Shown here: piece by piece, positions 1-64,000 of the stretch
Layout: every line of letters starts with the position of its first letter
How positions within the stretch are numbered: the stretch's first letter is position 1
Origin: Chloroflexota bacterium
GTDB lineage: Bacteria; Chloroflexota; UBA11872; VXOZ01
Length of the DNA stretch: 64,000 bases
Assembly (NCBI GenBank): GCA_963663275.1
Contig: OY760183.1
Span: 3,200,001 to 3,264,000, forward strand
Direction of reading: 5' to 3'
Notes under the pieces: model-generated
What the model was told of the DNA's origin: nothing
What the model saw: only the letters and a program-made list of their open reading frames with translations
Databases searched by the model: none
Translations under genes and position numbers: made by a program

Positions 1-1
1 G

Positions 2-157
2 GCCACTGAAGAGGGCCTCTGGGCCACCTTCGTCCATCCCTCCCCCGGCGCGTCGGAGATCGTGTACGGCCACACGTGGAGCATCCGCTACGACGGGCTG
101 CTCTTCTACTCCTCCTACTACGACGACCGCCCCGAAGTCCCCCACCCGCCGGACTGA
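2..157 (+). CDS. C-terminal end of a Cache (sCache_2-like) domain protein, 5'-truncated by window edge
   Basis: Frame 2 reads ATEEGLWATFVHPSPGASEIVYGHTWSIRYDGLLFYSSYYDD...PD then TGA at 155-157, resembling the Cache pattern GxWxxYxxxxP...HxW...DGLxFxSxxY. Not in the ORF track. Confidence 0.6.
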   Translation, partial: ATEEGLWATFVHPSPGASEIVYGHTWSIRYDGLLFYSSYYDDRPEVPHPPD

Positions 158-172
158 CGGTGAATCGCATTC

Positions 173-255
173 CCCTGCCGGCGGCCACGCTGTGCCACGG
201 CAGGAGAGATCGAGAAAGGTCGCGACGAAGATTTGGTGGGCTGGGGAGGACTGAA
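173..255. repeat. att-like direct repeat, distal copy (hairpin arm + tRNA-Val 3' core)
   Basis: Shares CCCTGCCGG, CACGCTGTGCCAyGGCAGGAGAGAkCGAGA, GATTTGGTGGGC (230-241) and GAGGACT with 3395-3478. Arm-to-core spacing is 57 nt in both copies. Confidence 0.85.
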
Positions 256-534
256 TTGCGAACTTTTCGCTGGGAGATACTGATATAAGGAGGTGGGTCT
301 GGTGTAAGTCCAACGCCCCTTCCGATGCCTCCCCCGACCGCGGCGTTACGACGAGCGCACTGCCCAGGCGTTGGTCGTGCTGCCCGCCGTCGCGCACACG
401 CGGCGCCTGAGGAGCGAGAGGCCGATGGTGTGGGTCACTGCTACGTCAGCCCCCGTATCTCACAGCGTCGTGAAGGCGTTCGCCGTGGCCAGCAGGTCGA
501 CCCAGCCCTGGCCCGCGCTCGTACCACGCCGGCC

Positions 535-2751
535 CTACTTTGGCGCGGCCGTTATTGAGAACTTCGTGACGCGGGTGTTGGCATCGGGAGTCCAAGAGGA
601 GCCGCTATTGGTGGAGGCGGTGTACGTGTTGCCGATTGTCCACCCGACGGAGCCGGTTTCGTCGTTCGAGGCGGTAGCCGCCCAAGTGAAGCTGTAGCCG
701 CTGGTGGCGCTCAGCACCAGGAAGTAGCTCGTGCCGGCGGAGAGGTCGCAGGCGGCGCCGGAGCAACTGAAGGTGTAGGCGCCGTTCGCGTCCCCCGTGT
801 TGGTCAGCGTGACCAGGCTGCTGTTGGGGTTGGCGTTGCCGCTGCCCTTGGAGAAGATGCGCAGGGTAACGTTGCTGCTCCCGCTGCCCGGGCTGATTGG
901 GACGGTTACTTCGGACACGGTGTAGCCGTTGGTGTTGCTGCCGGTGGTGAACTCGTTGGCAATCCACGCGCCGCCGGACGTGCTGGGCGAACCCTGCGTC
1001 GAGGTTTCCGACAGGTTGCTGACCCCTACTGGCGTCGTGAAGCTGACGGTTTGGAGCGCCGTCGTCGCGCAGGCGGAGTCGCTGTACGCCTTGTAGGTGT
1101 AGTCCGCGCCTCCCGTCAGGCTGCTGAGCGCGTGGGAGTAGTCAGACTCGCCTGCCGTGCACGTTCCGATGGTCGGCGCAGTCTCCTTCAGCCACCAGTC
1201 CCCAACGTGCCCCGCCAACGTCAGTGTGGCCGTCGTGGGGGTGATGCTGGACGCGGAGAACGAATAGAGGTCGAACGTCGTCGCCGCCACGTGGTAGTTG
1301 CAGCCGCCGTCCGAGTAGGCTGCGACGGCGTGGGTTCCGTCCTGGTAGCCCGCGATGCCGCTGACGGTGTTTCCGGACACAGCAGTGCAGGTTCCCCACC
1401 AGTTGATGCGGAACCACCAGTTGCTCGGCCCGCCGATGAGCGTGAGGGCGACCGAGCGGTCGGTGTTCACCGTAGCCGTCAGGGTTGCGGTGGGAATGGT
1501 GAATGGCGACGACGCAATCTTGGTATGGCAGCCGCTGTCGGAATAGGCGGCGACGGAGTGGGTTCCCGGCTGGTAGCCCCGGATGTTGCTGACGGTGGTT
1601 CCCGTCGCCGCCGTGCAGGCGCCCCAGTAGTTGATGCGGAACCACCAGTTGCTCGGCCCGTTGGACAAGTTGAGGTTAACCGAGCGGTCGTCGTTGACCG
1701 TGGTTGCCAGGGTTGCCGTGGGCGGCGGGTCGGGAATGACGAAATACGCATCTGTGAGGAAGTCCGTGCAACCGGCAGTGGCGAAAGCGCTGGCCTCGTG
1801 GTATCCCGGCGCGTAGCCTTGGATGCCGCTGACGGTGGTCCCGGTTACCGCCGTGCAGGAGCCGATGCCGATGCGGAAATACCAGGGGGACGGCCCGTTG
1901 GACAGGGTGAGGTCAACCGAGCGGTCGGTGTTCACCGTAGCCGTCAGGGTTGCGGTGGGAATGGTGAACGACGACGACGCAATCTTGGTATGGCAGCCGC
2001 TGTCGGAATAGGCGGCGACGGAGTGGGTTCCGGCCTTGTAGCCCCGGATGTTGCTGACGGTGTTTCCGGACGCAGCCGTGCAGGTTCCCCAGTAGTTGAT
2101 GCGGAACCACCAGTTGCTCGGCCCGTTGGACAGGGTGAGGTCAACCGAATGGTCGCTGTTCACCGTAGCCGCCAGGGTTGTGGTGGGAATGATGAAATAC
2201 GCATCTGTGAGGAAGTCCGTGCCCGCGCAGCCGGCAGTGGCGAAAGCGGTGACCTCGTGGTATCCCGGCGCGTAGCCCTGGATGCCGCTGATGGTGGTCC
2301 CGGTTACCGCCGTGCATGTGCCGATGCCGATGCGGAAGTACCAGGGGGACGGCCCGTTGGACAGGGTGAGGTCAACCGAGCGGTCGCTGTTCACCGTCGC
2401 CGTCAGGCTTGCGGCAGAAATGGTGAACGTCGTCGCTGCTATCTGGTCGGCGCAGTTGCTATCGGAATAGGCCCAGACGGAGTGTGTCCCCAGATTGTAG
2501 CCCTGGATGCCGGTGATGCTGTTGCCGGTCACCGCCGTGCAGGTGCCCCAGGAGTTGATACGGAACCACCAGTTGCCCGTATGGTTGGAGATGGCGAGGT
2601 CAACCGACTTGTCGCCGTGCACCGTCGCCGCAAGGCTGGCAGACTGCGCTGACATTGGGGATGGGTAAGAACCGGCGACGGCCAGCAGAGCCAGCAGCAG
2701 GGCGGCCAGCCTGACCCAACGGGTTGCGGAAAATGCGCTTTGCAGTTTCAT
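535..2751 (-). CDS. Secreted repeat protein: six ~76-aa two-Cys beta-rich repeats, FN3-like module, C-terminal choice-of-anchor R-like domain
   Basis: Start MKLQSAF... at 2751 with signal peptide (RWVRLAALLLALLAVAGS). Repeats LxATVNxDxSVxLxLSNGPSxW(W/Y)FRI...C...GY...C; C-terminal SNL...FTTGSNxxGYxxxxV...LxAGTSYFLVL. The ORF-track start at 3087 is an unlikely extension. Confidence 0.8.
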   Translation of the reverse strand: MKLQSAFSATRWVRLAALLLALLAVAGSYPSPMSAQSASLAATVHGDKSVDLAISNHTGNWWFRINSWGTCTAVTGNSITGIQGYNLGTHSVWAYSDSNCADQIAATTFTISAASLTATVNSDRSVDLTLSNGPSPWYFRIGIGTCTAVTGTTISGIQGYAPGYHEVTAFATAGCAGTDFLTDAYFIIPTTTLAATVNSDHSVDLTLSNGPSNWWFRINYWGTCTAASGNTVSNIRGYKAGTHSVAAYSDSGCHTKIASSSFTIPTATLTATVNTDRSVDLTLSNGPSPWYFRIGIGSCTAVTGTTVSGIQGYAPGYHEASAFATAGCTDFLTDAYFVIPDPPPTATLATTVNDDRSVNLNLSNGPSNWWFRINYWGACTAATGTTVSNIRGYQPGTHSVAAYSDSGCHTKIASSPFTIPTATLTATVNTDRSVALTLIGGPSNWWFRINWWGTCTAVSGNTVSGIAGYQDGTHAVAAYSDGGCNYHVAATTFDLYSFSASSITPTTATLTLAGHVGDWWLKETAPTIGTCTAGESDYSHALSSLTGGADYTYKAYSDSACATTALQTVSFTTPVGVSNLSETSTQGSPSTSGGAWIANEFTTGSNTNGYTVSEVTVPISPGSGSSNVTLRIFSKGSGNANPNSSLVTLTNTGDANGAYTFSCSGAACDLSAGTSYFLVLSATSGYSFTWAATASNDETGSVGWTIGNTYTASTNSGSSWTPDANTRVTKFSITAAPK

Positions 2752-3125
2752 GTCAGCCTCTCTTTCAGCCGGAACTGGGTCGCCGCGCTGGGCGGGGCAG
2801 CCGTGAACACGCCGACAATGTAACTCTTGGCGTTGTCCACGTCGAACGTGATGCTGGTGGCGCCGTGGTCGAGCGCGGCGAGTTCCCAACTCGCGCCGCC
2901 GGTCGAACTGTAGGTTACGTGGTACGTGGTCGCGCCGGAGACGGCGGGCCACGAGGCGGACAGCGTGCCGTCGGCGCGTGTCACCGACACCGAGGTGGGG
3001 GCGCCGGGCGGCGACTGCGCCAGCGCAGTAGACGGCAGCAGCGCCAGCGCGACGAGCGCCAGCGCCACGAACGCGGCGAGCCGCCACGCCGATGAAGGTC
3101 GTGAAAACACACGTCGCATTCCCAT
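2748..3125 (-). CDS. Short secreted protein with one truncated fibronectin type III domain (possible remnant)
   Basis: Signal peptide then PPGAPTSVSVTRADGTLSASWPAVSGATTYHVTYS...SYIVGV. The FN3 stops before the last strand. TGA overlaps the next ATG (ATGA). Confidence 0.65.
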   Translation of the reverse strand: MGMRRVFSRPSSAWRLAAFVALALVALALLPSTALAQSPPGAPTSVSVTRADGTLSASWPAVSGATTYHVTYSSTGGASWELAALDHGATSITFDVDNAKSYIVGVFTAAPPSAATQFRLKERLT

Positions 3126-3270
3126 GTCATGCCTTTCAAGTAGTCACGTCAACGTGAATATACCGTGATGACTTGTCGCCCCTCTCATTGTGGGGGGAGG
3201 GCTCGACCTGGCTCCATCCTCGACACGGGGTTGAGCATGAATCGCTATGTAAGTAATGTGCCCATCAAGC

Positions 3271-3324
3271 ACTATACACTACTAGAGGACTATATACTTG
3301 TAGAGGACTATATGCTATCAGAAT
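3271..3324. repeat. AT-rich 18-bp tandem repeat x3
   Basis: ACTATACACTACTAGAGG / ACTATATACTTGTAGAGG / ACTATATGCTATCAGAAT. Confidence 0.75.
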
Positions 3325-3394
3325 ACGTTACCCTATTGTCAACCAAATTGCCGGCTGATTAGGGTTTAGACGCAGGAATGTGGAAGGCAAGGCA

Positions 3395-3478
3395 CCCTGC
3401 CGGGCACACGCTGTGCCATGGCAGGAGAGAGCGAGAGGGGGACGTGGCTGCGATTTGGTGGGCAAGAGAGGACTCGAA
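3395..3478. repeat. att-like direct repeat, tRNA-proximal copy
   Basis: Hairpin CCTGCC-G-GGCACA-CGC-TGTGCC-AT-GGCAGG followed by core GATTTGGTGGGC overlapping the tRNA 3' end. Matches 173-255. Confidence 0.85.
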
Positions 3479-3532
3479 CCTCCGGCCTCCACGATGTCAA
3501 CGTGGCGCTCTAACCGGCTGAGCTACTTGCCC
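3456..3532 (-). tRNA. tRNA-Val(GAC)
   Basis: Reverse complement GGGCAAGTAGCTCAGCCGGTTAGAGCGCCACGTTGACATCGTGGAGGCCGGAGGTTCGAGTCCTCTCTTGCCCACCA: cloverleaf, anticodon GAC, TTCGA T-loop, encoded CCA. Confidence 0.97.
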
Positions 3533-3630
3533 TTCCTCTATTGCGGAGTATAGCATGGGAATCACCCTTGGGCAATCGTTTCGAGCCGGCGCGCCGCCGC
3601 GCCGGCGGCACCGAACCTGGAATTGCGCGC

Positions 3631-5082
3631 GTGACAATTTCCATTCAAGACATCGACCTCAACGTCCTCAACATGCGGACGCGGATGCCCTTCCGCTACG
3701 GCATCGCCTCGCTGGAGTCCGTGCCGCACCTCTTCCTGCGCGTGACCGCGGACGTGGACGGCGCGGCCGCCGCGGGCGTCGCCGCCGAGGGCCTGCCGCC
3801 CAAGTGGTTTACGAAAGACCCCGACACCACGTTCGCGGAAGACCTGGACGAAATGCTGGACGTCATCCGCCAGGCCGTCCGCTTTGCCCTGGGTGCGCCC
3901 GCGGCGGCAAGCCCCTTCGACCTGTGGCGCGAACTCTTCCTGCGCCAGGCGGATTGGGCGGCCGATACACGCTACCCGCCCCTGCTCTGGGGCTTTGGCG
4001 TGAGCATGGTGGAACGGGCGGTGATCGACGCCTTCTGCCGCGCCGCCGGCACGACGTTCGGGCACGCATTGCGGGAAAACACCCTCGGCGTGCGCCTGGA
4101 AGCCGTCCACCCGGAACTCGCCGGTTACGCGCCGGCCGACCTGCTGCCGGAGCGCGCCAGCCGCGCGATGATCATCCGGCACACCGTCGGCCTGGCCGAC
4201 CCGCTTACCGACGGCGACGTGCCGCCGGACGAGCGCCTGAGCGACGGCCTGCCCCAATCGCTGGAAGCCAGCGTGCGCTTCTACGGCCTGCGGCGCCTGA
4301 AGATCAAGCTCTCGGGCGACACCGGCGCGGACATCGAGCGGCTGCAACGGATTGCCGGCATCATGGAGACCCACGCGCCGCCCAACTACGCCCATACGCT
4401 GGACGGCAACGAGTTCTATACGGAAGTGGAGCCGTTTCAGCGCTTCTGGGAGACGATTCAGGCCGAACCTTCACTGCGCTCTTTCCTGGCGCGCGCGCTC
4501 TTCGTGGAGCAGCCGCTGCACCGCGACGCGGCGCTGGGCGAGCCGGTGAAGGCGGACCTGCGGCGCTGGCGCGACCGGCCGCCCTTGATTATCGATGAGT
4601 CCGACGGCGAGATGAACAGCCTGGCCGACGCCCTGGCCTGCGGCTACGCCGGCGGCAGCCACAAGAACTGCAAAGGCGTCTTTCGCGGCATCGTGAACGC
4701 CTGCCTGCTCGCCCTCTACCGGCGGCGCGCTCCCGGCCAGGCGTTCATCCTGAGCAGCGAGGACCTGTGCAGCGTGGGGCCGGTGGCAATGATCCAGGAC
4801 CTCACCGTGGCGGCGAATCTTGGCATCGAGCACGCGGAACGCAACGGGCACCACTACTTCGCGGGTTTGAGCATGTACCCGGAAAGCGTCCAGGCGCAGG
4901 TGCTGGCGAACCATAGCACCATCTACCGCCGCCACGAGGATGGCTTTCCGGCGCTGGACGTGCGCCAGGGGCGCGTGGACGTTTCCAGCATCGTGGACGC
5001 CCCTTTCGGCTACGGCTTCGACTTCGATACCACCCAGTTCACGCCGCTGGATGAGTGGACGGTTGATTCGTTAGAGGATTGA
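3631..5082 (+). CDS. Enolase-superfamily (mandelate racemase-like) protein
   Basis: KIK, TLDGNE, FVEQP, IIDESD, SHKNCKG and ERNGHHY motifs. GTG start at 3631. Confidence 0.7.
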   Translation: MTISIQDIDLNVLNMRTRMPFRYGIASLESVPHLFLRVTADVDGAAAAGVAAEGLPPKWFTKDPDTTFAEDLDEMLDVIRQAVRFALGAPAAASPFDLWRELFLRQADWAADTRYPPLLWGFGVSMVERAVIDAFCRAAGTTFGHALRENTLGVRLEAVHPELAGYAPADLLPERASRAMIIRHTVGLADPLTDGDVPPDERLSDGLPQSLEASVRFYGLRRLKIKLSGDTGADIERLQRIAGIMETHAPPNYAHTLDGNEFYTEVEPFQRFWETIQAEPSLRSFLARALFVEQPLHRDAALGEPVKADLRRWRDRPPLIIDESDGEMNSLADALACGYAGGSHKNCKGVFRGIVNACLLALYRRRAPGQAFILSSEDLCSVGPVAMIQDLTVAANLGIEHAERNGHHYFAGLSMYPESVQAQVLANHSTIYRRHEDGFPALDVRQGRVDVSSIVDAPFGYGFDFDTTQFTPLDEWTVDSLED

Positions 5083-5128
5083 TCTGCCTGGATAAGTGGA
5101 ACGTGGATTCGCTTGCGGACTAATGGCA

Positions 5129-5425
5129 CACCGCTTTCCCACGTTACAACGCTTTCCCAATGTCCGGTAGCGCAGGTTTGCAACCTGCGCCCTCCCCTGT
5201 TTCGACCGGTAGCGTAGGTTTGCAACCTGCGTCGCGGGTGTTTGCAGGGCTGCGTCGCGGGTGCTTCCACGGCCCGCGAAAACCGTTCGTGCTGAGTGGG
5301 TCGAAGCATGAACGGTTTTCGCGTACAACCTACGGCTCATCCGTTCACCCTTCGACACGCTCAGGGCGAACGGATGAGCCTCGCCGCTGCGCGAACGGAT
5401 GAGCTTCGCCGCTTTGCGAACGGAT
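5129..5425. repeat. Intergenic REP cluster with short tandem duplications
   Basis: Two GGTAGCGyAGGTTTGCAACCTGCG palindromes (5166, 5208), a CCGTTCGTGCTGAG...TTCGAC..GCTCAGGGCGAACGG pair (5283-5373), and 18-, 23- and 25-bp duplications. Confidence 0.85.
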
Positions 5426-5459
5426 AATGCTCGGCGACAGCGCCCGTGCGCACTCCACC

Positions 5460-5882
5460 TCAGCCGCCCTCCTGCGCGAAGAGGAGAATGTGGCCGTTGC
5501 AGTCTTCGATTTCGAACTCGCGCAGTCCCCAGGGCTTTGTAACGGGGCCGTCCGCGTACTCCGGCCTGAGCGTGACTCCCCGCCGCCGGTATTCCGCAAA
5601 CAACGCATCGATGTTCACACAGTGGATATAGGTATACCCGGCCACGGTCGGCACCGCGCCGTGCCGCCGCCGGTAGCCAGTGAAACGCATCCGCTGCGGA
5701 CTCTTGCCTCCCCCGCCGCCGATGGAGACGCGGGCGTGTCCGCCGCGCGCCGTATCCACGAAGTCAAGCGTGAAGCCGAGAATCTCGCAGTACCACGCCG
5801 CGGTGGCTTCAACGTCCGCGACTTCCAACACGGGCTGTAGGCCGTAGAACCCGTACCGTTCGGCGTCGATGGGCGCGTTCAT
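5460..5882 (-). CDS. VOC/glyoxalase/bleomycin-resistance family protein
   Basis: PVLEVADVEATAAWYCEILGF and KPWGLREFEIEDCNGHILLF motifs. Confidence 0.88.
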   Translation of the reverse strand: MNAPIDAERYGFYGLQPVLEVADVEATAAWYCEILGFTLDFVDTARGGHARVSIGGGGGKSPQRMRFTGYRRRHGAVPTVAGYTYIHCVNIDALFAEYRRRGVTLRPEYADGPVTKPWGLREFEIEDCNGHILLFAQEGG

Positions 5883-5929
5883 AGAACCTTTCCTGGGTCT
5901 TGGAATGGATCTAAACTGCCAATTTGCGG

Positions 5930-7012
5930 TTATTCCTCAGGCTGGAACGGCTTCCCCAGCCGGATGACGCGCTCGGCCTTGGCGTACCAGCCCTGGGGCG
6001 CGTAGTCCGACGTGTGCAAGTAGCATTGCACGCGGACATCGGCGCTGCCGGCCGTAAACGTCAAGCGGCGGCTCATGGGCAGGGTGGTGCGTCCCGCGTG
6101 ATGGCGCGCGAGCGCGGCGCAGTTGACGAAATTCACCCCCCACTTGCGCTCCACGTGCGACCGTCCGCCGTAGCGGTCGTCGGGATGGGTGTGGGTATGG
6201 CCGCCAAGCCAGAGGTCGATCGCCCCCGGCCGCGCCGCCAGGTAACGCTCGAACGCCCGCGCGTCCGGCTGGTCGTCCAGGAAGTACAGATATGACGCGC
6301 CCTCCGGTCCGCCGTCGGCAAAGTAGCCGTGGTAGTGGCTCTGCCATGCGCCGTTCTCGTCCCGGCGGTAGCCCTCCCAGGGACCGGACGCCACAGTCGT
6401 CTCTTTCAACATGTGGTGATGCGCGGAGACGATGATGCAGTCCGGGTTCGCCTCCACCAACCCCCGCCACCAGGCAAAGGTCTCGCTTGTCACCGCGCCT
6501 GAGGGGTAGCCGCCGCCGCGCGGGTTGCGTCCCACCGGCGGGCAAAGATCGTTGCGGTCGCTCATCATCAGGAAGAGCAGGTTGCCGATGCGAAAGGCGT
6601 ACCGCTCCCACGTGCCCTCAACCGGATACGGACGCCGCGCCGCATCCACGCCGGAGTGTTGCGAATACTCACTCGTGGGATCAACCCATTTGCGGAACCA
6701 CCACTGGGTCGGCTCGGTGTGGAACGTGGCGTCGTGATTGCCCGCCAGGTTGTAGAAGTGTTCGCGGCGATGCCGTTCCGCCGCGCCAAACTGCCGCACC
6801 ACTTCTTCACCCTCTTCATCATCCGGCGAGCCCTGGTTGCCGGAAAGATCGCCCAGGTGCAGCATGACGTCCCAATCGAACGGCGGGCCGCCCGCATTGC
6901 CGCCGCGCTCCGACTGCCGGATCGCCTCGGCCAGGCTCTCCCGGCCAAATCGCTTGTCGGTACCCACGTGCGCGCAGCCGGTGGCCCAGACCGAGAAGGT
7001 CTTGCCTGTCAT
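5930..7012 (-). CDS. Calcineurin-like metallophosphoesterase
   Basis: LGD, GNHD, HHH and GHTH motifs. First motif is CAH instead of DxH. Confidence 0.75.
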
Positions 7013-7309
7013 GTTTCTCCCTTCACCCGCCGCAAGCCGGATGAACCGGCAATGAAAACCGAACTCGCATCGTTATGTAAAGATAATCGTCCGCAGCCGG
7101 CGCCGGACGAGCGTAGCTATGCGATGTACTTTTACCGCTTCCAGCGTGCGAGCACACTGCCGACCGGCTTCTTCATGGTAAACGCACCTTCCAGAGGCCG
7201 CAAAGACATCCCCTCCGAGAATCGCTATCATAAGGGACAGCAAGCGCGCCGCGCAGGGCGCGGCCAGGCAGAGGCGTCGTTTCCCACACCCTCACGGAGC
7301 GGGCGCGGC

Positions 7310-8932
7310 ATGAATTCAGAATCTCCAGTCGGGCATTCCGGGCGCAGTCGCGGCAACGCGCCGGCAGGCTGGCTGGGCGGGAAGTTTCTCTCAATCGACC
7401 AAGCGGTCTGGCTCATCCAGGACGGCGCCGCCATCGGCGTGGGCGGTTTCGTCGGCATTGGGCATCCGGAGGCGCTCTCCGCCGCTGTCGAGCGGCGCTT
7501 TCTGGAGACCGGCGAGCCGCGCAACCTCACGCTCATGTACGGCGCGGGCCAGGGCGACCGCCAGACGCGCGGCCTGAATCACTTCGGCCACGAAGGGCTG
7601 GTCAAGCGCATTATCGGCGGGCACTGGGGCCTCGCGCCCAAACTGTGCCAACTCGTGCTCGACGGCAAGATCGAAGGGTACAACTTCCCCCAGGGCGTCA
7701 TCGTCCACCTCTTCCGCGACATCGCCGCCGGCAAGCCGGGCACCGTCACGCACGTCGGTCTCAACACGTTCGTAGATCCGCGTCTGGAAGGCGGGCGCGT
7801 CAATCCGGCCTCCACGCCGGAAGAACTCGTGCAACTCATCGAACTGAACGGAAAAGAGCACCTCTTCTATCCGCGCATCGAGCTTGACGTCGGCTTCATT
7901 CGCGGCACCACCGCCGATCCCGGCGGCAACATCAGCATGGAGCGCGAGGCGGTCTACGGCGAGATGCTCAGCGTCGCCCTGGCCGTGCACAACTGCGGCG
8001 GCATGGTCATCGCGCAGGTGGAGCGCACAATCGACACGCCGCTGCCCACGCGCGAAATCCGCATTCCCGGCATACTCGTGGACGTGGTCGCCGTGGCCGA
8101 CCCCGCCGAGCACTGGCAGACCTTCAGCGAGGACTTCAATCCGGCGTACGTATCCGACACCAGCGGCGCGCTGCCGGAAGTCCCGCCGCACCCGCTCGAC
8201 GCGCGCAAGGTCATCGCCCGCCGCGCCGCGCTGGAACTCCGCAAGGGCGACGTGGTCAATCTCGGCATCGGCCTGCCGGAGAGCGTGGCGGCGGTGGCGG
8301 CGGAAGAAGGCATAATCGACGATCTGGTGATGACCGTGGAAAGCGGCGCGATTGGCGGCGTCCCCGCGGGCGGCCTCTCCTTCGGCGCTTCGTCTATGCC
8401 CACCGCGCTGATCGACTCGCCCTACATGTTCGACTTCTACGACGGCGGCGGGCTGGACATCGCCTGCCTGGGCGCGGCGCAGATCGACGCCGCCGGCAAC
8501 GTGAACGTCAGCCGCTTCGGCAGCGTCGTGCCGGGCGCCGGCGGCTTCGTGAACATCAGCCACAACGCGAAACGGGTCGTCTTCTGCGGCACCTTCACGG
8601 CCGGCGGCCTGGACGTCCGCATCCAGGACGACGCGCTGCGCATCGTGCGCGAGGGCGCGCATCCCAAGCTGGTGCACGCCGTGGAACAGGTCACCTTCAA
8701 CGGCGCGTATGCCCGCTCGCTGGGGCGCGAGATCATCTACGTCACCGAACGGGCGGTCTTTACGCTTACCGATGACGGGCTTACACTCACGGAGATTGCG
8801 CCCGGCGTGGACTTAGAGAGAGACCTGCTGGCCCACATGGCGTTCAAACCCCATATCGCGCCCGCATTGCGTCCTATGGACGCGCGCTTGTTCCGCGACG
8901 CGCCGATGGACCTGGCAGGGGCGTTCTCGTAA
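7310..8932 (+). CDS. Acyl-CoA:acetate/3-ketoacid (propionate) CoA-transferase, fused alpha/beta type
   Basis: [20 protein letters not shown], catalytic ESG, GNVNVS, GGFVNIS and YVTERAVF motifs. Confidence 0.92.
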
Positions 8933-9054
8933 GTTCGAATTGGCCCGCGATGAGCGCCATGCGCGCCCGCCGGCGCTCTGCAATAGACTACTATCTGAAC
9001 CAGCGAGAACGTGAACAGGCTCCAGCGAGCGCCTTCACGCAACAGGAGTTGAAA

Positions 9055-10248
9055 GTGGACAATCGACAGCCGGTAATCCTCGGAGCCGTCCGCACGCCGA
9101 TTGGCAAGTTTGGCGGCGCCTTTAGCGGGCTTAGAGCGCCGGATCTGGGCGTGGTCGCGGCGCAGGCGGCGTTGGCGCGAGCCGACGTTTCGCCTGACGA
9201 CGTGCAGGTCTCGCTCTTCGGTCAGGTCTTGCAGGGCGGCAGCGGCATGAACCCCGCGCGCCAGGTCGGCATTCGCGCCGGCGTGCCTGAAACGGCGCCG
9301 TCAATGACCGTAAACCAGGTCTGCGCATCGGGTTTGCAGTCCGCGGCGCTGGCCGGACAGTATATCCGCCTGGGTGAAATTGACGTGGCGCTGGCCGGCG
9401 GCATGGAGAGCATGAGCAATGCGCCCTACGTTCTGCCGGAAGCGCGCTGGGGCGGCACGTTGGGTCATGCGACGCTCGTCGATACGCTGCTTGGCGACGG
9501 TCTTTGGGACGCTTTTGAAGACTGCCACATGGCAAACACCGCCGATACGCTGGCGCAAGAGTACGGCATTTCCCGCGAGGCGCAGGACCGGTTCGCCTGG
9601 GAGAGCCAGCAGCGTTACGCGGCCGCGGCCGGGGCCTGCCGCGTGGCCGCCGAAATCGCGCCGGTTTCCGTGCCGCAGCGCCGGGGACCGCCGCGCGTGG
9701 TCGAAGACGATGAATACCCGCGACCCGACACAACCACCGCAGCCCTGGCGTCGCTGCGGCCCGCGTTCAAGGGTGTTGACGCTATCACGGCCGGCAACGC
9801 TTCCGGCATCAACGACGGCGCCGCCGCCCTGGTGGTCGCTTCGGCCGAGTGGGCCGAAGCCCACCGGCGCCGGCCGCTGGCTACCCTCACGGCGGTTGCC
9901 ACCACCGGCGTCGCGCCTCTGCGCATGGGCATCGGACCGGCAAAGGCTATCCGCATCCTGCTCGAAAAGACCGGACTAACGCTTGCAGAAATAGATCTCT
10001 TGGAGATCAACGAAGCCTTCGCCGCGCAAGTGCTGGCGGTGGAAGCCGAACTGAAGTGGGACCGGGCGCGGGTGAATGTCAACGGCGGCGCGATTGCGGT
10101 CGGTCATCCCATCGGCGCCAGCGGCGCCCGCATTCTCGTTACGCTCATCCACGAAATGCAGCGCAGGAACGTCCGCCGGGGTATTGCCGCGCTGTGCGCC
10201 GGCGGCGGCATGGGCATCGCCGCCCTGGTGGAACGAGAGGTGCGCTAG
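9055..10248 (+). CDS. Acetyl-CoA C-acetyltransferase (thiolase)
   Basis: RTPIGKFGG, NQVCASG, NEAFA, GHPIGASG and CAGGG motifs. AGGAG RBS before GTG. Confidence 0.95.
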   Translation: MDNRQPVILGAVRTPIGKFGGAFSGLRAPDLGVVAAQAALARADVSPDDVQVSLFGQVLQGGSGMNPARQVGIRAGVPETAPSMTVNQVCASGLQSAALAGQYIRLGEIDVALAGGMESMSNAPYVLPEARWGGTLGHATLVDTLLGDGLWDAFEDCHMANTADTLAQEYGISREAQDRFAWESQQRYAAAAGACRVAAEIAPVSVPQRRGPPRVVEDDEYPRPDTTTAALASLRPAFKGVDAITAGNASGINDGAAALVVASAEWAEAHRRRPLATLTAVATTGVAPLRMGIGPAKAIRILLEKTGLTLAEIDLLEINEAFAAQVLAVEAELKWDRARVNVNGGAIAVGHPIGASGARILVTLIHEMQRRNVRRGIAALCAGGGMGIAALVEREVR

Positions 10249-10252
10249 TTCC

Positions 10253-11011
10253 ATGAGACTGGAAGGCAAACACGCGCTCATCACCGGCGCTTCCCAGGGC
10301 ATCGGCCGCGCCACCGCCCTCGCGCTTGCCCGCGCGGGCGCGGACGTGGCGATAAACCACTATCCCGACGCGGACGGCGTGCACCGGCGCAACGCGGAAG
10401 CGGTGGCGGCGGAAGTGGCGGCTATGGGACGCCGGGCGCTGGTCATCGGCGCGGACGTGGCGCTAGAGGAGCCGTCCGCCGCCATGTTCGCGCGGGCCGC
10501 GCAGGAGTTCGGCGGCATTGACGTGCTGGTCAACAACGCCGGCATCTTGCGGGACGCAACCCTGCGCAACTTGACCCGCGAGCACTGGGACGAGGTGCTG
10601 GACGTGAACCTGGGCAGCATGTTCAATTGCTCCAAGCCCGCGGCCATCCACATGCGCGAACGCGAAACGGGTAGCATCGTGAACGTGGCGTCGGTGATCG
10701 CCCTGATGGGCAATATCGGCCAGACTAACTACGCGGCGGCCAAAGCCGGCGCGATCGGCTTTACAAAGTCCCTGGCGCGGGAACTGGCACGGTACGGCGT
10801 GCGCGTCAATGCCGTTGCGCCCGGCTTCATGGATACCGACATGACCCGCGCCATCGACGACGATATCCGCGAGCAGGTGCGCCAACAAATCCCGCTCGGG
10901 CACTTTGGCCGGGCCGAAGACGTGGCCGCCGCGATTCTCTTCCTGGCCTCCGACGACGCCCGCTACATCACCGGCGAGGTGCTGAGCGTCAACGGTGGCT
11001 GGTATATGTGA
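10253..11011 (+). CDS. SDR 3-oxoacyl-ACP/acetoacetyl-CoA reductase (FabG/PhaB-like)
   Basis: TGASQGIG, NNAGI and YAAAK motifs; adjacent to thiolase. Confidence 0.92.
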   Translation: MRLEGKHALITGASQGIGRATALALARAGADVAINHYPDADGVHRRNAEAVAAEVAAMGRRALVIGADVALEEPSAAMFARAAQEFGGIDVLVNNAGILRDATLRNLTREHWDEVLDVNLGSMFNCSKPAAIHMRERETGSIVNVASVIALMGNIGQTNYAAAKAGAIGFTKSLARELARYGVRVNAVAPGFMDTDMTRAIDDDIREQVRQQIPLGHFGRAEDVAAAILFLASDDARYITGEVLSVNGGWYM

Positions 11012-11103
11012 AAATCGATCATGCGGTCTCTCTCCCGTAGCGCGGGAGCTCGTCCTCCGCCCCGCCGCAAAAACCGCGCCTGGAGCACGAAAGGACTCAT
11101 CCG

Positions 11104-11766
11104 ATGCTCATCGATACCGCTCAATTCAAGACGAACCATCTCGCCGACGACGCCGCGCTGCCGCCGGAGAAGACCGCGCTCATCATCGTGGACATGATGC
11201 GGCGCTTCTGCGATCCGGCTTGGTTGTCCGGCGGCAACCCGGAGAGCGAGCGTTGGTTTACGGACGAATTGCAGACCGTCTTTCCCAACCTGCGCGCCAT
11301 CCTCGACGCCTTCCGCGCCTCCGGCGGTCTGGTGGCGCACGTCGTCAACGCCAAGTGGACCGCTGAGGCCCGTGAAGCCGTGCCCTACCAGCGCGGCCGC
11401 GACTACGACTACTTCGATTCCCACGCCATGTCCGTCATCGACGAACTCGCGCCGCAACGCGACGAGATCGTCGTCAGAAAACTAACCAGTTCCGCCTTCA
11501 CCGGCACCGGCCTTGACTACATGCTCAACAACGCCGGCATTCGCAACGTCGTCCTCACCGGCCAATACGGCGGCGCGTGCGTCTTCTACAGCCTCATCCA
11601 GAGCCGCGAATACGGCTTCACCAACTACTGGCCCTGCGACGCCATCCTGCACGCTTCAGCCGTGGACCAGGCCATGATTACGCCGCTGGTAGGCACGCGC
11701 TGGGCGACGCTGGCTACGTCGGCGCAGATCGCGCGGGCGGTGGCCAAACCAGGCGCTTCGGCATAG
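11104..11766 (+). CDS. Isochorismatase-family cysteine hydrolase
   Basis: TALIIVDM, KxxSSAFTGTGLDYML and nucleophile ACV. Confidence 0.85.
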   Translation: MLIDTAQFKTNHLADDAALPPEKTALIIVDMMRRFCDPAWLSGGNPESERWFTDELQTVFPNLRAILDAFRASGGLVAHVVNAKWTAEAREAVPYQRGRDYDYFDSHAMSVIDELAPQRDEIVVRKLTSSAFTGTGLDYMLNNAGIRNVVLTGQYGGACVFYSLIQSREYGFTNYWPCDAILHASAVDQAMITPLVGTRWATLATSAQIARAVAKPGASA

Positions 11767-11861
11767 ACATTCCCTTCACGCCTGTTGCCTTGACACTCAG
11801 CACACGCGCTGCTAGTCTGCAACCATCCGATTGGTTGCAGCATCCACGAAGGAGCACTCCC

Positions 11862-13247
11862 ATGACACGACGAAAAATGCTACTCGGCCTCGGTTCCGGC
11901 GCCGGTTTCGCGCTGCTCGCCGCCTGCGGCCAGGCAACGACCATGACCGATGAGGCGCCCAAGGCCGAAGAGAAGATGGAGCCCAAGGCGGAGGAGAAGC
12001 CCGTCGCTCCTGAAACCTATGAAATCCGGGTCTTCACGACTTCGCGGTGGGATCTCAGCCAAGGCATTGGCCTGGAGGTGGTGCAGGAACTCGAGGAAGC
12101 CAATCCCGGCATAACAGTTAATGCCACCGTTGAATCCGGCAACCGCATGGATAAGATGGTCACGTCCGTGGCCGCCGGCTTCGGCCTTGACATCGGCCAG
12201 GCAGGCTCGTGGCAGTCGCAGACCCTCGCCGTCCTCAATGTTCCGGTGGGGCTCGACTCCTACATGGCAACCTCAAACGTCATCAAGAAAGAGGAGATTT
12301 GGGAATCGCTGCGCGGCGACCTGGAGTATAAGAGCGTAGTGCAGGGCATGCCGTTCGGCCCGGACATCCGCTTCCTCTACGTGGGCAATAAAGCCTACCT
12401 CGATGCGGGACTTGACCCCGAAAGTCCGCCTGCATCGTGGACGGATCTTGAGGACGCCATAGCCAAGATCTATACCGTTAGCGGCGACAAGATCGAGAAA
12501 CTCGGCTTCGACCCGTTGCGCGGCACCGGCGGCAACCACCTCTGGATGGTGCCCATGTGGCAGTTGGGTGGGGAGACCACAACGCCGGAAGGCAAGGTCA
12601 GCCTGAATACGCCCGAGGCGGAAGAGGCCCTGAACTGGCAGAAGACCAACATCTTCGATGCCCAGGGCGGCTACAACCAAGTGTTGGAGTTCTGGGGCGA
12701 GGCGGCGCGCTACCCTGCCTACTTCCAGCCCTTCTTCCAAGGCGTGGTCGGCAATATGCACCTCACCAATTCCGAGCGTGCCGGCCAGATCCTGCCTAAC
12801 CAACCGGACTTCGAGTTCTCTTATGGCCCCTATCCCGTGCCTGAAGGCGGGCGCCAGGCCGGCTACGGCGGTTGCCACACCTGGTTCATTACGGTGGACT
12901 CCGCCCAGCCCGACAAGGCGTGGTTGTTCATGGAGCACTTCGGCAGCCGGGACGTGAACATCCGCTGGGCGCTGCACTTCGACCGTCTGCCCATCCGCTC
13001 CGACGTGGCCGATTCTGAGGAGTACCACCAAGGCGACGACTTCGTGCGCTTCTCCGCCAACATGATGCAACACCGCAAATTCGTCATTCCCTTGCCGGGC
13101 GCGCCGCAGGTGCTCCGGTTCGTCAACGGCTTCATTCCGGACGTCATGGCCGGAAACATTACGATCCCCGAAGCGCTCAAGGAAGCCAACGAGCAGATCC
13201 AGACCATTCTGGACGAGTTCCTGGCGGAGCACGGCGAATCGCGGTAG
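11862..13247 (+). CDS. ABC transporter sugar-type extracellular solute-binding lipoprotein
   Basis: MTRRKMLL...LLAACG signal/lipobox; AGLDPESPPASWTDL and KAWLFMEH patterns. Confidence 0.88.
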   Translation: MTRRKMLLGLGSGAGFALLAACGQATTMTDEAPKAEEKMEPKAEEKPVAPETYEIRVFTTSRWDLSQGIGLEVVQELEEANPGITVNATVESGNRMDKMVTSVAAGFGLDIGQAGSWQSQTLAVLNVPVGLDSYMATSNVIKKEEIWESLRGDLEYKSVVQGMPFGPDIRFLYVGNKAYLDAGLDPESPPASWTDLEDAIAKIYTVSGDKIEKLGFDPLRGTGGNHLWMVPMWQLGGETTTPEGKVSLNTPEAEEALNWQKTNIFDAQGGYNQVLEFWGEAARYPAYFQPFFQGVVGNMHLTNSERAGQILPNQPDFEFSYGPYPVPEGGRQAGYGGCHTWFITVDSAQPDKAWLFMEHFGSRDVNIRWALHFDRLPIRSDVADSEEYHQGDDFVRFSANMMQHRKFVIPLPGAPQVLRFVNGFIPDVMAGNITIPEALKEANEQIQTILDEFLAEHGESR

Positions 13248-13494
13248 AGCACTCGCGCTCACACACACCGGCGCGGCAACCGGGAGGCGGCGCGGTCTCC
13301 CGGTTGCGCAAAGCCGCCTGGTTTCAGAGACGTCGCCCGGGCTTCGGCTGCCACGCGAAGAAGATTCGCGTGGCATAATGAAGTTATCTGTCCACACGCG
13401 GCCTGGGACGAGAGTAACCGTTCGAGTGGGTAACGCAGGTGTGCGGCGCCAAAGTGGATCAGGCGCAAGACGCCGAGCAAGGGAAGCAAGGCCG

Positions 13495-14034
13495 ATGTCA
13501 GCAATTGACACCCACCAAGCCTTTGAAATGTTCATAGGCGCGGGCTTCAGCAAGGAGAAGGCCGACGCCTTGGTCAAGACTATGGGCGTCTCCTTCGACT
13601 CCCTGGCGACCAAGACCGACCTGGAAGTCCTGCGGGCTGCTACAAAGTCCGAACTGGACGCACATAGAGCCGCTATCAGTTCCGAACTAGAGGCGCACAG
13701 AGCCTCTACCAGATCCGACTTAGAGGCGCATAGAGTCGCTACCAAGGCGGACATCGAAGCCCTGGAGCAGCGATTAGACTCCCGTATGGAATCCCTGGAG
13801 CAACGCCTGGAGACCTATAGAGCGGAAGCCAAAGCGGACTTGGTAGCCTCGGAGCAGCGGATGGACGCGCGCTTCGAACTGATGAGCCGCGACATCCTGG
13901 CGTTGGAGCAACGTGTGGATGCTCGCTTGGACGCAATGCAGCAGCGCCTGACGATTCGCACCGGCGCCATGCTGTGCGCGGGATTCGGCTTGGTAATTGC
14001 GGTCCTGGTCGCGTTGGAACTGCTACCGCTCTAG
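13495..14034 (+). CDS. DUF1640/CCDC90-like coiled-coil protein with C-terminal TM helix
   Basis: IDTHQAF..F..AGFS.E.A.AL, LATKTDL, 11-aa repeats (33 bp x4 at 13639-13770), QRLTIR.G.M plus hydrophobic tail. Confidence 0.8.
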   Translation: MSAIDTHQAFEMFIGAGFSKEKADALVKTMGVSFDSLATKTDLEVLRAATKSELDAHRAAISSELEAHRASTRSDLEAHRVATKADIEALEQRLDSRMESLEQRLETYRAEAKADLVASEQRMDARFELMSRDILALEQRVDARLDAMQQRLTIRTGAMLCAGFGLVIAVLVALELLPL

Positions 14035-14094
14035 TGGCTGCGTACGGTTGGCAATCCCGCTGCCGCCGCTCCCAAGCCCGAGAGAGTTTAGCCA

Positions 14095-15258
14095 ATGACG
14101 TTGGATGGTACGCAAGCGCCGGATGACCCGCAATTGACGGGGACAGACGTCGACCCGTTGCGGCGGCGCTTATTCGAAGCCTACGACAACTGGCTCATGC
14201 GCCAGTGCCGCGCACGCTACGATGCCCGCGCCGCCCGCTGGCAGCGGGATTTCTCCGGCCCGGAGGCGTATTCCCGCTCCGTCGCGCCGAACCGGGAGCG
14301 CCTGCTCACCATGATCGGCGGCTGGCCCTGGGAGCGCGGCCCCCTGGAGCCCAGCATCGAGGAAATCGCCGCCACCGACGCCTACACCGCTTCCCGCGTC
14401 TTCTACACGTCCTTCGACGACGTGCGCGTGGACGCGATTCTCATTCGTCCTCACGGCCCTGGGCCGTTTCCGGCGGTGCTCGCCCAGCATGGCGTCAACC
14501 ACACGCCGGAGCAAATCTGCGGCTTTACCGAGCCCGAGCACAGCGCCGCCTACCACGAAATCGGCGTACGCCTCGCCCGGCACGGCTACGTGGTCATCGC
14601 GCCGCGCATGATCGGCGGCTACGGCGAAGACCGCTTCAACGTGCCCAACGTGCCCTCGCTGCGCCGGCACGAGCAAGGCCGCGCGCAGAACCAGATCCAC
14701 CGCAAGGCGATCCTCATCGGCCAGAGCATCCAGGCGCTGGAGTATTTTTCCCTCTCCCGCGCCGTGGACTACCTGGAAACCCTGCCGGAAGTGCAAAACG
14801 ACCGCATCGGCTTGTACGGCCTCTCCCGGGGCGGCCGGGCGGCGCTCTGGCTGGGCGCGCTTGAACAGCGGCTGCAAGCGGTCGTTTCGTCCGCGTGGTT
14901 CAACGAACGCTTCAGCAAGATGCTGCAGCCGGAGATAATCAAAAGCGGCGCGTTCATCGAGACTTCCTCCGAGTTTCAGTTCATTCCAGGCCTCTTTCAT
15001 GAATTCGGCGACGCCGACATTGCCTCGCTCATCTGCCCCCGCGCCTTCTTCGTGGAGGACGGCAAGCACGACCGCGCGGTCTATTGGCGGCACGCCATTC
15101 AGGAATTCACGCTGGTCGAAGAGACGTACGCGCAACTCGGCATACCGGAGAAGTGCGGCATCCGCATCCACGAGTTCGGCCACGAGACGGAACCCGAGGC
15201 GGAGATTACGGACATCCAGGCCGTGGCCTTTCTCGACCGCTGGCTGAAAACCGCGTAG
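14095..15258 (+). CDS. Alpha/beta hydrolase (dienelactone hydrolase/acetyl xylan esterase-like)
   Basis: PAVLAQHG, RIGLYGLSRGG nucleophile elbow, SLICPR, C-terminal GH. Confidence 0.85.
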   Translation: MTLDGTQAPDDPQLTGTDVDPLRRRLFEAYDNWLMRQCRARYDARAARWQRDFSGPEAYSRSVAPNRERLLTMIGGWPWERGPLEPSIEEIAATDAYTASRVFYTSFDDVRVDAILIRPHGPGPFPAVLAQHGVNHTPEQICGFTEPEHSAAYHEIGVRLARHGYVVIAPRMIGGYGEDRFNVPNVPSLRRHEQGRAQNQIHRKAILIGQSIQALEYFSLSRAVDYLETLPEVQNDRIGLYGLSRGGRAALWLGALEQRLQAVVSSAWFNERFSKMLQPEIIKSGAFIETSSEFQFIPGLFHEFGDADIASLICPRAFFVEDGKHDRAVYWRHAIQEFTLVEETYAQLGIPEKCGIRIHEFGHETEPEAEITDIQAVAFLDRWLKTA

Positions 15259-15300
15259 AATCGGGATCAGGCGGCCGGCGCAGAAGCGATTGGCGGAATC

Positions 15301-15828
15301 ATGCCGCGCATTCTCAACGTATTCATCGATCCCCACGTCACACTGCGGCGAGATGAAGCCCTGGATGACTGTCCCGGCAGCGACCGCGAGACGGTTGGCG
15401 ACCACAAGACTGATGGGGATCGCAATACCGGAAGCGACCGCGAGATCGGGATTGATCACATTTCCGATAGTGCTCACGGTTCCGACAGCGATCACAGTTC
15501 CGACAGCGCTCACAATCACGGTAGCGCTCACACTCCCGGTAGCGCAGGTTTGCAACCTGCGCCCGCGCGTGAAATGGACGTCCACGTTGCCGGGCTGGCC
15601 TGCGCCGGCATCTGCGCGCGGCGCACGCAAGCGGGCCTATCCGCCCTGCCGGGCGTGCGGGACGTGACCTTCGATCCCGACCACGACACTTTCACCCTGC
15701 GCTATCAGGGAAACGCGCCGGCGCACGGCGACGTCCAAGCGGCGGTACGCGCGCAGGTGATCGCCAAGCCGGCGCGCAAACTCCTGGCGTGGATCAGCCG
15801 CCCCTTCCGTCGCGCCGTGACCCCGTGA
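15301..15828 (+). CDS. HMA-like domain protein with inserted His/Asp/Ser hexapeptide repeats and an in-frame REP
   Basis: VHVAGLACAGICARR...LSALPGVRDVTFD is HMA-like (CxxxC). 18-bp repeats at 15376-15537; REP at 15538-15563. Confidence 0.65.
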   Translation: MPRILNVFIDPHVTLRRDEALDDCPGSDRETVGDHKTDGDRNTGSDREIGIDHISDSAHGSDSDHSSDSAHNHGSAHTPGSAGLQPAPAREMDVHVAGLACAGICARRTQAGLSALPGVRDVTFDPDHDTFTLRYQGNAPAHGDVQAAVRAQVIAKPARKLLAWISRPFRRAVTP

Positions 15829-15834
15829 GGGTGC

Positions 15835-15868
15835 CCGTTCACACTTCGACAGGCTCAGTGCGAACGGG
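15835..15868. repeat. REP-like palindrome (TTCGACAGGCTCAG family)
   Basis: CCCGTTCACACTTCGACAGGCTCAGTGCGAACGGG; same family at 5341, 25280-25415 and 38658. Confidence 0.75.
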
Positions 15869-16156
15869 TGGGCAAGCGCGACTGCCTCCAGCCAGAAGGC
15901 GCTGAAGTCAAGCAGCGCTGGAATTGTCTCGCCCTCAGTGGCGCCGATTTCGCGCAAGGCTGGGCCGGTTCCGCGCTGCCCCGGTCTCGCGCTAAGCTGC
16001 GCCAGCATTGCGCTGGAGTCTAGGCTAGCGGGCCTGAGTTCGCCGCCGCTTGTATCTCCCCGCGCTAGCGGCTACAGTGATGCTGTCGGCGCGGCGCGAG
16101 TGCGCAGCCATACGCCCACAGTCCGCCCGACCGTCGCAATGCTGAAACGCAGGAGA

Positions 16157-17227
16157 ATGGCCCGCGTGCCTGCGACCGCGCCTGACAATTCCGCCTCCTT
16201 GGCGCACGACCGCCAACCCCCGGCGATTCAGACCACCGTAGTCGGCAGTTATCCGGCGCCGGCCTGGCTGCTGGCGCTGCCGAGCACGCCGGCCTTGCGC
16301 GACGCCATGCTGGCGGTCTTCAAGACCCAGGAACTTGCCGGCATCGACGTGGTGACCGACGGCGAACTCTCCCGGTTCGACGTCAACCATCCGGAGACCC
16401 AGGGCATGATCGAGTACTTCATCTCGCCGCTGGCGGGGGTGGATACCGCGTTCAGCCGCGCCGAGATTGCGGCGTTTCGCCAGCAGCCCGGTATGCGGTT
16501 CCGCAAGCAGCCGGCCGGAGTTGTACGGGACGTGATTGGCCAGGGCACGCTCGACCTGCCCGCCGCCGCGGCCGGCAGCGCGCTCACCACAAGACCCTAC
16601 AAATTCACCGTCACCAGCCCGTACATGCTGGCCAAGTCCCTGCTGGACCTCCACTATCGCGACGTGCGCCACCTCGCCTTCGCCATTGCCGACGTCTTTC
16701 GCGAGCAGGTGGCCGCAGTCGATGCCGCCGTGCTGCAGATCGACGAGGCCAACCTGGTCGGCTCGCCGCAGGACGGCGCGTGGGCGGCAGACATCCTCAA
16801 TCACGTCTTTGCGGATTTCGACGGGCGGAAGGGCGTGCATCTCTGCTTTGGCAATTACGGCGGGCAGACCGTCCAGCAGGGCCTCTTCAATGACCTGCTG
16901 CCCTTCTTCAACCGGTTGGAATGCGACCACCTGCTCTTGGAGTTCGCCCGTCCCGGTGACGCCGAACTGCCGGTCTTCAAAGACCTGCGCCCCGGGATCG
17001 CCTTGGGCATTGGCGTTATCGACATCAAGGACAACGCCGTCGAATCGCCCGACCTCATCGCCCGCCGCATCGAGCGCGCCGTAACGGTACTGGGGCCAGA
17101 GCGCGTCACGTGGGTACACCCCGACTGCGGCTTCTGGATGCTCTCCCGCATCGTGGCCGACCGCAAGGTGGCCGCGCTGGTCGCGGGCCGCGATCTCTAT
17201 CTCGGACGTAACGCCAATAAGGAGTGA
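16157..17227 (+). CDS. Cobalamin-independent methionine synthase II family protein
   Basis: TTVVGSYP, AGIDVVTDGE, LQIDE, Zn ligands HLC..E and HPDCG. Confidence 0.88.
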   Translation: MARVPATAPDNSASLAHDRQPPAIQTTVVGSYPAPAWLLALPSTPALRDAMLAVFKTQELAGIDVVTDGELSRFDVNHPETQGMIEYFISPLAGVDTAFSRAEIAAFRQQPGMRFRKQPAGVVRDVIGQGTLDLPAAAAGSALTTRPYKFTVTSPYMLAKSLLDLHYRDVRHLAFAIADVFREQVAAVDAAVLQIDEANLVGSPQDGAWAADILNHVFADFDGRKGVHLCFGNYGGQTVQQGLFNDLLPFFNRLECDHLLLEFARPGDAELPVFKDLRPGIALGIGVIDIKDNAVESPDLIARRIERAVTVLGPERVTWVHPDCGFWMLSRIVADRKVAALVAGRDLYLGRNANKE

Positions 17228-17230
17228 TCG

Positions 17231-18289
17231 ATGAGCGAACAAGCGCGGGTGGCCGTTGTCACCTCACCGACGGGTACCATGCACGTCGGCGGCTTCCTGG
17301 AAATCCTGGCGGCGCTGCCTGAGGTGGCGCAGGTGGCGTTGGTGACGCGCGGGGCCGATGACATAGAAGCCCACGCGCGGGAACAGCTTGGCGACCGCGT
17401 CATTGGCGCTTTTCCCGACGCGGAGGCGCTCTATGCGTCCTGCCAGCCGCAGCTTGCCATCGTCAGCCTGGAACCGCGCGACGCGCCCGCCGCCATCGCC
17501 GCCTGCCTGAGCCACGGCAGCCACGTCCTGGCGGAAAAGCCCGCCTGCTTGCAATGGGAGGAGTTCGCCGACCTTGCCTCTCTGGCCGATGAAGAACAGC
17601 GCAACATCGGCCTGGCGTTTGCCGCGCGGGGCTTTCCGTTCTTGCAGGACGCCAGAAGACTCGTCGCCAGCGGCACGCTCGGCAAGCTCTATGGCGTCGA
17701 TACCTACTTCATCGCCGACCAGACCCGCGTGCAGCAGGCCGAGTGGCAGGCCTCGTGGTTCTCGCAGCAGGCCCACGCCGGCGGCGGGCATCTGATGTGG
17801 CTGGGCATTCACTATATCGACCTGCTGCACCACCTCACCGGCCAGCGCGTCGTGGAAGTCGCCGGCCTCACCGCCGTCGTCGGCGGCGCGCCGATCGACA
17901 CGGAGGACGCCGCCGTGGCCGTGCTGCGTTTCGAGGACGGCATGGTCGGCACGTTGACCTCGGCCTACTACCTGGACCGCAACAAGCAGTCGCACCTCCA
18001 CCTCTGGGGTTCACAGGGCTGGCTGCGGGGACGGCCCAACGATTGGGAGAGCCTGGAGTGGTACAGCACGCATCCCGCCGAACGCTCCGCGCCCTACCGC
18101 GTGATCCGCTACGATGCGCCGACGAGCGACGCGAAACCCACGTATTACGGCCTGGTGCGCGCCGCCGTGCGCGGCGCGTTGGGATTGGCGGCGCATCCGG
18201 TCACCACGGCGGAATCGCTCCACGTCCTCAAGACGGTCCACGCCATCTACCGCGCCGCGGAGACCAGCCAGACCCAGCGCGTGGAGTAA
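17231..18289 (+). CDS. Gfo/Idh/MocA oxidoreductase
   Basis: HVLAEKP, AGGGHLMWLGIHYID and TEDAA motifs. Confidence 0.9.
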   Translation: MSEQARVAVVTSPTGTMHVGGFLEILAALPEVAQVALVTRGADDIEAHAREQLGDRVIGAFPDAEALYASCQPQLAIVSLEPRDAPAAIAACLSHGSHVLAEKPACLQWEEFADLASLADEEQRNIGLAFAARGFPFLQDARRLVASGTLGKLYGVDTYFIADQTRVQQAEWQASWFSQQAHAGGGHLMWLGIHYIDLLHHLTGQRVVEVAGLTAVVGGAPIDTEDAAVAVLRFEDGMVGTLTSAYYLDRNKQSHLHLWGSQGWLRGRPNDWESLEWYSTHPAERSAPYRVIRYDAPTSDAKPTYYGLVRAAVRGALGLAAHPVTTAESLHVLKTVHAIYRAAETSQTQRVE

Positions 18290-18369
18290 CCGCTACCGCC
18301 ATAGTGGTTGCTTGGCAGTGTTGACACGACAATTGCAAGTCCGTTCCATGAGTAGAGAGTTGCAATGGC

Positions 18370-18535
18370 TGTCAATCCGAGCGCAGCCCAAGGCCGCCTC
18401 CGTTGTCATTCCAATTGGAGCGCAGCTCGGGGCCGCAACCCTTGTCATTCCGAACAGAGTGAGGAATCTAGAATGTTAGGCTTACAGATTGTATGCGGTA
18501 TGCACCCCAGATTCCTCGCTGCCCTCGGAATGACA
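18370..18535. repeat. GTCATTCCG...GAGGAATC / GATTCCTC...GGAATGAC inverted pair with upstream degenerate duplications
   Basis: Inverted arms at 18443-18470 and 18509-18535; partial copies GTCAATCCGAGCGCAGC and GTCATTCC..GAGCGCAGC upstream. Confidence 0.8.
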
Positions 18536-18650
18536 GTCACGTACAACGTGCACATGACATGAGCGGTCAACACACAAAAGTAGCAGCGCAAATCCACACA
18601 GTAGCCAGGCAAGCGCACGCGCTGGCTGCGCAAGAATGAGGGAATAAGTT

Positions 18651-19763
18651 ATGAAACGCTACCGGGCCGCGCTGATTGGTTGCGGCAACATGAGCAGGTC
18701 GCACCTTGCCGCGCTGCATGAGATTGCGGCAATCGAGGTCGTCGCCGTGTGCGACGTCGACGAAGAACGCCTGCACGCGGTCGGCGACGCCTTCGAGGTG
18801 TCAAACCGCTACAAGGATTACCACGCCATGTTCGCCGCGGAGCAGCCGGACATGGTCTCAATCGCCACCCAGGGCCCGCAGCACTGCGCCGCCACCGTGG
18901 CGGCCGCCGCCCACGGCGCGCACGTGCTCTGCGAGAAGCCGATGGCGCTCGACCTTGCCGAGGCCGATCAGATGGTCGCGGCGTGCCGCAAGGCCGGCGT
19001 CAAGCTCGCCATCAACCACCAGGCCACCGTGCGCCCGTCCCTCAAGCGGATGCGCGCCATGATCGAAAACGGCGACATCGGCGAGGTCATCCTGGTACGC
19101 GGCAACAACAAGAGCGGGCGCAAGGCCGGCAACGAATTGATGGAAATGGGCACCCACGTCTTCGACCGCATGCAGTTCATCGGCGGCGCGCCGCGCTGGT
19201 GCATGGCGTACGTCACCTGGGAAGGAGAGGCCGCCACCGCCGCCCACGCCATGGATTCGCAGGAGATGAGTCCCCGCGACCGCGCCTCCGGCCTGGTGCT
19301 GGGCGAGCGGGCCTATGCCTTGTTTGGCATGACCCGCGCGCCGGTCGGCGAGTGCCAGTTCCTGGGCTACGAGCGTACGGACAGCCGGCTCTACAGCGTG
19401 GACGCGCTCGGCACCAAAGGCCAGCTTTCGTTGCGCGGCACCGGCACGCGGCGCGGCCAGGACGCGCTCTACCACTTGCCCGTGCCCGCGTTCTACCCCG
19501 CCGACCTGCAGGACGACCCCCAGTGGCGGCCGGTTGACGTGCCGGAAGAGTTCGCTCCCGAACTGGGCAAGGAGAGCATCACGCCGATCCTCCAGGAGTT
19601 GATCAAATCCATCGAGACCGGCAGCGAGCATCCGTGCAGCGGCGAGGCTGGCCGCCTGAACCTGGAGATGGTCATGGCGATGTACACCTCGCACCTGACC
19701 GGCGCGCGGGTTGACATTCCGCTGGCGCAGCGCGCGCATCCGCTCGAGCGGCGCCTGGACTAG
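18651..19763 (+). CDS. Gfo/Idh/MocA oxidoreductase
   Basis: ALIGCGNM, HVLCEKPMA and GTHVFD motifs. Confidence 0.92.
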   Translation: MKRYRAALIGCGNMSRSHLAALHEIAAIEVVAVCDVDEERLHAVGDAFEVSNRYKDYHAMFAAEQPDMVSIATQGPQHCAATVAAAAHGAHVLCEKPMALDLAEADQMVAACRKAGVKLAINHQATVRPSLKRMRAMIENGDIGEVILVRGNNKSGRKAGNELMEMGTHVFDRMQFIGGAPRWCMAYVTWEGEAATAAHAMDSQEMSPRDRASGLVLGERAYALFGMTRAPVGECQFLGYERTDSRLYSVDALGTKGQLSLRGTGTRRGQDALYHLPVPAFYPADLQDDPQWRPVDVPEEFAPELGKESITPILQELIKSIETGSEHPCSGEAGRLNLEMVMAMYTSHLTGARVDIPLAQRAHPLERRLD

Positions 19764-19778
19764 CGCCGCGCAAAACGC

Positions 19779-21335
19779 CTACGGACGCCGCCAGGAGCGG
19801 CCGTCCATGGCGATGAGCGCGTCGGCCTCGGGCGGCCCCCAGCTACCGGCCTCGTAGTTGGGAAAACTGCTGGCGGGGCTGGATTCCCACGCCTCGATGA
19901 TCGGCGTAATCAATCCCCAGGCGTATTCGATCCACTCGCTGTGGGCGAAGAGCGTGCGGTCGCCGCGCATTATGTCCAGTAGCAGCGTCTCGTACGCCGG
20001 CGGGGCTTCACCATTGAAGAGCGATTCATAGTCGAAGTTCATGCTCACCTGATGCACCCGGATGGTCTGGCCGGGAGACTTCACCCGGAATTGCAGCGAG
20101 AATCCCTCGTTGGGCTGCACGCGAATGACAATCGCATTGGGATTCAGCGTGTCGGCGGGCGTAAGCCCGAAGAGCAAATGGGGCACGCGCTTGAACTGGA
20201 TGGCAATCTCGGTCACTTTCTTCGTCATGCTCTTGCCGGAGCGCAGATAGAACGGCACGCCCTCCCAACGCCAGTTGTCGATGTAGAGTTTCAGCGCGGC
20301 AAAGGTCTCGCGGTTTGACTGCGGGTCGGTGTTTTCCTCTTCCCGGTACCCGTTGACGTATTCTCCGCGCACCCAGCCCGGGCCGTATTGCCCGCGCACC
20401 GCCCACTGATCGATCTGCGTGAGCGGGATCGGGCGCGTGGCCCGCAAGACCTTGATCTTTTCCGCCCCGACCGCCTCGGCGTCGAACACCACCGGCGGGT
20501 CCATTGCCACCAGCGAGTAGAGTTGCAGCAGGTGGTTCTGGAACATGTCGCGCATCGCCCCGGACTCTTCATAGTAGCCGGCGCGGTGTTCCACCCCCAG
20601 GCTTTCGGACGCCGTAATCTGCACGTGGTCCACGTAGCGGCGGTTCCACAGCGGCTCGAAGATGTGGTTCGCCAGCCGGAAGACCAGGATATTCTGCACG
20701 GTCTCCTTGCCCAGGTAGTGGTCGATGCGGTAGGTCTGGGATTCAGAAAAGACCCGCGCGATCTGCGCGTTGAGCGCGTGGGCGGACGCCAGGTCCCGGC
20801 CAAACGGCTTTTCGATCACGAGACGCCGCCAGGACGCGGCATCGTCATCCGCTCGATGCAGCCCCACCGCGCCCAGTTGCTCGATGACGTCCGAATAGAC
20901 GCTGGGCGGCGTGGAGAGATAGAAGACGTAGTTGGCGCCGCAGTTGTTCTCGGCGGAAACCGCGCCCAGCAACGCGGACAGCCGGCGGAAGTCTGCCTCG
21001 TTGTCATAGTTGCCGGAGACGTAGTGGAGCCGCCGCGCGAACTCTGCCCAGGATTCCTTGTCAACCGGCGTGTCGCCCGCGAACGCGCGCGCGGCGGACT
21101 CCATCTCGTCGCGGAAGATCGCGGTATCCCACTTGCTGCGGGAGAATCCCACGATCGCGAAGTTTTCAGGCATCAAGCCGCGCTGCTGCAAGCTATACAG
21201 CGCCGGCACGATCATGCGGCCGGTCAGGTCGCCGGTAGCGCCAAAGATGACAATGGCGCAGCCCTCAGGCCCGCGCGGCGCGGACGCGCTCTGTTCCTGG
21301 CCGGCGGCTCGCGACGCCTCCAGCATGGATGCCAT
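19779..21335 (-). CDS. zwf: Glucose-6-phosphate 1-dehydrogenase
   Basis: IFGATGDL, IEKPFG, RIDHYLGKE, NWRWEGVPFYLRSGK and YEAGSWGP motifs. Confidence 0.97.
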   Translation of the reverse strand: MASMLEASRAAGQEQSASAPRGPEGCAIVIFGATGDLTGRMIVPALYSLQQRGLMPENFAIVGFSRSKWDTAIFRDEMESAARAFAGDTPVDKESWAEFARRLHYVSGNYDNEADFRRLSALLGAVSAENNCGANYVFYLSTPPSVYSDVIEQLGAVGLHRADDDAASWRRLVIEKPFGRDLASAHALNAQIARVFSESQTYRIDHYLGKETVQNILVFRLANHIFEPLWNRRYVDHVQITASESLGVEHRAGYYEESGAMRDMFQNHLLQLYSLVAMDPPVVFDAEAVGAEKIKVLRATRPIPLTQIDQWAVRGQYGPGWVRGEYVNGYREEENTDPQSNRETFAALKLYIDNWRWEGVPFYLRSGKSMTKKVTEIAIQFKRVPHLLFGLTPADTLNPNAIVIRVQPNEGFSLQFRVKSPGQTIRVHQVSMNFDYESLFNGEAPPAYETLLLDIMRGDRTLFAHSEWIEYAWGLITPIIEAWESSPASSFPNYEAGSWGPPEADALIAMDGRSWRRP

Positions 21336-21572
21336 CCCCTTAGCTGATTCTCGGTTTGTGCTCGCACCACATTATAGCGTGTTGCTCGCCGCGCCCAGCC
21401 GTATCAGGCAGGCGCGCGCCAGTCCTGCCATGTTTCCCAGCAGGATAATGAATCGCCTGAAACTATGCAAACCCGCCGGCCCAACTCTGAAAGGCACGGC
21501 CGGACAACATGCTCGTGTTGATTCCAACAGTGCGCAAGGGCTAGTCGTCCGCTATGGACGGCAGTTCAGAGC

Positions 21573-21626
21573 GTAGCGCGGGGGCTTGTCCCCCAGACGA
21601 CGGGGCGGTTCGCGAACCGCCCCTAC
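21573..21626. repeat. Two GTAG-type REP palindromes
   Basis: GTAGCGCGGGGGCTTGTCCCCC and GGGGCGGTTCGCGAACCGCCCCTAC. Confidence 0.8.
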
Positions 21627-21719
21627 GCGGCTGGATTGCCTACGTAGCGAATCTCCGCGGCAATGACGGCTTGGGCAGCCCCCGGATTCGCGGTTTACCA
21701 CCGACCGGTCGCCGAGACG

Positions 21720-23408
21720 TCATCGCAGCCCCGTCAGCGCCTGTTCCAGCGCGGCCAAGCCTTCCCCGTAATCCGCCCCCAGGTGAACGCGCAGCACCCG
21801 CCGCCCGTGGCGTTGCAAGGCGCGCACGTCGCCCAGCGCCTGCGCCTGGAGGAACGTCCCGAACGAGTACGGCGCGCCGGGAATCGGCAGGTCATCGACC
21901 ACGTCCGCCGTGAGTTGCAGGCACACGGCGGTATCGGGCCCGCCTTTGTGCAGTTGTCCCGTGGAGTGGAGAAAGCGGGGGCCGTAGCCTAGCGTCGTTG
22001 CCGCCTGGGTTGCGGCGCGAATCGCGTGGCGGACGGTTTGCAGGCGGCGCTGCGCGGGCTCCTCCTGCGGCAGGTAGGCCATCAGCGCCACGTAATCGCC
22101 AGTCCCAACCTGGCCGAGGAAGCCGCGCAAGGCTTCACCCGCGCTCTCGCCCTGGCACTCCCCGTACACGGATAGAACACCGTCGGCGATGGCCGCCTTC
22201 TCAGCGGGGAGTCTTCCTTCTTCCGAATACGTTCGCAGGAGCGCGGCGGTGTTGTCCTTACTCTCCTGGACGTTCGGCTCGTCGAAAGGATTGACGCCGA
22301 GCAGGTGTCCCGCCACCGCCGTAGCCGCTTCCCAGCGGAAGAACTCCTGTCCCAAATCCATCCGGTCGGCCACTTCCAGGCGGATTACCGGATGTCCGGC
22401 GGCCGCCAGCGCCCGGAGCCGCCGCGCCGTATCCTCTTCACCGGCGCGCCGCAGCGCCACGTGCACGAAGATCCGGTCCGCGCCGTACGCTTCCGGCGCG
22501 CCAAGTTCCTCACCCTCGACCGGCACAATCCCCACGCCCCGCTTGCCGAGGCTCTCCGCCACAAGCTGTTCCAGCCACCAGCCCAGCGTGGCAATCTCCG
22601 GCGCGCAGACGAGCGTCAGCTTATCCCGCCCCTGCCTGGCGTGGGTTGCAAGTTGCGCCCCCAAGACGATGCCGGGGTTACTGGCCGCGCCTATCTCAGG
22701 CCCGCAGCGTTGCGCCATGGCCCCGGCGCGGGCGAGCACGTCGGCCACGTCCATACCCATAAGCGCCATCGGCGCAAGGCCGAAGAACGAAAGCGCCGAG
22801 TACCGGCCGCCGATGTCGGCGGGGTTGCGAAAGACGTGGCGAAAGCCCCGCGCGGTCGCCTCAGCGTCAAGCGGCGTGCCGGGGTCGGTGATGGCGATGA
22901 ATTGCGCGCCGGGCGACGCGCTCCCCGTCTGCGCGACCTGCTGCCAGAAGTAGTGGTAGAAGGCGTTGGACTCGCCGGTGGTACCGGACTTGCTGGAGAC
23001 GATGAAGAGCGTGCGCGCCGCGTCAACGGCGTCATGTACCGCACGCACGGCGCGCGGGTAGGTGCTGTCGAGCACGTGCAGCCGCGGCCAACCGGGGGCT
23101 GCGCCAAAGGTGGCGCGGCAGACGTCCGGACAGAGGCTGCTGCCGCCCATGCCGAGGACGACGGCGTCGGTAAAGCCTTCCGCCCGCGCCCTCTCAGCAA
23201 CGGCGCTGATTTCGGCAAGCCCAGACCCGCGCACGTCCGCAACGACGTTCAGCCACCCCAGGCGGTCGCGAATGGCCGCTTGCGCCTGTGGATCGTCCGA
23301 CCAGAGGGAGGTATCCTTCCGCCAGAGGCGCGCGCCTACGTCCGCGTGGGCAAGCGTCGTCACAGCCTGCGCAAGCGCACTGTCCGCGCCGCCGGTTTGC
23401 CCCGCCAT
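21720..23408 (-). CDS. pgi: Glucose-6-phosphate isomerase (type found in Tal-Pgi fusions)
   Basis: GMGGSSL, SSKSGTT, IGGRYSAL, EQLVAESLGK, NPFDEPNVQESK and HSTGQLHKGGP motifs. Confidence 0.93.
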   Translation of the reverse strand: MAGQTGGADSALAQAVTTLAHADVGARLWRKDTSLWSDDPQAQAAIRDRLGWLNVVADVRGSGLAEISAVAERARAEGFTDAVVLGMGGSSLCPDVCRATFGAAPGWPRLHVLDSTYPRAVRAVHDAVDAARTLFIVSSKSGTTGESNAFYHYFWQQVAQTGSASPGAQFIAITDPGTPLDAEATARGFRHVFRNPADIGGRYSALSFFGLAPMALMGMDVADVLARAGAMAQRCGPEIGAASNPGIVLGAQLATHARQGRDKLTLVCAPEIATLGWWLEQLVAESLGKRGVGIVPVEGEELGAPEAYGADRIFVHVALRRAGEEDTARRLRALAAAGHPVIRLEVADRMDLGQEFFRWEAATAVAGHLLGVNPFDEPNVQESKDNTAALLRTYSEEGRLPAEKAAIADGVLSVYGECQGESAGEALRGFLGQVGTGDYVALMAYLPQEEPAQRRLQTVRHAIRAATQAATTLGYGPRFLHSTGQLHKGGPDTAVCLQLTADVVDDLPIPGAPYSFGTFLQAQALGDVRALQRHGRRVLRVHLGADYGEGLAALEQALTGLR

Positions 23409-23410
23409 GG

Positions 23411-24538
23411 CTACGTCGCGGCCACCAGTTCGGCGCACACCTGCTCGATCCGTTCCAGCAGCGCGTGGTACGGCTGCACGAACTTATCCACGCCTTCCTG
23501 CTGGAGTTGCCGCGTCATCGCGTCGTAGTCCACGCCTACGGCGGCCAGCGCGTCCAGCACGGCCTGTGCCTGCGCCACGCCCGTGTCCACCGTTTGCGCC
23601 AGCGTGCCGTGGTCGCGGAAGGCGTCCATTGTCTCGTCCGGCAGGGTATTCACCGTATGCGGGCCGATCAGGTGATTCACGTACATCACGTCGGAATAGT
23701 CCGGATTCTTCGTGCTGGTGCTGGCCCAGAGCACACGCTGCACCCGCGCGCCCTTGGCCTCCAGCGCGCGGAAGCGCTCCGACTTGAAGAATTCGAGGAA
23801 GTGCTGGTAGGCAATCTTGGCGTTGGCAATCGCCACCCTGCCCAGGAGATCCTCCGCGCGGTCATCACCGGCTTGCGCGCGGGCTTCCAGCAGTTCGTCG
23901 GCCAGCGTATCGATGCGGCTGACGAAGAAACTCGCCACGGAGGCAATGCGGTCGATCGGCTCGCCCGCCGCCGCGCGCGCTTCCAGAGCGGAAATGTACG
24001 CCTCGGCCACACTGTCGTAGTCGCTGAGCGAGAACATCAACGTAATGTTGACGTTGTGCCCCTCGATGAGCATCTGGCGCACCGCGGGAATGCCCTCGTC
24101 CGTGGCCGGAATCTTGATCATCACGTTGGGGCGGGCCACCTGCCGCCAGAGGCGGCGCACCTCGGCGATGGTGCGCTGGGTATCGAAGGCGAGTTCCGGC
24201 GACACCTCGAGACTGACCAGGCCGTGCTCGCCGCCGCTGGCGTCGTACACCGGACGCAGCACGTCGCACGCCGCCTGGATGTCCGTGACCGCCACTTCCT
24301 CGTAGATATCCGCCGTGCTCTTGCCGCTGGCGTGCAGCGCGCGCAACTGGTCCCGGTAGTCGCCGCTGCCGCTGATTGCTTTCTCGAAGATGGCCGGGTT
24401 CGACGTCATGCCCCGCAAGCCGTCGTTGTCGATCAACTCTTGCAGTTGACCCGATTGAATCAAACCGCGGCTGATGCTGTCCAGCCACACGCTCTGGTCG
24501 TAGTCCTGCAACTGTACAAGCCTGTTCAGTTCCGACAC
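23411..24538 (-). CDS. tal: Transaldolase
   Basis: QSVWLD, GMTSNPAIF, VSLEVSP, NVMIKIPAT, SFFVSR and WASTSTK motifs. Confidence 0.96.
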   Translation of the reverse strand: MSELNRLVQLQDYDQSVWLDSISRGLIQSGQLQELIDNDGLRGMTSNPAIFEKAISGSGDYRDQLRALHASGKSTADIYEEVAVTDIQAACDVLRPVYDASGGEHGLVSLEVSPELAFDTQRTIAEVRRLWRQVARPNVMIKIPATDEGIPAVRQMLIEGHNVNITLMFSLSDYDSVAEAYISALEARAAAGEPIDRIASVASFFVSRIDTLADELLEARAQAGDDRAEDLLGRVAIANAKIAYQHFLEFFKSERFRALEAKGARVQRVLWASTSTKNPDYSDVMYVNHLIGPHTVNTLPDETMDAFRDHGTLAQTVDTGVAQAQAVLDALAAVGVDYDAMTRQLQQEGVDKFVQPYHALLERIEQVCAELVAAT

Positions 24539-24638
24539 TTGGCGCCTCCTCTATGCCGGCTCGAATGCGAATGCTGTCCGTAAGTCGTTTCCCTCTTGCC
24601 GTTTTGCGCTATCGTGTTATCGTGCCAAACCGTTGGCA

Positions 24639-25106
24639 TTAGGCACGGCCGGCCTCGCGTTCCGCCTGTTCCAACGCCGTGACTTTCGCCAGGCGGCGCG
24701 CGTGCCGTTCTTCACCCGTGAATTCGGCGGCCAGGAACGCCGCCACCAACTCCTCCATCACCGCCGGACCCACCACGCGCGGGCCCAGGCACAGCACGTT
24801 GACGTTATCGTGCTCCACCGCCTGGTGCGCCGAGTACGCGTCGTGGCAGAGGCCGGCGCGGATGCCGCGCATCTTGTTGGCCGCAATGCTCGCGCCCACG
24901 CCGCTGCCGCAGAGCAGGATGCCGCGGTCCGCCTCGCCGCGCTGCAAGGCCTCGCCCACCAGGCGCGCATAGTCCGGGTAATCGTCGGCCGGATCCAGTT
25001 CGTGCGGGCCAACGTCGAGCACGTCGTGGCCGGCGGCCTCGAGCGACCGCCGCACCGCGTCCTTGCTGGCCAGTCCGTTGTGATCCGCGCCGATTACGAT
25101 ACGCAT
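24639..25106 (-). CDS. rpiB: Ribose-5-phosphate isomerase B
   Basis: IGADH, DYPD, CGSGVG, ANK, HDNVNVL and RHARR motifs. Confidence 0.95.
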   Translation of the reverse strand: MRIVIGADHNGLASKDAVRRSLEAAGHDVLDVGPHELDPADDYPDYARLVGEALQRGEADRGILLCGSGVGASIAANKMRGIRAGLCHDAYSAHQAVEHDNVNVLCLGPRVVGPAVMEELVAAFLAAEFTGEERHARRLAKVTALEQAEREAGRA

Positions 25107-25229
25107 CAGCCCTGCCTCCCGCTCTATCCTACCGGATTTGGCAGGCAAGGCGCTAGATTCCGTTGGCGCTCCAGTTTCGTTGGCGTGCCCGCTCCGTCCG
25201 CGCTGAGCACGTCTTTGATTCTACCAATC

Positions 25230-25415
25230 CCGTTCGTGCTGAGCCTGTCGAAGCACATTCAGCGTGGGCGCCGCCACACCGTTCACCCTTCGACTTTGCT
25301 CAGGGCGAACGGTGTGGCGGCGCCCGATTCTCCCGGGCCCGTTTACGCTTCGACAGGCTCAGCGCGAACGGGGCCGGCGCTCAACGCAAACAAGGTCGGC
25401 GCTCAGGGTGAACGG
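25230..25415. repeat. Cluster of TTCGAC..GCTCAG..CGAACGG REP-like palindromes
   Basis: One reverse and three forward copies, the last degenerate. Confidence 0.8.
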
Positions 25416-25439
25416 GGCCGGTAGCAGCGCCCACGTCCT

Positions 25440-27185
25440 TCAAGGGGATGCGTCCCACCGCAGCGCGTGTTCGCCAGGCTCCAGCGTCCGGGTGACCGCG
25501 TGGAAGCGGAAGCCGTAACGTTCGACACGGCGCGAGGCCGCGGGCCGGCCGTCGAATTGAAGGCCGCGTTCGTCATCGCCAACGTCCAGCACAAGCAGCG
25601 TCGCGTCCTCGAGCGGCGCGTCCACGCGCAGGCCGGCGCCGGTTTCGTTCACGTCGGCGAACGCCAGCGTGCGGCGGCCCCGCTCCCAGGCGTTGATCTC
25701 CCGCGCGGTCCACCACGGCAGACCCAGTTTCCGCGCGTAGCGCACCGTGTCCGCCATGGCCGCCGGAACGCCGGGCCGCAGGCAGTGGTGCGGATGGAAG
25801 AGGAAGTGCGCCACGCCGTAGTGCCGCTTCACCCGATCGATGAGCGGCTCGGCAATGGCGTACGGCGCGTACTCGTCCACCGGCGCGTCGGGATGGATGG
25901 CCGGATTCACCATGTCCTGGCTGAGAAAATTGACTTCCAGCACGTCGTAGAAGCGGCCGGACTCCGGTTCCATCGGGAACCAGGGGTGCGCGCTGCCAAA
26001 GAGGTGGCCGGTATTGCCGTCCTTGGAAGGGCCTTTCGACTGGTCGTGCGCGATGCCCAGACGCTCCAGCCACCGGTAGAACTCCAGATGGCCTTCCCAG
26101 CGGGTGTAGTGGTTCTTGTTGCTGGTGATGGTCTCCAGGCCGGCCTCGCGCCGCAGGTATTCCCACTGGAAGGCCAGATCGTCGTAGTCCCAGCGGTTCG
26201 GCTCCTTGCCCGAGAGCGCGTCGAAGTGCAGGCAGACTTCGCTGCCGTAGTCCGCCACCGCATCGTACAGCGCGCGCGTGTAGCCCGGATACTGGATGCA
26301 CCACGTGGAGCGCACGTCGAGGCCGCGGGTGTTCTCCAGCAGTTGGAACGCGCGGTCGAGCACGTTGTTGTCGGAATCGTGGGAGAGGTGCGCCACCGCT
26401 TCCAGGCCGCCGGGCCAGTACCAGAGCAGCGGCAGCGGGGTAGCCGTATGCAGCGCGCCGTAAAAGACGCTGCGCAGCAGGATGGCGCGCAGTTCGTCGC
26501 CGACGGCTTCACGGAAGAACGGCAGCGGGGCGTCGGAGGCCCGGTCCGTCTGCCAGTCCAGCACGACGCCGTCGTCGCACTTCAGGATGCCGTCGTCCAC
26601 GTTCGCCGTGCCGTCGGGCGCGGGCGCGCCGTCCTGGCGCACGGGCTTGCCTTGCAACATGTGGAGGATGCACCAGGGCAGGTCCGCCGCGCAGAAGATG
26701 CCAAGCCCCCGCTGGAGGCGGTAGACGCCGATCCCCACGCCGATGCGCTTCCCCTCCGCATCGCAGAGGTCCGCCAGCACGCCGGTCCCGGCCGCCCGCG
26801 CCGTCACGGCGTCCCAGACGTGTAACGACGATTGCAATCCACGCACCACCGGATGCTCCGTCCGGGTGACCCGCAAGAACGCCTCATGCGCGCCCGTCTG
26901 CGTGCGCACGCCGAAGAGATCGTCGAGGCCGCTCGTGCCGCCCAGCCCGATCAGAACGCCGCCCGCGGCCACGAAACCGTAGAGCCGGCCCATCTCCGGC
27001 GTGGTAACGTCGTGGTGCGGCAGGATGAGCGCCCTGACGGTCGCCAACGCCTCCGGCAATGATGCGGCGTCTATCCGCGTAAACGGAATGCCCGCGTGTG
27101 CCAGAATCTCCAGCACGTACGCGCTGCGCGGCCGGTAGCCGCCTTCGTGCAGATAGACGCCAAGCGGCTGGACGCCGGGATGCAT
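25440..27185 (-). CDS. Hypothetical protein with polysaccharide deacetylase-like (NodB fold) C-terminal region
   Basis: N-terminal GATase-like 'FVAAGGVLIG' segment; SHDSD, EVCLH, KNHYTRW and FLFHPHH motifs. Confidence 0.6.
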   Translation of the reverse strand: MHPGVQPLGVYLHEGGYRPRSAYVLEILAHAGIPFTRIDAASLPEALATVRALILPHHDVTTPEMGRLYGFVAAGGVLIGLGGTSGLDDLFGVRTQTGAHEAFLRVTRTEHPVVRGLQSSLHVWDAVTARAAGTGVLADLCDAEGKRIGVGIGVYRLQRGLGIFCAADLPWCILHMLQGKPVRQDGAPAPDGTANVDDGILKCDDGVVLDWQTDRASDAPLPFFREAVGDELRAILLRSVFYGALHTATPLPLLWYWPGGLEAVAHLSHDSDNNVLDRAFQLLENTRGLDVRSTWCIQYPGYTRALYDAVADYGSEVCLHFDALSGKEPNRWDYDDLAFQWEYLRREAGLETITSNKNHYTRWEGHLEFYRWLERLGIAHDQSKGPSKDGNTGHLFGSAHPWFPMEPESGRFYDVLEVNFLSQDMVNPAIHPDAPVDEYAPYAIAEPLIDRVKRHYGVAHFLFHPHHCLRPGVPAAMADTVRYARKLGLPWWTAREINAWERGRRTLAFADVNETGAGLRVDAPLEDATLLVLDVGDDERGLQFDGRPAASRRVERYGFRFHAVTRTLEPGEHALRWDASP

Positions 27186-27278
27186 AATTCCAACTCCGTA
27201 ATCGCGCCGGGGCCATGCAGTTGCCAAGCCCCTCGTCACCGCCGCGCCGTTGCCGCCGGCGCGCCATCTTCATTCACC

Positions 27279-27560
27279 GTAGCGCGGGGGCTTGTCCCCC
27301 GCCTCCGCACCGGCGGTCACCTACTTAACGGCGAACGACGGTCGCGCCCGGCTCGTACCTCACCTCGGTAGGGGCGGTTCGCGAACCGCCCCTACGTGAA
27401 CGTACCGCCGGTCGCATGGCATTGGGTCAACCCATCTGCGCGGGGGCGGCAGGGTTGCGCTCTCTCCGTTCACCGTAGCGCGGGGGCTTGTCCCCCGCCT
27501 CCGGACTCCGCTCGCGCACACGCGACGACGGCGGGCGCAGGTTACAAACCTGCGCTACCG
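27279..27560. repeat. Mixed GTAG REP cluster
   Basis: TTCACCGTAGCGCGGGGGCTTGTCCCCCGCCTCCG x2 (27279, 27475), GTAGGGGCGGTTCGCGAACCGCCCCTAC (27368), reverse GCGCAGGTTACAAACCTGCGCTACC (27535). Confidence 0.85.
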
Positions 27561-27667
27561 GAGGCGGAATCGCCTTAATCGGCTATGCACACGGCTATAA
27601 CCACCGGAGGCGAAATCGCACAAAATCGGCTATGCAAACGCCAAGGACCGCCGCACGCCCACACCGC

Positions 27668-29161
27668 CTAATCCCCTTTGAGGCTCAGCGGCTGGCCGAT
27701 CTCGTGGATGCGGATCAGGTTCGTCGTGCCGCCCACGCCGAACGGCATACCGGCCGTGAAGACCACCGTATCGCCGTCCCGCACGTGGCCCGCGTTCTTT
27801 GCCAGTTCCACGGCCTCGCGCATTGCCATGTCGGTATCGGTCTTCACCGTAGCCAGCAGCGGTTCCGTGCCCCAACTCAGGGCGAGTTGGCGCCAGATCG
27901 ACACGTCGGGCGTCACCGCCAGCAGTTGCACGTGGGGGCGCAGGCGGGCCAACATGCGGGCCGTGTAGCCCGATTGGGTCAGGGCGAAGATCGCCGTCGC
28001 GCCCAGTTCCTCGGCGATGCGGTGCGTAGCCGTGGCAATCGCGTCGGTCGCGTCGCTGGCGTCGACGGCGCCGGAACTCTCCACGTGCGGGTCGACGCTG
28101 GTCGCTATGCGCGCCATCACCGAAACGGCCTCCACCGGAAAGGGGCCGATCGCCGTCTCGCCGGAGAGCATCACCGCGTCGCTGCCGTCCAGGATTGCGT
28201 TCGCCACGTCGCTGGCCTCGGCCCGGGTCGGCACCGGATTTTGCATCATCGATTCCAGCATTTGGGTGGCCGTAATCACCGGCTTGCCCCACGCGCGCGC
28301 TTTCCGGATGATTGTCTTCTGGTGCAGCGGCACCTCTTCCGGCGGCACCTGCACGCCCAGGTCGCCCCGCGCCACCATGATGCCGTCCGCCGCCGCCAGG
28401 ATTTCGTCGAAGTGCTCGATCGCCTCCTGGGTCTCGATCTTGGCGATGATGGGAATGGTCGCGCCGTGGTTCAGCATCAACTGCCGCAGTATCTCGATGT
28501 CCGTCCCTGTGCGCACGTAGGAGAGCGCCACCCAATCCACCTCCTGCTCCACGGCAAAGCGCACGTCTTCCCAATCCTTGGCGGTGAGGCTGGGCAGATT
28601 GAGGCTGCGCCCGCGCACCACCACCGCCTTGCCGCTGATAAGTTCACCGGCGCGAATCACCCGCGCGAACACCGCGGCTTGCTCTGACTTTACCCGCGTC
28701 GCGATCACTTCCACCGCAATCAAGCCGTCGTCGAGCAGGATCGTATCGCCCGGCCGCGTCTCCGCGGCCAAGCGGGCGAAGCGCACCGGCGCCAATTCAA
28801 CGCTGGGCGCTTCAGGATCCAGCGATTGCGCGAAGTCGCACAAGCTCTGGCGCGCCGCCGCGTCGCTCTCTTCACCGTCCACCGTGAGGATGAGGAGTCC
28901 GCCCAACTCCAGGCGCAGCGGCGCGTCGGCAAGCGCGCCCACGCGCACCTTCGGACCTTGCAGGTCGGCAATGATGGGCAGGGTCGCGCCTTCCGCGGCC
29001 GCCAACCGGCGCAGCAATCCAATGGACCGCGCCTGCGACTCATGGGTGCCGTGGGAAAAGTTGACCCGCGCCACGTCCAGCCCGGCCCGCACCATGGCGC
29101 GCAGTGTATCCTCGTTCGCGGTTTCCGGGCCGATGGTGGCCACGATGCGTGTGCGGCGCAT
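27668..29161 (-). CDS. pyk: Pyruvate kinase
   Basis: RTRIVATIGP, RVNFSHG, DLQGPK, IIAKIE, MVARGDLG, ATQMLESM and PTRAE motifs. Confidence 0.97.
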   Translation of the reverse strand: MRRTRIVATIGPETANEDTLRAMVRAGLDVARVNFSHGTHESQARSIGLLRRLAAAEGATLPIIADLQGPKVRVGALADAPLRLELGGLLILTVDGEESDAAARQSLCDFAQSLDPEAPSVELAPVRFARLAAETRPGDTILLDDGLIAVEVIATRVKSEQAAVFARVIRAGELISGKAVVVRGRSLNLPSLTAKDWEDVRFAVEQEVDWVALSYVRTGTDIEILRQLMLNHGATIPIIAKIETQEAIEHFDEILAAADGIMVARGDLGVQVPPEEVPLHQKTIIRKARAWGKPVITATQMLESMMQNPVPTRAEASDVANAILDGSDAVMLSGETAIGPFPVEAVSVMARIATSVDPHVESSGAVDASDATDAIATATHRIAEELGATAIFALTQSGYTARMLARLRPHVQLLAVTPDVSIWRQLALSWGTEPLLATVKTDTDMAMREAVELAKNAGHVRDGDTVVFTAGMPFGVGGTTNLIRIHEIGQPLSLKGD

Positions 29162-29167
29162 AACTCT

Positions 29168-30763
29168 CTACTCCAACCAGCCTATGCGTATCAGGTACTC
29201 ATCGCCGATCAGCCCCAGCAAGACCGGCGTCTCGGCCTCCGGATAGTGTTCCAGCCGAGCGAACTCGAAGTACTGCGTATACACGACTTGGCCGTTCCGC
29301 TGCTCCTCATCCGCCGCCGGAGCGATTGGAGCGCCCAATGACTCGCGCCCGTTGTTGCTCGTGTAGAAACTCACGAACACCGGGTCTACGGCGTACTGCC
29401 CGTTCGACGTATCCGATTGTCCCGCGGCCGCGCCAAAGCGCAGCATCGCGCCGAGCGGCGACTGGGCCGCCCGCTCGCCTCCCTCGTCGGTCACGATCTC
29501 CAGCCGCGCCCGTTGGAAGTATTGTACCGTTTTGCCGCTCTCACCGATAGCGTCCGTGCGGGGATAGCCGAAGCGCGTCACCCCGCCGTTGGCAACGAAG
29601 AAGCGAAGGAACGGCTCTCTGACCGTATGCCCGGTAACGGCAAAGTAGAGTTCTGAACCGGACTCGCCGTGGGGCGGCGACTGCGGCGAGGCCGGCGTAA
29701 ACCTCTGCCAGTACGCGCCGCCCGCGCTTGCCACGAAGAGATGCGTATATGCCGGTCCGGCCGCGACTACGGCATCGCTGATCGGCGGCATGGCGTAGGG
29801 CAGGTCTATCCCAACCCACGACACCCCGCCGTTCGTCGAGCGATAGAGCGCGTCCGCCGCTATCAGCAGCAGGTTTCGCCCCGCTCCGTTTGGCTCCACC
29901 AGCAGTTTGTGCGGAGTCTCCGTTGGCAGCGCGCCAATCAACCCCCACTGCTCCCCACGATCGTTGGAAAGGAAGAGTCCGCTTGGCGTAGCGGCGTAGA
30001 GCCGGACCGGCTCGCTTCCGGTGACGGCAAGACCGAGCGCCGCCTCCTGCGGCAAGCCGGCGTTCGCCAAGTGCCAGGTGCTCCCGCCGTCGAGCGAGCG
30101 GTAGAGCCCGCTGCCGGTCCCGGCGGTTGCACTCGTCACGGACGCGGCAAAGAGAGTATGCGAGCGGGCCGGGTCGGCGGCCAGGGCCACCGCGCCGGCC
30201 ACGTGGCCCAGCCGGTCCCGGGGCAGGCCGGCGTCGATGCGCCGCCAGTAGCGGCCGCCGTCCACGCTGCGGAAGATGCCGCCCAGTTCGGCGCCGGCGT
30301 AGACCACCTGCGGGTTCAGCGCGTTGTAGGCAATGGCAATCACCGGCGCCACGATGCCCGGCAGGCGCGTCCACGTCGCGCCGCCGTCCGTGGTGCGGTG
30401 CAGCCCCAGCGCGCCGGCCGCCAGCGCCATGTTCGCGTCTGCGGGATGCGGCGCGATGAGCCACGGCACACCGCTCGGCATCCACGACTGCCGGTCTTGC
30501 GCCCACGCGCCGGGGTCTTGCGCGTTCACCCAAAGCTGCCAGACCCGCTGCATCTCACCCGACGGGGACGCGGTGCCGGAGTGCCAGGGAGTCCCCGACG
30601 CCGCGGCCGCCGCGCCCACCGCAGCCGTGCAGAGCGCCGCCGCCAGCAGCAAGGCGAGCGCGCCGCGGCGCGTGGCGCGCGCAAGACCGGCGGCCTTCCT
30701 CCAAACCCTATTGTTCAGCAGGAATGAGACGCAGTTGTTGCCCAATCTGGATGGTGTTGGCAT
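29168..30763 (-). CDS. Secreted BNR/Asp-box beta-propeller protein with Chloroflexota-type cell-surface repeats (start uncertain)
   Basis: Repeated SxDGGxxW Asp-boxes; YFAVTGHTV...F...GG...FGYP...QYFQRARLE repeats; signal-like LALLLAAALCTAA. Confidence 0.75.
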   Translation of the reverse strand: MPTPSRLGNNCVSFLLNNRVWRKAAGLARATRRGALALLLAAALCTAAVGAAAAASGTPWHSGTASPSGEMQRVWQLWVNAQDPGAWAQDRQSWMPSGVPWLIAPHPADANMALAAGALGLHRTTDGGATWTRLPGIVAPVIAIAYNALNPQVVYAGAELGGIFRSVDGGRYWRRIDAGLPRDRLGHVAGAVALAADPARSHTLFAASVTSATAGTGSGLYRSLDGGSTWHLANAGLPQEAALGLAVTGSEPVRLYAATPSGLFLSNDRGEQWGLIGALPTETPHKLLVEPNGAGRNLLLIAADALYRSTNGGVSWVGIDLPYAMPPISDAVVAAGPAYTHLFVASAGGAYWQRFTPASPQSPPHGESGSELYFAVTGHTVREPFLRFFVANGGVTRFGYPRTDAIGESGKTVQYFQRARLEIVTDEGGERAAQSPLGAMLRFGAAAGQSDTSNGQYAVDPVFVSFYTSNNGRESLGAPIAPAADEEQRNGQVVYTQYFEFARLEHYPEAETPVLLGLIGDEYLIRIGWLE

Positions 30764-31181
30764 TCTGGATGTTATTGAGCTCGATTAAGTTCGCCACAGT
30801 GGTATTGTACTTGCTCGCTATGGCGCTCAGCGACTCGCCCCACTGCACAACGTGGTACTCGGGTTGCGGCGGCGGCGTGGGCGTGGCGGGAACCGGACTG
30901 GGCGTGGGCGGAATAGGCGTAATGGCCATGGTCGCGCCGGCCTGGGCGGACTGCTCGACGCCGGCGGCTTGCGTGTCTCGACCCAATACCCAGAGCGTCA
31001 CCCCGCCGCTCACCAAGAGCACCGCGAGCACCAGACTAATCCCAAGCCGCAGCATTTGACCGCGCCCGTGGGACAACGGCCGCAAGTCGCTGCGTCTGCT
31101 CACCGAGTGCCACCGCTGCGGCGGGGCGGCGGCCAAGAGTGACGAACTAAGAGGTGGGCGGATTCTTTCATTCGCGTCCAT
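30708..31181 (-). CDS. LysM domain membrane protein
   Basis: TM helix, PT-rich linker, YHVVQWGESLSAIASKYNTTVANLIELNNI...IQIGQQLRL. Confidence 0.88.
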   Translation of the reverse strand: MDANERIRPPLSSSLLAAAPPQRWHSVSRRSDLRPLSHGRGQMLRLGISLVLAVLLVSGGVTLWVLGRDTQAAGVEQSAQAGATMAITPIPPTPSPVPATPTPPPQPEYHVVQWGESLSAIASKYNTTVANLIELNNIQNANTIQIGQQLRLIPAEQ

Positions 31182-31262
31182 AGGGGGATTACCTGCCATA
31201 CACTGCAAGAGGAAGAAGCTGAACCGAGGGGAACGAACGAGCGAGGATGCCGGCGCAATGCG

Positions 31263-32606
31263 CTAGCCGAAAGCGTACACGAAGATCAGGTCATTCACGT
31301 TGGTGTTGGTCGGCCCCGTGACCAGGAGCGCGTCCGCCTGCCGCAGAAAATGGTAGGAGTCGTTGCGTTCCAGGAAAGCCAGCGGGTCCAGGCCCAGCGC
31401 CCGCGCCCGGGCGAGCACCGCGCCGTCGGCAATGCCGCCGGCCGCGTCGGTAGGGCCGTCGGTGCCGTCGGTGCCTGCCGCCATCACCGCCACGTTTTCC
31501 CAGCCGTCCAGCGCGACGGAGGCGGCCAGCGCCATCTCTTGGCTGCGCCCGCCCGCGCCGTCGCCGCGCACCGTAACCGTGGTCTCGCCGCCGAAGATAA
31601 GGCACGCCGGCGGTGGGACGGGGGAGTGGTGGTGAATCAGACCCTTGGCGACTCCAGCCATCACCTTGGCAACCTCACGCGCCTCGCCTTCCACCCAGGT
31701 GGTGACCAGGACTGTATTATACCCTAACGCCGTGGCCGCGTCCAGCGCGGCCCGGGCCGCAATCTCGTTGCTGCCCACCAGCACGCCGGCCGTCCGCTCG
31801 AAAAGTGGGTCGCCGGCCTTGGGCGTCTCCGCAATCGCCCCCTCCAGGCCGCGCCGGAGTTGTGCGCGCACCCTCGCCGGCACGGCCTCCTGCAAGCCGT
31901 AGTTGCCCAGGAGCCGCCAGGCGTCCTGGAACGTGGTCGAGTCCGGCACCGTGGGCCCGGACGCGATGAAGTCCAGCGGATTCCCCACCACGTCGGAGAG
32001 GATGAGGGCAATCAAGGTAGCCGGCGCCGCGGCCCGCGCCAGCCCGCCGCCTTTCACCTGGGAGATGTGTTTGCGTATCGTGTTCACCTCGTTGATGGTC
32101 GCGCCGCTGCGCAGCAGCAGGTCCGTGAGATGTTGCAGATCGTCCAGCGTGATGCCGCCCGCCGGCAATTCCATCAGCGCCGAACCGCCGCCGGAAATCA
32201 GGCAGAACACCAGGTCGTCCGCGCCGGCATCCGCCGCCAACTGCACAATGCGCTCGGTACCGCGCACGCCGTTCTCATCCGGCACCGGGTGCGCCGCCTC
32301 GATCAGCTCGATCCGTTGCGTGGGCACGGCGTAGCCTTCTTTGACGTTCACCACGCCGCCCGCCAGGCGATCGCCCAGAATCTCTTCCAGCGCCTGCGCC
32401 ATCGGCCCGCTCGCCTTGCCCGCGCCCACCACGAAAACCCGCCGGTAGGCGTCCAGGTCGTACACAGCGTCCCCCACCGTCAGGCGCTCCCCCTCCCGCC
32501 GCACACAGTTCCGCACCGCCTGCGCCGGATCCACCGCCCCCAACGCCGCCCCCAGCACCGCCATCATGTCTTCCCGTTGTGCCGCCGTGATACCCCGCAT
32601 CGCCAT
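31263..32606 (-). CDS. Glycerate 2-kinase (TtuD/MOFRL family)
   Basis: GAGKA, HPVPD, LISGGGSAL, KGGGLA, SDVVG, GGETTV, GTDGTDGPT and TGPTNTNVND motifs. Confidence 0.95.
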   Translation of the reverse strand: MAMRGITAAQREDMMAVLGAALGAVDPAQAVRNCVRREGERLTVGDAVYDLDAYRRVFVVGAGKASGPMAQALEEILGDRLAGGVVNVKEGYAVPTQRIELIEAAHPVPDENGVRGTERIVQLAADAGADDLVFCLISGGGSALMELPAGGITLDDLQHLTDLLLRSGATINEVNTIRKHISQVKGGGLARAAAPATLIALILSDVVGNPLDFIASGPTVPDSTTFQDAWRLLGNYGLQEAVPARVRAQLRRGLEGAIAETPKAGDPLFERTAGVLVGSNEIAARAALDAATALGYNTVLVTTWVEGEAREVAKVMAGVAKGLIHHHSPVPPPACLIFGGETTVTVRGDGAGGRSQEMALAASVALDGWENVAVMAAGTDGTDGPTDAAGGIADGAVLARARALGLDPLAFLERNDSYHFLRQADALLVTGPTNTNVNDLIFVYAFG

Positions 32607-32807
32607 AACTCATCATGAAATTGACCTGAACGTCTCTTGCCATAGTGTAGCGGAGCGCACTGGGGGATGCGAATGTGGCAAAGTGACGGCTACAATAAGA
32701 ACGATGCGGGCAAGAGAGCGAACCCATGTCCCGCGTCTATGGCTGGGACGCATTCACCACACCAAGAAGAATCGATCACAGATCAGTACAACGAAAGGCA
32801 CATCCCC

Positions 32808-34403
32808 ATGCGCGGCACCTGGCGGGCGGGCACGATCGTCTTTATCGCGAGTTTCTGTACGCTGGTCGTCGAGTTGACGGCGGGGCGGATGATTGCGCCG
32901 TACTTGGGGGTCTCGTTGTACACCTGGACCAGCGTGATAGGCGTCATGCTGGCGGGCATCAGCCTGGGCAACTACGTCGGCGGGCGCATCGGCGATCGCT
33001 TTCCGGCGGTGTCCACGCTGGGCGTGCTCTTCCTCATTTCCAGCGTCTTTACGCTCACCATCCTGCCGCTGACGGCGATCATCTCCGGCATCGCGCAGGA
33101 CCTGCCCGTGCACCTGATGCTCAAGATCCTCTTCTTTACCGCCGCGGTCTTCTTCCTGCCCAGCGTCTTCATGGGCACCATCACGCCGGTGGTCGTGCGG
33201 CTCGCGTTGGAAGACCTGAGCCGTTCCGGCGGCGTGGTGGGCCGCATCTATGCCCTCTCCACGGTGGGGGCGATCGCCGGCACCTTTGCCACCGGCTTCT
33301 TCCTGGTCTCGTTCTTCGGCACGCGCACGGTGATCCTGCTGGTGGCCGTCATTCTGCTGCTGGTGGCGATACTCTTCGGCAATCTGTGGAACCGCCGCCT
33401 GCTGCTCGGCGGCGGGTTGCTGCTGCTGGCGGGGCTGAGCGTCTACAGCTACGGCCGCAATGCCTACAACCTGCCGCTGGGCTGGAACTACGCGCGGAGC
33501 CTGGCCCAGGACGCCCTGGCGCTGAAGCCGCGCGGCGCGTTTGCCGCGCCCTGCGACGTGGAGACCAACTACTTCTGCATCCGCGTATCCGAGAAGAAAC
33601 TGGCGGAAAACGTCACCCAGCGCCGCTTGGTGCTGGACCACCTGATTCACAGCTACAGCATCCTGGAAGACCCCACGCGCCTGGATTATGATTATGTAAA
33701 GATATACGCCGAACTTATCGCGTACATCGCCGGCGAGCGCAGCGGCATCCGTACCTTCTCCATTGGCGGCGGGGGGTACACGTTTCCCCGCTACCTGGAG
33801 GCGGTCTATCCCGACGCCGTGATCGAGGTGGCGGAGATCGATCCGGCGGTCACGGAAATTGCCCACGCCCGGATGGGACTCCCCCGCGACACGCGCGTTA
33901 TCACCTATAACGAGGACGCGCGCCTGGTGGTGAAGCGCCTGGACGCCGGACAGTACGACGCCATCATCGGCGACGCCTTCAACGACCTCTCCGTGCCCTA
34001 CCACCTGACTACCCGGGAGTTCGCCGAGATCGTCCACGATCTGCTGACCCCGGACGGCTACTATATGCTGAACGTGGTGGATACGTTCGAGCACGGCGTT
34101 TTCCTGCCCTCGCTCATTCTGACTCTGGAGCAGGTCTTCCCCCACGTCTACCTGCTGGCGGAGGGTCCCGGCTGGGAGCAGGAGGGCCGCAATACGTTCG
34201 TGCTGGTGGCCGGCAAGCAGCCGCTCTCCGCGGAGACGCTGCGCGGCCAGGTGGCCGATCTGCTGCCCAACGGCCCGGTGAGCACCTTCCTCAACCCCGC
34301 CCGCCTGCGGGAATACGTGGACAGCCGCCCGGCCGTGATCCTCACCGACAGCTACGCCCCGGTGGATAACATGCTCGCGCCCGTCTTCGCCGAACGGGGG
34401 TAG
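32808..34403 (+). CDS. Fused MFS-like membrane domain/spermidine synthase-like methyltransferase
   Basis: N-terminal TM helices (ELTAGR..APYLG.SLYTW), IGGGGY, EIDP, EDAR, GDAF, PYHLTT and LTDSYAPVD motifs. Confidence 0.9.
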   Translation: MRGTWRAGTIVFIASFCTLVVELTAGRMIAPYLGVSLYTWTSVIGVMLAGISLGNYVGGRIGDRFPAVSTLGVLFLISSVFTLTILPLTAIISGIAQDLPVHLMLKILFFTAAVFFLPSVFMGTITPVVVRLALEDLSRSGGVVGRIYALSTVGAIAGTFATGFFLVSFFGTRTVILLVAVILLLVAILFGNLWNRRLLLGGGLLLLAGLSVYSYGRNAYNLPLGWNYARSLAQDALALKPRGAFAAPCDVETNYFCIRVSEKKLAENVTQRRLVLDHLIHSYSILEDPTRLDYDYVKIYAELIAYIAGERSGIRTFSIGGGGYTFPRYLEAVYPDAVIEVAEIDPAVTEIAHARMGLPRDTRVITYNEDARLVVKRLDAGQYDAIIGDAFNDLSVPYHLTTREFAEIVHDLLTPDGYYMLNVVDTFEHGVFLPSLILTLEQVFPHVYLLAEGPGWEQEGRNTFVLVAGKQPLSAETLRGQVADLLPNGPVSTFLNPARLREYVDSRPAVILTDSYAPVDNMLAPVFAERG

Positions 34404-34441
34404 GCAGTTGCGACATTCCATTTCACCCCGCAGCAAGTCAC

Positions 34442-34862
34442 GTCATTCCGAGCGCAGCGAGGAGTCTAAAGCGTAGCCATGGCCTCATGACCAACGGTGT
34501 CGCGGTGGTTTCGCATCACTGTAGCGCGGGGACTGGCATTACTGTAGCGCGGGGGCTTGTCCCCCGCCGGAACACGGGAACCTAGGGCCAAGCGTGCAAT
34601 GCGGGGCCTCATTCCCACGTGTCGCACTACCGTAGCGCGGGGGCTTGTCCCCCGCCGGATCACGGGAACCTAGGGCCAAGCGCGCAATGCGGGGCCTCAT
34701 TCCCTATGTGTCGCACTGCCGTAGCGCGGGGGCTTGTCCCCCGCCGGATCACGGAAATTGCGGCCAAGCGTGCCATGCGGGACATGTCTGCAACACTGCC
34801 GCTGAGAACAGCGCATGAGTGGACGCTTGACCCCACCAAAGACGCAGGTTTGTAACCTGCGC
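34442..34862. repeat. ~89-bp tandem repeat x3, each built on GTAGCGCGGGGGCTTGTCCCCCGCCGG, plus flanking REPs
   Basis: REP copies at 34543, 34632 and 34721 with near-identical linkers; partial copy at 34521; other REP families at 34442 and 34843. Confidence 0.88.
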
Positions 34863-34982
34863 ACTCCTACCGTGTCACGGGATAACGACGCCACGGGCTA
34901 CTCCCACCATTACAATAGTGTTGGACCAATTCACTCCCAAACCGCGAAAGCGGCGCATCCTAGCCGAAAGAATGTCACGTCA

Positions 34983-35966
34983 ATGGAATCCCAAACCGAC
35001 GACATAGCCGCCCGCCTGTTGCGCTGCCCGGTGGGGTGCGCCTTTCTGCTGACCATCGCGCGGGACAAGATCCCCGTCGCGGATGCCATCACGCCCCGGC
35101 AAGCGTTCGCGCGCGCCGCCGTCGCTCTGAATGAGCTCAATCCGTGGTCGCCGCTCTTCGAACGGGCCGTCCCGGCCGCGCTTTCACGCGGCGCGGACCT
35201 GGTACACCTGGCGCATGAAGTGGCGGCGCATCCCGCAAGCCGCTGGTGGTCGGCCCCGCTTGACCGCGCCCGGCAGGTACTCGTGGTTGACGACACGGTG
35301 TACCCCGCTCCCGCCCGCGCCGCGCCGTCTCGCCGCGTTCTGACCCGCCTCTTCGGCAGGCTCAAGCGACCGGCTTCCCGCGACACGCCGCCCCAGTCGA
35401 ACATCCACTGGGAGGACTACGCGCAACGCCCGGAAAGCTGGCGGCTAACCTCCACGCTTCACGAAGGGTATGCGTGCGTTGACACCGTGATCGCACACGG
35501 CGTCGGCGACTGGCCGTCGCCCGACGCACAACGCAGGTTCGTTGCCGTAATCGAAGAATCGGCCCGTGTCTACGAGATTTCCGGTCCCGCCGGCTGGCAC
35601 GCGCTCTGCGTCTCCTATCCGCGTGTCAATGAGCACCCCAATAGCCCGGCCGGGGTCGGCACGCTGTCGCCGGACTGGCGCCGCGTTGCCACGGAATGGG
35701 ACGGCGTCCACCTGACATTAATGGGACTCCTGACCGCGCCGTTCGTGCGCCACAGCACGGCGGCCGGAACCACCATGCTCTGGTCGTGGGATACCGAGGG
35801 CACGATGTGGCTGCCCGGCGAGTTCCTGCGCCCGAGCGCGCCGCTCCCATCCTTGTCGGAACGCGACGCCCGGGCGTTCGACGCCATAACCGCGCCATTG
35901 ATGGATGATGACCTGGGAATACCCCAATGGCCGCCCGTCCCCGGCGTCAAACGCTACCACCTGTGA
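34983..35966 (+). CDS. Conserved hypothetical protein (ARVYEI...W..L...YP...PDW..VA..WDGVHL type)
   Basis: Long ORF with coding-like codon usage. Motif resembles a family of uncharacterised actinobacterial-type proteins (from memory). Confidence 0.6.
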   Translation: MESQTDDIAARLLRCPVGCAFLLTIARDKIPVADAITPRQAFARAAVALNELNPWSPLFERAVPAALSRGADLVHLAHEVAAHPASRWWSAPLDRARQVLVVDDTVYPAPARAAPSRRVLTRLFGRLKRPASRDTPPQSNIHWEDYAQRPESWRLTSTLHEGYACVDTVIAHGVGDWPSPDAQRRFVAVIEESARVYEISGPAGWHALCVSYPRVNEHPNSPAGVGTLSPDWRRVATEWDGVHLTLMGLLTAPFVRHSTAAGTTMLWSWDTEGTMWLPGEFLRPSAPLPSLSERDARAFDAITAPLMDDDLGIPQWPPVPGVKRYHL

Positions 35967-35969
35967 TCG

Positions 35970-36944
35970 TCACCGCCGCAGCCAGTAGTTTATGCCGTAC
36001 GTCTCGCCGCCGGCTGGGAGCCAATCCGGCCAGGAGGCTTGGAGCGTGAAGCCGTGGGACTGGAGGAGGTCGTTCTTGGGTGAATCGTGGTCGGCGTAAG
36101 CGAAGAGCGGCTTGGGCGGCAGGGGGAGCGCCGCCAGCAGGTCCGCCGCCCCGTGCCAGGCGGCCGGATGCACGAAGAGGTCGAGCAGCGCGGCCCGCCC
36201 GCGCCAGACGGGATCGTCCTCCACGCCGGCCCATCCCACCACCAGGCCGGCAGCGTTTTCCAGCACACGCGCCGCCGGCGAAGCGTCCCCGGCATCCAGC
36301 GCGCGCTTATACGGCACGAATTCGCCCTCGAAATTGCGCTGGCCCCAGACGCCGCGCGCGGCCTGCCGCAGCCGGTCGCCGTGGGGTTGGTGGCAGAGCA
36401 GATTCAGCAGCGGCCAGTGTTCCCAGCGCGGCGCCGCCAAACCCACAACCGGGGCGCGCCAGAGTTCCTCCGCTTGTTCCGGCTGCCGCCAGTACCACAT
36501 GGCGCCGGTACCCGGGGCGCTGCTGCGAAAGCCGTGGCTGTGGTAGATCCAATACGGCGGCGAATCGAAGCCGGTGCCCAGCGTCAGCGCCCGTCCGCCG
36601 CGCGCGCGAAAGTCCGCCATCTGCGCCGCCATGATGCGGCTGGCGATGCCCTTGCGCCGCTGTTCCGGGCGGGTGAAGACGTGGCCCAGGATGCCGATGC
36701 CGCCGTGCTCCACCGTCATGATGTTGCCCGCCGCCTGCCCGTCCACCACGCCCAGGTGGAAGCGTGTCTCCAGGGCGTCCAGCGGCCCGGCCACGGCGCG
36801 CTCGATGTGCCAATGCACGTGCTCGCGCTTGTGCACCAGCAACTCTTGAATGTCCGCGGCCCAGCGCGCCTCCGGCTCCTCCACCAGCAGACACTCCATC
36901 TCCTCACCGCTCTTCAGCGTGACCCGCGCCAATTCCCGCACCAT
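35970..36944 (-). CDS. GNAT family N-acetyltransferase (tandem GNAT-like domains)
   Basis: HVFTRPEQRRKGIA acetyl-CoA motif; YHSHGF; second degenerate domain LDLFVHP...LQSHGF. Confidence 0.85.
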   Translation of the reverse strand: MVRELARVTLKSGEEMECLLVEEPEARWAADIQELLVHKREHVHWHIERAVAGPLDALETRFHLGVVDGQAAGNIMTVEHGGIGILGHVFTRPEQRRKGIASRIMAAQMADFRARGGRALTLGTGFDSPPYWIYHSHGFRSSAPGTGAMWYWRQPEQAEELWRAPVVGLAAPRWEHWPLLNLLCHQPHGDRLRQAARGVWGQRNFEGEFVPYKRALDAGDASPAARVLENAAGLVVGWAGVEDDPVWRGRAALLDLFVHPAAWHGAADLLAALPLPPKPLFAYADHDSPKNDLLQSHGFTLQASWPDWLPAGGETYGINYWLRR

Positions 36945-36945
36945 G

Positions 36946-37093
36946 GTTTAACAGATACTCCTCGCGCCTGGGTTTACAGACAGTCCCCGCGCCTCGGCTA
37001 ACTGCTAGTCCTCACGCTTCGACTAACAGACAGTCTCCGCGCCTCGGTTTACAGAAAGTCCTCGCGCTTCGACATCGGATAATCCTCGTGCCT
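36946..37093. repeat. Degenerate 25-bp tandem array x6
   Basis: Units at 36946, 36971, 36996, 37021, 37046 and 37071; consensus about GGyTwACAGAnAGTCCTCGCGCyTC. Confidence 0.85.
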
Positions 37094-37215
37094 ATTTCGC
37101 GTTCGTAGCAAGCAGAACACACACACGCCCGCCGGGTCAAATGCCGTACGCTCCGCTCCCTTACCCTGCAGTACGCTCCGCTCCTTCCCCCTGCCACACT
37201 TCGCTTTTTCTCCCT

Positions 37216-37362
37216 GGGGCTGAGAGGTATGTGTAGGTGTCATTCCGAGCGGAGCGCAGCGCAGCGAGGAATCCAGGGCAGTGACCCGCAAATCCAGCAT
37301 CCTTAGATTCCTCTCTCCGCTGCGCTCCGTTCGGAATGACACTCGCATGCCGTTGTCGGCCC
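37216..37362. mobile_element. Degenerate MITE (family M1) inside a CTCCC/GGAGAGGG hairpin
   Basis: Ends GGGGCTGAGAGGTATG and GCATGCCGTTGTCGGCCC; internal GTCATTCCG/CGGAATGAC pair; flanks TTCTCCCT and AGGAGAGGG. Confidence 0.6.
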
Positions 37363-37399
37363 AGGAGAGGGAACCGGATGGCATCCTCTCTTGCCCCAT

Positions 37400-37679
37400 C
37401 TCCCTGGGGAGAGGGCCGGGGTGAGGGGGATTCGCGTAGCGCGAAAATCTCCCCTCAAGGGCGCCACACAAGAGTGGAGAGTTACGAGCAGGATGCTCCT
37501 ACACGGTCTGCCATGCGGCATAGGGGCACGACTTGCCAGCAGGCGCAGAGGCACGACTTGCCATCAGGCGTAGGGGCACGACATGTCGTGCCCCTACGCC
37601 TGCGGTACGAGAGATCGTTCGTATAACCAGCGCGGATTCGTTGCGCTTATCTATAGCGGATTCGTTGTGCCTATCCACA
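37400..37679. repeat. REP cluster with 24-bp duplications
   Basis: TCTCCC..GGGAGAGGGCCGGGGTGAGGGG; GGCACGACTTGCCA.CAGGCG.AG x2 running into GTAGGGGCACGACATGTCGTGCCCCTAC (37570); GCGGATTCGTTG.GC.TATC x2 (37632-37679). Confidence 0.8.
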
Positions 37680-37800
37680 TAGGTATCGCACGCGGCAGCA
37701 TTGGAACATCCCTGCCGCCTCTCAAGACGCCGTAATGTACTATCATAGAGGGAGCGCATCCACCAACAGGGTTTCGACCCAACCCAAGGCCAACGGCACG

Positions 37801-38505
37801 ATGAACACCTCCGCCCAGAACAACGCCCGCCCGCGCCGCGAAAATCCGCTGCTCAGCCTGCTGCTCAACATTGTCGTCCCGGTCATCATCCTTACGCGCT
37901 TCAGCGGCGACGAGTGGCTGGGGCCGGTGAACGGGCTTCTCGTCGCCCTGGCCTTCCCGCTGGCGTACGGGCTGTTCGACTTCTACCAGCGGCGCACGTT
38001 CAACTTCCTGCCGGTCATCGGCGTCGTCGGCATCCTGCTCACCGGCGGCATCGGACTGCTCAAGCTCGACCCCAAGTGGATTGCCGTCAAGGAGGCGGCC
38101 GTGCCGCTGGTCATCGGCCTCGTCGTGCTCGGTTCGCTCAAGACCCGTTTCTCGCTGCTTGCCATGCTGCTGAACCAGGTTATCGACAGCGCCGCCGTCA
38201 GCGCCGCCCTCGACGCCCGGGGCACACGGCCGGCCTATGAAAAGCGCCTGGTGAACGGCACCATGATCGTGGCGGCGTCGTTCTTCCTCTCCGCGCTCCT
38301 GAACTACGTCCTGGCGCGCCTGGTGGTGGTGAGCACGCCGGGCACCACGGCCTTCAACGAAGAGTTGGGCAAGATGACGGCCCTGAGTTTCCCCGTGATC
38401 TCCGTGCCCGCCATCATCATCCTCACGATCGCCATTTTCTACACCGTCTTCGGCATCCGGCGGCTCACCGGCATGGAGTTGGAACGCATCTTTCAGAAGC
38501 GATAG
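37801..38505 (+). CDS. VC0807-family integral membrane protein
   Basis: ENPLLSLLLNIVVP, VKEAAVP, FFLSALLNY.LA and FNEELGKMTALSFPVI motifs. Confidence 0.8.
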   Translation: MNTSAQNNARPRRENPLLSLLLNIVVPVIILTRFSGDEWLGPVNGLLVALAFPLAYGLFDFYQRRTFNFLPVIGVVGILLTGGIGLLKLDPKWIAVKEAAVPLVIGLVVLGSLKTRFSLLAMLLNQVIDSAAVSAALDARGTRPAYEKRLVNGTMIVAASFFLSALLNYVLARLVVVSTPGTTAFNEELGKMTALSFPVISVPAIIILTIAIFYTVFGIRRLTGMELERIFQKR

Positions 38506-38587
38506 GCTGCGTTGCCGATTCCGCTTTGGCGACCTTGGGGCATCCGCAAGGTCGCGCAAGCGCATGAAAGGCGAACCCGGCTCCCTC

Positions 38588-38690
38588 CGTTCGTGCTGAG
38601 CGCGTCGGAGCATGAACGGAAAGATGTAGGATTGAAGCGAATGTACGTTTCCTGCACCGTTCACCCTTCGACGGCGCTCAGGGCGAACGG
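38588..38690. repeat. Inverted REP pair (CCGTTCGTGCTGAG / TTCGACGGCGCTCAGGGCGAACGG)
   Basis: Same family as 5283-5373. Confidence 0.8.
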
Positions 38691-38799
38691 TCTGGCTGCC
38701 TGCTTTCATGGGTATTGCGCGCCTGCCGATTGACGCCGCCCGCGCCTTGCGCCTATACTCGCCTCATCGAGACACGCCCAACGCAAACCGCAAGAAGGG

Positions 38800-40920
38800 A
38801 TGAACGCCGCCATGGCAACCGTCGCCACACCTACAGCCACTGACGCGCTTCCGGCCACCATGCTCCACGACTACCTGATGCAGCAAGCCCACGCGCTGTT
38901 CGATCACGCGGAGAAGGAACGCGCCGCCATAACTACGCCGGCGCAGTGGGAGCGGCGGCGCGAGCGCCTGATGGCCGCCTTCCAGCAAGCCATAGGGCCT
39001 TTTCCGGCGGAAAAGACCCCGCTGAATACCCGCCTGGTGGGCACGCTGGAACGCGAACGCTACACCATCGAGAAGATCATCTTCGAGAGCCGCCCCCGCT
39101 TCTACGTGACCGCGGTGGCCTACGTGCCCAAACACCACGCGCCGCCGTATCCGGGCATGCTCTTTCCGCTGGGACACAGCCGCAACGGCAAGGCGGCGGA
39201 TGGCTACCAGCGCACGCCGGCGGGCTTTGCCGAAAAAGGCTACCTCGTGCTGGCCTACGATCCGCTGGGCCAGGGCGAGCGCTGGCAGTACTGGGACCCG
39301 GAGACACGGGATTCCCCCTTCACCGCCTCCACCCGCGAGCACAGCAACCTGGGCGCGCAATGCCTGCTGCTGGGCGTCAACCTGGCCCAGTACATGATCT
39401 GGGATAGCATCCGCGCGCTGGACTGCCTGCTGGCGCGGGACGACGTGGACCCGACCCGGGTCGGCTGCACCGGCGTCTCCGGCGGCGGCACGAACACCGC
39501 CTACTACGTGCCGTTCGACGAGCGGATTACGGCGGCTATGCCCACCTGCTACATCGCCGGTTTTCCGGCGCTGCTCGATAGCGTCGGCCCCCAGGACGCC
39601 GAGCAGAATCTCTTCGGACAACTGGCCGTGGGTCTCGACCACGACGATTACCTGGCGCTGGTCGCGCCGCGACCGCTCTGCGTGGGCGCTGCCACCGGCG
39701 ACTACTTTCCGCTGGCAGGCGCGCGCCGCTGCGTGGAAAGCGCCGAGCGGGTCTACGCCGCGGTCGGCGCGCCCGACAACCTGGCGCTGGCCGTGGCGGA
39801 ACAGAATCACGGCTACCACCTGCCCATGCGCCAGGCCGCCTACGCCTGGTTCAACCGGCTGTTCGATAAGGAAGAGGAAGGCAGCGGCGAGACCGAGATT
39901 GAACTGGAGCCGGACGAGACGCTCTTTTGCACGGAAACCGGCAACGTGCACGAACTCGGCGGCGAGACCGTCTTCTCGCTCAACCGCGCGCTGCTGGCCG
40001 GCGTGGATCCGGGACTGCCGGAAGTAGGCTCCCAGCGCGAGGCCGCCAAGTACCAGCAGGTCGCGCGCGAGCGCGTGCGCCGGGTGCTCTCCGCCTTTCC
40101 CTTAGCGGGCGATCTGAAAATCTCGCGCGGGCCGCTTGCCGCCAGCGAGCACGTGCGGCGCGAGCGCATCGTCTTCGAATCCGAACCCGGTATTCTCATC
40201 CCCGGCGTGCTGCGCATGCCGTCCGGCCCACAGCACGACACACTCTTGCTCTGGGTAGACGAGGACGGCAAGGACGCCGAGCGCAGCGCGGTGCTGCTGG
40301 ACGCTCTTGCCACTCGCGGCGCGGCTTCCCTGGCGCTCGATCCCCGGGGCATGGGCGAAACCGGCTTTCCAACGGCGGACAATCCGCAGACAAGCGACAA
40401 CGGCCACGTCAGCCACAAAACGGCCTACATGGGCCTCTTGCAAGCCCGGCCTTTGCTGGGAATGCGCGTGCAGGACGTTATCCGCGGCCTGGACGCGCTC
40501 CTGGCCCTGCCGGAGACAACCGCGAAACGGGTCGTGCTGGGCGGGCGCGGCGGCGGCGCGCTGCTGGCGCTGTTTGCCGGCGCCCTGGACCAGCGGGCCG
40601 CCGGGGTGGTGGCCCACGAGTGCCTGGCTTCCTTCCGCTGGCTGGTGGAAAACGAGTACTACGCCTACGACGCCTCGTGGTTCCTCTTCGACGCGCTGCG
40701 CGAGTTCGACATTTGCGACGCGGCGGCGCTGGTCGCGCCCCGCCCGCTGGTGGCCTGGACGCCCCACGACCACCAACGCCGGCCGGCGGCCGCGGAAGCG
40801 GTGGAGGCGGCCTGCCTGCGCACCACCGCCGCCTACCACGCGCTTGGCGCGTCCGACGCGCTGCGCTACCGCGACGACGCCCTGACCTCCGAGCGGCTGG
40901 CCGGCGCGCTGGAGCTTTAG
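38800..40920 (+). CDS. Two-domain alpha/beta hydrolase (acetyl xylan esterase-like)
   Basis: FES.P..YVTA, GHS.NGK, D..GQGER, GVSGGG nucleophile, DAEQ; second degenerate domain DPRGMGE. Confidence 0.85.
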   Translation: MNAAMATVATPTATDALPATMLHDYLMQQAHALFDHAEKERAAITTPAQWERRRERLMAAFQQAIGPFPAEKTPLNTRLVGTLERERYTIEKIIFESRPRFYVTAVAYVPKHHAPPYPGMLFPLGHSRNGKAADGYQRTPAGFAEKGYLVLAYDPLGQGERWQYWDPETRDSPFTASTREHSNLGAQCLLLGVNLAQYMIWDSIRALDCLLARDDVDPTRVGCTGVSGGGTNTAYYVPFDERITAAMPTCYIAGFPALLDSVGPQDAEQNLFGQLAVGLDHDDYLALVAPRPLCVGAATGDYFPLAGARRCVESAERVYAAVGAPDNLALAVAEQNHGYHLPMRQAAYAWFNRLFDKEEEGSGETEIELEPDETLFCTETGNVHELGGETVFSLNRALLAGVDPGLPEVGSQREAAKYQQVARERVRRVLSAFPLAGDLKISRGPLAASEHVRRERIVFESEPGILIPGVLRMPSGPQHDTLLLWVDEDGKDAERSAVLLDALATRGAASLALDPRGMGETGFPTADNPQTSDNGHVSHKTAYMGLLQARPLLGMRVQDVIRGLDALLALPETTAKRVVLGGRGGGALLALFAGALDQRAAGVVAHECLASFRWLVENEYYAYDASWFLFDALREFDICDAAALVAPRPLVAWTPHDHQRRPAAAEAVEAACLRTTAAYHALGASDALRYRDDALTSERLAGALEL

Positions 40921-40922
40921 CA

Positions 40923-41732
40923 TTGAGCCGGGCGCCCGGCGCGGCCGCGATTGCCGCCGCGCGTGAAGCCGGCGCGCATCTCCGCGCCAACGCGGCCAAA
41001 GCAGCCGTTGTGGAAACCAAAGGCCGGGGCGACTACGTCACCGGCCTCGACCTGGCCGCCAACGACCTCATCCAGGCGCGCCTCCGCGCCGCTTTTCCCA
41101 ATTACCTCTTCCTCTCCGAAGAGGCCGCCAGCGCCCCGCTCTCCGATGAACCGACCTGGATCATCGACCCGATCGACGGCACCCTCAACATCGCCAACCG
41201 CTTTCCGCTCTTCAGCGTCAGCATCGCGCTGGTGGAAGGCAAGCGGCCGGTGGCGGGCGTGGTGTACGATCCCTTGCTCGACGATCTCTTTGCGGCGGAG
41301 GCGGACGGCGGCGCGACCTGGAACGACGAGGCCATTGCCGCTCGCCGAAGCGTCCCCTGGCGGGACGCGCTGCTGGGCTTCGACCTGGGCCACCACGACC
41401 AGGCCGCCCACGACAGCCTGGCGCTCGCCGCGGCGCTGCGTCCCCAGGTAGCGGGACTGCGGCTCACCGGCTCGGCGGCGCTGGCGCTCTGCTACGTGGC
41501 GGCGGGACGCCTCAGCGGATTCTTCCACCACCGGCTCGAACCCTGGGACATGGCCGCCGCGCTGCTGATCGTGCGCGAAGCCGGCGGCCGCGTGACGACC
41601 CTGGACGGTGACCCGGTGACCCGTCCGCAGGCCGGCTCCGTCATCGCGGGGAGCGAATCAGTCGTGCAGAGAATCGCGCTCGCCGAGCGGACGCGCCGCG
41701 CCGCGCAGAAAGAATCTAAAGGCGCTCCATGA
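40923..41732 (+). CDS. Inositol monophosphatase family protein (SuhB-like)
   Basis: DYVT..D, SEE, WIIDPIDGT.N, GSAAL.LC.VAAGR and WDMAA motifs. TTG start inferred. Confidence 0.9.
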   Translation: MSRAPGAAAIAAAREAGAHLRANAAKAAVVETKGRGDYVTGLDLAANDLIQARLRAAFPNYLFLSEEAASAPLSDEPTWIIDPIDGTLNIANRFPLFSVSIALVEGKRPVAGVVYDPLLDDLFAAEADGGATWNDEAIAARRSVPWRDALLGFDLGHHDQAAHDSLALAAALRPQVAGLRLTGSAALALCYVAAGRLSGFFHHRLEPWDMAAALLIVREAGGRVTTLDGDPVTRPQAGSVIAGSESVVQRIALAERTRRAAQKESKGAP

Positions 41733-42601
41733 TGTTCCGGAGTTTCCCGCTCACCGCCGGCGCGGCGGGATGGTGGGAAAGCGACGTGTTCGCGGCCATC
41801 GTCCTGGGCGTCGTGCAAGGCATTACGGAGTTTCTGCCGATCTCCAGTTCCGGCCACCTCGCCGTCTTGCCGTGGGCGTTCAACTGGTCGTCGCCGGTGT
41901 TGAACAGCCTGCCGTTCACGGTGGCGCTGCACGTGGGCACGCTCCTCGCCGTGCTGCTGGTGTTCCGGCGCGACGTGCTGGCGCTGGCCGGCGCATTCCT
42001 CCGCTCCCTGCGCGAGCGCAACATCCAGGCCGAGCCTGAGCGCCGCCTGGCGTGGCTGCTCGTGCTCGCCACGCTGCCGGCGGTCGCCGCCGGACTGCTG
42101 TTGGAGAACGCCGCCGCCACCGTCCTGCGCGCGCCGTGGATCATCGCCTGCGCCCTTGCCGTGGTCGGCGTCGTCATGTGGGTGGTGGACGCCCGGCACA
42201 CCGGCGAGCGCGCCTGCGACGGCCTCGGCTGGCGGGAAGCCTTGCTCATCGGCCTGGCTCAAGCCCTGGCAATCGTCCCCGGCGTCTCCCGCTCCGGCAG
42301 CACCATCACCATGGGCATGGCGCTCGGTCTCAGCCGGGTGCAGGCGGCGCGGTTTTCCTTCCTGCTCATGGCGCCGGTGATCTTTGGCGCCGGTATCTGG
42401 GAAGCCCGTCACCTGGATAGCGCGGCCTTGGGCGGCAACGGCGGCACGCTCTTCATCGCGGGCTTCCTCAGCGCGCTGGGGGTGGGCTACCTCTGCATCC
42501 GCGTCTTCCTGCGCTACCTGCGGCAAGGCCGCCTCTGGCCGCTGGCGCTCTACCGCATCGCGCTGGCGGCGCTCATCGTCGTCATGCTCGCCACGCGCTA
42601 G
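41729..42601 (+). CDS. uppP: Undecaprenyl-diphosphatase
   Basis: QGITEFLPISSSGHL, HVGT, PGVSRSGSTI and AARFSFL motifs. Confidence 0.95.
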   Translation: MMFRSFPLTAGAAGWWESDVFAAIVLGVVQGITEFLPISSSGHLAVLPWAFNWSSPVLNSLPFTVALHVGTLLAVLLVFRRDVLALAGAFLRSLRERNIQAEPERRLAWLLVLATLPAVAAGLLLENAAATVLRAPWIIACALAVVGVVMWVVDARHTGERACDGLGWREALLIGLAQALAIVPGVSRSGSTITMGMALGLSRVQAARFSFLLMAPVIFGAGIWEARHLDSAALGGNGGTLFIAGFLSALGVGYLCIRVFLRYLRQGRLWPLALYRIALAALIVVMLATR

Positions 42602-42717
42602 CGTTTACGCGCCAACGGTGTTTCGCTATACTGGGCTTCTATCCCCTCTTGCCGGCAACGAGAGTCTCACAGGAGAACCATGCGAAATCTCGCTGTGAGG
42701 CGAGCAGTCCCCTCTCC

Positions 42718-43074
42718 CTGAGGGAGAGGGTTAGGGTGAGGGGGATATTGCGGCGAATCATACGAAGGCCCTGCGAAGTGGGATGGAACCGGCGAAGACT
42801 CACCCTCACCCCGGCCCTCTCCCTTTGGAGACCCTTGCATAACCCCTTCCCCATCGAGGGGGAAGGTTGGGATGGGGGGCGAAATGGCTTGACTTCATGC
42901 AAGCTTTAGTTGTAAAAGCACTCTGGATTCCGGTTTTCACCGGAATGACGGAGTTATGCAAAGGGCTCCTGAGGGAGATGGTTAGGGTGAGGGGGATATT
43001 GCGGCGAATCATACGAAGGCCCTGCGAAGTGGGATGGAACCGGCGAAGACTCACCCTCACCCCGGCCCTCTCCC
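42718..43074. repeat. 106-bp direct repeat (inverted REP pair + spacer) duplicated around a MITE
   Basis: 42718-42823 and 42969-43074 differ at one base. Confidence 0.9.
42828..42968. mobile_element. 141-bp MITE (family M2) with IS5/IS1106-like terminal inverted repeats
   Basis: GAGACCCTTGCATAAC ... GTTATGCAAAGGGCTC (14/16 inverted match); resembles the IS1106 end GAGACCTTTGCAAAA; contains two other REP types. Confidence 0.7.
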
Positions 43075-43173
43075 AAAGGGAGAGGGGGACTACTCGTCTG
43101 CCGGGTCTCGTTTTGCAAATATCTCCATTAGTGCGGAAGCGCTCCCCCTGGGATTTGAAAGCGGAGTAGTGTC

Positions 43174-44202
43174 ATGCGCATCGGCATCTTGAACGTTACC
43201 GGCTATGCCGGACTGGAACTCATCCGGCTGCTGGCCTGGCATCCGGAGTTGGAAATCGCGGCCGCCACCGGCCGCAGCCAGGCCGGTAAGCGTCTGGATG
43301 AGGTGTTTCCGTTCACCGGACTCTTTCCCCGGGAGGGTCTGGGGGCAATGGAAATCACGGCGGAGATCACCACCGGCGTGGACCTGGTCTTCTCCGGCCT
43401 GCCGCACAAAGCTTCGGCGGAGGCGCTGCTGCCGTTCATCCAGGACGGCGTGCCCGTGGTGGACATTGCCGCGGACTTTCGCCTGCATGACCCGGAGACC
43501 TACCGGGAGTGGTACCAGGAGCACCCGTGCCCGGAATACCTGGCTGGCGCCGTCTACGGCCTTACCGAACTCCACCGGGAAGAAGTGCGGCAGGCGAAGA
43601 TCGTGGCGAATCCGGGCTGCTACCCCACCGGCGCGATATTGGGAATGGCCCCGGCCCTGGAGGAAGGGCTGGTCGCGCCGGCCGTCATCGTGGACGCCAA
43701 GTCCGGCGTTTCCGGCGGCGGACGCAGCCTGACGCTCACCAACCACTTCTCGGAAGTCAACGAAAGCGTGGAAGCCTACGCGCTGCAGGGCCACCGCCAC
43801 CAGCCGGAAATCGTGCAGGAACTGAGCGCGGTTGCCAATCAGGACGTGGAGGTCACCTTCATTCCGCACCTCATCCCCATGACGCGCGGCATCCTGGCCA
43901 CCTGCTACGCCGGACTCACCCGCCCGATCACCCAACGGGAAGTGGACGACCTCTACCACGCCCGCTACGCCGATGAGCCGTTCGTGGAGGCGCTCACGGT
44001 CTCGCCCAAGACCAAGTGGACGTACGGCAGCAACCACTGCCTGGCGCATCCGGTGGTGCACGAGCGCACGGGACACCTCATCGTCACCACCGCCATCGAC
44101 AACCTGGTCAAGGGCGCGGCCGGCCAGGCGCTGCAGAACGCCAACGCCATGCTCGGCCTGCCGGAGACCATGGGCTTGGAAGCCAAACCGCTCTATCCGT
44201 AA
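43174..44202 (+). CDS. argC: N-acetyl-gamma-glutamyl-phosphate reductase
   Basis: TGYAGLEL, LPH, ADFRL, ANPGCYPT, KSGVSGGG, HRHQPEI and IDNLVKGAAGQA motifs. Confidence 0.97.
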   Translation: MRIGILNVTGYAGLELIRLLAWHPELEIAAATGRSQAGKRLDEVFPFTGLFPREGLGAMEITAEITTGVDLVFSGLPHKASAEALLPFIQDGVPVVDIAADFRLHDPETYREWYQEHPCPEYLAGAVYGLTELHREEVRQAKIVANPGCYPTGAILGMAPALEEGLVAPAVIVDAKSGVSGGGRSLTLTNHFSEVNESVEAYALQGHRHQPEIVQELSAVANQDVEVTFIPHLIPMTRGILATCYAGLTRPITQREVDDLYHARYADEPFVEALTVSPKTKWTYGSNHCLAHPVVHERTGHLIVTTAIDNLVKGAAGQALQNANAMLGLPETMGLEAKPLYP

Positions 44203-44234
44203 CGGGCGCTGAAGGCTGCCTGAACGCAAAAGGT

Positions 44235-44262
44235 GTAGGGGCACGACATGTCGTGCCCCTAC
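44235..44262. repeat. GTAG REP palindrome between convergent genes
   Basis: GTAGGGGCACGACATGTCGTGCCCCTAC; identical to 37570. Confidence 0.85.
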
Positions 44263-44289
44263 ACCATTCGCGTCCACGTCGGCAGCGGT

Positions 44290-46785
44290 TTACAGTCCCC
44301 GCACGGCCTGTTCCAGCCGTTCCGTCGCTTCCAGGTAGTCGGCGCCGGGCGTAAAGACCAGCGGCTTGCCGAACTGCACCGTTACCGAGCCGCGCCAGGG
44401 GAACGACGCGCCCTCGAACACCCCCGGCTTTACCTGCCTCACCCTAATCGGCACCACCGGCGTGCGCGACTCCATCGCCACGAAGCCGGTGCCGGGCTTG
44501 AACTCCTTGATGTCGCCCTCGGTGCGGTCGCCTTCCGGGAAGATCAGCACCGACCACTCCCGGTCGAGCATATTCCCCAGGTTTTCCAGGCTGCGCCGCA
44601 CCGGGCCGTAGCGCGCGAACGGAAAGGTATTGCCCAGGAGCGGGCTGAAGATCCGCCACCACACCGACGAGAAGTAGTTGTCCGCCGCCGCCGCGATCCC
44701 CAGCCGCCAGCGCGTCGCAGGCGGCAGGCTCAGCAGAATCATGCCGGCGTCCAACCGCAGATTGTGATTGGAGGCGTAGAGCACCGGCCCCGACAGCCCA
44801 TCCAGATTCTCTTTTCCCGTCACCTGCACTTTGTAGAGCAGCCCAATGCCGGGCTTGACGATCAGGTAGTACAAAACCGAGCGCGCCACGCGGCACCACA
44901 CCGTCTTGCTCCAGCCCGGAAACCGCTCGTCCTCGCTGGCGCTGCCTTGCGCCAGCAGCGTCTCCAGGTCTCCCACCGTCGTCTCCGGATTCACCTGGGT
45001 TTCGTCGATGTAGACGCCGAGTTCCTGCTCGATCGCCGAAAGCAACTCGACCCTGCCCAGGGAATCCAGGCCGATGTCCGCGCCCAAACCGCTGCCGGCG
45101 CTCACGTCGGCCGGCGACACCTCGCAGATGCGCACGATCAACTGCTCCAGCGGCGTCAGCGCCTCTTTCGGGCCTTCAGCCGGAGCGGCTACGGGTTCCG
45201 CCGCTCCCTGCGCGTCCGCCATGAGGCGTTCCAGCACGATGTTCTTCTTCACCTTGAGCGTGTGGGTGCGGGGGAAGTCCTCGTCGGGCCAGATGCTGAA
45301 CCCTCTGATTTGCTGGTGCGCGGCCAACTGCGGGTTCACCTCCGCCACCACCGCGCCGCCGTCGGCGCCATCGCCATTCGCGCTCCCCTCGGCCGGAATC
45401 AGCGCGGCGTACACGTCCTCGCCGCCGCTGGGGCTCGGCATTCCCACCACCACCGCGTCCTCGATGGCCGGGTGATTTTGCAGAAATGGCTCGATGTCCT
45501 CCGGGTAGACGTTCTGGCCGTTGGCCAGCACGATCAGGTCTTTCTTCCGTCCCTTGAAGTAGAGGAAGCCGTCCTCGTCGATGTGGCCCAGGTCGCCGGT
45601 CTTGTACCACTCGCCGTCGAAGGACGCCTCGGTGATCTCCGGCGCGTTCCAGTAGCCCGGCGTCACGTTGGGGCCGCGCGTGTGGATTTCGCCGTCATCC
45701 GCGATGCGCACCTCCTGGCCCGGCAGCACCTTGCCCAGCGCGTCCAGCTTCTTGTAGTCGAAGCTGTTGCAGGCCACAATCGGCGCGGCCTCGGTGGTGC
45801 CGTAGCCCTGGAGCACGATCACGCCCAGGGCCTCCCACTTTTCGGCCAGGGGCGGGTCCAGCCGCGCGCCGCCGCACATGACGAACTGCAACTTGCCGCC
45901 AAAGCGCCGGTGCACCTTGCCAAAGAGTTTCTTGCGCAGCCACACCGGCAGGCGCGGCGCGATGCCGAGGATCTTCTGCAGTTGCTCCTTCTTGCCGGTG
46001 CGTTCCGCCTCCCGCTCGATGGCGTTCATGAAGAGTTCCAGCGCCTGGGGCACCAGCACGATGCTGGTGATGCCGTTCTCCTGCATGGTGCGCACCAGGA
46101 TGCTGGGCTGGCGGCTGACGGGATAGACCACCTGGCCGCCGCCATAGAAGACCGCGTAGAGGCCCACCGTCTGCTCCAGCATGTGGCTCAACGGCAGCAG
46201 GGAGAGCAAGCGCCAGTGCGGCTGGGGCGTCACTTCCTGGCAGGCGGCAACCACGTTGGAGACGATGTTGCCGTGTGTCAGAATCACGCCTTTCGGCGCG
46301 CCGGTAGTGCCGGAGGTGAACATGATCTCCGCGACGTCGTCCGCCGCCACGTCAACCGCCGGCGGCGCGGGCCCGTCGTCCGCCAGCAACTCCTCCAGGT
46401 CTTCGATGTTCATACGCGGCACGGCCTCGATTGCGTCGTTTTCCGGTGTGAACTGGGAGACGAATGCAAACTTCGGCTGCGTCTGCCCCAGCACGCCGGC
46501 CACGAACTCCGGCGCGCTGCGGATGTCGAACGGCACCGCGATCGCGCCCAGGCGCAAACAGCCGAAGAGCGCCACCACCCACTCCGGCCGGTTCGGCGCC
46601 CAGATGACGACCCGGTCGCCCTTCTCGATGCCCTGGTCTCGCAGGTAGGCCGCTACCCGGCCGGCGGCTTCCCAAAGCTCGCGGTAGCGCCAGCAGCGCA
46701 CGCGGATACCCGGCTTGATGCTGAGCGCGGTCGCGTCGCCGAAGCGATTGGCCGCGGTCTCCAAGAGGTCGTTAAGAGTCTGCAT
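44290..46785 (-). CDS. Long-chain acyl-CoA ligase + acyl carrier (PP-binding) + PlsC acyltransferase fusion
   Basis: FTSGTTGAPKG, QGYGTTE, TGDLG, GRKK; carrier GLDSLGRVEL; NHNLRLD and IFPEG.R. Confidence 0.92.
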   Translation of the reverse strand: MQTLNDLLETAANRFGDATALSIKPGIRVRCWRYRELWEAAGRVAAYLRDQGIEKGDRVVIWAPNRPEWVVALFGCLRLGAIAVPFDIRSAPEFVAGVLGQTQPKFAFVSQFTPENDAIEAVPRMNIEDLEELLADDGPAPPAVDVAADDVAEIMFTSGTTGAPKGVILTHGNIVSNVVAACQEVTPQPHWRLLSLLPLSHMLEQTVGLYAVFYGGGQVVYPVSRQPSILVRTMQENGITSIVLVPQALELFMNAIEREAERTGKKEQLQKILGIAPRLPVWLRKKLFGKVHRRFGGKLQFVMCGGARLDPPLAEKWEALGVIVLQGYGTTEAAPIVACNSFDYKKLDALGKVLPGQEVRIADDGEIHTRGPNVTPGYWNAPEITEASFDGEWYKTGDLGHIDEDGFLYFKGRKKDLIVLANGQNVYPEDIEPFLQNHPAIEDAVVVGMPSPSGGEDVYAALIPAEGSANGDGADGGAVVAEVNPQLAAHQQIRGFSIWPDEDFPRTHTLKVKKNIVLERLMADAQGAAEPVAAPAEGPKEALTPLEQLIVRICEVSPADVSAGSGLGADIGLDSLGRVELLSAIEQELGVYIDETQVNPETTVGDLETLLAQGSASEDERFPGWSKTVWCRVARSVLYYLIVKPGIGLLYKVQVTGKENLDGLSGPVLYASNHNLRLDAGMILLSLPPATRWRLGIAAAADNYFSSVWWRIFSPLLGNTFPFARYGPVRRSLENLGNMLDREWSVLIFPEGDRTEGDIKEFKPGTGFVAMESRTPVVPIRVRQVKPGVFEGASFPWRGSVTVQFGKPLVFTPGADYLEATERLEQAVRGL

Positions 46786-46917
46786 GCGGCTCTCCTTGCG
46801 TCTTTGTCGAAAGAATATCAAGCGCAACGCGCGGCGCGGTATACGGCGTATTATACGCGCCGCCCCGTCGTATGAAAACCAACGGCGCTGTGGTACGGTG
46901 AAGAAGCGAGCAAACTG

Positions 46918-47228
46918 CGCGCGGGCAGACCCCGCAGCGCGGGGGCTTGTCCCCCGCCTAGCGCAATCGCCCACGGGGCGCACGGGCGTACCCCGTAGCG
47001 CGGGGGCTTGTCCCCCGCCTCGTGCAAACGCCTACGGGGCGCGCGGGCGTACCCCGTAGCGCGGGGGCTTGTCCCCCGCCTCTCGCAATCGCCCGCGGGC
47101 GCACGGGCAGACCCCGTAGCGCGGGGGCTTGTCCCCCGCCTCTCGCAGCCGCCAAGGGGGGCGCACGGGCAGACCCCGTAGCGCGGGGGCTTGTCCCCCG
47201 CCTCTCGCAGCCGCCCGCAGCGCGCGGG
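46918..47228. repeat. ~60-62-bp tandem repeat x5, each with GTAGCGCGGGGGCTTGTCCCCCGCC
   Basis: REP copies near 46934, 46995, 47056, 47116 and 47178; linkers are mutually similar. Confidence 0.9.
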
Positions 47229-47261
47229 CCTGCCGCCAAGCCTGAGGAGCGCAATCACGCG

Positions 47262-47978
47262 GTGCCGGACATTCCATTCTTAGAGCCAATCGCCATCGCT
47301 CCCGGCGTGCATCAAGTGCGCGCCTGGGGAGCGCGCGTCACCGTGCTGCAAGCGCCTGACGGGGTAGTGCTGGTAGACGCCGGCAGCCGGGGCGGCCTGC
47401 CGGTCATCAACGCGGGCCTGGCGGCGCTGGGCGTCGCGCCGGAGCAGGTGCGGCTGATCGCGCTGACCCACTGCCATCCCGACCACGCCGGCGGCCTGGC
47501 GGAGGTGGTGGAGGCCACCGCCGCGCCGGTTGCCATTCACCATTCGGAAGCCGGCATCGTGCGCGGCGACGAGCCGCCGCGCAGTCCCCTCCGCCGTGAG
47601 GCGCTGCCGCAGGTCCAACCCGTCTTCTCCGTGTTCAGCGGCCCGCCGGTAGACGTGCGCTACCCGCTGGAGGACGGCGACTACTTGCCCTCCGCCGAAG
47701 GCGTGCGCGTCATCCATACCCCCGGCCACACGCAGGGCAGCATCTGCCTGCACGTGGAACCGGCCAGCACGCTCATCGTCGGCGACGCGCTCCAGTTCCG
47801 CTTCGGCAAACTGCTCGGGCCTTCATGGCTCTTTACCCGCGATCCCGAACTGGCGCGCGCTTCCCTCGCCAAACTGCTGGACGTGAACTTCAGCACCCTC
47901 TGCTTCAGTCACTTCCCGCCAATCAAGGAAAACGCGCGGGAAATGCTGACGGCGTTCCTCCAGGACGGCGCGGGCTGA
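47262..47978 (+). CDS. MBL-fold metallo-hydrolase
   Basis: LVDAG, THCHPDHAGG, HTPGHT.G, GDAL and FSH motifs. Confidence 0.92.
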   Translation: MPDIPFLEPIAIAPGVHQVRAWGARVTVLQAPDGVVLVDAGSRGGLPVINAGLAALGVAPEQVRLIALTHCHPDHAGGLAEVVEATAAPVAIHHSEAGIVRGDEPPRSPLRREALPQVQPVFSVFSGPPVDVRYPLEDGDYLPSAEGVRVIHTPGHTQGSICLHVEPASTLIVGDALQFRFGKLLGPSWLFTRDPELARASLAKLLDVNFSTLCFSHFPPIKENAREMLTAFLQDGAG

Positions 47979-48029
47979 CGCGGCCCGCAAAGGGAGAATA
48001 GCCGGTGAGAAATCCGACGGCGTCTCCGG

Positions 48030-48925
48030 CGGGGTAGGCAAACTTGAATCGGCTTGACGTGTCATTCCGAACGGAGCGCAGCGGAGAGAGGAATCTAGAG
48101 TGGTGAGCCTGCCAAACTCCGCGCAGCGTGGATTCTAGATTCCTCGCTCCACTCGGAATGACATTTACATACCCCTGTCAATGCCCCGGCGGGGGACAAG
48201 CCCCCGCGCTACGTATTCTGGAAATCACCGGCTTACGTCGCGTCGACTCTCCTCGTGTCAGAATCGCCCCAGATTGTGCCTCACGTCTCCGGTAGCGCAG
48301 GTTTGTAACCTGCGTCTTCTCTGCGGTCGATTCCTAATGCGTGGCCGTCTCTCCATCTGTGGCGGGCTGACGTGGTAGGCATTCTCAAATCGGCTTGACG
48401 TGTCATTCCGAACGGAGCGCAGCGGAGAGAGGAATCTAGAGTGGTGAGCCTCCCAAACTCCGCGCAGCGTGGATTCTAGATTCCTCGCTCCGCTCGGAAT
48501 GACATTTACATGCCCCTGTCACCGCCCCGGCGGGGGACAAGCCCCCGCGCTACGTATTCTGGAAATCACGGTTGTCTCCGCGAGCGCAACAGCTTGGAGC
48601 GATTCCCTCCCCGGCAGCAAGCGATCCCCCCCGGTAGCGTAGGTTTGCAACCTGGGATCCGGTAGCGCAGGTTTGTAACCTGCGTCTTCCCTGCGGTCTA
48701 TCCCTAATGCGTGGCCGTCTCTCCCTCTGCGGCGGGCTAACGGGGTAGGCATTCTTGAATTGGTTTGACGTGTCATTCCGAACGGAGCGCAGCGGAGAGA
48801 GGAATCTAGATTGGTGAGCCTGCCAAACTCCGCGCAGCGTGGATTCTAGATTCCTCGCTCCGCTCGGAATGACAATTGCGCACCCCTGTCAGCGCCCCGG
48901 CGGGGGACAAGCCCCCGCGCTACGT
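48030..48925. repeat. ~340-370-bp composite unit repeated ~2.5x (M1 MITE + two GTAG REP families)
   Basis: GGTAGGCA anchors at 48033, 48374 and 48744. Each is followed by a near-identical GTCATTCCGAACGG...CGGAATGAC...CCCCTGTCA block and a reverse GTAG REP. Confidence 0.9.
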
Positions 48926-49105
48926 TTATACGGATAATCGCCCGACGTCTACACCACAACCCGTTTCACGTCTATACGACAACCCGTCCTACGTCTACAC
49001 CACAACCCATTTCACGTCTACACGACTATCCATCCTACGTTTACACCACAAACCGCGTTACGTCTACACAATAAACCGTCATGCGTTCACACGAAGACCC
49101 GCCCC
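48922..49105. repeat. 23-bp tandem array x8 upstream of argJ
   Basis: Units at 48922, 48945, 48968, 48991, 49014, 49037, 49060 and 49083; consensus ACGTyTACACsACAACCCrTyyy. Confidence 0.9.
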
Positions 49106-49190
49106 AGGCGTGAAGTTTCCCTCCAAAATATGTACAGTATTCCAAGAGGAAGATTCTCAAGCGCGCAATTACACATGAGGAAGCGGAACC

Positions 49191-50414
49191 ATGGCAGGTG
49201 AACTCACGGCAGGACTGAGCGAAGGCGGCGCGACGCGCCCGGCCGGCTATCTGGCGGACGGTGTCTTTTGCGGCATCAAAGAGCCCGACCCAACCGGCGA
49301 AAAGCGCGACGTGGGCTGTCTGGTCTCGGAGCGGCCCGCCACCGTGGCCGGCGTCTTTACGCTGAACAAAGTGAAAGCCGCGCCGGTGCTGCTGGATCAA
49401 GAACGTCTGCGGCGCGGCGCGACCCGGGGCATCGTCTATTGCAGCGGCAACGCCAACGCCTGCACCGGTGCTCAGGGCATGGCGAACGCCCAGGAAATGA
49501 CGGCCCTGCTGGCGGCGCAGGTGGGCGTGGGCGCCGAGGACATCCTGGTCTGCTCCACCGGCGTGATCGGCCGCCAACTGCCCATGGACACGGTACGGGA
49601 AGGCATTGCGCGCCTCGTTCCGGCCAAAGAGCGCCACCGGGAAGCGGCCACCGCCATGTTGACCACCGACGAGTGGCCCAAGGAAGCCGCGGCCGAGTTC
49701 CAGGCCAACGGCGTCACGTACGCGGTCGGCGGCATGGCCAAGGGCGCGGCCATGATCCATCCCAACATGGCCACCATGCTCGCCTACCTCACCACCGACG
49801 CGCCGGTCGCCGCGCCCTTCCTGCACGCCGCCCTCAAGCGGGCCGTGGACGATTCTTTTCACGTGATCAGCGTAGACGGCGATAGTTCCACCAACGACAC
49901 GGTGCTCGCCTTGGCCAACGGCGCGGCCGGCGGGCCGGAAATCGACGGCGGCGCGGCCGGCGCGGCTTTCGAGGAAGCCCTGCGCGCGGTGGCGGTCTTT
50001 CTCGCCAAGGAGATTGTGCGCAACGCGGAAGGCGCCACCAAGATCTTCGGCGTGGAGGTGCGCGGCGCGGCCACGGTGGACGCCGCCCGCGTCATCGGCC
50101 GCAGCGTGGCAAGTTCCAGCCTGGTGAAGACCGCCTTTCTCGGCTCCGACCCCAACTGGGGACGCATCATGTGCGCGGCGGGATACAGCGGCGTGGACTT
50201 CGATCCCAACCAGGCGTCGCTCTGGCTGGAAGACATCCTGCTCTACCGCAACGGCACGCCCACCGACTTCGACGAGGACGCCGCCTCCGCCCTGCTGGAC
50301 AAGAAAGAGGCCATGTTCATCCTCGACCTGGCCGAGGGCGACGCTACCGCCACCGCCTGGGGCTGCGACCTGACCACCGAGTACGTCATCTTCAACAGCG
50401 ACTACCGCACGTAA
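49191..50414 (+). CDS. argJ: Bifunctional ornithine acetyltransferase/N-acetylglutamate synthase
   Basis: SGNANACTG, STGVIG, AKGAAMIHPNMATML, DSSTND, EGATK, PNWGR and WGCDLT..YV motifs. Confidence 0.96.
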   Translation: MAGELTAGLSEGGATRPAGYLADGVFCGIKEPDPTGEKRDVGCLVSERPATVAGVFTLNKVKAAPVLLDQERLRRGATRGIVYCSGNANACTGAQGMANAQEMTALLAAQVGVGAEDILVCSTGVIGRQLPMDTVREGIARLVPAKERHREAATAMLTTDEWPKEAAAEFQANGVTYAVGGMAKGAAMIHPNMATMLAYLTTDAPVAAPFLHAALKRAVDDSFHVISVDGDSSTNDTVLALANGAAGGPEIDGGAAGAAFEEALRAVAVFLAKEIVRNAEGATKIFGVEVRGAATVDAARVIGRSVASSSLVKTAFLGSDPNWGRIMCAAGYSGVDFDPNQASLWLEDILLYRNGTPTDFDEDAASALLDKKEAMFILDLAEGDATATAWGCDLTTEYVIFNSDYRT

Positions 50415-50442
50415 ACCCAAGAGGAAACGCCGGAGGCTGGGC

Positions 50443-51213
50443 ATGACAACCGATAGCAATCACAGCGACAAGGGTTTGGAGCCCGTGGTAACCGGACCCG
50501 TGACGCAGGCCCGGCGCGTCGGCAGAGGTCCCGCCGTCTGGCTGGCGGGCGACCCCGCCGACCTCGAGCCCTGGATGGACCGGGGCGCGGCCGGCATCGT
50601 CACCAATACGGTGGTGCTCAACGAGATGGTGAAGAAATACGGCCAACTCACGGAGGTTGTACAACGCTACCTGGACGTCACCGACAAGCCCGTGGTTGTC
50701 GAGGTTGACGGCCACTCCACGGCTGAGTTGCTCGACGTCAGCCGCTGCTTCACGCGCATGTCCGACCGGATAATCATCAAGATTCCCTGCACCGCGCACG
50801 GCCTCGGCGCGTTCCGCCGCCTGGCCGAGGAGGGCGTGGAAACCTTCTGCACCACCGTCTTCTCGCTGCCCCAGGCGGCGGCCGCGGCGCAGGCGGGCGC
50901 TACCCACGTCCTGCCCTTCTGCGAGCCGGTGAAGCAGATGGGCGGCGACCCCACCAAGCTGGTGCGCGAGTGCGTGCGCATGTTCGCCGGCTGGCAGAAC
51001 CGCCCCTACGTCACCGCCGCCCTCGTCAGAAGCGTCGAGACCGCCTACGCCGCCCTCCGCGACGGCGCCGACGGCATCATCATCTTCTGGCCCATCTTCC
51101 AGGAGATGCTGGAACACCCCCTTACCGACACGTGGAACGAGACTTTCATGAGCGAGTGGGTCGCCATGCGCGACGCAGGCTTGCTGGAAGGCGTTCCGGT
51201 GAAACGCGGCTAA
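50443..51213 (+). CDS. Divergent transaldolase/fructose-6-phosphate aldolase family protein
   Basis: GIVTN, Schiff-base IKIP, T.VFS..QA..AA.AGA, HPLT. Confidence 0.8.
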   Translation: MTTDSNHSDKGLEPVVTGPVTQARRVGRGPAVWLAGDPADLEPWMDRGAAGIVTNTVVLNEMVKKYGQLTEVVQRYLDVTDKPVVVEVDGHSTAELLDVSRCFTRMSDRIIIKIPCTAHGLGAFRRLAEEGVETFCTTVFSLPQAAAAAQAGATHVLPFCEPVKQMGGDPTKLVRECVRMFAGWQNRPYVTAALVRSVETAYAALRDGADGIIIFWPIFQEMLEHPLTDTWNETFMSEWVAMRDAGLLEGVPVKRG

Positions 51214-51282
51214 CGGTGTATCATGGGGCCTGCGGAACTGTAAACGCCCTGCCGTTTTCATGCAAGAGAGTGGAATTTCCCA

Positions 51283-52134
51283 ATGCCCGGCATTGACCTT
51301 CACCTCCACACTACCGCCTCGGACGGCGCGTTTGCGCCGGCCGTCCTCGCGCGCATGGCGGGCACGGCCGGCCTGGATTGCATCGCCATCACCGACCACG
51401 ACAGCACCGACGGCGTGGCCGCCGCGCAGCAAGCGGGGCAGGCGCTAGGTGTGCGCGTGATCGCCGGCATCGAGTTCAACACCCTCTGGCACGGCCAGTC
51501 GGTGCACGTGCTGGGCCACTTCGTGGATACGCAGCATGAGGAACTGCGAGAGGTCGTCGCGCGGCAGCGTGACGGCAGGCTCTACCGGGCGCAAGAGATG
51601 GTGGAAAAGCTGGCCGCGCTGAACATGCCGCTCGACTGGGAGGAGATACTGGAGCGGGCGGACGGCGGCGCGGTGGGACGCCCCCACGTCGCCAAGGCCA
51701 TGATCGCCCGGGGCTACGTGCGCGATTCCGACGAGGCCTTCGCCAAGTACCTGGGCCATGGCATGCCCGCCTACGTGGAACAACCGAAACTCACGCCGGC
51801 TGAGGCGGTGGCCTTGCTGCATCGCGCCGGGGCCGCAGCCGGGCTGGCGCATCCCTACAACGTGGAAGGCGCGGACCAGGTGGACCTGGAAACGCTCGTG
51901 CCCGAACTCGCCGGGGCCGGCCTGGACGCCATCGAAACCTACTACACCGGGTATTCGGCGGAGCAGCGCGCCGCCATTCTGCGCATCGCGGCCCGCTTCG
52001 ACCTGATCCCCACCGGCGGCAGCGACTTCCACGGCGGCGGCATCCTGCCCCAGGCCGCACTGGGCGCTATCAACGTGCCGCCGGAATCCCTGGCGCGGTT
52101 GGAAGCGGCCGCCCGGCAGCGCGCGACGAGCTAG
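51283..52134 (+). CDS. PHP domain phosphoesterase (TrpH/YciV-like)
   Basis: DLHLHTTASDG, ITDHD, GIE, GRPH, AHP and GGSDFHG motifs. Confidence 0.93.
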   Translation: MPGIDLHLHTTASDGAFAPAVLARMAGTAGLDCIAITDHDSTDGVAAAQQAGQALGVRVIAGIEFNTLWHGQSVHVLGHFVDTQHEELREVVARQRDGRLYRAQEMVEKLAALNMPLDWEEILERADGGAVGRPHVAKAMIARGYVRDSDEAFAKYLGHGMPAYVEQPKLTPAEAVALLHRAGAAAGLAHPYNVEGADQVDLETLVPELAGAGLDAIETYYTGYSAEQRAAILRIAARFDLIPTGGSDFHGGGILPQAALGAINVPPESLARLEAAARQRATS

Positions 52135-52508
52135 CGTTCGAAGATGGCATCCAGTTTGCCCACGAACAACCGCACGTCCTCGATGCCGCCCCGCACGGCT
52201 ACTGCCGTCTGGTCCCCCTCGTAGAAGTTGACGTGCAGAGAGTTCGCGCTCCGGAACAGCCTGCCAAGCTCGGCGCTGTCAAGCTCAGCCGAAAACCGGT
52301 CCACGTGCTGGAATAGGTGGGCGTGGGTGTAGTGCTCCCAGCCTCTCTGTTCGGCAATTGCTTTCACGGCCTGCGCCGCCGCGCCCCAGGCTTTCTCAGA
52401 GGCCTGCCGCAAGTCGCCCGCTTCAAGTTCTTCCCCCGCTTGCCGGAGAAAGACGCGGCTGGTCTGCAGGTACTTTTCCGCCTGGCGGTCTCTGCCGTTG
52501 TCTCGCAT
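52131..52508 (-). CDS. PaREP1-family (HEPN-like) protein
   Basis: GDLRQASEKAWGAAAQAVKA and A.SLHVNFYE motifs. Confidence 0.85.
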   Translation of the reverse strand: MRDNGRDRQAEKYLQTSRVFLRQAGEELEAGDLRQASEKAWGAAAQAVKAIAEQRGWEHYTHAHLFQHVDRFSAELDSAELGRLFRSANSLHVNFYEGDQTAVAVRGGIEDVRLFVGKLDAIFER

Positions 52509-52973
52509 CGCGCGCCTCTCTCTTTCTTTACCGCATGGCGATAGTACCAGCCATGACCCTACAAGCGTCAAGCGAAGTGGGACACTGCGGTTGCGCTCCG
52601 TTTGTCACTGTCCGGCAACGCGGGAAGCCACGCGGGCTGCGCCGCGCGCGCCAATGCCGCCCCGCAAGTTACAAACCTGCGCTACCCGAAAGACTGCATT
52701 CTCGCGCTACCGTAGAAGTCGCAATCCCGCACTGCCATACATTTCGCAATCCTGCGCTGACGTGAAGATTGCAGCCCCGCGCTGCCGTGAAGATTGAAGG
52801 CATTTGCTGCCAAGGATCCGGCTCATCGGTGCAAACGGGCCGCATCACTCGTTCCCGCAGTGGCATAGATGCTAAAGTAAGAAGGGAAGCAGTGCGCGGG
52901 CCACGCGTTCGGGATTTCATGCGGAGCCCGCGCCTCGGATAGCGTTCACGGCAGTGAGGTAAGGAGGCAGACC

Positions 52974-53906
52974 ATGGCCGACTCTGGCGCCACATCCGTC
53001 GCGGCGGCGAGACGAATCACGCTCGACGATCTTGAACTGAGCCCGGGCAAGTACGTACGCTTGCAGCGGCTGCTCTACGGCTACGGCCCCGGTAACGGCA
53101 CCATGATGCTGCTGCCGGTGGACCACGGCATGGAGCACGGCCCGGTAGACTTCTTCGACAATCCCGCCGCGCTGGACCCAGATTACATCTGGCGGCTGGC
53201 GCTGGAAGGCGGCTTTTCCGGCGTGGCCTTGCAGTACGGCACGGCGCTGAAGTACATGCGCCAGTACGCCGGCGCCATGCCGCTGGTGGTGAAGCTGAAC
53301 GGCAAGACGAACATCCCGCCGGACGACGACCCCCTCAATCCGCTCAACGCCACGGTGGAGGACGCCGTGCGCCTGGGCGCGGACGCGATTGGCTACACGC
53401 TCTACATGGGCTCGTCGCGCCAGGATGAAGACTTCGCCCAGTGGCGGCAGGTGCGCCAAGACGCCGACCGCTTCGGTATGCCGACCATCATGTGGGCCTA
53501 CCCCCGCGGCCGGCACATGGAGGCCAAAGGCGGCCGCGACAGCTTCTACGCAATCGACTACGCGGCGCGCGTGGCCGCGGAACTCGGCGCGGACGTGGTG
53601 AAGATAAACGTGCCGAAGATCGACCCGGAGAAGGACAAGCTCTCACCCGCGCCCTACGACACCATGAACGTGACTGCCGAGGAGGCGCTGGCCAAGGCCG
53701 TGCAGTCCGCGGGCAAGACGCTGGTGCTGATTTCGGGCAGTTCCCGCGCCAGCGACGAGGAAGCCCTGGAAAAGGCGCGCCTGGCGGTCCAGTCCGGCGC
53801 GACCGGCTTCATCTTCGGGCGCAACTGCTTCCAACGGCCCTGGAACGAGGGTCTGGCCCTGGTGCACGCCATGCGCGACATGCTCCGCGCCGCGGCCGCG
53901 GAGTAG
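52974..53906 (+). CDS. Class I fructose-bisphosphate aldolase (DhnA/FbaB family)
   Basis: LPVDHGMEHGP, KLNGK, WAYPRG, ELGADVVK and FGRN motifs; AAGGAGG RBS. Confidence 0.92.
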   Translation: MADSGATSVAAARRITLDDLELSPGKYVRLQRLLYGYGPGNGTMMLLPVDHGMEHGPVDFFDNPAALDPDYIWRLALEGGFSGVALQYGTALKYMRQYAGAMPLVVKLNGKTNIPPDDDPLNPLNATVEDAVRLGADAIGYTLYMGSSRQDEDFAQWRQVRQDADRFGMPTIMWAYPRGRHMEAKGGRDSFYAIDYAARVAAELGADVVKINVPKIDPEKDKLSPAPYDTMNVTAEEALAKAVQSAGKTLVLISGSSRASDEEALEKARLAVQSGATGFIFGRNCFQRPWNEGLALVHAMRDMLRAAAAE

Positions 53907-53944
53907 CTATTCCAATAGGCTGAACGCAATCGAAGCGAACTTAC

Positions 53945-54580
53945 ATGCCCATCTACACCGGCGGCGGTGACGACGGCGACACGTCGCTCTTCGGCGGCGA
54001 GCGCGTCCCCAAACACGCGCTGCGCATGGAACTCATCGGCACAATCGACGAACTGAGCGCCGCGCTGGGCATGGCGGTCGCTCACGCGCCCGATACGGAA
54101 ACCGCCCCCACGACCCAACGCCAACCCGCGCCGGGCGCTGGCCTGTCCCCTCTCCAGAGGGAGAGGGTTAGGGTGAGGGTCCGACCTCTCGTCCAGCGCA
54201 TCCAAGGCGAACTCTTCGTGATGGGCGCGGACGTTGCCTGCCCGCACGAGCCGCGCGGGTATACCATACCGCGCATCACGCCGGAGCACGCCCAAGCCTT
54301 GGAAGCGGCCATCGACGCTGCCGACGAGCAACTCCCGCCGCTTACGGACTTCGTCCTCCCCGGCGGCACGCACGCCGCCGCCGCGCTGCACTTTGCCCGC
54401 GCCGTCTGCCGCCGCGCCGAACGCATTGCCGTGGCCCTGGCCCAAGAGGAAGATCTCTCCAAACCCATCCTCGTCTACCTCAACCGCCTCTCCGACCTGC
54501 TCTTCACCCTGGCCCGGCTCGCCAACCACCAAACGGGCGCCAAGGACGTGCTCTCGAAAGACGTCCTTTCGCCGGAGTAG
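53945..54580 (+). CDS. pduO: PduO-type ATP:cob(I)alamin adenosyltransferase with an in-frame REP insertion
   Basis: IYT..GD.G.T.L, GTIDEL, F.LPGG, R.VCRRAER and YLNRLSD.LF motifs. Confidence 0.92.
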   Translation: MPIYTGGGDDGDTSLFGGERVPKHALRMELIGTIDELSAALGMAVAHAPDTETAPTTQRQPAPGAGLSPLQRERVRVRVRPLVQRIQGELFVMGADVACPHEPRGYTIPRITPEHAQALEAAIDAADEQLPPLTDFVLPGGTHAAAALHFARAVCRRAERIAVALAQEEDLSKPILVYLNRLSDLLFTLARLANHQTGAKDVLSKDVLSPE

Positions 54581-54626
54581 CCAAGCCACACCGACCCCGG
54601 TAGCGCAGGTTTGCAACCTGCGCCGG

Positions 54627-55163
54627 TCAGCCGTTGTTGATCGGGGTCGGCGTTGCGTCGGCGCACGGCGTAATCCAGTCGCCGACGGTGATGCCGTAGC
54701 GCGCCGCCGCGCCGGCCGGCAGTTCCAGCACGTGGGTGACCGGCTCGTCCGACTGATAGCGCGGCAATTGGTCGTCCGGCGTATTTGGCGGTGGGGGCTG
54801 TACCGCGGCGGCGATCTGCGCCACCGTGCCGTCGCGGATCCAAATTATGTCGAGTGAGAATCTCATTCCCTTCATCCAGAACGACGGCCGCGTCGGCTCC
54901 CCAAAGACGAACAGCATCCCCGCGTCATCCGGCAGACCGGGATAGCCGCTCAACCCGGCGGCCCGTTCTTCCGGCGTATCGGCTACCAGCACATTGATGC
55001 GCGCCTCATTGACGCAGAGCGCCGCTTCATAGGGTAGCGGTGTTTGCTCCTCTGACGCGACGCGCGTGACCAGGCCTTCGAGTAACTCCGCAGTGGGATC
55101 CCCACAGCCGAGTAAGCAGAGGACCATCATCGCAAGTAGGAGACTTGGAATTCTTCGCGCCAC
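54627..55163 (-). CDS. DUF192 domain lipoprotein
   Basis: Lipobox LLGC; VADTPEERAAGL, GMLFVF, FWMK.M..SLDIIW and VLELPAG motifs. Confidence 0.9.
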   Translation of the reverse strand: MARRIPSLLLAMMVLCLLGCGDPTAELLEGLVTRVASEEQTPLPYEAALCVNEARINVLVADTPEERAAGLSGYPGLPDDAGMLFVFGEPTRPSFWMKGMRFSLDIIWIRDGTVAQIAAAVQPPPPNTPDDQLPRYQSDEPVTHVLELPAGAAARYGITVGDWITPCADATPTPINNG

Positions 55164-55192
55164 TTGACTTCTGGCCTCGATTCCTGTAATAT
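55164..55192 (+). promoter_or_regulatory. Putative sigma70-type promoter for the AIPR gene
   Basis: TTGACT-N17-TAATAT. Confidence 0.5.
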
Positions 55193-55297
55193 GTACGTGT
55201 CAGTGTAACGGGCAAGTCACAGGTCTGCGACCTTGACGCTAGCACTGTACCTAATGCTTATGAGGTGCCCGCTCAAGTTCTACAGGAGGCCGCCGCA

Positions 55298-56545
55298 ATG
55301 GCTGCTGTTTCAGTTTCCGATCTTTCCGTTTCTTCTGCACCTCAGTTGCAGATCCCCGTCAGTCGCCAGCACATACGTAGCATTGAAACCCCTGGTGGTC
55401 TTGATGTTCGAATTCTCCACGCGTATGTCAAGATTGCGGACTTCCCCCACGGCGACATTCCAGAGGATGTTAATCCTCGAAGCCATGACGAAAACGCCCT
55501 CAAGTCACGTGTTGCAAGAGCAATTCAGGAGTCGGTTGAGAGTCGTCCAGAGGACTTTCATCTCCTGAACCGCGGACTGCTCGTTATCGCTTCCCGTGCT
55601 TGGTATGACAACCAACAAGAACTGCTCCACATTCACATCGGCTCCTCTGAGCAAGGAGGCTTAGCCGACGGCGCTACCACCGACCGAGTGCTGAGTCGTA
55701 TCAAGCGAGATGCGAAAGCTCTTGTGAACGAGCATAGTTTACCCGATTTCATCGAGAAAGCGTACGTCCACGTGGAAGTGATAGCTGGTGAAGGAATCGC
55801 CGCCAATGAGGCAGTGCTTAGACTTACAGACGCGAGAAACACCAGCATACAAGTTAAGCCGTGGAGCCTCGCAGACTTGGGTGGGAAGTTCGACTGGCTC
55901 AAAGAGATAATCGAGAACTCGCGGTTCAAAGGAAAGGTGCGGTATGAGGAGAACGGCAAGGAGCCAGTTGACATCAGGCAGATTCTAGGGCTGCTGACAC
56001 TCTTTCACCCCAATTGGGATAGCGCTGGTAGGCAGCCGATCGTTGCCTATACGGGCAAAGGGCGCTTGCTTCAGGGCTACTATGAAAAGCCTGATTGGAA
56101 CAGCGGCTATAGGGCACTTGCGCCCGTCATCCTTGACATTCTTGATCTCTATGAGTACGTCAAGCTTTCTTTTGAGCGAGCCTACAAGGATGCCATTGGC
56201 ACCAACGCTAGGCTTGGAAAGCGCAAGGAAATTGACTATAGGGACAAGCCGATCATACGACTAGAACTGACAGGTCGGTTTACTCAATATGGCATTCCAG
56301 ATGGGTGGGTATATCCGATTCTGGGGAGCCTACGTGGCCTGCTGCATAAGAGTACCGACGGCTCAATGCGATGGGATGTGGATCCCAAGGAATTCTTCAC
56401 CACGTGCGGCCCTAAGCTAGTTCAAGATGTGGTGGAGATGTCCGAGCAACTAGGTCGAAATGCAAATTCAACAGGCAAGTCACGGGTGCTATGGCAATCC
56501 CTACACCAGACTGTGGAACTCCAAAGGCTTAGGATGAGTTCCTAA
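55298..56545 (+). CDS. AIPR-family (abortive infection phage resistance) protein
   Basis: NPR...V...I..S...PEDF.LLNRG...GGLADGATT...ARNTS.QVK pattern; many A/T-ending codons unlike the neighbours. Confidence 0.75.
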   Translation: MAAVSVSDLSVSSAPQLQIPVSRQHIRSIETPGGLDVRILHAYVKIADFPHGDIPEDVNPRSHDENALKSRVARAIQESVESRPEDFHLLNRGLLVIASRAWYDNQQELLHIHIGSSEQGGLADGATTDRVLSRIKRDAKALVNEHSLPDFIEKAYVHVEVIAGEGIAANEAVLRLTDARNTSIQVKPWSLADLGGKFDWLKEIIENSRFKGKVRYEENGKEPVDIRQILGLLTLFHPNWDSAGRQPIVAYTGKGRLLQGYYEKPDWNSGYRALAPVILDILDLYEYVKLSFERAYKDAIGTNARLGKRKEIDYRDKPIIRLELTGRFTQYGIPDGWVYPILGSLRGLLHKSTDGSMRWDVDPKEFFTTCGPKLVQDVVEMSEQLGRNANSTGKSRVLWQSLHQTVELQRLRMSS

Positions 56546-56571
56546 GGCATCCGGTTGCAGTCGCACAAAGA

Positions 56572-56613
56572 GCGGCATCTTGGAAACCCATAGCGCGGTT
56601 TCCGAGATGCCGC
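56572..56613. terminator. Strong hairpin downstream of the AIPR gene
   Basis: GCGGCATCTTGGAAACC-CATAGCGC-GGTTTCCGAGATGCCGC; only a weak U-tract follows. Confidence 0.55.
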
Positions 56614-57017
56614 CTCCCTTTAGTACCTGCAGTACTTGAAGAGTCCTCGGCAGCTAAGTGACTCTCACTTCAAGCGCAGCCGCCAGCCGGCACGGACTCC
56701 TTATAGCTTTGCAAATCTTCACCGTGCTCCCGCGCCAGGCAGGAATTTTCCGTCGCCGCCAGGCGAACGTAAGCCGCTAGCAAGATTGGAAACATCAGCA
56801 GCGTCATCAGCGTCGGCCACTGGATGAGGAAGCCGACCATGACCAGCGCGCCGCGGGCGCGGTAGACGCTCCGGTTGCCGTTGTGCCAGGACGTACCTCC
56901 CCGGCGCTATGCGCGCGCTGACACCTGTTCGCTTTGCCGGTTATCATAGACGGTACCACAGGCTCGCTCCCGTGGTTATGTCCGTAGTGACCGTTCCGCC
57001 AACAGAGGAAAAGACCC

Positions 57018-58217
57018 GTGAAGATCATCGATGTCCAAGCCTACATACCCCACCTGCCGCCGGAGCCGCCCAGTTGGCTCTCGCATATTCGGGTGGCAAA
57101 CCCCATGTCCCGCTATCCGGAGTACGGCGCGCGGCGGGCGCTCTGGCAGGGGCCGCTGGGGCCAATCATCGTGCGCGTCACCACCGACGACGGGCTGGAG
57201 GGTCTCGGACTGGGCGGCGGCGGCAATCCGGCCTGCTTCATCGTGGAGCAGCACCTCAAGCGCCTGCTCGTTGGCCAGGACCCCCGCGACACCGAACGCC
57301 TCTGGGACCAGATGTTCCGCGCCTCGCTCCCCTACGGGCGCAAGGGGCTGCCGCTCATGGCGATCAGCGGCGTGGACAACGCCCTGTGGGACATCAAGGG
57401 CAAGGCCGCCAATCAGCCAGTCTACAAACTGCTCGGCGGCGCCACCAAGCCGGCGATTCCGGTCTACGCCACTGGCAATCAATCCGCAGTCTATCAGTCG
57501 TTAGGCTTCGTGGGCAACAAAGTCGCCATGCCCTACGGCCCGTGGGACGGCGTGGAAGGCATGAAGCTGAACGAAAAGCACGTGGCCGACGCGCGGGAGG
57601 CGCTGGGGCCCGACATGCTGCTGATGCTCGATTGCTACATGGCGTGGGACGTTACCTACACGCTGCGCATGGCCGAGCGCCTGCGCCCCTACGACGTGTA
57701 CTGGATCGAGGAGGCGCTCCCGCCCGACGACTACGAGGGCTATGCCGCGCTGCGCCGCCGCATTTCCTGGACGCGCATCACCACCGGCGAGCACGAGTAC
57801 ACCCGCTTCGGCTTCCATGAGCTGATCCAACGCGGCTGCGCCGACATCCTCCAGCCCGATCTCGCCTGGTGCGGCGGCATCACCGAGGCCCACCGCGCGG
57901 CGCAGATGGCCGAGCCCCACGGCATCGACGTGATTCCCCACGTGGGCGCGACCGCCAGCTACCACTTCTGCCTCGCCCATGCCAACGCGCCGCTGGTCGA
58001 ATTCATCTTCCGCGCTGGCGACGGCAGCGAACTCGTGCCGGTGCAGCCCTTCTTCAGCGGCGAACCCCTGCCGGAGAACGGCCAGGTGCGCCCGCCGGAT
58101 ACGCCCGGTTGGGGCTATGACCTTGCCCCTGAGGTCAAGCTGGAACGTCCGCATCCGACGTCCGAAAGCAAAGCGGACGCCGCGCCCGGCTCGGCGGGCC
58201 TGGGCACAGGCGAGTGA
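57018..58217 (+). CDS. L-rhamnonate dehydratase-like enolase-superfamily enzyme (paralog 1)
   Basis: ANPMSRYPEY, LWDQMFRASLPYGRKGL, AISGVD.ALWD, MLDCYM, WIEE, GEHEYT and IPH motifs. Confidence 0.88.
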   Translation: MKIIDVQAYIPHLPPEPPSWLSHIRVANPMSRYPEYGARRALWQGPLGPIIVRVTTDDGLEGLGLGGGGNPACFIVEQHLKRLLVGQDPRDTERLWDQMFRASLPYGRKGLPLMAISGVDNALWDIKGKAANQPVYKLLGGATKPAIPVYATGNQSAVYQSLGFVGNKVAMPYGPWDGVEGMKLNEKHVADAREALGPDMLLMLDCYMAWDVTYTLRMAERLRPYDVYWIEEALPPDDYEGYAALRRRISWTRITTGEHEYTRFGFHELIQRGCADILQPDLAWCGGITEAHRAAQMAEPHGIDVIPHVGATASYHFCLAHANAPLVEFIFRAGDGSELVPVQPFFSGEPLPENGQVRPPDTPGWGYDLAPEVKLERPHPTSESKADAAPGSAGLGTGE

Positions 58218-58329
58218 GTTCCGCCTGCCAGGGCGCAGGAGAGTGAGTTCCGCCTGCCAAGGGCACGGGAGAGTGATTTCCGCCTGCCAGGACGCGGGAG
58301 AGTGAGTTCCGCCTGCCGAGGCGCGGCGC
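58212..58329. repeat. 29-30-bp tandem repeat x4 spanning the upstream gene's stop codon
   Basis: GAGTGAkTTCCGCCTGCC... at 58212, 58241, 58271 and 58300. Confidence 0.88.
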
Positions 58330-58363
58330 ACCCTGGCCTCGGCTATCTAAGTTCCCTCTCCTG

Positions 58364-58518
58364 GGGGCTGACAAGGGTATGTAAATGTCATTCCGAGCGG
58401 AGCGAGGAATCTAGAATTGACGATATTGCAGGGTAGCGCCTTAGATTCCTCTCTCCGCTGCGCTCCGTTCGGAATGACACGTGAAGTCGATTCTATAGTA
58501 CATACCCCTGTCAGCTCT
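58364..58518. mobile_element. 155-bp MITE (family M1) inserted in the loop of a CCCTCTCC/GGAGAGGG REP
   Basis: TIRs GGGGCTGACAAGGGTATGTA / TACATACCCCTGTCAGCTCT (17/20); CCTG (extendable to CTCTCCTGGGGG) directly repeated at both ends; excision restores the REP. Confidence 0.8.
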
Positions 58519-58562
58519 CCTGGGGGAGAGGGTTCGGGTGAGGGGGAAATACTGTCGCATCA

Positions 58563-58668
58563 CCGTAGCGCGGGGGCTTTCCCCCAATTGCTATCGCAAT
58601 CACGTAGCGCGGAGGCATGTCCCCATTGCTATCGCAACAACGTAGCGCGGGGGCTTGTCCCCCGCCGG
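58563..58668. repeat. ~39-bp tandem repeat x3 of a GTAG REP, decaying leftwards
   Basis: CGTAGCGCGG.GGC.T.TCCCC.ATTGCTATCGCAA x2, then an intact REP at 58642. Confidence 0.8.
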
Positions 58669-58700
58669 AGGAATGAAGAAAGTAGCAGCACGCGCCAACC

Positions 58701-59861
58701 ATGAAAATCATCGACATCGAAGCCCTCATGCCCCCAGCGTCCACGCGGCGTAGTTGGCTCGTGGCGGAGCGCATGGCCAGTCCCATGTCGGCCTACCCTG
58801 AGTACGCCGAAACCCGCAGTTCCTGGCAGGGCATGGTACCGCGCACCCTCGTCAGGATCACTACCGACGAGGGCATCGACGGCATTGGCGTGGGCGGCGG
58901 CGGCGCGCCCAGTTGCCACATCATCGAACACCACCTCAAGCCCCTGCTCCGCGGCCGGGACCCCCGCGACACGGAGAAACTCTGGGACCTCATGTTCCGC
59001 GCCACCCTCCCTTACGGGCGCAAGGGACTGCCCATCATGGCAGTCAGCGCCATCGACAACGCGTTGTGGGACATCAAGGGCAAAGCGGCCGGCGCGCCGG
59101 TCTACGCGCTGCTTGGCGGCAACACGCGCGGCTCCGGCAGCCAGCCGCCGCGCGTCTCCCTCTACGCCAGCGGCAACCGCAGCGAGGCCTACCCGCCCCT
59201 GGGATTTACGCGCAACAAGGTCTTCATGCGCTACGGCCCCTGGGACGGCACCGACGGCATGAGACGCAATGAGGCGCAAGTAGCCGCGGCCCGCGAGGCG
59301 CTGGGACCGGACAAACTCCTCATGGTGGACGCCTGGATGGGCTGGGACGTGCCCTATGCGCTGGCTATGGCCGCACGCCTGCGCCCGTACGACGTCCACT
59401 GGTTGGAAGAGCCGCTGCTTCCCGACGACTACGACGGCTACGCCGCGCTGCGCCGGCGCCTGCCGTGGCTGCACATTGCCTGCGGCGAGCATGAGTACAC
59501 CCACTACGGCTTCCATGAACTGATCCAACGGGGCTGCGCCGACGTGCTCCAGCCCGATCTGGCCTGGTGCGGCGGCATCACCACGGCCCGGCGGGTGGCG
59601 GCCATGGCCGAAACCCACGGCTTGCAGGTCATTCCCCACATCGGCGGCGCGCTGAGCTATCACTTCGTCGCGGCGCACGCGGTCTGTCCCATGGCCGAGT
59701 TCATCTTTGGCAGCGGCGACGGCACGCAAATTGCGCCCATCCATCCCTTCTTCGAGGGCGAACCCCTGCCTCAGAACGGCGAGGTTGCGCTGACCGGCGC
59801 GCCGGGTTGGGGACTGTCCCTCGCGCCTGATGCGGCCTTCGCCCGCCCGCATCCGACGTAG
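58701..59861 (+). CDS. L-rhamnonate dehydratase-like enolase-superfamily enzyme (paralog 2)
   Basis: Same motifs as paralog 1 (MVDAWM, WLEE, GEHEYT, IPH). Confidence 0.88.
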   Translation: MKIIDIEALMPPASTRRSWLVAERMASPMSAYPEYAETRSSWQGMVPRTLVRITTDEGIDGIGVGGGGAPSCHIIEHHLKPLLRGRDPRDTEKLWDLMFRATLPYGRKGLPIMAVSAIDNALWDIKGKAAGAPVYALLGGNTRGSGSQPPRVSLYASGNRSEAYPPLGFTRNKVFMRYGPWDGTDGMRRNEAQVAAAREALGPDKLLMVDAWMGWDVPYALAMAARLRPYDVHWLEEPLLPDDYDGYAALRRRLPWLHIACGEHEYTHYGFHELIQRGCADVLQPDLAWCGGITTARRVAAMAETHGLQVIPHIGGALSYHFVAAHAVCPMAEFIFGSGDGTQIAPIHPFFEGEPLPQNGEVALTGAPGWGLSLAPDAAFARPHPT

Positions 59862-59902
59862 ACGCCATCCCGCCGCGCCGCGTTTCTTGCCAGGACTTGC
59901 CG

Positions 59903-60664
59903 ATGATCATCGACGTACACGTCCACTACCGGAGCGACGCGCAACTCACGCAGGCGCTGCGCCAGGCCGAGCGGCTCGACGTGACGCTCTGCCTGAACAC
60001 GATCAATCTGGAAGGCAGCGTGTCGCCGCACCATCCGTCGGCGGCATTCGTGGCGGCCTGCAACGATCGCACGGCGGCGGCGGCGCGGGCGCATCCCCGG
60101 CGCGTGATTCCCTTCTGGTACCTCAATCCGGCGCACGGCGCGGCGGCCTGCGCGGAGTTGCGGCGGCGGATTGCGCGCCACCGGGGTTCTCAGGGTGTGA
60201 AACTCTGGATGGCGGCCAAGGCGAACGATCCCCGGCTCGATCCCGTGCTCGATCTTTGCGCGCGGTACAACCTGCCGGTCTTGCAGCACACCAATCTCGA
60301 GGCGGGCGGCACGCTCCCTACCGAGACCACGCCCCAGGAGATGCGCGCGGCGGCGTTGCGGCATCCCGGCGTCACCTTCTTGTGGGGTCACGCCGGCAGC
60401 GACGTGGAGTACGGCGTGAAGTGCGCCCTGGGTGTGCGCAACGTACTCATGGACATCGGCGGCAACGAGGCCACCAACGGCTACACCGAGACGCTCGTCC
60501 GCTACCTGGGCGCGGCGCGGGTCGTCTACGGCAGCGACGCCACCGGCCGGTCGTTCGCGTCGCAACTGGCAAAAGTCACGGGCGCGGACATCTCACCAGC
60601 GGCCCGGGCGAAGATTCTCCACCAAAACGCCGCGACGCTCTTTGCCCAACAGCGGTATGATTAG
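59903..60664 (+). CDS. Amidohydrolase_2 family protein (paralog 1)
   Basis: DVHVH, GVKL, LQH, GH and YGSD motifs. Confidence 0.88.
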   Translation: MIIDVHVHYRSDAQLTQALRQAERLDVTLCLNTINLEGSVSPHHPSAAFVAACNDRTAAAARAHPRRVIPFWYLNPAHGAAACAELRRRIARHRGSQGVKLWMAAKANDPRLDPVLDLCARYNLPVLQHTNLEAGGTLPTETTPQEMRAAALRHPGVTFLWGHAGSDVEYGVKCALGVRNVLMDIGGNEATNGYTETLVRYLGAARVVYGSDATGRSFASQLAKVTGADISPAARAKILHQNAATLFAQQRYD

Positions 60665-60744
60665 TATGCCAGCGGCGAGCGGGCATTAGCGGCACGGCAG
60701 CGTAAGACAGCGCGGCGCATACGGTGTTCCCTGTACGCCAACCG

Positions 60745-60904
60745 GCGGGGGACAAGCCCCCGCGCTACGTTAAGACATACGGCAGCGGGCAATTTCCCCT
60801 CACCCCGGCCCTCTCCCAGGGGAGAGGGGGTAAGAGTGGAGGCAAGAGGGCGCGGGGCGCCTCCGGTTCCCTCTCCCCGGGGGGAGAGGGTTAGGGTGAG
60901 GGGG
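60745..60904. repeat. REP cluster (reverse GTAG REP + CCCTCACCC/GGGAGAGGG inverted pair)
   Basis: GCGGGGGACAAGCCCCCGCGCTAC; CCCCTCACCCCGGCCCTCTCCC..GGGAGAGGG; CCCTCTCCCC..GGGAGAGGGTTAGGGTGAGGGG. Confidence 0.85.
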
Positions 60905-60957
60905 CGCTCGACGCGACGACAGGCGCAGCAACGAAGTCCTTCAACAGGCAAGAACCC

Positions 60958-61737
60958 ATGATCTACGACGTGCACGTCCACTTCCGCAGCGCGGCGATGA
61001 TGAAGCGCGCGCTGGCGCAGGCCGAGCGCCTGGACATGAAGCTCTGCACCAATAGCATCAACCTGGAAGGCAGTGCTTCACCCAACTTTCCTTCCCGCGA
61101 ATTCGTGACCGCCTGCAACGACCGCACGCTGGGCCTCGCGCGTCAGCATCCGCAGCGGGTAATTCCCTTCTGGTACCTCAACCCCACGCACGGGCAGTAC
61201 GCCTGCGACGAACTGGAACGCCGCGTCAAGGGCTATCGCGGACGCCAGGGCGTGAAACTCTGGGAGGCCATCCGGGGCAACGACCCGCAGTTGGACGGCG
61301 TCATGCAAATCTGCGCCCAGTACCGCCTGCCCGTGTTGCAGCACACCTTCGCGGAGGTCACGGGCAACCTGCCCACAGAGACTGGCGGCCCGGACATGCG
61401 GGAGATGGCGCTGCGGCATCCGGACGTCACTTTCTTCTTCGGCCACGCGGCCGGCGACATCGAGGTCGGCGCCAAGTGCGCGCTGGGACTCCCCAACGTC
61501 CTGATGGACGTGGGCGGCAACGAGGCCACCAACGGCTATACCGAGATCCTCGTCAAGTACGTCGGCGCGGAGCACGTCGTCTACGGCAGCGACGCCTCCG
61601 GCCGGTCGTTTGCCTCGCAACTGTCAAAGATTCTTGGCGCAGACCTGACCGCGGCGGAAAAGGACAAGATTCTCTCCACCAACGTGCAGCGCGTCTTCGA
61701 CCGGCAGCAGGCGCTGCGCGGTGCAGCGCCGGAATAG
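60958..61737 (+). CDS. Amidohydrolase_2 family protein (paralog 2)
   Basis: DVHVH, GVKL, LQH, GH and YGSD motifs; collinear with 59903-60664. Confidence 0.9.
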   Translation: MIYDVHVHFRSAAMMKRALAQAERLDMKLCTNSINLEGSASPNFPSREFVTACNDRTLGLARQHPQRVIPFWYLNPTHGQYACDELERRVKGYRGRQGVKLWEAIRGNDPQLDGVMQICAQYRLPVLQHTFAEVTGNLPTETGGPDMREMALRHPDVTFFFGHAAGDIEVGAKCALGLPNVLMDVGGNEATNGYTEILVKYVGAEHVVYGSDASGRSFASQLSKILGADLTAAEKDKILSTNVQRVFDRQQALRGAAPE

Positions 61738-61749
61738 GATGACACCCTC

Positions 61750-62583
61750 ATGATCGACGCAAACGCCTTTCTCGGCGAGTGGCCGTTCCGCCGCCTGCCC
61801 TATGCCCAGCCGGCAGACCGCCTGCGCAAGATGGACGCGCTTGGCATCGAGAAAGCGGTGGTCTCCCGCCTGGAAAACGTCTTCTATAAGGACCTCCTGG
61901 TGGGCAACGAGGAACTCCACGCCATCGCGCAGCAGTACCCCGACCGCTTCATTCCGGCGTACACCATCAATCCCGGCTTCCCCGGCTGGGAACACGACCT
62001 GGAAATCTGCATCAACGACTTCGGCATGAAGAACCTGCGCCTGCACCCGAACTACCATCAGTACAGCCGCCTCAAGGGCAACGTGCCGCGCATGGTCGAG
62101 GCCCGGGGTTATCCCAACTACCAGCAATACCACTTCTTGGACGACCAGGCGCAGGCGCTGCTGGGCAAGGCCGAGGAGCATAACCTGGTGGTGCTCATCT
62201 CCATCGGCGTGGAAGACCCCCGCTTTGCCCACTGGCTGATGAAAGTGCCCGCCGTGACCATGATCGACGCGGCGGAGGCGGTCAACGGCTTTCCGGGCGT
62301 GCGCTTCCTGGTCTGCGGTGCGACCTTCTCCGAGGTGCAAAGCCTCTGGTCCTACGCCTACCACCAGGACAGCCTCTACTTCGAGAACTCCCGCGTGCAG
62401 GGGCCAACCGGCGACGTGGACGACCTCTGCGCGCTCATGGGCCCTGACCGCCTGCTCTTCGGCTCGAATCTGCCGATAAACTACGCCGAATCCGCCAAGC
62501 TCAGCATCGAGCACGCCGACGTAGGCGAAGACGTGAAGCGGGCGCTCTTCAAGGGTAACGCGGAGCGGCTGTTCGGCGCGTAA
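61750..62583 (+). CDS. Amidohydrolase-fold protein (DANAFLGxWPFR subtype lacking HxH)
   Basis: INP, RLHPNYH, RLLFGS..P and GNAERLF motifs. Confidence 0.82.
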   Translation: MIDANAFLGEWPFRRLPYAQPADRLRKMDALGIEKAVVSRLENVFYKDLLVGNEELHAIAQQYPDRFIPAYTINPGFPGWEHDLEICINDFGMKNLRLHPNYHQYSRLKGNVPRMVEARGYPNYQQYHFLDDQAQALLGKAEEHNLVVLISIGVEDPRFAHWLMKVPAVTMIDAAEAVNGFPGVRFLVCGATFSEVQSLWSYAYHQDSLYFENSRVQGPTGDVDDLCALMGPDRLLFGSNLPINYAESAKLSIEHADVGEDVKRALFKGNAERLFGA

Positions 62584-62619
62584 GTATTCAGCCGGCACTC
62601 TCATAAGGAGGATCAGAAA

Positions 62620-62952
62620 ATGGACTTCTGGCGCGGTTATGGCGGGTTAGTCACCCTCGGTTGGCTCTGTGCCCTCGTCTTTGTGGCCTCGATCACCGAT
62701 GCCGCGCTGACGGAGAGCGAACTCGCGGCCCGGCTCGCGTACGGCCTTGCCGCCGTAGCGGCCGCGATTATCGTGTTGTCGCTCTTCCTGCAGCGGAGGC
62801 TGAAACGGCGGGTCGAGAGCAAGGTCGCAGAGTCCGAATCCATCAGCCTGGCCGACATCCAAACACTGGCGAAGTCAAACTCGACGCTACTGGAAGACGC
62901 CATTGCATTGCACCACACCCAAAGTGAGGACACGGGCAAGCCCGGCGGCTAG
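62620..62952 (+). CDS. Small two-TM hypothetical membrane protein
   Basis: AAGGAGG RBS; two hydrophobic helices followed by a basic stretch. Confidence 0.65.
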   Translation: MDFWRGYGGLVTLGWLCALVFVASITDAALTESELAARLAYGLAAVAAAIIVLSLFLQRRLKRRVESKVAESESISLADIQTLAKSNSTLLEDAIALHHTQSEDTGKPGG

Positions 62953-63056
62953 GTTTGCGAACAGATTAGCGGCAGGCAAGTTCCACCCCTAGCCGCCGTG
63001 TAGACCCTTATTACCCCTCCTGTCAGCGCCGGTCCGCGCAGCCTCCGGCGCACGCC

Positions 63057-63110
63057 TGTCAATCCTTTAGGGTTGACAGACCTCAGCGGTGAAGCATAGT
63101 GTATGCATAC
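63057..63110 (+). promoter_or_regulatory. Putative promoter with operator palindromes
   Basis: TTGACA at 63073 within the inverted repeat TGTCAATCC-TTTA-GGGTTGACA; candidate -10 CATAGT/TAGTGT; palindrome GTATGCATAC at 63101-63110. Confidence 0.5.
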
Positions 63111-63281
63111 GAGCAACGCAGGAACAGAGAGATAAGGAGGTGGCGGCCCACAATCCGGTCGATGCTCCGCCCGCTTCAGTTACGCTCATCGTCCTCATTT
63201 GGCGATCCCATGCCAATCAGCGCGCAGCATTGTCCCACGACAGTCGGAAGCCTTGAGTGGTGCAAGAACAGGAGACTACCA

Positions 63282-64000
63282 ATGTCTACAACGAAACTTT
63301 CCCGCAGAACGATGCTCGGCGGCGCGCTGGGCGTTACCGGCGCCGCCTTGCTCGCCGCGTGCGGCCAGGTGCAGACGGCGGCCGCGCCGGAAGCGCAGCA
63401 GGAGGAAGCCGCGCCGAAGGAAGCGGCCAAAGAAGCGCCCGCGATGGAGCATACCCCGGTCTGGGCGGTGTGGATGGGCGACGAAACCAGCCAACTGCGC
63501 TGGAACACCGCCATGGAACTATTTGGCGAGGAAAACCCCGAAGTCACCTGGAAGATCACCTGGGAGCACTGGAAGCGCAGCCTGCCGCCATTGCTGGCCG
63601 CCGGTGAAATCCCGGACATTGCCAATACCTCGTCGGCGCCGCACATTCTGGCGGAACAATGGCTGGACGCCGGCCCGATCATGGCCGCGGGCGGCATCAA
63701 TCAGGCCGACTACGCCGGGCGGCTCTTCGACGCCGTCACCTGGCGCGGCAAGACGATGGGTTTCCCCACCGGCTCGAACACCACCGCGCTCTTCTATAGA
63801 GGCGACATGTTCGACGAGGCGGGCCAGAATCCGCCAACCAGCGACATGTCCTGGGAAGAGACCATCGCGGTTTCCGCCGACATCGCCGGCCGCTTGAACC
63901 AAGGCGAGGAGCGCACGCGTTGGGGTATCTCCACCATGAGCTACGCCTGGAGTTATTTCCCCTTCCTCTACGCGGGCATGGTGGACTCCGACGGCAACCT
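63282..64000 (+). CDS. ABC transporter extracellular solute-binding lipoprotein, 3'-truncated by window edge
   Basis: AGGAG RBS; MSTTKLSRRTMLGG...LLAACG; LAAGEIPDI; open to the end of the window. Confidence 0.85.
   Translation, partial: MSTTKLSRRTMLGGALGVTGAALLAACGQVQTAAAPEAQQEEAAPKEAAKEAPAMEHTPVWAVWMGDETSQLRWNTAMELFGEENPEVTWKITWEHWKRSLPPLLAAGEIPDIANTSSAPHILAEQWLDAGPIMAAGGINQADYAGRLFDAVTWRGKTMGFPTGSNTTALFYRGDMFDEAGQNPPTSDMSWEETIAVSADIAGRLNQGEERTRWGISTMSYAWSYFPFLYAGMVDSDGN

Follow-up and report, generated by a model that had tools for sequence, protein, structure and literature searches.

The segment at positions 173–3532 of the window (the whole stretch of 64,000 nucleotides that was analysed, from contig OY760183.1 of a Chloroflexota bacterium) is probably a lineage-specific islet of 3.2 kb that entered at the 3' part of a tRNA-Val(GAC) gene, by insertion or by recombination, and has since become fixed there as a fossil. 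That it is an immobile fossil islet at a tRNA hot spot can be stated with somewhat greater confidence; the specific route, site-specific integration within the T-loop, is put forward tentatively. An earlier note on this DNA had described the region as a cargo cassette, possibly in an integron-like tandem stack moved in trans by one recombinase. The evidence points to a decayed islet that has become immobile at a plasticity hot spot beside a tRNA, and not to a working integron-like cassette system.

The bounding repeats and the tRNA-Val(GAC) gene

The two direct repeats of about 83 bp reported in the earlier note, at 173–255 and 3395–3478, are real and homologous, as indicated by MAFFT alignment, by a repeat search, and by the 24-mer CACGCTGTGCCAYGGCAGGAGAGA, which occurs twice in the window (at least two matches in 0 of 100 shuffled sequences). 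The repeat search gives 93% identity between 186–215 and 3407–3436 and 87% between 230–252 and 3452–3474; the mean column identity over the 142-column MAFFT alignment, flanks included (150–290 against 3372–3512), is 76%. The identical spacing of 57 nt from repeat start to core holds but is owed to two compensating 1-nt indels, and the arm-to-arm distance (3221) differs by 1 nt from the core-to-core distance (3222).

The right core is indeed the CCA end of an intact tRNA-Val(GAC) gene, val53 (3456–3532, minus strand), which is recognized by ARAGORN and by Rfam (RF00005, 71.8 bits), is the outermost unit of the array, and shows 100% identity to its orthologue in G011, the closest relative. Its promoter, TTGCCC-17-TGcTATACT (3547–3575, minus strand), lies upstream of every full tRNA-Val(GAC) copy in an alignment of the genus. 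The right repeat comprises the final 23 nt of the tRNA and a downstream flank of about 61–62 nt, the right arm (3395–3455, minus strand, 61 nt immediately 3' of the tRNA), which folds into a hairpin, CCTGCC..GGCACA-GCG-TGTGCC..GGCAGG, with no T tract. The left repeat comprises a paralogue of this arm with the hairpin kept (173–233, minus strand) and a displaced tRNA-Val 3' fragment from the T-loop to CCA (234–255, minus strand), which has the same orientation as the intact gene and lies on the same replicon. The similarity of the fragment to the tRNA begins at the TTC of the T-loop (TTC-AGTCCTC), with a 1-nt indel; the best matches of the fragment in the genome are the 3' ends of both tRNA-Val(GAC) genes, with 2 mismatches to val52 and 3 to val53 over its final 19 nt. 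As candidate terminators or structured RNAs, the arms were rejected: the hairpins are no better than those of shuffled sequences (z -0.72 and -1.78), no T-tract terminator was found at the arms, and an Rfam scan of the sequence matched only the tRNA.

The most likely scenario is one in which the incoming DNA brought its own tRNA end, from the T-loop to CCA, together with a downstream hairpin flank, and recombined within the T-loop of the chromosomal tRNA. The intact tRNA (3456–3532 with arm 3395–3455) would thereby have been regenerated, and the older 3' end with its flank (173–255) displaced to the far side; the responsible recombinase would since have been lost from the genome, and the repeats would have drifted to about 76% identity. 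A regenerated tRNA together with a same-orientation 3' fragment that starts in the T-loop is the signature used in the mapping of tDNA islands and, as such, favours insertion. In the Islander collection as reported, 3' fragments mark 3760 of 3919 islands, and the attP site is in the T-stem region in 1836 (PMC4383910). Insertion is favoured also by the absence of the segment from the corresponding site in G011, an insertion polymorphism: at this position, G011 carries the giant PKS gene, a PIN/PhdYefM pair, the identical tRNA and the same right-hand gene, and neither arm nor cassette was found at the locus. Two features of the repeats speak against the scenario. The repeat extends 62 nt past the end of the tRNA, which simple att duplication does not predict, so that the incoming DNA must have carried a homologous flank; and, given the repeat identity of about 76% and the 1-nt indel exactly where the T-loop similarity starts, the "crossover site" can only be deduced.

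Several units follow one another over 23 kb, where four tRNA-Val(GAC)-derived elements occur, namely val53, the displaced fragment, a second tRNA-Val(GAC) gene (val52) and a degenerate third copy; the islet would be the outermost of these units. Located 18 kb to the left, val52 has an A4-G69 mismatch in the acceptor stem and bounds the next unit. The tandem stack proposed in the earlier note can be retained in the sense that there are tRNA-Val-bounded units, but these are not bounded by the arm: the flank beside val52 differs from the arm and the far end of the left unit has none, so that the same arm does not mark the next cassette. A BLAST search of the whole genome (3.53 Mb) with both repeats identified no arm copy beyond these two, to the left of the window or elsewhere; the additional 23-nt match is the 3' end of the second tRNA-Val gene. 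In the public contig collections genome_contigs and metagenome_contigs, there were no exact matches of an arm 24-mer and of a 22-mer, respectively, and 97 other class genomes likewise yielded no arm. A search of 98 class genomes with the 76-nt flank returned the two copies from the islet genome (G000) and three matches of 20–36 nt (E 0.001–0.007), which we treat as chance.

Cargo genes, left flank and relatives

Only two genes in the approximately 3.2-kb islet, both on the minus strand, have coding character. The first (535–2751) encodes a protein of 738 aa whose N-terminus, by reading, resembles a signal peptide. It has Trp/Cys-rich tandem repeats that alternate with a period of about 76/155 aa (about 228/460 nt in the DNA) and, at the C-terminus (residues 578–735), a choice-of-anchor R domain (NF041539, E 6e-28). 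The second (2748–3125) encodes a 125-aa protein, also with a signal-peptide-like N-terminus by reading, that matches no family above the cut-off and is FN3-like solely by a sub-threshold Pfam match and a PGAPT motif; compared, as a possible remnant, with the giant upstream ORFs in L057/L058, it yields no more than a 33-residue match at the FN3 start (E 0.06 and 0.015). Upstream of this operon is an AT-rich region of about 52% GC (3230–3360, minus strand) with three 18-nt tandem repeats at 3268–3321, each containing a minus-strand TATAGT-like box, which is presumed to be the promoter/operator. The cargo is probably a self-promoted two-gene operon for secreted repeat proteins with a surface or adhesion role. 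At the other end, the islet has a non-coding tail of 279 nt (256–534) with no homology to the loci that carry the cargo homologue. Family scans of the interior found no integrase, transposase or replication families, in agreement with the earlier description of an integrase-free interior between an intact tRNA and a displaced 3' fragment. Two observations here count against the insertion scenario: no integrase remnant was seen, and the GC content of the islet (62–67%) equals that of the genome (64%), so that the composition does not mark the islet as foreign.

The 738-aa cargo protein is present in 0 of 16 same-genus genomes, and proteins 82–84% identical to it are encoded in two other Dehalococcoidia MAGs; further homologues (P0003–P0008) are 81–90% identical. 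At the homologue loci, DNA homology is limited to the gene: it begins about 25 nt ahead of the ATG and ends with the stop codon. There is no tRNA within 6 kb of the two MAG loci. From this distribution, we infer that the large cargo gene was acquired horizontally. The right-hand neighbour gene is present in 16 of 16 genus members and returned no match in the two homologue MAGs, where an empty answer is uninformative. Several other leads were dismissed: 0 of 32 pattern matches in JGI metagenomes, searched for the context of the cargo, encode a relative; an 800-aa FN3 protein downstream of a tRNA-Val copy in G005 is unrelated to the 738-aa protein; and, for a plasmid or phage origin, blastn with 160–3480 gave no match in genome_contigs or metagenome_contigs.

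To the left of the islet lies the 3' end of a Cache-like frame (1–157, plus strand), which starts 145 nt before the window and ends at 155–157, i.e., 15 nt ahead of the left repeat. The position given earlier for a Cache gene is correct, but this is a startless remnant of 100 codons and not a gene: there is no ATG, GTG or TTG before codon 70, and a stop and a PQQ-like fragment precede it. Pfam gave no match of its own for this frame, which is 45–46% identical to single repeat units of 565–572-aa proteins; of these, the 572-aa protein scores as sCache_2/dCache_2. Pseudogene debris of this kind fills the space that separates the islet from a type I PKS gene of 3596 aa. The earlier note had allowed that this could be an ordinary decayed island, with no further arm copies to the left and with the Cache gene plus arm directly abutting the tRNA in relatives; further copies are indeed lacking, but the relatives have neither the Cache gene nor the arm.

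The tRNA-Val locus across the genus

In 10 of 17 genomes of the genus, there are 2–3 tandem copies of the promoter and tRNA-Val with variable cargo, and tandem full-length copies are found in 9 of 16 relatives. In the rest of the genus, each repeat consists of an entire promoter and tRNA (about 130 nt), the tRNAs being full-length and not 3' fragments. A comparison of 32 tRNA-Val units from all of the 17 genomes except the fragmentary G014 reveals 11 distinct downstream flanks, each of which starts right after the CCA. The variable cargo includes a type I PKS, KatG, a MATE pump, a toxin-antitoxin pair and DUF1538/P-II/CBS genes. The Pfam scan of the relatives' cargo covered 10 ORFs and the PIN/Phd pair, and the cargo maps rely on one crude ORF filter (GC3 of at least 0.70) that can hide low-GC genes. 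The cargo families that are shared around the tRNA copies keep the same order across the genus, contrary to the proposed shuffling. In G016, no tRNA stump is present ahead of the PhyH flank and the boundary is imprecise; this junction counts against the site-specific route. Across the whole genus, the tRNA-Val locus is a hot spot of plasticity.

In none of the 17 genomes was a dedicated recombinase found near this locus. All carry the same two Xer-like tyrosine recombinases (G009 has a third match, on another contig, and in G014 the second match is interrupted by a stop). Serine recombinases are present in 4 of the 17, three of them far away or on other contigs; the one in G014 is on a separate small contig of a fragmentary assembly.

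Since the other copies in the genus are full-length with promoters, homologous recombination or old paralogy fits them at least as well as site-specific integration. Under the former alternative, which we consider unlikely for the islet, the incoming DNA had a tRNA-Val 3' end with its flank and could have been a circle that had looped out between tandem tRNA-Val repeats of a donor. RecA-type homologous recombination with the resident tRNA and flank would have inserted this DNA and duplicated the homologous stretch, and this process, along with loop-out deletion, would drive the cargo turnover at the tandem promoter-plus-tRNA-Val units in the genus. The lack of a dedicated recombinase near the locus and the whole promoter-plus-tRNA repeat unit agree with this view, as does a duplicated stretch (tRNA end plus 62-nt flank) that exceeds the usual att core, and the A4-G69 mismatch of val52 could mark a mosaic copy. 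However, a stretch of 83 nt would be short for efficient homologous recombination, and the left repeat ends in the T-loop instead of covering the whole tRNA. Moreover, the constant order of the cargo means that most of the pattern can be attributed to plain vertical inheritance and differential loss, and neither a circle nor an empty site was seen in the contigs.

A broader version of this idea, which is quite unlikely, is that the promoter plus tRNA-Val(GAC) unit is itself the recombination site of a recombinase-independent cassette system, in which cargo starting at the CCA loops out and re-inserts homologously between copies, within and between strains. Such a system would yield the 1–4 tandem units and at least 11 downstream cargoes in 16 genomes, and the islet of G000, whose repeat extends over 83 nt, would count among its products. 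If homologous recombination between the tRNA copies does underlie the turnover, tRNA genes could be island hot spots without integrases; the reason why islands cluster at tRNAs has so far been answered only in part, and this genus combines a near absence of site-specific recombinases with up to four tandem tRNA-Val copies and highly variable cargo. The genus-wide integrase-free arrays are a more interesting lead than the islet, which, taken alone, is the common kind of scar that gene gain leaves at a tRNA and the entry route of a lineage-specific secreted-protein operon into one species.

More doubtful still is the possibility that the left repeat is the stump of a second tRNA-Val with its arm that lost the promoter and the 5' two-thirds to an unrelated deletion or insertion, so that the 3.2 kb would not be a single att-bounded insertion. 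Full-length copies in tandem are usual in the genus, the debris to the left of the repeat attests to local decay, and the G016 junction shows imprecise deletion to be a way of losing tRNA copies. Nevertheless, the break falls within the 7-nt T-loop, a canonical place of crossover, for which the random chance in a 77-nt gene is about 1 in 10, and there is no trace of a promoter or 5' tRNA part at 256–370.

Recombinases and comparison with known systems

The islet genome is a single contig of 3.53 Mb that is 99.6% complete. The search for a large serine recombinase in this genome came back empty, with 0 matches for both PF00239 (Resolvase) and PF07508 (Recombinase), the models for which matched 12 of 14 and 2 of 14 known control genomes, respectively. 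The two matches for PF00589 (Phage_integrase), 345 and 579 kb from the islet, both score best as XerC/XerD, and the integron-integrase model TIGR02249 gives these proteins 82–86 bits against a cut-off of 265. The suggestion of one recombinase acting in trans thus finds no candidate. The left junction is bridged unchanged by contigs of three runs from three studies (X1, X2 and X3); no cassette-skipping joint is present among 15 joints listed of 37 (Logan contigs, which are blind to rare excised forms), and the joints seen are inside the repetitive gene.

Integron cassettes, like the islet, are small cargo units with hairpin-forming sites and no recombinase of their own; in integrons, the IntI gene lies beside the array, the attC-type sites belong to one family, and the cassettes are mostly promoterless and read from a common Pc. 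The proposed integron likeness does not hold up: the islet has no IntI and no attC family, there are only two arms, and the site is a tRNA gene. As to the promoter, the AT-rich region of 130 nt upstream of the cargo, with its TATAGT-like boxes, is promoter-like and may be the cargo's own. A CIME (cis-mobilisable element) requires a co-resident element whose integrase recognises its att sites. Like CIMEs and the accretion of integrative elements (concepts cited in PMC3146451), the islet involves DNA that is flanked by att sites, lacks genes for recombination or transfer and stands in tandem with further units at one site; unlike CIMEs, it has no candidate integrase in its genome and its att copies have diverged to about 76% identity.

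The Dehalococcoides ssrA islands, as presented by McMurdie et al. 2011 (PMC3146451), occur as multiple tandem islands on the downstream side of a single small-RNA gene, with repeats of the ssrA 3' end as their boundaries, insertion in the T-loop and additional conservation around the repeats; some lack an integration module and are discussed as cis-mobilisable or fixed. The nearest homologues of the islet cargo come from Dehalococcoidia, the class of Dehalococcoides. In contrast to the islands of that account, the islet targets tRNA-Val(GAC), with the tmRNA gene 135 kb away (genome positions 3064905–3065264); CcrB-like large DsiB and small DsiA serine recombinases are absent from its genome; and the genus repeats are whole promoter-plus-tRNA genes instead of 20-bp cores. 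Despite this same-class precedent (PMC3146451), the att-like direct repeats and the missing own recombinase, it is highly improbable that the islet is a non-autonomous att-bounded cassette in an integron-like stack still mobilised in trans by a shared (serine) recombinase, given an arm with 2 copies in the genome and 0 in 97 class genomes, genome_contigs and metagenome_contigs, a genome without serine or non-Xer tyrosine recombinases, repeats 24% diverged, cargo homologues that are not att-bounded elsewhere, and the joints described above.

The islet can also be compared with the Islander tDNA islands (Hudson, Lau, Williams 2015, PMC4383910). Judged by the filter as set out in that report, the islet, with no integrase, would fail; it also differs in having only 3.2 kb of cargo and a repeat that extends 62 nt past the tRNA and is about 76% identical. 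Tandem arrays at one tDNA are described there, 125 of them among 3919 islands. In common with the islands so described, the islet has an intact tRNA at one end and a same-orientation 3' fragment at the other, a fragment start in the T-loop/T-stem, a canonical crossover sublocation, and a site that lacks it in the nearest relative, G011.

Repeats and tRNA-Val at the ends of the islet

The source genome, Chloroflexota bacterium GCA_963663275.1, is a single contig of 3.53 Mb (64% GC, 99.6% complete). The islet, a segment of about 3.2 kb, lies between two alignable repeats (window positions 173-255 and 3395-3478), with the best matches in the blocks 186-215 vs 3407-3436 (93%) and 230-252 vs 3452-3474 (87%). 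A 24-mer of the hairpin arm, the flank downstream of the tRNA end, occurs twice in the window, and at least two copies appear in none of 100 shuffles. The right repeat includes the end of val53, a tRNA-Val(GAC) at 3456-3532 on the minus strand (Rfam score 71.8 bits) that is the only tRNA identified by ARAGORN in the window; in the sense of the tRNA strand, this repeat comprises the final 23 nt of the tRNA followed by 62 nt of downstream flank. In the left repeat, the tail of a tRNA stands without the body (hereinafter the stump), with similarity extending from the T-loop TTC through CCA into the flank common to the right repeat. The last 19 nt of the stump show 2 mismatches to val52, the second genomic copy located farther left, and 3 to val53; the reversed control pattern gives no matches. 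Thus, alignment, ARAGORN and Rfam bear out the earlier description of direct repeats bounding a segment at an intact tRNA-Val.

The left junction is bridged by Logan contigs from three studies (runs X1, X2 and X3, of which X1 is possibly the source sample). These contigs run from the gene debris through the arm and the stump into the end of the cassette, with 2-5 differences. None of the 15 joints listed skips the cassette, contigs being insensitive to rare forms.

The islet, with a GC content equal to that of the genome, encodes two proteins on the minus strand. The larger protein (535-2751, 738 aa) has a choice-of-anchor R domain (NF041539, E 6e-28) at its C-terminus, besides alternating Trp/Cys-rich repeats; the smaller one (2748-3125, 125 aa) resembles FN3 only in a sub-threshold Pfam match and a PGAPT motif. 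By reading, both N-termini are signal-peptide-like. Upstream of this two-gene operon, in the sole AT-rich stretch of the region, there are three 18-nt tandem repeats (AGSACTATAYRCTW..., 3268-3321), each with a TATAGT-like box on the operon strand, which are perhaps promoters in a stack or else sites for an operator. Family searches detect no recombinase, transposase or replication family in the interior of the islet, in agreement with the claim made previously that it carries no integrase, transposase or replication gene.

Tandem tRNA-Val(GAC) units in this genome and across the genus

The "Cache-domain gene" that had been placed to the left of the islet turns out to be a remnant, a 100-codon frame that lacks any start codon upstream of codon 70 and follows a stop and a PQQ-like fragment. 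Its own sequence has no Pfam match; individual repeat units of proteins 565-572 aa long match it at 45-46% identity, and one of these proteins (572 aa, from G011, the closest same-genus genome) scores as sCache_2/dCache_2. Leftward past the remnant, the order is a 3596-aa type I PKS, an IS30-family transposase, KatG, a MATE pump, val52 and a PhyH-family gene. The PKS gene (minus strand, genome positions 3188571-3199361, or 8571-19361 of L045, the DNA left of the window) lies about 640 nt from the window, between two tRNA-Val copies, and has a 3480-aa orthologue at the equivalent position in G011. It encodes the domains KS-AT-DH-cMT-ER-KR-ACP followed by a second KS with a CurL-like C-terminal linker, an order that we take to be like that of the "Sup" methyl-branched fatty-acid PKS of sponge symbionts. 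The runs that contain the stretch (X2, X4-X6) are labelled sponge metagenome. The transposase (L045:7054-8064, plus strand; NF033563, E 2e-70) belongs, next to KatG and the MATE pump, to the 18-kb unit between the stump and val52.

Val52 (genome positions 3182313-3182389, L045:2313-2389, minus strand) has the orientation of val53 and is 91% identical to it, with mismatches at A4-G69 in the acceptor stem and a T-C pair atop the T-stem. A third copy (3180659-3180735, L045:659-735, minus strand) retains the promoter and is so degenerate that ARAGORN does not call it. Val52 and this copy give the impression of redundant tRNA genes in decay. With val53 and the stump added, a stretch of 23 kb holds four tRNA-Val(GAC)-derived units, all oriented alike. 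Elsewhere in the genome, the ARAGORN list includes over-long calls of 90-99 nt, namely Cys(aca) twice, Arg(acg), Ala(agc), Asn(gtt) and one whose anticodon is undetermined; these calls are false positives, or else the genes are unusual or interrupted.

Two or three same-strand tRNA-Val(GAC) copies, 1.1-12.6 kb apart, are found in 9 of 16 relatives as well as in the source genome, and the loci of 15 same-genus genomes contain 1-3 tandem promoter-plus-tRNA copies per genome with variable cargo that begins immediately behind CCA. In an alignment of 32 units (31 copies and the stump), every full copy has the same promoter (ATTGcC, 17 nt, TGCTATACT), and conservation ends directly after CCA, with 11 different flanks downstream. 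The most common flank precedes a conserved PhyH gene (15 units), the second most common one precedes a DUF1538/P-II/CBS set (5 units), and the arm-type flank is confined to val53 and the stump. Several distal copies have acceptor-stem mismatches that recur across genomes (e.g., GGACAAG in G009_b, G013_b and G002_b), which points to old, decaying copies. The cargo of the relatives, mapped with a rough ORF filter that drops low-GC ORFs and with Pfam scans of 10 cargo ORFs and the PIN/Phd pair, includes two DUF1538 genes with P-II and CBS, an FN3 protein with two IS5-like transposases, ORFs of 1072-1082 aa, and small unknowns; in G016, one junction has an imprecise boundary. The earlier note proposed shuffling of cargo. 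However, the shared cargo families keep one order in all genomes, so we see the pattern as differential gain and loss and not as shuffling.

To the right of the islet lies a 483-aa gene (3631-5079, plus strand) that has no Pfam or NCBIfam match at the thresholds used. Its orthologues, 79-87% identical across the genus, are present in 16 of 16 same-genus genomes, most of which also encode a paralogue with 62-65% identity. A tRNA adjoins this gene in the source genome and in only 1 of the 15 loci examined, that of G011 (87% amino acid identity), where the order is PKS gene, PIN/PhdYefM pair, 100%-identical tRNA-Val and 483-aa gene, with neither arm nor cassette. Thus, the slot after the tRNA differs between the two nearest genomes. 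Just past the 483-aa gene, the stretch 5160-5480 is dense in short direct repeats (21-26 nt; families D5, D14, D16 and D18) and includes near-perfect inverted repeats (5275-5293/5305-5323, 95%; 5334-5351/5363-5380, 94%).

Known islands and alternative routes to the islet

A regenerated tRNA with a displaced 3' fragment starting from the T-loop is the signature used for mapping tDNA islands (PMC4383910), and this signature is present in the islet. The nearest precedent within the class is that of the tandem ssrA islands of Dehalococcoides (PMC3146451). These islands, flanked by 20-bp repeats, insert at the T-loop and depend on the serine recombinase DsiB for movement; some of them are without the module and possibly fixed. 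The islet appears to work like a worn member of this general kind of island. It differs from the tDNA and ssrA islands wherever membership calls for a recombinase, and no site-specific recombinase was found near the tRNA-Val units in the 17 genomes.

Plain att duplication leaves unexplained the 62-nt extension of the repeat past the tRNA and the full-length promoter-plus-tRNA repeats across the genus. Because of these two features, other routes are kept alive: formation of the islet by homologous recombination, which we consider unlikely, and an origin of the left repeat as a truncated paralogue, which we consider quite improbable.

An active, trans-mobilised cassette array, with the arm marking further cassettes and one recombinase acting in trans, as in the possible integron-like stack of the earlier note, is hardly credible: the whole genome contains only two arm copies (pattern with up to 3 mismatches; short-word BLAST), and the Resolvase and Recombinase families have no matches in it, with positive controls. 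No arm was found when 15 same-genus genomes were searched in their tRNA-Val regions. Among 98 genomes of the class, it is represented by the same two copies and three chance-level matches, and exact searches of genome_contigs and metagenome_contigs give no copy. Phage_integrase has two matches in the genome, both distant from the tRNA-Val locus and both best fitted by XerC/XerD models, with integron-integrase scores far under the cut-off. These two Xer-like genes are common to 17 of 17 genus genomes, with a third match on another contig in G009 and a stop-interrupted second match in G014. Serine recombinases are found in 4 of the 17; three are far off or on other contigs, and the match in the fragmentary G014 assembly is on a different small contig.

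Origin of the cargo

The 738-aa cargo protein is missing from all 16 same-genus genomes. Of 44 other genomes of the class, 3 give matches, all of them weak and at the level of domains, and homologues with 81-90% identity are present in public assemblies. Two of these come from species-representative MAGs titled Dehalococcoidia (84% in L057, 82% in L058), where the homologue belongs to a same-strand row of very large repeat-protein ORFs (L057:754-14485, L058:106-8688), preceded by an ORF of 2019 or 1950 aa, respectively, and followed in L057 by one of 1633 aa. DNA similarity to both loci extends from roughly 25 nt upstream of the start codon to the stop codon, and there is neither a tRNA within 6 kb nor an arm. 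Given these limits, we read the 738-aa gene itself, and not an att-bounded cassette, as the probable object of horizontal acquisition. For the 483-aa neighbour gene, no match was returned for these two MAGs, an empty result that is uninformative there. A BLASTP comparison reveals some short motifs shared by the 125-aa protein and the two ORFs upstream of the homologue in L057 and L058.
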